Origin: Magallana gigas
Taxonomy: Eukaryota
Length of the DNA stretch: 64,000 nucleotides
Reading direction: 5' to 3'
Assembly (NCBI RefSeq): GCF_963853765.1
Contig: NC_088854.1
Span: 18,104,001-18,168,000, forward strand
The notes under the pieces were generated by a model. The model was not told the origin of the DNA and ran no database searches. It saw nothing but the letters and a program-made list of their open reading frames with translations. Every line of letters begins with the position of its first letter. The first letter of the stretch is position 1. The position numbers and the translations under genes are program-made. Shown one piece after another: positions 1-64,000 of the stretch.

Positions 1-59
1 TGGGTTTTCTGAAGGAAAAATCTGGTTATTAAAATGGTGAAAATGGTAGGTGGGCGGCT

Positions 60-500
60 GCCAAAAGGGTACCCTTATTGTACGGATAACTTCTCCTACA
101 GTTTTCAAGATAGGAAGTTGTTCTTTTGCAGATCAATTGTATATGTATATCAGAGGTGTGCATATTGCTTGGATTTTAATTTATGATAATTAATGTAAGC
201 AGTATTAGCTGTTGAACTTACCATAGTCAAATTTTGCCAAAATATTGCATATAGGGTACCCCTATTGTATGGGTAACTCCTACTACAGTTTTCAAAATAG
301 GAAGTTGTTGTTTTGCAGATCAATTGTACATATAACAGAGATGTGCATATTGGTAGGATTTTAATTTCTGATTGTAAATGAAAAAAAATACCAGCTGTTG
401 AACTCAGTCATTTTTTGGCAAAATATTGCTTATACGGTACCCCTATTGTACAGATAACTCCTGCTACAGTTTTCAAGATAAAAAGTTGTTTGTTTTGCAG
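60..500. repeat. Short tandem array of about 185-bp units resembling the oyster Cg170-type satellite / Helitron internal repeat
   Basis: GGTACCC(T/C)TATTGTA..GATAACT...TACAGTTTTCAA.ATAGGAAGTTG recurs at about 67, 254 and 436. Family assignment is from memory. Confidence 0.7.
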
Positions 501-1875
501 ATTTTATATATATATAGTATTCTACTACAGTTATTGCTGAGATCAAAGAGATGCCGTGGACATTATTCTTCAATATACCATGAACGTCATTAATAAATTA
601 TAAGATCTTAAACACATACCAAACTCGAGTCGATCATGAGTTTATAACTTAAAAACTTGCTCTTCATAAAAAAAACATTGATAACACGAGTTAGTGTCCT
701 TTAGAGCGATGTGTATTCCCATTGTTTATTTCAAAGAGCTAATTGCGGCTGTTCCAAGACCATCTCTTTCACTGCTTGTTCGTCCAAATAAAAAAAAATT
801 AATATGTTGATTATCGAATTCATTAATCTAAATTAATAAAAAAAAAAAAACATTCATAAATAATTTAAGTATGTATTTCATATTTTAAGGCATTCTTGTG
901 AACACATGCGCTACCCTTGATACAATTTTTTTTTTTTGAAAAGTCCATAACATCCAATAGATATACATGTACTTCTGTTGTCTGTAATTGAAAACCCTTT
1001 TGAACAGCTAGATCAAAGATTACTGCGATGTTTAAGTTCACAATGGAAAAAAAAATTAGCATCAGAAATATTATTGTGTACACTATGTTAAGTTCATTCC
1101 AACATTTCCATGAGAATATTTTCCCTGCAAATTATCATATCATGATAATTGAGTCAAGATTATATAACCGCTTGATCATAAGTTTTGATTACTATGTTTT
1201 ACTGAACTATGTTTTTGCCCTAAATGTTCAGGCCTAAAATGTGTGATGCAAATTATTCACCAGTATGTATTTTGTTCGGCAATATTATATAGGTACATGA
1301 ACTTAGAAAAGTCTATATATCTATATACTAGCATGCATGTTTTCATAAGACTTTCAATCATATAGAAAATTTTGCAAGTTATAGAATCATCAATTACTAT
1401 TATTCTGTTTCTTTGTGTATAGACATTATATTAAGACAGGATATTAGTGATTCATTTTTTCCCCTAAAAATGTGTATGCTCTTATTTATAATTTTTTGAA
1501 GATGTGGTATTTTTAATAAAATGGTTTAATTGACTGTTTCTCTTCATTTTACATGTGTTTTTCAACTTTATAATGTTTTTACTGAAGTAGATTCTGTAGT
1601 GACATCATCGTCTGGTCTATAACTTTTACAATAAGATAAACGTGGCACAGCTAGAGGTTGTCTTTAATCTGAGGTCAGGTCATGCCCCTGATCTAAGGTC
1701 ATTGACAAAGCTTAAGGTCATATTATGGCACTTACATGTATCTTAAAGAGGTCACACAGGGGGTGTTAGTATTTCTTGAACAAATCCAGTTTAAACTCTA
1801 GTTCTGCTTTTCTTTTGCAGCTATCAATAAAGGAAGGACAACTCTGAGAAAGAAACCTACAATGAGGTTATTATC

Positions 1876-4800
1876 ATGAGAAGAAAATGGAGAGTGGTGG
1901 TTTGCCTAACTGTGATCTTTATTTTGTATGTTTCATACAAAATATTGGAGCCAGACATCAAAAGGGAGATAATTCAGGCAGACTCAATTATCAAAGAAGT
2001 CCCAGTTGTAATGGAAGATAACTCCAGACTCAGTGAAGAGGAGGCTAACACAGATGTTGAAAAACTTGTGAAAGAGTTGCAGAAAAAATACTGGATCAAT
2101 TTTCATTACCCTCTGAAGGATTCACCATGGCGAGTTGCAGAAAAAATGGTAACAGAGAGGGAAGTGCATCCGGAATATGCACCAGAAATAGGTAAATAGT
2201 TGATATATTTGTGTTGGATATGATCTTTGAAACCAGACTTTATTGTAGGTGGCTAAATATCAAAATCCTCATTAATGACTAATGATGACAAAGTAAGGTA
2301 AATGTATTAGTCTTATTGAAGAAAAAAATATACCGTTATATATATTAATTTAATTAGGATATTGAACATGTAACAATTTTTGTATTGAGAATATCATGTA
2401 TGATTTAGACCAGGAATAATAGGTGTTTTAATTAACAGTTGGATTTTATGCTTGTAAAATATATTCATATATATGCTCTAAATAGACATAAAAAGGACAG
2501 TGAGTTGTACATGAATCTTTATCCTTTGGTCACTTGCCCAGAACTAGACTGCTAGTAATCAGCAGGCTTTTTTATGAATGCTGCAAGGCCTTTTATTCAT
2601 TTACTCTCACACAAGCCACATAAGGCCAGCATTTTTTTATTTTTAGGTTTACAAACCCGCCGCTCGGTTTTCTGAGTTTTTAGAAAAAAAATAAAATTAC
2701 AAAAAAGACCTTTTTTTTCTCCCCGACAGCAAATTTTTTCTCGTAGGAAAAGTATATCGTCATTGTTATCACAGAGGCATAAAATCTGCTCTTTTTGTGT
2801 CATGATAGCCTAAAAATTTCTTACGCATCTTTTTCTCGTGCTACATTCTTCAGAGAAGCTTCTAAAAACACTCTGCTGTGAGTTTCATACTTTGAAGTTT
2901 TACCGACAGTGTTGACCAGTGGCTAGACGAGATAGTCACACCTCACTGAACATGGCTTTGATAGTTACCTGTGCAGCTGTTTTCATGTACATCACTGTAA
3001 AATGATTCCCTTTCTTTTTGTGTTGAATTGGCATATGTATTCATTGGCTTTTTTAAAAATTTATTTTACAGAGAGAGAGAGAGAGAGGTATATTATAAAT
3101 TTCTGCAGTAACTATTCTCATGAACACATTTTAAAGTGACCTGCCTAGTGAATTAAAAAAAAAATCATATTATTGTTTGTGCATTTTCCGTTATTTTCAA
3201 TTAAAATTTACCATTACATTATTCATTGCATAGTTGTACTTTATACATGGAAATTCAACAGGATAAAATACATGCACACATATAGTTGCAGTGATTTTAT
3301 AGCTCGTCTGTTCACATTCACACTGTTATGTTTGAGTTTTCTCACATATAAACACCCAACCAATTTTGTAAATAAAATGTGAGATCAATGAAGTTGAATA
3401 TTTTTTAACTGCAGAAAACGTAAAAGTACTAAATATTTTGTATATTAATAATTAAATACTAGTATCATACAGGAGAAAACATTATTACTTTATGTACATA
3501 AAATTTAGGTTTTTTTAAAAAAATGAAATGTTGACATGTCCGACAATAGTCTGACTAGTAAATTTGAATCTCGGGCTAGTAACTTTGCGGCCAAATTTTG
3601 TAATTGCAAACCCCTGACATTGCTATATGTACATGTAATTATCAAAGCTGTATGTCTAATATTCTATTGTACTATTTCAGAGATATGTTACACAGATGAC
3701 ATACTTTTCACATGCTACACTTGATGCAGTTATACACCACTATCATGAAGTTGTCATTCATTATATTAATATTAGAATAAAGATGATGTCATAAAAGTTT
3801 TTTTTTCTCCTACAGAACTTAACGATTTTATGGTTCGTAAACCTAAAAGTAAAAAAATTGTAGGTCAAAAGAGATTTTTTTTTTTATTTCCTCCTCCTAC
3901 GAAACTTTATCATTTTGTTGTTTGTAAACCTAAAAATAAAAAAATGCTGGCCTAAAGGGGCTCTTACTGTGTGCATTTGCTTAATTAACAACAACAAAAA
4001 AATCTAATGAAAAAAGCTGAGGCATACCTTTCTAGGTTGGTCTCTGAGCCATATGCATAATTCAGAATATCCCGATCTGGCCCAGATGAAAAGGCTGGAA
4101 CCTTGTGATATCTAATGTTCTTCATGGCGCGTCTGTCGCGGGCTTGATATCGCCGATGATGTCTGGTACCATCACACTTTTCTTCTATCACTAAAGAAGA
4201 GTTGGAGCCAAACATTATTGAAGTACTCCGGAATTAAACTCAAAGAAGATTTCCTTCCTTAAATGTTTACTACACTAAGTTTTGAGGGGGAAAGTTTATC
4301 AAGTTTGTTGTATATAGCCTTGACCATGCAAGGGTTTTAAATGCTTCCTTTTTGAAATTATACTGTGATGATTAATTTTTGCATGCTGTTTAATTTTAAA
4401 ATAATTCTAATTAATCATAAATCTAGGCTCTTTTAATCTATATTTTTAAAATTTCTTGTTATATTACTTAATAAGAACTGTGTTTCTTGTCATTTGTTAA
4501 CCAAGTCACAATGATTTTAATCCTTGGATTTAGTAAAGATTAATTTAAGTATGGGTACTAGTACAGTACAGTCTACCTTTATTAATCTTTCTTTTTTTAG
4601 CCACAAACAAATTTGTTGGAAGTTTTGCTGAACATACAGCCAAGATAAATTCTAAACAAAGTACAAATACATAAACTTTGATGATTGTCTTAGGAGTAGA
4701 AACGTTTGCTATTCATCTTTTCTGCACAGCAACACATAGTTATAGTAGAGGAGTAATGGCATACACTTGTTCTAGCTGGACCATTTCAGTTATTGCCTAA

Positions 4801-7800
4801 GTGAGCATTCAGATATTTTGAACATGATTATCAGAGATTTAAATTGCTAAATGAGACCTCTGCAACAAATAAAGAAATGGTGATTATTTCTAGAAACATC
4901 AAAGTATATGTTCAGTAGTAAAATGATTGGGACTAATACTGTTTACCTGTTGATTTAATTGTCAAGGATTGGGAAATGTCATATCATAATGGTATTAGAA
5001 CCATTTTAACAAGAGCTTGAACTTTGGGTAGATGCGTCAAACAGCAATGTGATTTAAAATCAACAAGATTTGTCTAGCTTTTGAGTCTCTGCATATTTTG
5101 CTTGAAACCGCATCATTTTTAATTTGTTTTGACGCAAGAAATAGATAACTACATCCAACCAAAAGTTCAAGGTCTTGTTAAAATGGTTCTATTTAAACTA
5201 TAAAGCACTTTCTTTGGTGGGATATGAGGGTGGCAACATTGCAGAAAAATAAATGATGCATTAGTTATATTTACATCTTTTTTTAAAAAATTAATAGATT
5301 TATTGTAAAAAGTACTTGTAAGTAAAATTTACTAAATTACTGTTAATGTCCAACATTACATTACCTAAAAGAAACAGCCAAATTGTCTCCTATGGGAATT
5401 TGAGCTTGACATCATCATGATTATTTCGTGCAGTCCATGATTTTTTCTTAGGTCGCTGTAGGTTTTGACCAATCGATAAACAGGGCATGTAGATACTAGT
5501 CTTGTTGTTTCTATTGAGCGATGAATTAACTACCATACATGTATAAGTTTCCATAAGAAATTGAAACATATTCAGTGTATGTAAATATAATAGAATACAA
5601 ATACATGTACTTAAAATAAAATTCTATTTTGCTTTGATATTAATACCAATCCTCCAGATTCTACAGAATAGGATTTGTGATGAAGCATTAGACACACAGT
5701 ACTGTAATACATTAATGTGTGTGGAGTATAAAACACTATAGTAATCAGCCTATAGGGACTCACAGTAATTTGATTGGGGTAGAATAACACATCATCACAA
5801 AATGGCTGACCTTTTGCAAAAGTCAACTTGTTTTGGATTATTAAAATAACAGTGTTTTTAATGTTTACAATAATGCAACTGTCAAGGGATAAGCGCATTG
5901 GGTAATCGTTGTGTTTCATTTAAAAGTTAACTCAGAAGTAAACATTCTCGCTATTCTATAAGTTTAAATGAGGAAGCATATTTCGAATGTAAATACCAGG
6001 TATATATAATTAATGTGTTAACAACACTTCATTTTTCATATTAATAATAGGATTCATTGGTTTGATCAAGTGATTATTGGGCATTAGAGGAAGTTTTTTT
6101 GTACAATTGTTTGAAAAGTATTAGATATTTAAATTACTATGGTCTTCTTTCAAGGAAATTTCAATAGCATAAAGATTTGGAGATAAAAGCATATATATAT
6201 TTTAAATATTTCCATTTTTAAAAATATATCCCCATGAGAGTGATGAGACATAGCAAGAGGATTTTCAAAAACCAAGGAGTTCTAATCTTCTCCCTTGACA
6301 GAGTGTTAATGGTCAACAATTTTGATTGAATGCAGGCTCACATCTAACAGATTATTTTCCAGGCAACGCATATTGATGTAGATGGCATTACCATCAGCCC
6401 AGACTTTTTCTTGCTTATTAATCTGTCAAGATCAAGGACAAATCAGAAACCTTGAATTGGGATCATGAGTTGCATGTATTTAACTGTTTTTAGATTTAAG
6501 GTGGTATGGGGCATCCGTCAATATTAAGATGCATTAAAGTACATGATAATTGAACTTTCACCTGTTTAGAACTTTTAACCAAAAAATATGTTTTATGAAT
6601 TTTTGGAAAGGTAAAATTTTCAAAATCCCCAGCGGTTTTCGAACTCATGACTTAAAGATTTGTAGTGAACCTCTAACCCACTGTGTTATGATGTCAGGTG
6701 ACAATTTCTGGAAAGAAACTATGAATTTACTTTTGATTTTATTGTTTATTTTGATAAATAGTACATCACAACATGGAGGTGTCCCATACCACTTTAAAGG
6801 GGCATGGTCATGATTTTGGTCAAAAATTATTTTTTCGATTTTAATGTTTACAATGCTTCAGTGAGGCATTTTTAATAGGCGACCAAAATTTTAGTGTCAT
6901 TAGTTGAGTTTTAAGGGATCGAGATACAGAGTTTATAATTCTTTGCTATGTAAACAATTTAAAGCTTTTGTTTATATTTTGAATGTTGAAGTGACAATTC
7001 CAGTTTTAGACCTCAACTGAACGTGTTAACCAAAAGGAACTGTTTATTTATGCTTAAAATGAATAAGAAGATAGACAAAATTCAATTTGATCATAAGAAA
7101 TGCATTTTTAAAGCATTGTAAATGATAAAAATAGAAAAATAAAATTTGACCAAAATCGTGACCATGCCCCTTTAAGGTGGTATGGGACACTTCCATGTTG
7201 TGACGTATTGTTTATCAAAATAAACAATAAAATGAAGTGTAATTATGTAAGTAGTTTCTTTCCAAGTATTGTCACCTAACAGCGTAGCGTAGTGGGTTAG
7301 AGGGTTTACTACAAATCTGTAGGTCATGAGTTCAAATCCTGCTGGGGTTTTACAATTTTTAAGCTATTTTTGGGTAAATATTGTAAAATTTGAACATTCT
7401 AAACCTTTGAAAGTATTTCAATTATTATGTACTTTAATCAACAGATGTCTCAAACCACCTTCAAGAGGAGTTCAATGAGCAACAGCTTGAGTTTTGATCT
7501 ACTCACCCTGTACTCATTGTGAGCTAATTAACAATGGATGTATTAACCTAAAGCTTCACATTGCTCTTGTTTTTCACTTTTTATACATTTTTAAGCTTTC
7601 AGTTCTTAAGAAAACGTCTTTTTTGCCTGCCTAATTTTTAGAACAATCATTTGGTAGAAAAAAATCCCTTGTAATCTACAGTAGATGGAGATGGAGGATT
7701 TAACATTCCTTTACTGTACTAGGGCTCAATAGAAACACTTACCCCACTATTGACCAGCGCAGCTAGGGATCACAGTATTAGAAGAGGTCATTATGATAAA

Positions 7801-8429
7801 AGCAGTGATTATCATTTGGAAATTGAACTCCGTACATTTCACTGTCAAAAGCCATTTCCTATTTTGTCAATAATCTGGTCAAAAAACTTGCCAAACTGAT
7901 CTATGTTGTGCGTGGTGGGGCAACAGCATGTGGATTCTCTAAATTACCGATGGAGTTGGAGCTTGAAAATCAATGACTTTACCTCTCTCTCTGTCAACAT
8001 CCACGTTTCTGGCTTACACACACATATAAAAAAATGGAACATACTACTGAAGACATGTTTTTACTTTTAACAGTGCCAAGTATACAATTTGTTCATTTGT
8101 CTCAACACTCATACTTTTAGTTTACGTCAGAATAATTGCCAATACATCTGAAGCTGATTACCTGGTACATTAATGAATTGTTAGATGAAAGTTACAGTGT
8201 TTTGGATATGGTAATTTATTGTTTAAAAGTGAAATTTGAGGACATTTTAGGTCGTGCAGTGTAGATCTAATAGTATTACGGCTTATGCATTTTCATAGTG
8301 TCAGGATCACAGTAGTGTCATTGATTATTTGGCTAGAGATATCAAGTAGGTGTTTATATTATTCATGATCTAGCTGACATAAATGCTGAGAAGTTTAATT
8401 GCCCTGAGCAAAAAAGAAATTCCCAATCC

Positions 8430-8486
<57 letters not shown>

Positions 8487-11400
8487 TTAAATTGCTGAAT
8501 AATGAAAGTGTTTAGACTGAATTATTTTGGTTTTCAGCAAGTGAAAAAATGCAACTTGTTTTTGGCTACTGATGAAGTTAAAATTTACATATATGCAATT
8601 TGCTATTGAAATGGTTCAATCTGCATATCTATACTAGTTGCATGAGACAATTTGACAGACTAAACAAGAGGATCTAAAAGTCTACCATCATCTTACCTTT
8701 TTCTTTCATCTAGAAGTCCAAATAATCAACACTGAATGAATTCCTAGTTAACTCCTCTGTACAGTGTATATTGAACCTTCAAAGTGTGATTTTGCTAATA
8801 GACCGATACCAGTAAAGTCTCATAATATTATAAAGAATAATTCATGAAGTCTCTCCAGTTGCATACTTCTGCTTTAGTAAAGTATAAACTCCTACCTGTA
8901 ATTATGGCATGTTCATTATAAGTGTTCCCATACTCTTTCATGATTGATCAAAATGGAATTGTGGTAGCGATCAATTCTGTGTATGTAAAATGTTTAAATA
9001 GATCATATTTGTTTGTGGTGTTATAAATACCCTCTTACATACATGTATTTATTGGAGAACCATTTTTGAGGTTCCTGTGTATTGATTTATAGTGTCCTCA
9101 CACAAAAGAGAACTCATGAAGGTCACTGAACAATGATGTAGTTTTCAATACTAATCATTGGAAACTGAATCATTGACATGGTTATTTTAAAGCCCCTTTC
9201 AGAATTGGTGCATGAGCAGAAGGGACAAAATATTCATGTGACCAAAAAAATTACCCAGTAGATATGGCTCAAAAACTGTTGCCAAAGTAATCCCATATGA
9301 AAAGTACTTGTACAAAACTCGCACGATTCAGAGCGACTGTTGTGCGATGTAAACACATTGAATCTTGCAATATATCTTGCAGCTATATTCAACTGTTGTA
9401 CAATAAAAGCGGGTGTTGTAAGATAATGCGATATGATTGCATGGAAGACCAGTTGATCGGACTACTGCATGAACGTGCGGCAATGCGATAGAACTTGTGG
9501 TGCTCGTTCGATCATGCGTTCCATCGTAGGAATGCTCGAACGAGTCAGAGGGGTATACATACTGCCCATTTCCGATGCTCTTCAGTAAACAGATATGCTG
9601 ATACAGTGTATACTGTAGAAAAGAGCTATGTTTACTTTCGCTCATTTCGTTCTTTTTGTCAGTTAGCAAATTAAGACTTGGCAAAATCCATTGTCTTATA
9701 TTGTCTCTCTTTTACCACAACATTGTTGGAGCGAATTCAAGACGAGGGAAAACCGTAAGTAGAAGCGATAATATCATGGGGCGAAAATAACCCTGTATCC
9801 AGTATATACTATTATTATACTTTCATGTTAAATACTGAAATCTGATTGGTTAAGACGCAGTTGATAATCCGTTCTATTACCCTCAGCGTTAGCAACACCC
9901 TTGGCAAAGGGTAACACAACGAATTGTTACATGCGCGTAAATTATGCGCGTACGGTTCACCATAAAATTCACAACACATCTATATGAAAACAGAGTTTTC
10001 TTTGCACTGAAGACATTCAGTATAATAAAATAAATAGTGCCTGTTTGGGAGGGTAAGAGTTGAAATTGACCCCGAGAAAACCATGAAATTGACACCCCGA
10101 GAAAACCATTGTCAACCGACGGGAAGCAGAGGTTGACAATGGTTTTCGAGGGGTGTCAATTTCAACTCTTACCCTCCCAAACAGGCACTATTTATATAGT
10201 GGCATCCATGGAAACTGAAACCGATAAATCTTGCAATGACAGTAAAACATTGCAAGATAACGAGACACATTGAGCAACAGTCTCATGGTTGCCAAAACAT
10301 GCATAAACGGCTGCAAATTATCTTACAATCTTTGAAAATTGTGCATCGCTCTTGCGAGTACAGGTGCACAAAACATTGTAAAACGTTTGTACTAATGTTT
10401 GTGCATTGCAATAATTTGAATACGGTTTGAATAGTGTGCATGTCCATTATTTTAAGGAGACTTGATTTGACCACAAAAAACGCATGCAACGAATGCAAAA
10501 GCTCACGCAACGAATGCTATAGCTCATGTGAAGCCAAAATATTCCAATTGCAAAGTGTTGAAAAGTGCCTGTGCGCCAATTGTGATAGGAGCTCAAAACT
10601 CGCAAAATCCTTTGGCCAAGTAGATTTACTAATTAATGAATAGTGCAGTTTTTAGTCCTGTCAGTTTCTATTGAGCTATGAATTACAATCAATTTTTGTA
10701 AGAAACAGAGGGAATCATACTTCATTGATGTAAATATTTTGCTATATTATATATATAATGGCTACATTTTATATCTAATTAACTATTTCATAAAAAATTC
10801 ATAAAAATTAGTATAGTGAATTGGGTAAACACATCTTTACTTCTACTTAACTATAGCTATCATTTTTGCATACTGAAGCATTAAATACCATGAATATACC
10901 TTCTTTGAAACCTAATATAATTTATTGTAAATTGAAGGAGTCATGTGAAAATAAAGAGCTGCTTTTCAAATCTATAAAAAAGTGTGTTGTAAAATATGTA
11001 AATTTTTCACCTCTATTGGACTTTTTCATTTCACTATATAAAAAACAAGTATGTTAGCAATAGAACTTTGCAGGGGAACACTTAATTGATATTAATTAAT
11101 AAAACACTTTCAGTTTTAAATGTGATATTGCAAGTACTGATAAAATCTGGAAAGAACATTTCAAATACTGTAGAAATGTTAATTTGCTTTTGTTTTGTTA
11201 ATTTGTAATAAACATAAACATCACCATGCATATCAGCCATAATTCTACCAATAAATTTTCAATGTTGAATCCATGCTTTGAGTATTGCCAGCTGTCTTGT
11301 TTTACAGGTGGCTTTTTTTTTTTTTTAAGATTAAGAGTATATTTATACGTGGTAATTTAGTTAAAGGTTAAATAGTTTGTAATTGTATACTAGATTATTT

Positions 11401-13096
11401 AAAATATGCTGTCATCCTAAATTGAGGCAACTTTGTACATTGATCAAGTGATTTTGAACTATTGGAGAGCTTAAATTGGCTTTGATTTTTTACATGCCAC
11501 TTTCTGTGGATAAGGATATGAAAAGAGGGAAAACGTCAATAAATCTTTTCAGCTACAACCTTATTAAGGCTGGCAGTCTAGTGATACAAGAGCCTCATAG
11601 CCACATGTTTAGTATGAATGTTATTGTTTGGGGAATACATGTTTGTTGCAGTTAACAAACTTTAATTACAGAAGCTGTTATGTTACCAAAAACTACAACA
11701 AAACAACAAAATCATACTCCTTAGACAGAGAAACTGACCTGTATATATTGAATTTTGAAAAAAAACAAAGAAATTGTACATGTATTATGTAATATGACTA
11801 CATATGATTTTTAAATGTTATTGTAACAACTACCTTAAACTATATAATATAATTAGCATGTCAATTAAGATTTAATTACAATTACCGGTATTTTGCAATT
11901 TTAAGAAAGTCAAAATATTCAAAATAATGATGAAAATACCTCCATGAAAGGTGTACAAATATGTTATAGAATTATGACATGTCTAAGTAAGTATCCATGC
12001 ACAAAAATTTAGATTAAAACATAAAGCAGATCAACATTAGTTCAATTCAAATTGGATGAACCAGCTAGTTGACCAGATCAGATTTCAGGTTACATGTGTA
12101 TTAAGGAAGAGCAGTTCAAAGTCTGTCCAGTGTGTTAAGGTTTTGATTCTTGATGTCACGGAACATATACACTGCATGTACAAGTATTTGATGTAAAATG
12201 AAGTGAATATGCATGTTAACATGGTAAAGGAAATTCTATTTGTTGATGACACTTTAAGACTTCCTTATGTGTCTGAGGATTCTTTGCCAGAGTCAGCCTT
12301 CAGATTAAATGTTTCATACAAGAAAGTAAAGCAATATATTTTGCCTGAAGAAAAATGACTTTTCATTAGGACTTGAAAAGAGAATTGGTCAATAGCTTTC
12401 TTTTGCCCAAATCACTCTCTCTGCTCTCCAAAACAACTGTCAATCAAGTACTGATTTATAAGTTTCTGAGCTTATTATTTCACTAGATACAATGTTTTGT
12501 TTTACATTACAAGTAATGTTGCATGGTTTTTCTCTTTTACACAAAATCAATTTGATATTAAAAATCTAGATTGATTTGAAACAGCGGAAATATATTCTTG
12601 TTGGATAACCACCAGCACATGCATATTCATTTTGGGAATCATTGATTGATGCTGTCTTTAAATTGATTAGAGTGTTGCAAGCATCAAAACACAGGATGCA
12701 TGCTCCATATAAAATATTGATAAAAGAAGATCACAAATTAAATATTTTATTCCTGTTCTTAGTCAGGTTTAACACTTATGGCAGATATTTATTGATGCAT
12801 AGAAGATTTATTTGTCAGACTGGGAGTCTGATGCAACTTTTTATTATTTAAAGAGTATGGTAGATAATTGCTTTAGAAAACTTTCAGAGTATTTCAAAAA
12901 TCAATTTTGCTGCAATGGTAATATTAAATGAATACTGTAGATAGTGTCTATTAAAGATATCATTTCAATGTCTCAGCGTGTAATGTCTTTATGGAGAGGG
13001 ATATGGGGGATATAGGAAAAGGAGGAGAGACATCTTCAGATTTATATATATGTAGAGGCTGTCTACGGTCTGTCAACCATCAACTTTTTATACAGT

Positions 13097-13149
<53 letters not shown>

Positions 13150-16100
13150 GGTTTAATACTGATCTACATAGTATTTTTTGTGTTTGTTTTAGGTTCAATA
13201 CTGAAGGCAATGGCTACAAGGAAAATTTTATCAGCTGACACGGGCTATAAAGGGACACAACTCAAGCTTACACTGATACTTGAAGGAGGCCAAATTGTAG
13301 CATTTAAACCTAGATGGTACTAGCCATGCATGCACAGTTAAGAAAATGAATAAAACTGTTTATTTTTTGCAACAGTATAAAGAAGAGGGACTCCCAATTT
13401 CAGGGGGTTTTTTTACCGCCTGTGGTCCATCCATCTGTCCCTTTCCCATTATTCTGTCTGTAAATATTTTAAATATCTCTTTTTATTTTTAGGACCACTT
13501 CATTTCTGATCAGTTAAACTTGGCACAAACTATTCTTAGGGGAATAGGGATTCATATAGTAAATTATTTTAAAGAAAAGAAAATTAAAACACTGTGAAAA
13601 TTGAGTTTTGATGTTTTAAAAATGTTTTTACTGCTATAAACTCTAAGAGCAGGATGTTTTATAAGAAATACAAAAGTAAACAATATACATGTAATACACT
13701 TTGGAAAAAAAACATTTAAAAGAAAACACCTGATATTAATTAGGGCAAAAATTATACTATTAGTAATTACCTGTACATTTCATGCAGGTACAGAAGAGAG
13801 GAGATTTTCACAGAGACTCCATACTCTGGTGCTGACCGTCACAATGGAGAGATTGCTGCATTCCACCTCAACAGGTAGTCACTCAATACTGTATACATGT
13901 AGTATAGGGAAATTATCATGCACAGTGATACAGAGAAGTACCGTGCTACAAGTTCTTATTTGACAGTTCTTGTGGTACCATTACCTAATAGTTGTGAGAT
14001 TACCAGCATTACTACATGACTTCATGCCATTAATCAGTAAACATCCTTTTTTATCACGTAAGAAGCAGTAGTGGATGCTTACAGAGGATGCTATACCAGT
14101 TTTATATTTCATTCCCCAACAGTTAGGGTACAGATATATTTTGTATAAAACTCAAATTGTTTACATGTATGAAAGGATGAACAACATTTTTCAACTGCTC
14201 CACAAGTGAGACGTTTATAGTTAATCAAGTTTTCTTGGCAATTTTTTCACTACAGGATAATGGAATTTAGACGTACTCCTTTAGCTGTGGGAAGAAAAAT
14301 CAATTTAAACACAGAAATCATTCCAAATGGATCAGAGCAGCTACTGAAGACATTTTTTGTCAATGGTAAATTTAGACAACTCTCAGAGTTGCATGTTCGT
14401 ATTGATAAATAATTTGATTCTTCCTCCCTTGTTTATTGTTTTGGTAGAGATTTACATTAGCATGATTTTCTTTTTATCGCACCGATTGAGTCATTACTGC
14501 AGAAAAAGTGCAGATATATGATCTATCCAATGCTTTATGCGTATGAAATATGGAAATTGGTCTTACTCAGTCAAGTCCTGCATGCAGGGGTTTGGGTTGG
14601 TTGCAGTAATGTAGTTGCTTTATTATCCTCTAAACAATGACTTTAAAATAAATGGATAAATGAGATCAAGAGTGGCAGCACCCCACAATAACTGTTAACC
14701 TTTGAATTGAATTTGATTTCAAGGTAAAATTTAAAGTAATTATCAGTTTAAAATCTGAATAACCCTTTTTAAATAATTAAGAGCCAATATTGGTCTCTTA
14801 TTCGTGAAACCTTATTCGAAAATAAATACTTTAAAAATTCATCAAAAATTATATCAGTGTGATGAAATACCCTTAGAGTCACTGCTACTCAAAAAATATT
14901 GACATTAACTCAGTTTTGAATTCATGATAAAATAAGTTTAGATGACAACTTGTAACTCATTTATCTTTACACATTAAACTTGATGTAGTTTTTGCCGGGG
15001 ATTCTATGAAACTTTGCTTTATCGAAGAATTTGCTATATCAGTGTTAAAATTATACTAAACGGGTTTTACCGTATTAAATTAGAACAGTATACAATTATG
15101 ACAATGACACAGGGTAACTGGTACATCATACTTTTTCACTCATATTATGCCAAACAGAAGAAAAGAACACTTTTTTAATACAATACTGAAAGTTTTCATT
15201 GTAAATTTCTCCTGTAATCTAATACCAGTATATCATTGTATGAGTAGTAAAAAAGGCATTTTGTATTTTGTTGTAGGTTCAAACACCTGTTTTTACGGTA
15301 AATGTTACTACTGCAAGGGGGAGGAGACGGGTGTGTGTGGTGAGGAGGATATACTGGAGGGGGCTGTTATACTGTGGCTTCCCAGGGCTTACCCCTTAAA
15401 GACTCACAGACATCCATGGGCCAGAACCTATGTCACTGGAAAACTAGCACAGTAGGTTCTCCAGTGTATAAGGCCACATCAAATTAGTTTTTGGATTCTC
15501 ATCCTTGCCCGCCCTCTGAAAGTGACTTGCTCCAATATATTTAATTTTTATTTTGAAAAAAAAATTGTGTGGAAAAAAATTAAAAAAAAAAAAAAACGGG
15601 TTTGGTATACAAAAAAGTCAATATATTTTATTGACTGCTTGACATGTTGATTATCATTTGATTCCAGTCATGTTTGTTATTATTAGGACACAAATTTCTT
15701 CATGCAGTAAAAAAAAAATACACCAATCTGCCCCACATTTTTGCAAATCAGGATGAAATTGAATCTTAATATTTATTTTATGTGGTCTATATAGATTATT
15801 ACATGGAAATTTATGTTATGATTTTTATATCATATACTTATAAGAAATTCCATCTCTCAGTTGTATTTTTACTTGGCATCTATCCTATTTACATGCTAAT
15901 GGGTAATTAAGACCTATGTCTTTGGATTTTCTATAGTGATCATTCTGTCCACCCATTAATAATATCATTTGTCCACAATATTTTCAGCATGAAAATTGCA
16001 GCTCATATTGCTTTAATACATTTCTTCACAATTCACTATTATCTTTATGTCCTTTATTAAAGGGAAATTCATTGATAACCTCAACGATGATATCTTGTTT

Positions 16101-18050
16101 TTATTGGATATTTGAAGCCTGAGAAAGTTTCCTATCAATTATTATTCCCTTTTTACAGGGTAAATGAGCAGGAAACGAACATTTGAAATTAGAAATTATA
16201 CATGTATGTTAAAGAATTAAAAAAGAAATTCTCCAATAATAAGCTGATGTATAAAGACCAAGGCTGAAAATATCAATGAATGTTGGATTAAATCGTCCTC
16301 ACAATTGATGTAGAGTTCATTGCAACATGTATAGAGAGAATGCCTCAGATATTGTTAATGGGGTGTTGAAGAAGAGCAGTGGACAATGCACTCGTTTATT
16401 ACAGCTGAGTTCCGAGTCTGAACCCCCGTGGTCGTAAGTAGTTGTATGTAAAAGGGTGTGGTAGTTTCCCACCTGAACACGTGGGTTTTCTCTGCTTGGG
16501 TACTCCAGCTTCCTCCCACACCAATGACCCCCTCACGCTATCTTGCCAACGAGAGATATTAAAATAAGCTGCTGAACTAGTTTATTACCAGTAATCATAG
16601 TAAAATAGATGAAGTTTAGTTGAAACTGTTAAAATGCCCATCTGAATTAAGCACAGAAATACCCAGCATTTTGCTTTTTTCCAGCTGTTCTATTGAATTT
16701 CAGACATGTTTTTCACCAACACAGTTTTCTTTGTTTCAGATGGGAAAAAGATCCAAATTACTGCACTGCTGTTCAAGCCAGCCATATTTACTCTCAAGGA
16801 CCGAGGCTTCTTGATCTTATAGACACTGCTATTTTTGATTTTCTCATTGGAAATGCAGACAGACACAGATATGAAACCCTTGGAAATCAGATGGAATCTG
16901 TCTTTCTGATGCTAGACAATGGAAAGAGGTAGTCTTTCAATACAAGCTCAAGCATTTTCTTTCTTTTCTTTTTTTTTGGTAATGTGTGTTCCAAGAAAAT
17001 ATATTAATTATACAATGTCTCATTGATAGTTAAAAAATTTAGGATTTTAATGTCAAATAAATTCTCTGATATTATTTAATTAAGAAATGCTTTAAAAAAA
17101 AGTAAAAGTTTTCTCCAATGAAGTAATTTTTATCTTTTATATTAACCACAAAAGCCATATTTCAAGGAAAAGATACCTGGTAAATCATTGCTTAGTTTTA
17201 CTGGTATTTTTACAGCTTTGGTAACCCTTTCCATGATGAAATATCAATCTTGGCACCTTTATACCAATGCTGTATGTAAGTAGTATACATACCAGTATTC
17301 ATCATTATAAACAACATATCTGCACCAATGGCTTATCAATGTGATGTATATTCACTTACAAAATTGCAAAAACAATTTGAAATTGAACATCATCTTGTAA
17401 AGAATGTTTTTAAAGGCTTTTACCAATGCAGAATTTGATTTCAAGAATTTATAGAGTCACACTGGAGTAGTACTGTATATATAATGGTAATTTTTCCCTC
17501 GTGTTTTTTTCTCCCTTATACAAATGTAAATGATTTTGCACTGTCTAAAATTTGCACCAGGCACATTGAAATTAATAGAGATAACTCTGTCTTGTATCAT
17601 TTCACCCAGTCTTTAAATTTTCCCACTGAAAACTAGGGTAAAAGGGGCGAAAATAAAACAAGGGCGAATATTTCCCATCAAACAGTATCTTAAATTTGCT
17701 GGTCTCAGACTAACCAGCCATCGATTATTTCAAGCCTTCCACACTTTTAATTAAGTTTTAGTTACTGGTAATCACAAAATCCCATGTAAATTGATTATTT
17801 TAGTATTAAATTCTCGTAAATTTTTCTTAGAGTTAGAGATGAGACATACAAAAGACTGCTTACCCTTAAGAATGGAGTACTGAGTAAAGTGCTAAGACAG
17901 GTGCTGAAACAGGACCCGATATCCCCGATACTGGCCGAGCAACATTACCCAGCCCTTGATAGGCGTGTGACAATTGTACTAGAGAAAATTCAGACTTGTA
18001 TTGATAAAGTACCAGGAAAAACAGTCTTGGTAAGAAAAAAAGGGTCTTAA
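1876..18050 (+). CDS. FAM20B: Glycosaminoglycan xylosylkinase (FAM20B), 8 coding exons, 426 aa
   Basis: Exons 1876-2191, 13193-13316, 13788-13874, 14256-14365, 15277-15451, 16740-16928, 17216-17275, 17831-18050. All introns are GT-AG with compatible phases; 1281 nt ending in TAA. N-terminal type II TM segment ([15 protein letters not shown]). FAM20 motifs [41 protein letters not shown] and LDNGKSFG. The PW..REV.PE..PE.G..L.AMAT segment fits FAM20B. An acceptor at 1820 implies an upstream 5'UTR exon. Intron 1 is about 11 kb. Confidence 0.95.
2624..3952. mobile_element. Non-autonomous PIF/Harbinger-like DNA transposon
   Basis: TIR GGCCAGCATTTTTTTATTTTTAGGTTTACAAAC and its reverse complement ending at 3952; TAA on both flanks (2621-2623, 3953-3955). 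Confidence 0.7.
4997..5190. mobile_element. MITE with about 30-bp terminal inverted repeats
   Basis: AGAACCATTTTAACAAGAGCTTGAACT versus AGTTCAAGGTCTTGTTAAAATGGTTCT. Confidence 0.65.
6499..7460. mobile_element. Three abutting TA-joined MITEs: A 6499-6794, B 6797-7172, C 7175-7460 (C is an inverted copy of family A)
   Basis: A and C have ends AGGTGGTATGGG / CCCATACCACTT and share a tRNA-like core in opposite orientation. B has TIR AAGGGGCATGGTCA(T/C)GATTTTGGTCAAA. TA dinucleotides sit at both junctions. Confidence 0.75.
8432..8482. repeat. (GA)n microsatellite
   Basis: Direct reading. Confidence 0.95.
9611..9804. mobile_element. MITE, TACTGTA...CAGTA family
   Basis: Short TIRs and a 3' GGGCGAAAATAA motif shared with the element at 17471-17687. 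Confidence 0.5.
9805..10197. mobile_element. Non-autonomous Crypton-like element with long internal palindrome
   Basis: Palindrome 10031-10194: AAATAGTGCCTGTTTGGGAGGGTAAGAGTTGAAATTGAC...CCATTGTCAACC, 13-nt spacer, then the reverse complement. Family assignment is from memory of oyster repeats. Confidence 0.55.
13101..13146. repeat. (GA)n microsatellite about 50 bp upstream of the FAM20B exon 2 acceptor
   Basis: Direct reading. Confidence 0.95.
16355..16580 (+). mobile_element. SINE remnant with MetaSINE-like central domain
   Basis: GTGGGTTTTCTCTGCTTGGGTACTCCAGCTTCCTCCCACA at about 16480-16520 resembles the conserved GGTTTTCTCCGGGTACTCCGGTTTCCTCCCA SINE core; degenerate tRNA-like head upstream. 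Confidence 0.55.
17471..17687. mobile_element. MITE, TACTGTA...ACAGTA family, in FAM20B intron 7
   Basis: Terminal TACTGTAT / AACAGTA with 3' GGGCGAAAATAAAACAAGGGCGAA. Confidence 0.55.
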
Positions 18051-19501
18051 CAAAGACTTTCTATAGATCTTTTTAATGAATTACAAGGTGGCAGGAATTA
18101 GGATAATATACAATTATACTTGTTTAGCATACTAAATATTGTTTAGTTCAGGTTAGCTAGTTGTTTGAAATCATTTGTTTGCTAAAATGTGCATTATTTA
18201 TTCTGTTTAATCCAACATTATTAACTAAGTAAGTGTATATGTTTTACATTTAATTTTTCGTTTTATCTTGGAATGTTCATTTTCTAGTCAGGCTTGCCAG
18301 TACATGTATCATTGATTTTTCCCAAATGATTTTTTATACCATATTACTGTGTATGACAGAGCATCTATTTTTCATTAAGAAGTTTAGAATGATAACACAT
18401 GTGCATGTTACTTAATTAAGATTCAATGTCTTTCACTAAAACAATTTTATTATGGAGTAAAATGAGAGATAGACTTAAGAGTGGTAGACCCATAGTAACT
18501 GTTGTATATTTATGCAAATTAAGACTCAAAACATTGTTCTTTTAAACTTTGTTATTATAATCATTTATATGCTGAAAAGTGTAAATGAATCCTTCCAAAG
18601 TCAGTGTATGAAAGGGGATGTGAAATTAAACTGATAATGTCTTAGTGGATGAACATGTAATGGTTGTCTTCAGAGAGAATCACTTAGGGCATTAATTGTT
18701 TTATCAACATCATATTTGTGTTGTAGTTTGTATATGATTCATAAGGGTTGGTTCTTTACAGTTTTTTCTATTTAAGGTTTATTTTTATCCATGAAAAAAT
18801 TGTTGGCAATAACTTTAATATTGTACAAAATAATTGTTTTTCTCTTTGTTATTTTTAATCTTAGAATAAATTAATTGCAAACAAAATTCTTATTTCTTAA
18901 TTAACACAAACTTATTATTTCATTTTGTTGAAATACGGGCCTAGCAAAGTTTTTTGCACCTTCTACTTCATAAAAAAATCTTCAACAATGTAAATCTTTT
19001 GTAATACCTGGCCGGTAATATAAAAGTGACAAAAGTCTTACATTACAAAAATTTTATATACATGTACGTAATAATATGAATTTGTAAGACAGCTATGGTT
19101 TTGAATTCAATATATTTCATGTAACTTTTCAATTGTCATGAGATGTAAAAAATGTAGATGTATAAATGTAAGATTTAATTGTGAAGTTTGTCAGACCTCA
19201 GGACTTTGCTGTAACTGAGTTTTGCTGTACTTTGTGACAATTTTTTTTTCATAAGGTGCATGAAAGTTACATAGAAAAACGATAATCACTATGCTACACA
19301 AGTATCTGAGTCATTATGTGTGTATAGATGATTATATTTTGATGAAGCCATGTCATTTTACACATTTTGTCAGGAATAACATAAAATCAGACATTGATCA
19401 TTGCGAGTTTTCCTGCACCACTTTTTTATATAAAAATCAAAACAAGGTGATTGAGTCTATTGGAGTCATCAATAACTCTGCTGCATGTACAGGAATGTGC
19501 A

Positions 19502-22500
19502 TTAACTCTGAGGCACATACAGGTTATCAGGCACAATATTTGCATTACACAGACTGGATGAACAGCAGAAGGTGCAGGAGAAATACTCTGCCACATATCT
19601 GTTGGGATCATATCCAGAGCATTCCTGTCTGTCCGAGGTCTGATCCCACCACTGACTTTTACACTCCTTTTCTGTTGCACATCTGAAAAGGAACACAATC
19701 CCAGAGGGTTTGTTAACCAGGCTCTGAGGCCAAAAAAGTTAGACAGGCTCACTTTTGATCAAAGTCTCACTTTTCCACTATACTGTGGAATCATCATTGT
19801 TTGTGGGGGACCAATGTTCGTTGCTTTCGTGGGTAACCCTTGCCCACAAATATACATTCCTACGAATTTATATCCAATCATTTGTTTAATATTTATTAAA
19901 ATTATCCCGATTACTCTACCAACGAAATTACCTCCCAATGAAGCAGGAAAATTTTGGCTAACCACGAACATTGACCCCCAAAAACTAGAATGATTCCACA
20001 GTATATGTTCTGTGGAATCATTAGAATTTGTTGTGGCTCAATTTTTTGTGGAATTCGTGGGTAGCTCTCACCCACAAATTTACATCATTGATGAAAACAA
20101 ATTATGAAAGAGTTACTTTTGTTTCTGAAACTGAAATTACATCCCCACAAATAAGCAAAAAACCCACAATCCACGAAAATTGGCCCCCACGAATTTAAAT
20201 GATTCCACAGTCTATGCCTTTTATAATAGTGAGACTTGGATCAAAAGTAAGTTTCTCCAAGTTTGAAGACCTCAGGACGAGCACAGAATTATGACATATA
20301 CTCTCTAAACAAAAAGGATATTGCTCAAACTTCTTTGTGAGAGAAAGACACTTTTGTATACTTTATATGGCAATGAAACTGATATTGAAAAAAAAACTCG
20401 ATACCCCATCAAAGAATCATGCTTTCATTCTGAGTCTTCAGTGATTTTGATGTATGAATGAATTAGAAGCTATTAAGAGTTTGTTTCACCTGCAATCACT
20501 ACCCTTTGATGATTTTATTGGGTTAAAAAATCTGATTCTTACTTTCTATCTACTGTCCTAGATCCATCTTTATTATTCACAAGGATATTAAGGCAATACT
20601 GCTGCTCACTGGTATCACATTTCATTGGTGTAAAATACTCCTCACAGATGTAAATTGGCATACCATTACACAAATTGCAGGAGGCTAATTTGAAAAAAAG
20701 GAAAAAAACAATGAAATATGTTGCAAATATATTTTGTAATGATTGAGCATTAGTTATACTTATAGCAAAAAGGTCAGACACTTTTTAAATTTTATCATGA
20801 ACTAACACTTTTATAAAGTTTCTGCGAGTTTAGGATTCTTTAAACAAAATGCAAAGTGGCAACGATAAACAAAATAAATTTGGTTATAGATTAAATTTTT
20901 CCAAAAGCAAACAAGGTTATAATTTACAATGATAATCTTATTTTATTATCACTTTCTGAAGTTAAGTCCATAAATTTCAGTTTGTTATTAAAAAATCTGG
21001 CAGGCTTTCTAATAACTGCAGGTCTGCAGCTCCCAGTCTGAAAAAATGGGATGGACTTCCTGAATTTTTTCAGACTGGTAGCTACAGATCTGCAGCTAGC
21101 TTTCTGAATGTGAAATAAATTCATTATTCTATAGCAATTGTAATTAGCGATGTGTGATATCTTCAATATTAATATTTTTTCTAGAAGCTTTAATGCCAAG
21201 GATTTTTTGGAACTTTGTTAACTATTCCTTTGCCAAGTTGTGTGATTGTAAGAGGAAAGAAACATGAAATTCAAAATTCCTAGCATCTAGGTATGAAATT
21301 ATATTATGAAGCCTATAGGTCCTAGCTTAAAAAATTAGAATGAAAAACTTACTGGGTGGTTTTGGAGCAGTTGTTGTAGTTGTTGGGGTTGTAGTGGTTG
21401 TTGTTGGTGTAGTAGTAGTGGTTGTTGGCGTGGTGGTAGTAGTCGTTGGTGTAGTGGTTGTGGTTGTAGGTGTAGTGGTGGTGGTTGTTTGGGTGGTGGT
21501 AGTGGTTGTTGGTGTAGTTGTAGTAGTTGGCGTAGTGGTGATGGTTGTTGGTGAAGTGGTTTTTGCTGGTGTATTTGTGGTTGATTTATTGGTGGTTGGC
21601 ATATTGGTGGTTGGAATAGTGGTTGTAGTGGTTGGCTTAGTGGTAGTTGTTGGTGTAGTGGTAGTTGTTGGTGTAGTGGTTGTTGTTGGCATAGTGGTTG
21701 TTGTTGGTGTAGATGTTGTCTGTTCCGTAGAAGCTGTTGTTACTGTTGTCTCTGGTTGTGTTGTTGGTTCCATAGTTGTCATCTCTGTTGTTGGTGTAGA
21801 TGTTGTGGATTGGGGTGTTGTTGGCTCAGTTGTGGTCGTCGTTGTTGTTGTTGTCATTGGCATTGTAAAGTTTATAGATTTTGTTGTTGTTGTAGCTTGA
21901 AATGAGTAAAAATATTCATGAATAAAGCTGTTAACAGATAATCAAGAAAACAGAAGTTTAAGGTCAGACGACACGTTCCTTGAGCATCTTTTTTGTATCT
22001 CCTTGTAATAAAGAGTTCCAATAAAAAATATTAATTTTATAATTATTTTTAAAATGATTAAAATTTACTTGTATATGTCTAGATGGCCGATTGGTTAGAA
22101 CCGTGGCCGCTCACTGCCAGAAGCGTATAGGTTCTAGAGGTCGTGATTCAAAGCCCTGCCCGGCCGAGATAGAGTTCCAATATAGTGAATTTCGCTGTGC
22201 TTTATATTTATTTTTTTTTATATCAGCAATTCAAGTGTATTTTCAAGAAGATTTTGTAGGAAATTGCATTCTCTAGTATTTTGCAAAAATGCCTGGTAAG
22301 GTACCTTAATTTTTTTCAAGAAAGCTTGTCAAAGTAGTAGTAAACCATTAAAAAATTCCTGGAAAAATGTTATATAAAATTAAGGAACGTGTCGTCTGGG
22401 GTACTTGTGATATACTAGTATACTTACGACATTCATAGTTGTCAGGGAGGGATATCAGATGGTGATCTCTGTCCACAAATGCCTCCCTGTCCTTATACAC

Positions 22501-25309
22501 TACAATAGGAAGGGAAATAGTGTTTCGCATTAATGATGATTTTGTTTAAATTAGTTACATACCAACTCTTAATTTGGATTATTGTTGACATTTTCAATTT
22601 AATAAAAGTAATACAATAACAAGAGGCTCAAGAGCAATAATGCTCACCAAAGTATGATACAGCTAGATGCCCAGTATTAAGTTAGAAGATATATAAGTAT
22701 GAAATTAATTGTCAGAACAAGACACAGTGAATTTCCTAATTCTGGAATAGGCCACCATCGATGCATCAAATGTACCTTATAGATGCACAACAGATGATCG
22801 AGAGATGACTTTTTAAATATTAATGCATTTCCACAATATGATCAATAGAGATCCACCATGACAAAGGGGTAATGAATAGATTTCACAATCATTGTAAAAA
22901 CCTCCTTGCTCACTATAATCATTTAAACCAAACTCAGTTTGTCTGCTTAATATCAAGTAGAAGAGATATTTTTAAGTATTTCTTATCCTTTAGATTCTAA
23001 TCATTCTACACAATAAAGTTGACTTAAAATTTTTTGAAACGTTTCACAGACGATTAAAAAATGATTTAGGCCCAATGGACGTTTTTTAAAACTATGACAA
23101 TCTATCAAACTTTTAATCATCTTTCATTGTAACAACATCAAGATAAATTCTTACGGTCAGGGTCTTGTATATCAAAGGCGTTACACAGATCCCCTTGGCA
23201 GCACTCGGCCTTCAGCTGAATCAGATTGTTACTTCGGCGAGAGCGAAGGAGTCGCTTCCTGACGGGAGGGGTAAACTCGACCAGAGTCGGCCTCGTTGTG
23301 GAGGGCACCGCAGTGGTGGTGGTGGTAGAGGGCGCATTCTTTGTGGTGGTTTCCAGAATATTGTTTGCATGAACAGCTTTACACAACTAAGTAAATAAAA
23401 GCATTCGCTTTTCAATACTATAGTAATTACAGCCTCAACTCCCTCCCTTATAATAATAAACAATATCCAAGACATGATACAGCTGAATACGGTTACCTAA
23501 TTTTATGTGTATATAATGTCTTTATTTAATGTCTACAATCTTTCGAAACTGTACATGTTTAATGTACAAAATTCAAAATTTAAGTGGTCAAAATTAAAGG
23601 GGTAGATAATTGTGTACGTTTTTCACCTCTATTCGTTTACAGCCCTGTTGGTAGACAATGGTTGCAGACTGGTCGGGGTTGATCCTAATTTCCTGAGTCA
23701 GTAGGCACATCTAGATCAACCAATTCAGAATTCAAAATAATGTCACTCAAATTCACCGATTTTTAACGATAAAAATATCAAATTGTCAAATGACAGTGCT
23801 GTGATTCACGTGGAACTCACTTCGTCGTCCTGACAGAATGTGGTCTCGGTGCACTTGGTCGGGTCCAGAGAGTCCTGGCAAGAGTAACATCTCGTGGCAT
23901 CAGACCCAGATGATTTAACTATTGACGTAAAAAAAACATTATTTTAAGCGAATTGAATTTATTTGAATTAAGATAATTGAGAGCGAAATCCAAAAACAAT
24001 CATTTTTTACGGTATAATGTAAAACTTTACGTTGTAATTATTAAGTTTTAAACTGTAAAAAGAAATGTTTAACATTTTTGGCCCCGATCACAATTACTGT
24101 CATTTGAACAACCCATTATTATCAGTCATTTATCAGTCATCAAATATATTTTTTAAAAGTACAATAATGGCAAAAGCAGGGACGTATATACGAGTCCCTG
24201 ACAAAAGGGAACGCTTCATAATAAATATTACAAGTAATATACATTAGTTCTTAAATTAACGAATATATTGGCAGAATTTTTGCGTCACAGAACAAAAGCT
24301 TCGCTTATTTAAAAAGGTTAGGCATTAATATTATATAAAGCCTTCTTACATGTATTTCAGTTGAACGTATTATTTGCGAATCGTTTGCACCAGAACGCAA
24401 AAAATAATCTTAGTTGGCTTTTAAGTTATTTTATATTTAAATGAAAAATAAATTAAACAGCCCTTTGCTCTAACGGCAAATAATCAATCCTGTTTGTGGT
24501 CTGCAAAGTCAAAATTTTTTTTATGCTATATTGGATAATTTGTACGACTGTTTTTGTTGCTTAAGTTTCTTTGCATATGATATTTCTAGTTACTTTGTTA
24601 AGTTGCTTTTCCCATAGCGTACACTGAGAATGAGCAATTAAGAACTTTCTCCTCCATATTATGACGTACTTCTTATCGAAATATGCAATAATATCAGGTA
24701 TAACATTTATACCTTTTTTCTTTCCCAAAATAGCTACCTAACAGCGGCGCGCAATGGGTTAGAGTGGTAACTACAAATCTTTTGAGTTCGAGTCCCTGTT
24801 ACGCTTTTATAATTTTTGCAACAAATTTTAAAACATTATTCGGTCCAATATTGTTAAATCTAAAAATGTTAAACCAGTTAAAGTATTTTGTTTATAAATA
24901 GATGGAAACAAATGTCTACTTACAGTCGCACAGATCCAAGTTACAGCGGTCCTTGGTGCAGCATTCTGAGCAGTGAACGGGCCGTATCATCTGTCGCTTT
25001 GATCGCACTCTTGCTGTGTGGTTACTCCCATTGTAGCTAAACCCACTCTCTTTTTCCTTACACTGCGCAATGTGACAGATCTATTATAAAAAGAGACCTA
25101 TTAGTAAAATCAAGCGAAACAAGTAATGTAATTATATATATGATAAATACGTTAACAGAATACCACTCAACGTGTTCAAATAGCTGTCTTGTGTAGAACC
25201 TAAACATAGGCGTCGGAAGCAAATTGAAAGTGGGGGGGGGGGGGCTAGACTAATCCTCAGAAATATTGAGAAAAAAGTAATTCCCAAAATCATGAAATTC
25301 CTAATCCGT

Positions 25310-25343
<34 letters not shown>

Positions 25344-25862
25344 ATACCTATACTTTCAAAAAAAAATTACTTACCCAATATTTTTTTTTCCCATTCTTAA
25401 TCTAACTTCTCAATCTTTCGAGGTAAATTTAGGAACAATAATCTTTCCTGCGAGAAAAAGTGGGGGGGCTGAACCCTCTATCATGCTATGTTTCAAATGG
25501 TTAGGTATAACTTTGCAGCCCCCCCCCGGTTCCGACGCCTATGCTAAAATAACTCGGAACATTTAGTTCCATTCTGAATATATTTATCCACGTCTGGTAA
25601 ATCTGCACATACACATTTACCAGTGATATTACAAAGAAATTTATAAGGTTATTAAAATAGGTCCTTGGGATCTATAAATAACATTAATTACAATGGTAAC
25701 TAACCGCAGTACTCCGACAGCCGGCATTGTACTTGTAGATGTTGAGCTCCTTGCCATCGAGGACTGTTATCTCTGAGTATTTGTCTAGAAAGCAGTACTG
25801 CAAAAAAGGTGGTTACTATCATTGAGCAATCCTAGTATGCATCTCTCTCTCTCTCCCTCCCT

Positions 25863-25930
<68 letters not shown>

Positions 25931-26980
25931 GAGAGAGAGAATCCAACAGAACATTGCACAGAGAAACAGATTGACCACCAAAGATGAGGTTTTATTCCGC
26001 ATTTTGAAAAAATGTTTTTGTATTTAAAAAAAACTATTTTCAGACATTCGGTTGCAATTCTTGTACATGGTATAAAATTCGACAAAACCATATTTTTTAT
26101 CTTGTTTTTCATAATGTTCGAGGAGATTTAGTCAACCCTTTTTGTCTGTCCCAAAGTGTTGGCGATATGAATTCATACTCAGTACCTGGCCGGGAGCACA
26201 GCTTATCTCGTCAATGCAGGAATCGGCCGTATCCACATCGTTGCAGAACATGCACTTGAGATACGATCTTGATCTGGTGGAATTCACATTGCTTGTTGCT
26301 GGCGCCGACTCTAGTCCCCCGAAAAGGGAAATAAATTAGTATAAAGCGACTGTCCAAATTAATACTCCTTCAAATGAATTGAAAATTAAATAAAAAACAT
26401 AACAGGAAATAGAATTAGCAACTGTATACATGTAGGCTGTACAGATACATAACTAACTGTATACCATGAAATTGGATTAAATTCATTCGGTGCTTATATT
26501 AATAAAATTTTAACTCTGTGTCGTCACAAACTTAACAAGGCTGGATGGTAAACAAATCAACCATTATACCTATCTTAGAACTGTCTTCTTAGTCATACAC
26601 ATTTACATGTATTTGATATAGAATAAAATCAGATATTTCAAATATTTTTATAGACTTTATATCGAAGTCGGTTTTATTCGAAAGAAAAATATTTCATATT
26701 TCTAGCAGTTATTTCTCTATTACTATATAGTATCTTAATATCCAAGTTGATATTGATTTCTGTTAAATCACTATTTTAAACAAGGAAATCCTACTCTTGA
26801 AAGTGTAAAGTGTATACTTGTTAGTTGACAATCAAACAGCAAATAAATACCATATGCATATACAAAGTAGTTAATTCAAACGAAAATATTTACCTCCGAA
26901 TCCATAAAAGTTTATTACTGGCAAAACAAGGACTAAAAAGAACAAAAAAATAACAAATAATCCAGATGATAAACAAACAT
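19502..26980 (-). CDS. Secreted multi-domain Ly6/uPAR (three-finger) protein with Thr/Pro mucin segment, about 598 aa
   Basis: Exons in transcript order: 26980-26894 (signal peptide, one base out of frame, see findings), 26310-26186, 25797-25705, 25062-24924, 23918-23821, 23710-23627, 23386-23155, 22499-22428, 21895-21353, 20684-20543, 19682-19502 (TAA). All GT-AG and phase-compatible from exon 2 on. Three Cys frameworks start CxxC and end CCxxxxCN (CCTKDRCN, CCQGDLCN, CCSSSLCN). One 543-nt exon encodes PTTTT repeats. Confidence 0.85.
19783..20210. mobile_element. Two adjacent MITEs (19783-20001, 20010-20210) with CTGTGGAATCAT TIRs
   Basis: Each starts CTGTGGAATCAT and ends ATGATTCCACAG; both lie in the last intron of the three-finger gene. 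Confidence 0.75.
21965..22398. mobile_element. MITE-like element with perfect 17-bp TIR and tRNA-like core
   Basis: CAGACGACACGTTCCTT (21965-21981) versus AAGGAACGTGTCGTCTG (22382-22398); internal AGATGGCCGATTGGTTAGAACC...GTGATTCAAAGCCC. Confidence 0.65.
25205..25543. mobile_element. MITE with CATAGGCGTCGGAA TIR and poly-G/poly-C tracts
   Basis: CATAGGCGTCGGAA ... TTCCGACGCCTATG, flanked on both sides by CTAAA. Confidence 0.75.
25842..25930. repeat. (CT)n / (CCCT)n microsatellite
   Basis: Direct reading. Confidence 0.95.
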
Positions 26981-29459
26981 GGTTTCTGAAATACGTAATG
27001 TAGTTTTTTTTTAACAACAGTGTTTAGAGACATTTTGATTTACAAACATACCCTCTTTAAACCTTTTTTTCTTGCAACTGTATTATATAACCCATAGCTA
27101 TTCAAATCTGATAATTTTTGAGTAACAATCTATAATATATGCAAATTAAATATCCTATTGGATATTCATAACTTGATGATCAACAGTATGGCGGAAATGA
27201 CTACTTAAACTTGTTTTTAAGATTTCTGCCAACCTGATTATAAGACAGTATCATCATTACATTTTAATTGTACCTGTATCAATAGATATTACGATGTGTT
27301 TTATTTTTTTTAATACTTACAATATGTAAACAATTTAATATCCATCTCACATTACAGGTCTTTAATGTTCCCCAAATTCTTTAGAATTCTTGGTAGTCCG
27401 AATTAATGTCCTCCTTGTGATAAGAAAAACGTAACAACCTCACAAGGTCGAAATTTTATTTGACCTGTTCCTGTTGAACACTGTTCTTTTATATGGGCAT
27501 ATAGTGCAATGTACGGTTTTTGTTGAGTATATTCTATCAATCAGTTTTGATGTTTGATGTTACAAAATGTGATTAATTTCAAAACTATTGCAATTGTCTT
27601 GACAGGTTTTTAGACTAACAAAGTTGTGTAAGCCTTTAAGCGTCAATCATAGAAACTCGTTCTTAAAAACGGGACTAGATACTCTGGTAAAGACGTGTTG
27701 ATTCTGTTTACACAATAACTTCATCATCATTCTCCACAAACAATTCAACCTTTGCGAACCAGTGCCACAGTACTACGAGAAATCTCTACCCTTAGACAGG
27801 GCCATTGCATTCTAGAGATGCTGCGATATTAAAGAATGTCACATATCAAACGCCCGGATCTAGCGATTATATATAGAGTTGTGTGTGTCAAAACTTTGTC
27901 TGAGCAGTTCCATTTACTGACAAGAAGATCTATTGATGTCAAACGTAATCAGCCTCTTCAGATGTGTAAAGTGGTTATAGGCTCAGGTAAAAGGGGGGCG
28001 CGTTACTGAAGAGGTTTGCCCGCACTAACCAAATCGCAAAACCATGATTGAATTTAACAAAAGGTTTTAACAATATGCCAATTTTTTTTCAATCATTTTT
28101 GAATTTTCTTCTCAGTAATGTGAGAATACTCTAGAAATTTTGACAATTTTTTTATACGAGTAAAACTTTTTGCTCTCAACCCTCATGGTACGTCACTGCA
28201 GAACTCTAACTCTCCAGGAAAATTGAATTTGTATTGTCCTTCAGTGTCAAACACTTACACAGGCTCTGTTACGATATCAGAGATATATATCGACAAATGA
28301 AACATGCATTTATTTGTAATGACTTTTAAAAATAGTTTTTACATATATCTGATATTACTCTACGGTCTGGCAACCGAGTTGATCGTTCAAAAGTGACAAC
28401 TTTCCTCCAACTGAAAAGTACATGTATACCCATCTTCGGAAACCTATTTCTATCTCACTTCAATGATCATGGGCTAGCTGTCTGAATTATTTTTCTCGTC
28501 TTTACAAATAATTCATATTGTATTCCGATTGGTTCCTTCCCATTTTCATGAAGGAAATCCCTCATATCATGTTAGTGTTTACAAATGCATCTATCAACAA
28601 CGGTATGTTTTCACAACATCCACATAATTATAATTGTTGCTTTCATACCGCAAAAATATGAAGAATGCAATAGGTGAAATGAGTAGGCATGATATTCATG
28701 AGAACGAGAAAAATTCAGTAGGTTGGTGCACAGTCAGTAAGCGTACGCAAGACCGACCGTGGCGGGTTTCCGACGAGTCATGCATGGTATCCTATTGCTA
28801 CATTACTAGCATGTTCCAGGTGGAGGCATCAAAGCTTCTCAGCAGTGTTAACTGCAATCTAGAGGCAAGGAACAACCCGGAAGAGCAAACTAGGCGAGCG
28901 ACTAACTATTTTTATTGTGGTTCATCAGAAAAAACGGTAGTGGGTATGTTGAAAATTTTAAAAATACTCCCATCAGAAATTCATGCACCCTCACCCCACG
29001 TGCAATAATCGCTTTCTTCAAAGCCAGTATGAACTACCTAAAATCTATTTTCCTGTTTATATTAACACCTCTAATATTATTTATTGAATGTTTATAAAAC
29101 ACACGTGCTACAAATTATATACTACATGTATATTTAGTAACAACTGACAAATTTCTCTGACGGAAATGCCAAAACACGCGTATTTATCACGTTTAGTGCA
29201 GAGCATATTTGAACAATTTTAAATATGAAGTAAGGTATGTATTTGAATAAATATTGATCAACGATAAAGAAATCATAACTCAATTCAAGAAAGGTGAACA
29301 ATTTGAAGGGGTGTTCCAACATGTATATGCATGTACACAGAATTTCACATGAAAATTTCCGATGATAAATTTTTTCTCACATTATGTCTCTTTTAATCTA
29401 GACTGGTTGTATTTAACCCCCCCCCCCCCCCCAACCCCCAATCACACCCATTCCCTCTT

Positions 29460-29940
29460 TCAAATGATATTGGAAAACAAATTTTCACATTTACTTAAAA
29501 TTCAAATTTTTACACAGATATAATTAATGTATGTATCTATGAAAATTTCCTAGGCAAATCATGTAAGATGCATGCATTCATATGCAGGAAAGCTTGAACA
29601 GGAAATTCTTTTTAGTTAAAATGTTGTTTTGGGGGATATCATAAAACGATCAATATAACTAGAGATCCAAAGATTTTACAAACTTAATCCCATGTTTACA
29701 AAACTTTCTTTTGATGGAAAATGTGGATATAACAATATGAGAGTTCAATTGTATAATCAAGCTGTTATAGTAAATTGATGGAATTTTTAGTAAATGTAAA
29801 ATTCAGTATGAACAAGTGTGAAAAATACTTGTGTGCATTTATATCTGTGCTTTTTCTTGCATTGTATTTAGTTTTGTAAAGCTCTTAATAAGTTGGTCCT
29901 TGTTGCTCATGTGAGCGATGTGGCCTTGAGGCATCACGTT
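29460..29940 (+). mobile_element. Helitron/Helentron-like non-autonomous remnant (3' end)
   Basis: GTGAGCGATGTGGCCTTGAGGC at about 29911-29932 resembles the 3' end of mollusc Helentron/DINE-like repeats. Related remnants occur at about 13405-13560 and, reversed, at about 22618-22660. Confidence 0.45.
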
Positions 29941-31736
29941 TACTGCTTTGGAGATCGTGGCCCTAACATCACTTTGGTACGCTTTTTTTTTTAATTTTGT
30001 CATTTATATTTTGTATATATAAATACAGAGGCATGTACATACAATGTATATCAGAATGATATATATTTGATATACGGAACAATTTTGCTAAATACCCATG
30101 AGTTTTTGTTGAGTTGCTGTACATGAGTTAGTTTGGAACAAGTTTGGTTCTTGCAAAATTTCAGAATACAGTAGTTTTTGTCTCTATGTTTATTAGCCCT
30201 TTGTACAAGTTGAATCAAGTCACGTTTTTTTTTTGCTCTGTCGAAAGTAAAGCATGAAATAATCAGCAAAGGAATACTTCGCGATCTTAAAAGTAAGTGC
30301 ATGTGCACGTTTAGTTATACTAACAACTTATATATAGTATATAGCTGTCGTGTACGAGGAAGAACTACAGGTGTTAAAGAGAAAAGCCAGTGCACTCACT
30401 GATAAGGATCTACGACAGAGTATGCCTACATGCATGTAGCGATAAAGTCCGCATATCTATAAATCTCAACAACACTATAATCTTTTTTTTTCATGTACTT
30501 AAAGCGTGGAATGCTGTTATCATAAGTAAAATACCAAATTTTAAGTGCAAAAAGGTCACCACAAGAAAAAACCCCAAACATATTCATTGTTTCTGTACTC
30601 CTATCATTGTGCATAATTTACAATATTTGATGTTATATACATTTGCTTGCCATTATTCCTCTTCTCCATCTAGTATGAACAGGCGTTTCATGTCAAGTGC
30701 CTCATACAGAGCTTCCCCTTTTATTCTTATTTATTTTTGTAAGCACAGACCTAGATTTAATCAGATCTAATAAATCTAACAGACCAAATTCCTTATCTCG
30801 ATCCGCGCATGGTTACATATGTACTCCATATTCTTTGAATGTTTGACCATGTTATAGACATTTGTAATCCGGAATAATTTTGTCTCTCAATCTTGGTTCT
30901 ACCCATTACTATTACATCACCAGAATTTTCTCCACGCACTCAAACGATGAGTTGTAAACATAGGTCTAATAAGACGTGGCGAGAGTGAAATAGACCAATG
31001 ATGTTATAATTTGTTAGGTCTATGTGTTTGTATGGGAACTGTGACATGTGCTGACAGGTTTGTAATTTTTGTCAGAACGGTTTATGGGGGGAAAAAAACC
31101 CTGAACATTTTCATCATCTATGACTACTAAGTAAACATTGTGCACAGCATACGTCACCTATTTATCACCACATACAGACCTTGATCAATGTCCACACAGG
31201 TACAGTATAGGGAATTACATGTTTATATCACGTAACCATCACGAAGCTTGCTATATAAGGCTATATGTTTTTCATGATTTGTGTGTGTATTTATTTCAAG
31301 AATAACCATTTTATTTTTGGGACAGAGCACTCATGGCCTTTTGCACAAATTAACACCTAAAATTACCACCTGATTTACAAATTTTCACGTCAATTTAATA
31401 TTTTACTCTTAAACACTGTTAAATGTTACATGTGATTGAACTGTTGAAAACATTGCAGTTTTCACATAGGGGCCTTCTTCTTATCAGATGTATCCCTTTA
31501 GTCATTTTAGTGCCCAAACAATGATTATTGAAAGCATGTGATCCTGTTTACCAGGAAACGTTTTTATAAACAAAACCAAATTTTCCTATGTGACACAAAA
31601 CCTATATCTAGAAATAAACACAAGCTCATTTATGGCTTATTTCCTGCTTTTTATGCTTTAAGATTTTTTTTTTTATTTTTGCAGAATGTAAGCATACACC
31701 TTCAACTTTAAAACCATTGTACAGGTTGCAGAAACC

Positions 31737-34581
31737 ATGTTGCTCTCCATGAACAGAGAATTCCGTCTCTTCTTCAAAAGGAGAAAAAAGAGAATATTGC
31801 AAATTCTGGTATTTAGGACTTATTATTTAAAACAAGGTTTATTAACCAAATCAACTAAAAGGAAAATTAAAAAAATAACCTGTAATGTTAATTTCATTTG
31901 TAAAATTTTTAAAACTAATGAAAGAGACTTTTGAAAATAACGTTGAAATTAACTTTGAAGTACACATTAATTTTGAAAATCTGGATAAAAAAAAAAGAAT
32001 ATTTTCCTTTGTGTTGCACTGCATATGTGTGGGCATCACTACAAGTACAAGTTTAGCACATTCAATCTTTTTTTTCAGTGTTGCGGATTGGACAAGGAGA
32101 TAATGACTGCCATATACCTGTGCTCTTTCCTTGTTGCCTCTCTTTTTCTGGTGATTTGGCAGCTAAGTCGAGACAAATGTCATACAGAAAAAGTGGTCAA
32201 ACAGTTGGTTAGTAGCACATTCATACAAGGATTTTGTTTTTTGAGCCGTTTGGAATAATCTTGAAATTTATTTTAATTTACCAGTAGATCCTGTTGTAAC
32301 GAGCACATCTATGAATTACAGCAGTAAATCTACATCTGGCATGTTTGTTTAGTCATGCATGTACCATTTTTTTAAAGTGGCTTTCAATTGATGGAAAAAA
32401 ATTATTACAATTTTATGAGGTGTGCAGTATATAATTTTTTATGATCATCACTATAAAGCCATTTATTTAACTAAAACACTACTTCCAGTGTCAGGACTAT
32501 AAAGAGGGCCAAATAGCTGGTTCATGGTGCCATGCTCTTTGTGTAGATGAAATTGTGCAACTCCACAGCTGTCATCATCAAAATGGTCCATTACTGGTAT
32601 GTAATAAAAACAAGTCACAAGTACTATATAATGTGTTGATACTGATATGTAATGGAAATGCCTGCATGGTTGACATTTTCATTGCAATCAATTTTTAATG
32701 AAATGTATTTATAAGAGGGACGGAAACCTTTGTGTATATAGGAGTGTACTTTGACCTTACCCCTTATTTGACTTAGAAATTCATTTATGGACATGCTTTT
32801 CCCTTATATTACTAACAAACACTCCAAGGGTAAAGAGCTAAGGGATAAAAATGCACAAAACTTAATAAGAACAGCTGTTGGACAAAAGCTATCAAAAGTA
32901 CATGGCTATGTACATGTTTGATTAACTGACTGATCACTATTGCGAATCTACAGAACAAGGTTCTGCAGTTAAAGGGTTTTGATTAAACCATAATGCACAG
33001 TTAGTAGATAGGCCCTATCTATTAGCATGTGTATGGTACATGTACTATTTAAAACTTCCAAATCTAATCATTCTGTAGGGCACATTTACATTAGAACTGT
33101 TTTTGTAGTGGACATTTTTTTAAAAATAATTTTCCATGACTACAGATCTTAAAATTATCACTGTCATCCATGTGAATAATTCATACTTACTCATAAAACT
33201 ATTTTGAACTTTTTCTTTTTCTGCAATCCATACCCACATGCAAATACTTTGTTACATAAAAATCTGTATATAGACTCATAAGGGTTAAATGCTTTTTTTC
33301 AGACATTCCAATATGAAGACACAGTTGTCAAACTACCTCATTCTTACAAGACTTCTCTACCACATTCCCACCTTCCTGAACCATTGTCAATGAAGCAGTT
33401 CCATGATATGCTACACAAATTTCTGCATTCCAAACTAGGAAAAGTTGACTTTTCTAGGTTGTTACAAAAGATTGACAAATATGCTGACTTCAATAACAAT
33501 GGGCAGGTAAGAAAATTTCTATGAATGATGGTTTTAAATTTTTGCTATCGGTACTTTGCTTTTACATTTAAACAAGATGAAACTTTATGTGGAATTTATC
33601 TGAGGTATGAAAGATTGTTGGGGAATATAGCATGTAATATTTCTGAAGAATTATATGGATCATTTTGAATATATGCCTTGCAGTTTAGGATATAAACTGC
33701 TTCTACTGTATGAAGAAGTAAAAAAATGTTTTACATATCTACTCTCAAGATTTATTAACATTGCATTATCATTGCAGTTAACCTATGGGGAAGCAAACTC
33801 AATGTGGCAACTTCTCAACATCCATGAGTTTTTCATACTTTTTATCTTTGATGGAGATCCAATATTTCCCCTGAAAAATGGCACTTGTGGGCCGATGTAT
33901 GCCTATCAGCACATGAAAGCCAGTCCTCTATTTAACAAGCACAACAAGACGTTTTTGGATAATTTTTTCTCAAACACATATCGATGGATGTTCCCCTCAT
34001 GGGACAAGCGAGTTAATGTGGCAGTGGGGTTGCTAGAATATGGCATTACATTTTCTGAGACCTACAATTCAAAGTTCTACATGTGTGATTATGTGGAGCA
34101 GTGTTTTGGCTATACACAGCAGTATGAAGTTAGTTTAGTTTCTTTTGAAAACATTATGTCAGAACACATGATAGGGAATATTCTAGAGGAAAAGAAGTGT
34201 TCAAAAGACTCACATTGCCAATATCAAAATCTTTGTCATTCACTGTGCAATAAAAAGATAGGACGCTGTACTAATGAAGTTAGGGGACCATCTCAAACTT
34301 CCGTTTGTGAAGTACTTAGAGATTATGTTTTGTTTGATGCACCAGCTCCTGTACAAGCAAACCTGCATGATTTGTTAAGGAAATGTGATAGAATAGGTCA
34401 GAAAATTGATAAAACGGGGAACAATGTTGAGTTGAATCAGCTGAATGTTTGGTACAACACAGTTTTGTTTGACATCCAGGAACTTCTATGGGATAAAATA
34501 AAAAACAAACCTGCTAACTGGCTCCATCCACCCAAGCCAAAGAAAAAGCCCAAAACACATCCCAAGAACACTGGTCAATAA
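31737..34581 (+). CDS. DIPK1: Divergent protein kinase domain 1 (DIPK1/FAM69 family), 5 coding exons, 438 aa
   Basis: Exons 31737-31808, 32079-32207, 32489-32596, 33303-33506, 33778-34581; all phase 0, GT-AG, 1317 nt. Basic N-terminus plus TM (IYLCSFLVASLFLVIW), Cys motif CQDYKEGQIAGSWCHALC, EF-hand-like ADFNNNGQLTYGEA, PSWDKRVNVAVGLLE, YMCD and a C-terminal Cys cluster, all matching the FAM69 architecture. Confidence 0.9.
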
Positions 34582-37222
34582 AGGTATTGTGTGTTACTTG
34601 TATTAAAGGTCTTTTTTGTTTTTAATTTATTTCAGAATTTAATATATTTATCAGCAATGTTGCAAGCTTATGTCAGGAGAATATGTGAATTTTTACTTGT
34701 CTGTTATTTACCATTTTTCATATGGGCTGCTCATTTTTCATCACATGATGATTAAACATTTTTTTTTTAATGTAAAAATGTAGCAACTACCCAGTGTACC
34801 TTGGGTGAGCAATGGGGTTTGTTGCATTATTACTGTGAAGCAGTGCGTTTTTTGTAAATTTTTTGTTAGATTGTTTGTCTGTCTGTTTGTTTATTTTCTT
34901 TGTAATGACCAGCAACATATCATTGACTGTGTGTCTTTTTAAAATGCTGTGCTATGTCATTTTTGAGAGGCGGGAAATTGTTTTCATTAATACAGGAATA
35001 GATATATATTGTATTTTTTTGTTCATCGTTGCCAAAATTGTAAGTCGAATTGTGTTCATTTTCAGCAATAATAGCTTAGTTGATTTTTGGTGCTGTTTTT
35101 ATTTGACATCCTAGTCAGTGCGTGTAATGAATAACTTTAAGTATTGTGATTTTAATTTTATATGTATTGTAGTGCCTCTACACATAGATCTCACTGATTT
35201 TAGAAATGTAGTGTAGGTGTAGTGTGAAAACATATTGCTTTTAGATGTTAGTAGTCCAGTGTAGAATTTCTTCCGTTCAATTTTTAAAGATAATTATTTT
35301 CTTTTTATTTTATATATAGATGATATTTTTAATTTATAGATAATATATGGGCCATTTCAACTTTGTGCCAAATACAGAAATCAAAATATTGAAGAATGTT
35401 TACACTGTTATTGAATGCACAAATGAATCTTTAAATTTGTTACATGTTTTTGTTAAATTATCCAGGCTATTTAATGTCATATTTGATTATCTCATAGTTA
35501 CACATATTACATGTACATGTATATATATTCTGGTGATGGAGGGCAATTTTTGCACAAATGGTTTAACTTTAATTAAGAGTTGTCAAAAAGACCAGGTATT
35601 ATAGAATATCAAGTCACAAATGAGACCAACTCTTGGGTCTTCTTTTTTAACAAAATCTTCTAAAATGTGATTATAAGTATTTACCATATTATACAAGTAC
35701 AGTACAATGTTCATTTTGGGAGTGATTTTACTATGTACATGTTCTATACAATACACATTTTGTGAGAGAATCTAAATGAGTGCCATGGATAAATCTTCCT
35801 TTAGCCACAAAATGATATATGGTTAATATTTATATAAATAACATGTATTTATGAGTAATGTTAATTATGATTTAAATTTATTGAATATTGTTCAAAACAA
35901 GCTTTATTTTTCTCAACACGAGTCCATATTAAGATAATCATGAAGTGAACAATATTTGTGTACATCTAATTTGACATACCGGTACATGTAATTACATGTA
36001 CAGCCACACTACTACATAATGATTCATCTAGCCAGTATTTTTTTATTTACATGGTTTGTGTCAGTATTTGAGTTACATATTTTACTGAAAACTGCAATGG
36101 AAGTTATGCGCTATTATAGGTAATAGGCAAGATGATTTGTAGAATAGCTCCCTCTCTCTTTCTCTCTCTCTCTAACAAAAATGTTATTGTTAATATGGAT
36201 TTTGCCTTGACAAATAAGTGTTCATGGTACTAGCTTGTATTTTTATTTAATTTTTCATCTTGAAATTTTTGCCTGATTAAGGAGACAGGAGAATTTGTAG
36301 TACTCCGTTTGTCATATTGAATGAAAACATTAAATCAGAGTTAAAATTTTAAAAATTCAGGGAAGTTAACTCAGCTGTCCTGACTCAATATTCATAAAAG
36401 ATACATTTTCATTAAATTATATTCATTTAAGGTTAAACTTCATATTTGTGAAGATTGATTATTAGTGGCATGTAAAGCCAATGCAATTTTCTTAACATTG
36501 AATAATACAATTGTTTAAACATTGATTGCTGTCATAACCAAATAACTTGCTCCTAAAAAAAAACAAAAACAAAAAAGCACCCCAGTCTTTCCATAATTTA
36601 CATTTATGTTAAATGTGAGAAAAACCCCCAGATATATAATACTTTTGGTATTAGGAATTCATAGACTGTTCAATATTTTTTTGGTTTACATATAATAAAT
36701 TATGATTTATGACCATTTGATGTCAGTGGCATGCAATTTAAAGATGAGGGTGTGGCTTGTCCTCAACTATTGAATATTCACCGGTCCATCTTGAGCTATT
36801 AGACTTGGGCAGTTTTTAGGAAACAGCTTTAACTAATTGAACTTGTACATGTATTAGCATTTGGATAAAAAAAAGTTGTTGAATTGATTAATATGCATGA
36901 TCATACATGTTGAATGAGGGTAAAAATAAAACTTGATATCATTACAAAATAGTTATATTTATTTATCATCTGGCAACCAGCTAGTATACATCTGTTATTA
37001 TATTTGTGTACAGAATATGTCACATACATAATTGCTTAAATGAAGTTAAATCTGTTAAGTTGTATATTTGTGATTTCCCTCTAAAATTAATATACACAAT
37101 CTATTGATACCAATTGATGATCATAATCCAATATAAAAATATATTGTGAACATGGCACGTAAAATAAAAGTCTTAAATGGTAGAAGTAAACATAACTGAC
37201 GATCAAGCGTTTACTGTCCAAT

Positions 37223-64000: not shown

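Follow-up and report, generated by a model that had tools for sequence, protein, structure and literature searches.

The Pacific oyster (Magallana gigas) locus described here is a real and expressed gene for a protein with three Ly6/uPAR-type (LU) domains and a mucin stalk, located on the minus strand at positions 19502-27033 of the 64,000-nucleotide stretch of DNA that was analysed (the window). Its product may well be a soluble, O-glycosylated LU-mucin that is nicked by a convertase with the resulting chains kept joined, a reading for which we see the case as evenly balanced. In order, the protein consists of a hydrophobic leader, LU domain 1 (13 cysteines), LU domain 2 (10 cysteines), a linker with a single cysteine, the mucin region and LU domain 3 (12 cysteines).

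The gene contains 11 exons, all with GT-AG borders and consistent phases, which together form a single open frame of 616 codons. RNA contigs from three runs (X1, X3 and X4) show nine of the ten splice junctions, giving transcript support to a gene that had initially been annotated from the genomic letters. The eight junctions from 20684/21353 to 25797/26186 listed below are seen in these contigs and in a few raw X20 reads. Loose contig ends at 26312 in X3 and X4 match window positions 26896-26925 exactly, which gives the exon 1/exon 2 junction. Meanwhile, the exon 10/exon 11 junction rests on splice phase, the acceptor and colinearity with the ortholog P0002. The initial annotation had placed the gene at 19502-26310; its 3′ limit stands, but 26310 is the acceptor of exon 2 and not the start of the gene, and both exon 1, revealed by RNA, and a 72-base linker exon (22428-22499) had been missed. 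The exons are as follows.

26894..27033, minus strand: exon 1, leader exon; 3′ end fixed at 26894 with donor GAG/gtaaat, 5′ end provisional
26186..26310, minus strand: exon 2, domain 1 cysteines 1-4 (...YLKCMFCNDVDTADSCIDEISCAPGQ); junction 25797/26186 and loose contig end 26312
25705..25797, minus strand: exon 3, second finger of domain 1 (cysteines 5-6); junctions 25080/25705 and 25797/26186 in X1, X3, X4 and X20
24924..25080, minus strand: exon 4, third finger of domain 1, its CC-x4-CN end and one extra cysteine after it (CNLDLCD); junctions 23918/24924 and 25080/25705
23821..23918, minus strand: exon 5, domain 2 cysteines 1-4; junctions 23710/23821 and 23918/24924
23627..23710, minus strand: exon 6, second finger of domain 2 (cysteines 5-6); junctions 23386/23627 and 23710/23821
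23155..23386, minus strand: exon 7, domain 2 cysteine 7, the third loop (58 residues, including a Thr-rich insert) and the terminal CC-x4-CN; junctions 22499/23155 and 23386/23627
22428..22499, minus strand: exon 8, 72-base linker (LYKDREAFVDRDHHLISLPDNYEC) with one cysteine, encoding ...HLISLPDNYEC between domain 2 and the mucin exon; junctions 21895/22428 and 22499/23155; homologous to P0002 residues 302-322
21353..21895, minus strand: exon 9, mucin exon, 181 residues; junctions 20684/21353 and 21895/22428
20543..20684, minus strand: exon 10, domain 3 cysteines 1-5; junction 20684/21353 in all four runs
19502..19682, minus strand: exon 11, domain 3 cysteines 6-12, tail NIVPDNLYVPQS and stop; splice phase and acceptor, colinear with ortholog P0002

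Exon 4 is single-copy in the genome. It contains an alternative in-frame acceptor (GCGCAG/TGT), which was rejected as the RNA junction lies at 25080 instead. Because the RNA uses this upstream acceptor, domain 1 has 13 cysteines.

In the LU frame, exon 1 encodes ...SSGLFVIFLFFLVLVLPVINFYGFG, a strong hydrophobic stretch that ends ...NFYGFG and is joined by RNA to exon 2. This N-terminal segment is the only hydrophobic one in the protein. Two other 5′ features, a candidate signal-peptide exon at 31897 and a putative mini-intron immediately before exon 2, were dropped because the RNA contigs join 26312 to 26896. The reference assembly has no ATG in frame with the leader; the only nearby one (27033-27031) is one base out of frame, and a homopolymer follows it.

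27004..27012, minus strand: A9 homopolymer between the ATG at 27033 and the hydrophobic leader

A run of eight A's instead of nine would bring this ATG into frame with the whole protein. The 5′ layout of the Saccostrea gene differs, with a 25-base first coding exon and a leader continuous with the next exon, and did not settle the oyster start codon.

The displaced ATG could also mean that the allele carried by this individual or assembly is defective or decaying at its 5′ end, transcribed but with the full protein not made. The LU frame closes shortly before the exon 1 leader, and a stretch adjoining exon 2 that resembles the Saccostrea leader contains a stop. Moreover, a search of the protein collection for domains 1-2 (lengths 333-1060 and 100-317 residues) matched two Saccostrea orthologs and one paralog only, with no Pacific oyster protein. 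All three observations would fit such an allele, but we consider it improbable. The 616 downstream codons are open, splicing is precise and the word depth of the gene is high in three RNA runs, while the two exonic differences in the RNA runs both fall at third codon positions (23660 keeps Thr, and 21459 probably does likewise). The frame problem would disappear if the A9 run differed by one base or if a further exon lay unseen upstream. As the gene is apparently absent from oyster protein sets, it would have been overlooked in proteomic searches.

Orthologs are found in two Saccostrea species, S. cucullata (P0002, 606 aa) and S. echinata (P0112, 653 aa), both named ‘mucin-2-like’, and in the scallop Argopecten irradians (P0014, XP_069122577.1, 391 aa). 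All are known as computer predictions only, with ~47-79% identity to the window exons. They share the order LU-LU-linker cysteine-mucin-12-cysteine LU, the C-terminal tail and the basic loop motifs described below. Scanned against Pfam with E values up to 1, P0002 matches UPAR_LY6 and New_glue alone and shows neither the VWD assemblies nor the C-terminal cystine knot of gel-forming mucins, so the name ‘mucin-2-like’ reflects composition only.

The LU cysteine framework (C-x2-C ... CC-x4-CN, 8-10 consensus cysteines) is present three times, in agreement with the three Ly6/uPAR-type frameworks originally noted. Across the whole window there are just three CC-x4-CN domain ends, and this minus-strand gene accounts for all of them. 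Domain 1 has ten consensus cysteines plus three extra, domain 2 has ten, and domain 3 has ten plus two. Since single exon pieces of the window gave sub-threshold three-finger matches in Pfam (14-17 bits), full-length orthologs were scanned instead. Against the UPAR_LY6 cut-off of 24.8 bits, scallop domain 1 reaches 26.7 and Saccostrea domain 2 reaches 24.0, and domain 3 scores 17 bits against UPAR_LY6_2.

Structural models point the same way. Domain 3, modeled on the Saccostrea ortholog, reaches a pLDDT of 93, and in Foldseek all of its top 50 PDB and top 30 Swiss-Prot matches are three-finger proteins, including LYPD6, BMPR-IA, uPAR, LYPD1 and toxins. An AlphaFold model of domains 1-2 from a shallow, 11-row alignment is poor (pLDDT 47), with domain 2, the third fingers and any inter-domain disulfide not confidently placed. 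Its confident part, model residues 1-60 covering fingers 1-2 of domain 1, matches GPIHBP1 (Z 5.4), TEX101, CD177, PSCA, Lynx1 and CD59 (Z 3.7-5.4). On these models, domain 3 and fingers 1-2 of domain 1 have the three-finger fold.

The mucin exon encodes 181 residues, of which 116 are Thr (64%) and 26 are Pro (14%), in degenerate tandem repeats with units of 15-21 bases. By composition, this long, repetitive Thr/Ser/Pro-rich stretch is a mucin-type domain and is predicted to be O-glycosylated. The original picture, in which a mucin stalk accompanies three LU domains, is upheld. The absence of a GPI anchor also holds: the last CN of domain 3 has only 13 residues behind it, the sequence closing with ...CNANIVPDNLYVPQS and a stop codon at 19502-19504. 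Across the final 40 residues, hydropathy over a 15-residue span peaks at 1.1, revealing no C-terminal hydrophobic GPI-attachment signal in the oyster protein, and the orthologs end alike.

Domains 1 and 2 each carry a furin-type R-x-K/R-R motif in the loop of the third finger, and translation places both exactly where the initial annotation had them.

24994-25005, minus strand: RSKR motif (full RVRSKR/QM) in the third loop of domain 1, context NHTARVRSKRQMIRPVH, from translation
23234-23245, minus strand: RSRR motif (full RKRLLRSRR/SN) in the third loop of domain 2, context TPPVRKRLLRSRRSNNLIQL, from translation

RVRSKR had been placed after the seventh cysteine; with the RNA acceptor at 25080, it instead lies between the eighth and ninth cysteines of domain 1. 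It has the extended R-x-R-x-K-R form, and two N-glycosylation sequons (NGS and NHT) sit just upstream of RSKR. By chance, the 399 residues outside the mucin region should hold 0.15 instances of R-x-[KR]-R, and both third loops would carry one with a probability of ~2e-4. Both loops have pLDDT values below 40 in the shallow-alignment model, consistent with flexible, exposed loops, and the oyster genome contains at least six convertase P-domain loci.

The motifs are kept in related proteins. Domain 2 reads RYRR in both Saccostrea orthologs, domain 1 reads RSRR in S. cucullata and RSKR in S. echinata, and two Pacific oyster paralogs have RKKR at the same loop position. The Argopecten ortholog carries RRRR in domain 2, without the Thr insert in that loop, but its domain 1 shows just GKR, which lacks an Arg at P4. 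The same GKR is all that S. echinata P0004 and Mytilus show, and P0140, a single-domain Saccostrea paralog, has no dibasic pair. In total, R-x-[KR]-R is present in 9 of 14 domain-1- or domain-2-type instances, GKR in four and neither in one, a small and related sample. The conserved instances are not independent, being few and phylogenetically related. In third loops of domain-3-type LU domains, R-x-[KR]-R is found in 0 of 75. The initial annotation had named a lack of motif conservation in orthologs as one refutation of the cleavage idea; conservation holds at both sites in Saccostrea and in domain 2 of Argopecten but fails in domain 1 of the scallop; this outcome favors cleavage. Because related bivalves keep the motifs, the paralogs have RKKR and the domain-3 type lacks the consensus, a convertase nick within the third loops is plausible on sequence grounds, about as readily accepted as doubted.

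Alternatively, the basic clusters may go uncleaved and act as conserved third-finger binding patches on a single-chain LU-mucin, with sulfated or sialylated glycans, mineral and microbial surfaces as examples of what they might bind. LU third fingers are typical ligand-contact loops, several homologs have only GKR and not the furin consensus, and glycan sequons flank the sites, all in keeping with such patches. However, a patch would tolerate K/R shuffling, whereas the exact R-x-[KR]-R spacing is kept and the surrounding charges are not (RKRLL in the oyster versus LFRSLG in Saccostrea). The motifs persist while neighboring residues change in both Saccostrea species, in Argopecten domain 2 and in the two RKKR paralogs of the oyster. 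We therefore regard the binding patch as unlikely, though it deserves serious consideration. N-glycans at the sequons near RSKR and O-glycans near RSRR could, for their part, block a convertase.

In the convertase reading, the product would be a soluble, heavily O-glycosylated extracellular glycoprotein made with a hydrophobic leader. During secretory transit, a furin-like proprotein convertase would cut both third loops, that of domain 1 after RVRSKR and that of domain 2 after RSRR. Following the LU consensus pairing, Cys 7 and Cys 8 would close both loops, with an additional loop disulfide in domain 1. The nicked molecule, of up to three chains, would thus stay covalently joined, and its opened third fingers together with the stalk may present a binding surface. 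Disulfide closure is here inferred from the consensus pairing; like loop exposure, it could not be taken from a model, as that of domains 1-2 is poor.

The same motifs would serve equally well if the pieces were released, with one or two N-terminal LU modules freed from the mucin-domain 3 part in the manner of a pro-protein. This seems very improbable, as the cysteines flanking both loops (Cys 7 and Cys 8) are present in every ortholog, and the extra cysteine after domain 1 and the linker cysteine, both also conserved, would add a further bridge.

A convertase nick inside an LU finger, with the chains held by disulfides, would resemble several known systems in part. Like the oyster protein, uPAR (PLAUR) combines three LU domains in a single chain, and proteolysis regulates it. 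It differs in being GPI-anchored and in having no mucin stalk, and its cleavage falls in the linker between domains 1 and 2 rather than within a disulfide-closed finger. Human C4.4A (LYPD3) is GPI-anchored and, unlike the oyster protein, has no third LU domain after its stalk; the C4.4A paper describes no convertase motif within an LU loop, and we claim no sequence orthology. The Notch S1 site and the MUC1 SEA domain are cut inside a folded module whose pieces stay together, SEA also being on a mucin stalk. However, their folds are unrelated and their pieces are held non-covalently, in contrast to the proposed disulfides, so they serve as analogies only.

Few extracellular binding modules are as common in animals as LU domains. 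A full-text literature search turned up no description of an LU finger being cut internally by a convertase, and nothing specific on LU plus furin or LU plus mucin in molluscs. Molluscs have ~83 LU proteins per genome, with functions unknown, in a survey that mentions neither mucin-linked forms nor convertase sites (PMC13719153). With some reservation, we suggest that the nick may be a processing mode undescribed for Ly6/uPAR proteins. Equally tentatively, there may be a bivalve-wide LU subfamily built for a convertase nick in a disulfide-closed third finger, giving two- or three-chain modules on a secreted mucin stalk, in which cleavage, perhaps tuned by glycans, switches the binding state of the finger. 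If true, the nick would be a new way of maturing the LU fold and a testable handle on a highly transcribed surface or secreted glycoprotein of the oyster, one that may bear on mucus, host-microbe contact or shell formation.

Many molluscan mucin-like proteins end in the domain-3 LU type (W..TSD..C..CxxCC....CN..P...LY), which yielded 111 cluster representatives and, in the oyster genome, at least 24 exon copies. In the Haliotis ‘integumentary mucin C.1-like’ protein and in Magallana gigas LOC105320250, it lies at or near the C terminus after Thr/Ser/Pro stretches. What sets the present protein apart from other molluscan mucin-like proteins with a 12-cysteine LU domain is the domain-1/-2 type bearing the basic loop motifs.

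The oyster gene encodes three LU (Ly6/uPAR three-finger) domains and a mucin stalk, as initially annotated, and we regard this architecture as solid. A hydrophobic leader (...LFVIFLFFLVLVLPVINFYGFG) precedes domain 1, with 13 cysteines, and domain 2, with 10 cysteines and a 58-residue third loop that carries a Thr-rich insert. A linker with a single cysteine then leads to the stalk (181 residues, 64% Thr, 14% Pro), which is followed by domain 3 with its 12 cysteines and the C-terminal tail NIVPDNLYVPQS. The mature part contains 36 cysteines. An extra cysteine after domain 1 and the linker cysteine are both conserved in the Saccostrea and scallop (Argopecten) orthologs, and thus may be bonded to one another. 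The proposed lack of a hydrophobic tail also held, as the protein has no second hydrophobic segment beyond the leader. In an alignment of 60 domain-3-type sequences, the final CN is followed by a tail of the form (I/L/V)-P-x3-(T)-L-Y that is conserved in gastropods and bivalves alike; its proline is nearly invariant, and the tail usually lies within about 10 residues of the C terminus.

The window DNA is AT-rich and of animal type. Domain ends of the form CC-x4-CN occur only three times in the whole 64 kb; all three are minus-strand and fall within 19502-25080. The gene model was built from splice sites and phases and then corrected with RNA and ortholog data, giving 11 exons that join into one 616-codon open frame with GT-AG at every border.

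Exons of the gene (all minus strand)
?-26894, minus, exon 1; 3' end from RNA contigs
26310-26186, minus, exon 2
25797-25705, minus, exon 3
25080-24924, minus, exon 4; acceptor at 25080 settled by RNA
23918-23821, minus, exon 5
23710-23627, minus, exon 6
23386-23155, minus, exon 7
22499-22428, minus, exon 8; 72 bases, inclusion settled by RNA
21895-21353, minus, exon 9
20684-20543, minus, exon 10
19682-19502, minus, exon 11; from splice phase, domain completeness and ortholog colinearity

Of the words sampled from 19400-26900, nine RNA runs contained 22-37%, approximately the exon share. Contig sets from three studies (X1, X3 and X4) and a raw-read poly(A) run (X20) were mapped over 20560-26559, and all predicted junctions within this interval were seen. 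Also present in the RNA is the 72-base exon (22428-22499) that the initial annotation had overlooked. For the last junction, 20543 to 19682, the evidence is the splice phase, the completeness of the domain and its colinear order in the ortholog. Junction ends are CT..AC on the plus strand, corresponding to GT..AG for a minus-strand gene. From 23160 upward, the X20 exon bins are covered by pairs with the first mate on the plus strand, which fits minus-strand RNA provided that this is a standard stranded library. The X3 and X4 contigs extend past 26312 with a continuation that matches 26896-26925 exactly, placing the end of exon 1 at 26894.

In X20, gene-strand mean depth at 26360-26559 in intron 1 is 1.43 vs 1.86 in exon 2, with other introns near zero, pointing to retention of intron 1 or to an alternative start in this sample. 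Intronic segments at 21960-22360 and 25160-25560 have a very high word depth in RNA, with both strands covered by reads and numerous loose ends; they probably represent transposon copies whose transcription takes place elsewhere. There is also a G33 run at 25310-25342, and positions 25842-25930 are a (TCTC)n array. All RNA contig runs differ from the reference at two third codon positions: G>A at 23660 keeps Thr (ACC to ACT), and T>C at 21459 probably leaves its residue unchanged too.

At the 5' end, the reference has an ATG at 27033 in a favourable context (AAAATGT), with a TATA-like element at 27081-27089. No other ATG lies close to the leader exon, and this one is one base off the leader/LU frame, which is itself closed just upstream of the leader; the sequence separating ATG and leader contains an A9 run (27004-27012). 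The offset could stem from a length difference in the assembly or the allele, or could indicate that a coding exon lies unseen further upstream. RNA contigs reach 211-255 bases past the exon 1/2 junction. A stretch adjoining exon 2 resembles the Saccostrea leader and contains a stop, and the Saccostrea gene model has a 5' layout unlike that of the oyster. No oyster protein for domains 1-2 was found in the protein collection (333-1060 and 100-317 residues), so the gene may be unannotated or annotated as non-coding.

Exon fragments gave weak three-finger matches in Pfam. With full orthologs, UPAR_LY6 scored 26.7 bits for scallop domain 1 and 24.0 bits for Saccostrea domain 2 (cut-off 24.8), and UPAR_LY6_2 matched domain 3 weakly. 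The Saccostrea domain 3 model, built from the 60-row alignment, reached a pLDDT of 93, and its top PDB and Swiss-Prot matches are all three-finger proteins (LYPD6, BMPR-IA, uPAR, LYPD1, Drosophila cold and snake toxins). The domain 1-2 model is poor overall (pLDDT 47); the first 60 residues of domain 1 have a pLDDT of 85-94 and match GPIHBP1, TEX101, CD177, PSCA, Lynx1 and CD59.

Whole-architecture orthologs are 'mucin-2-like' proteins of S. cucullata and S. echinata and an uncharacterised Argopecten protein. An exhaustive last-exon search returned 111 cluster representatives; the named ones are all molluscan, and most are Thr/Ser/Pro-rich proteins that end in this 12-Cys domain. The oyster genome has a single copy of exon 4 and at least 24 of the domain-3 exon type. 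In tandem on another contig are two oyster paralogs (L007, G000:C1:67366200-67376199; L006, G000:C1:67386400-67396399). Each encodes an LU domain and then a 12-Cys domain 3, with IIGRKKR just before the end of the LU domain; they are orthologs of S. echinata LOC133174527 (P0004), a protein with the layout LU-mucin-domain 3.

The furin-type motifs RSKR (24994-25005, domain 1) and RSRR (23234-23245, domain 2) were found in the third loops as first reported. By chance, 0.15 R-x-[KR]-R sites are expected in the non-mucin part, and the probability of one per third loop is ~2e-4.

Residues at the motif positions
Domain 1: RSKR M. gigas; RSRR S. cucullata; RSKR S. echinata; GKR scallop
Domain 2: RSRR M. 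gigas; RYRR both Saccostrea species; RRRR scallop
Homologous position elsewhere: RKKR oyster C1 paralogs; GKRK S. echinata P0004; GKR Mytilus

Conservation among bivalves, on which the initial annotation had staked these sites, extends to domain 2 in Saccostrea and scallop and to domain 1 in Saccostrea, but not to scallop domain 1, where GKR is found. The motif core is conserved between species while flanking residues vary. One Saccostrea single-domain paralog has no dibasic pair at the homologous position. In a control set of 75 domain-3-type domains, loop 3 never contains R-x-[KR]-R, and only six domains have any dibasic pair. The oyster genome encodes several convertase P-domains.

In LU domains, as established for CD59, cysteines pair 1-5, 2-3, 4-6, 7-8 and 9-10. 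By this consensus, both motifs would lie between cysteines bonded across the loop, so that a convertase cut in the third loops would leave the chains joined by disulfide. Such a nick is a well-motivated hypothesis, to which we give a roughly even chance. We know of no cut inside a finger for either C4.4A or uPAR, and our literature search found no report of a convertase cut inside an LU finger. A 2026 survey of invertebrate LU proteins lists unusual molluscan architectures, with no mention of convertase sites or of forms linked to mucins (PMC13719153). In layout, the closest vertebrate counterpart is C4.4A, which combines two LU domains with a mucin-type region and a GPI anchor (PMC7053344); uPAR has three LU domains like the oyster protein. 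Both are GPI-anchored, whereas the oyster protein lacks a hydrophobic C-terminal segment. Elsewhere in the window, tblastn gave paired weak matches at 44721 and 52030.
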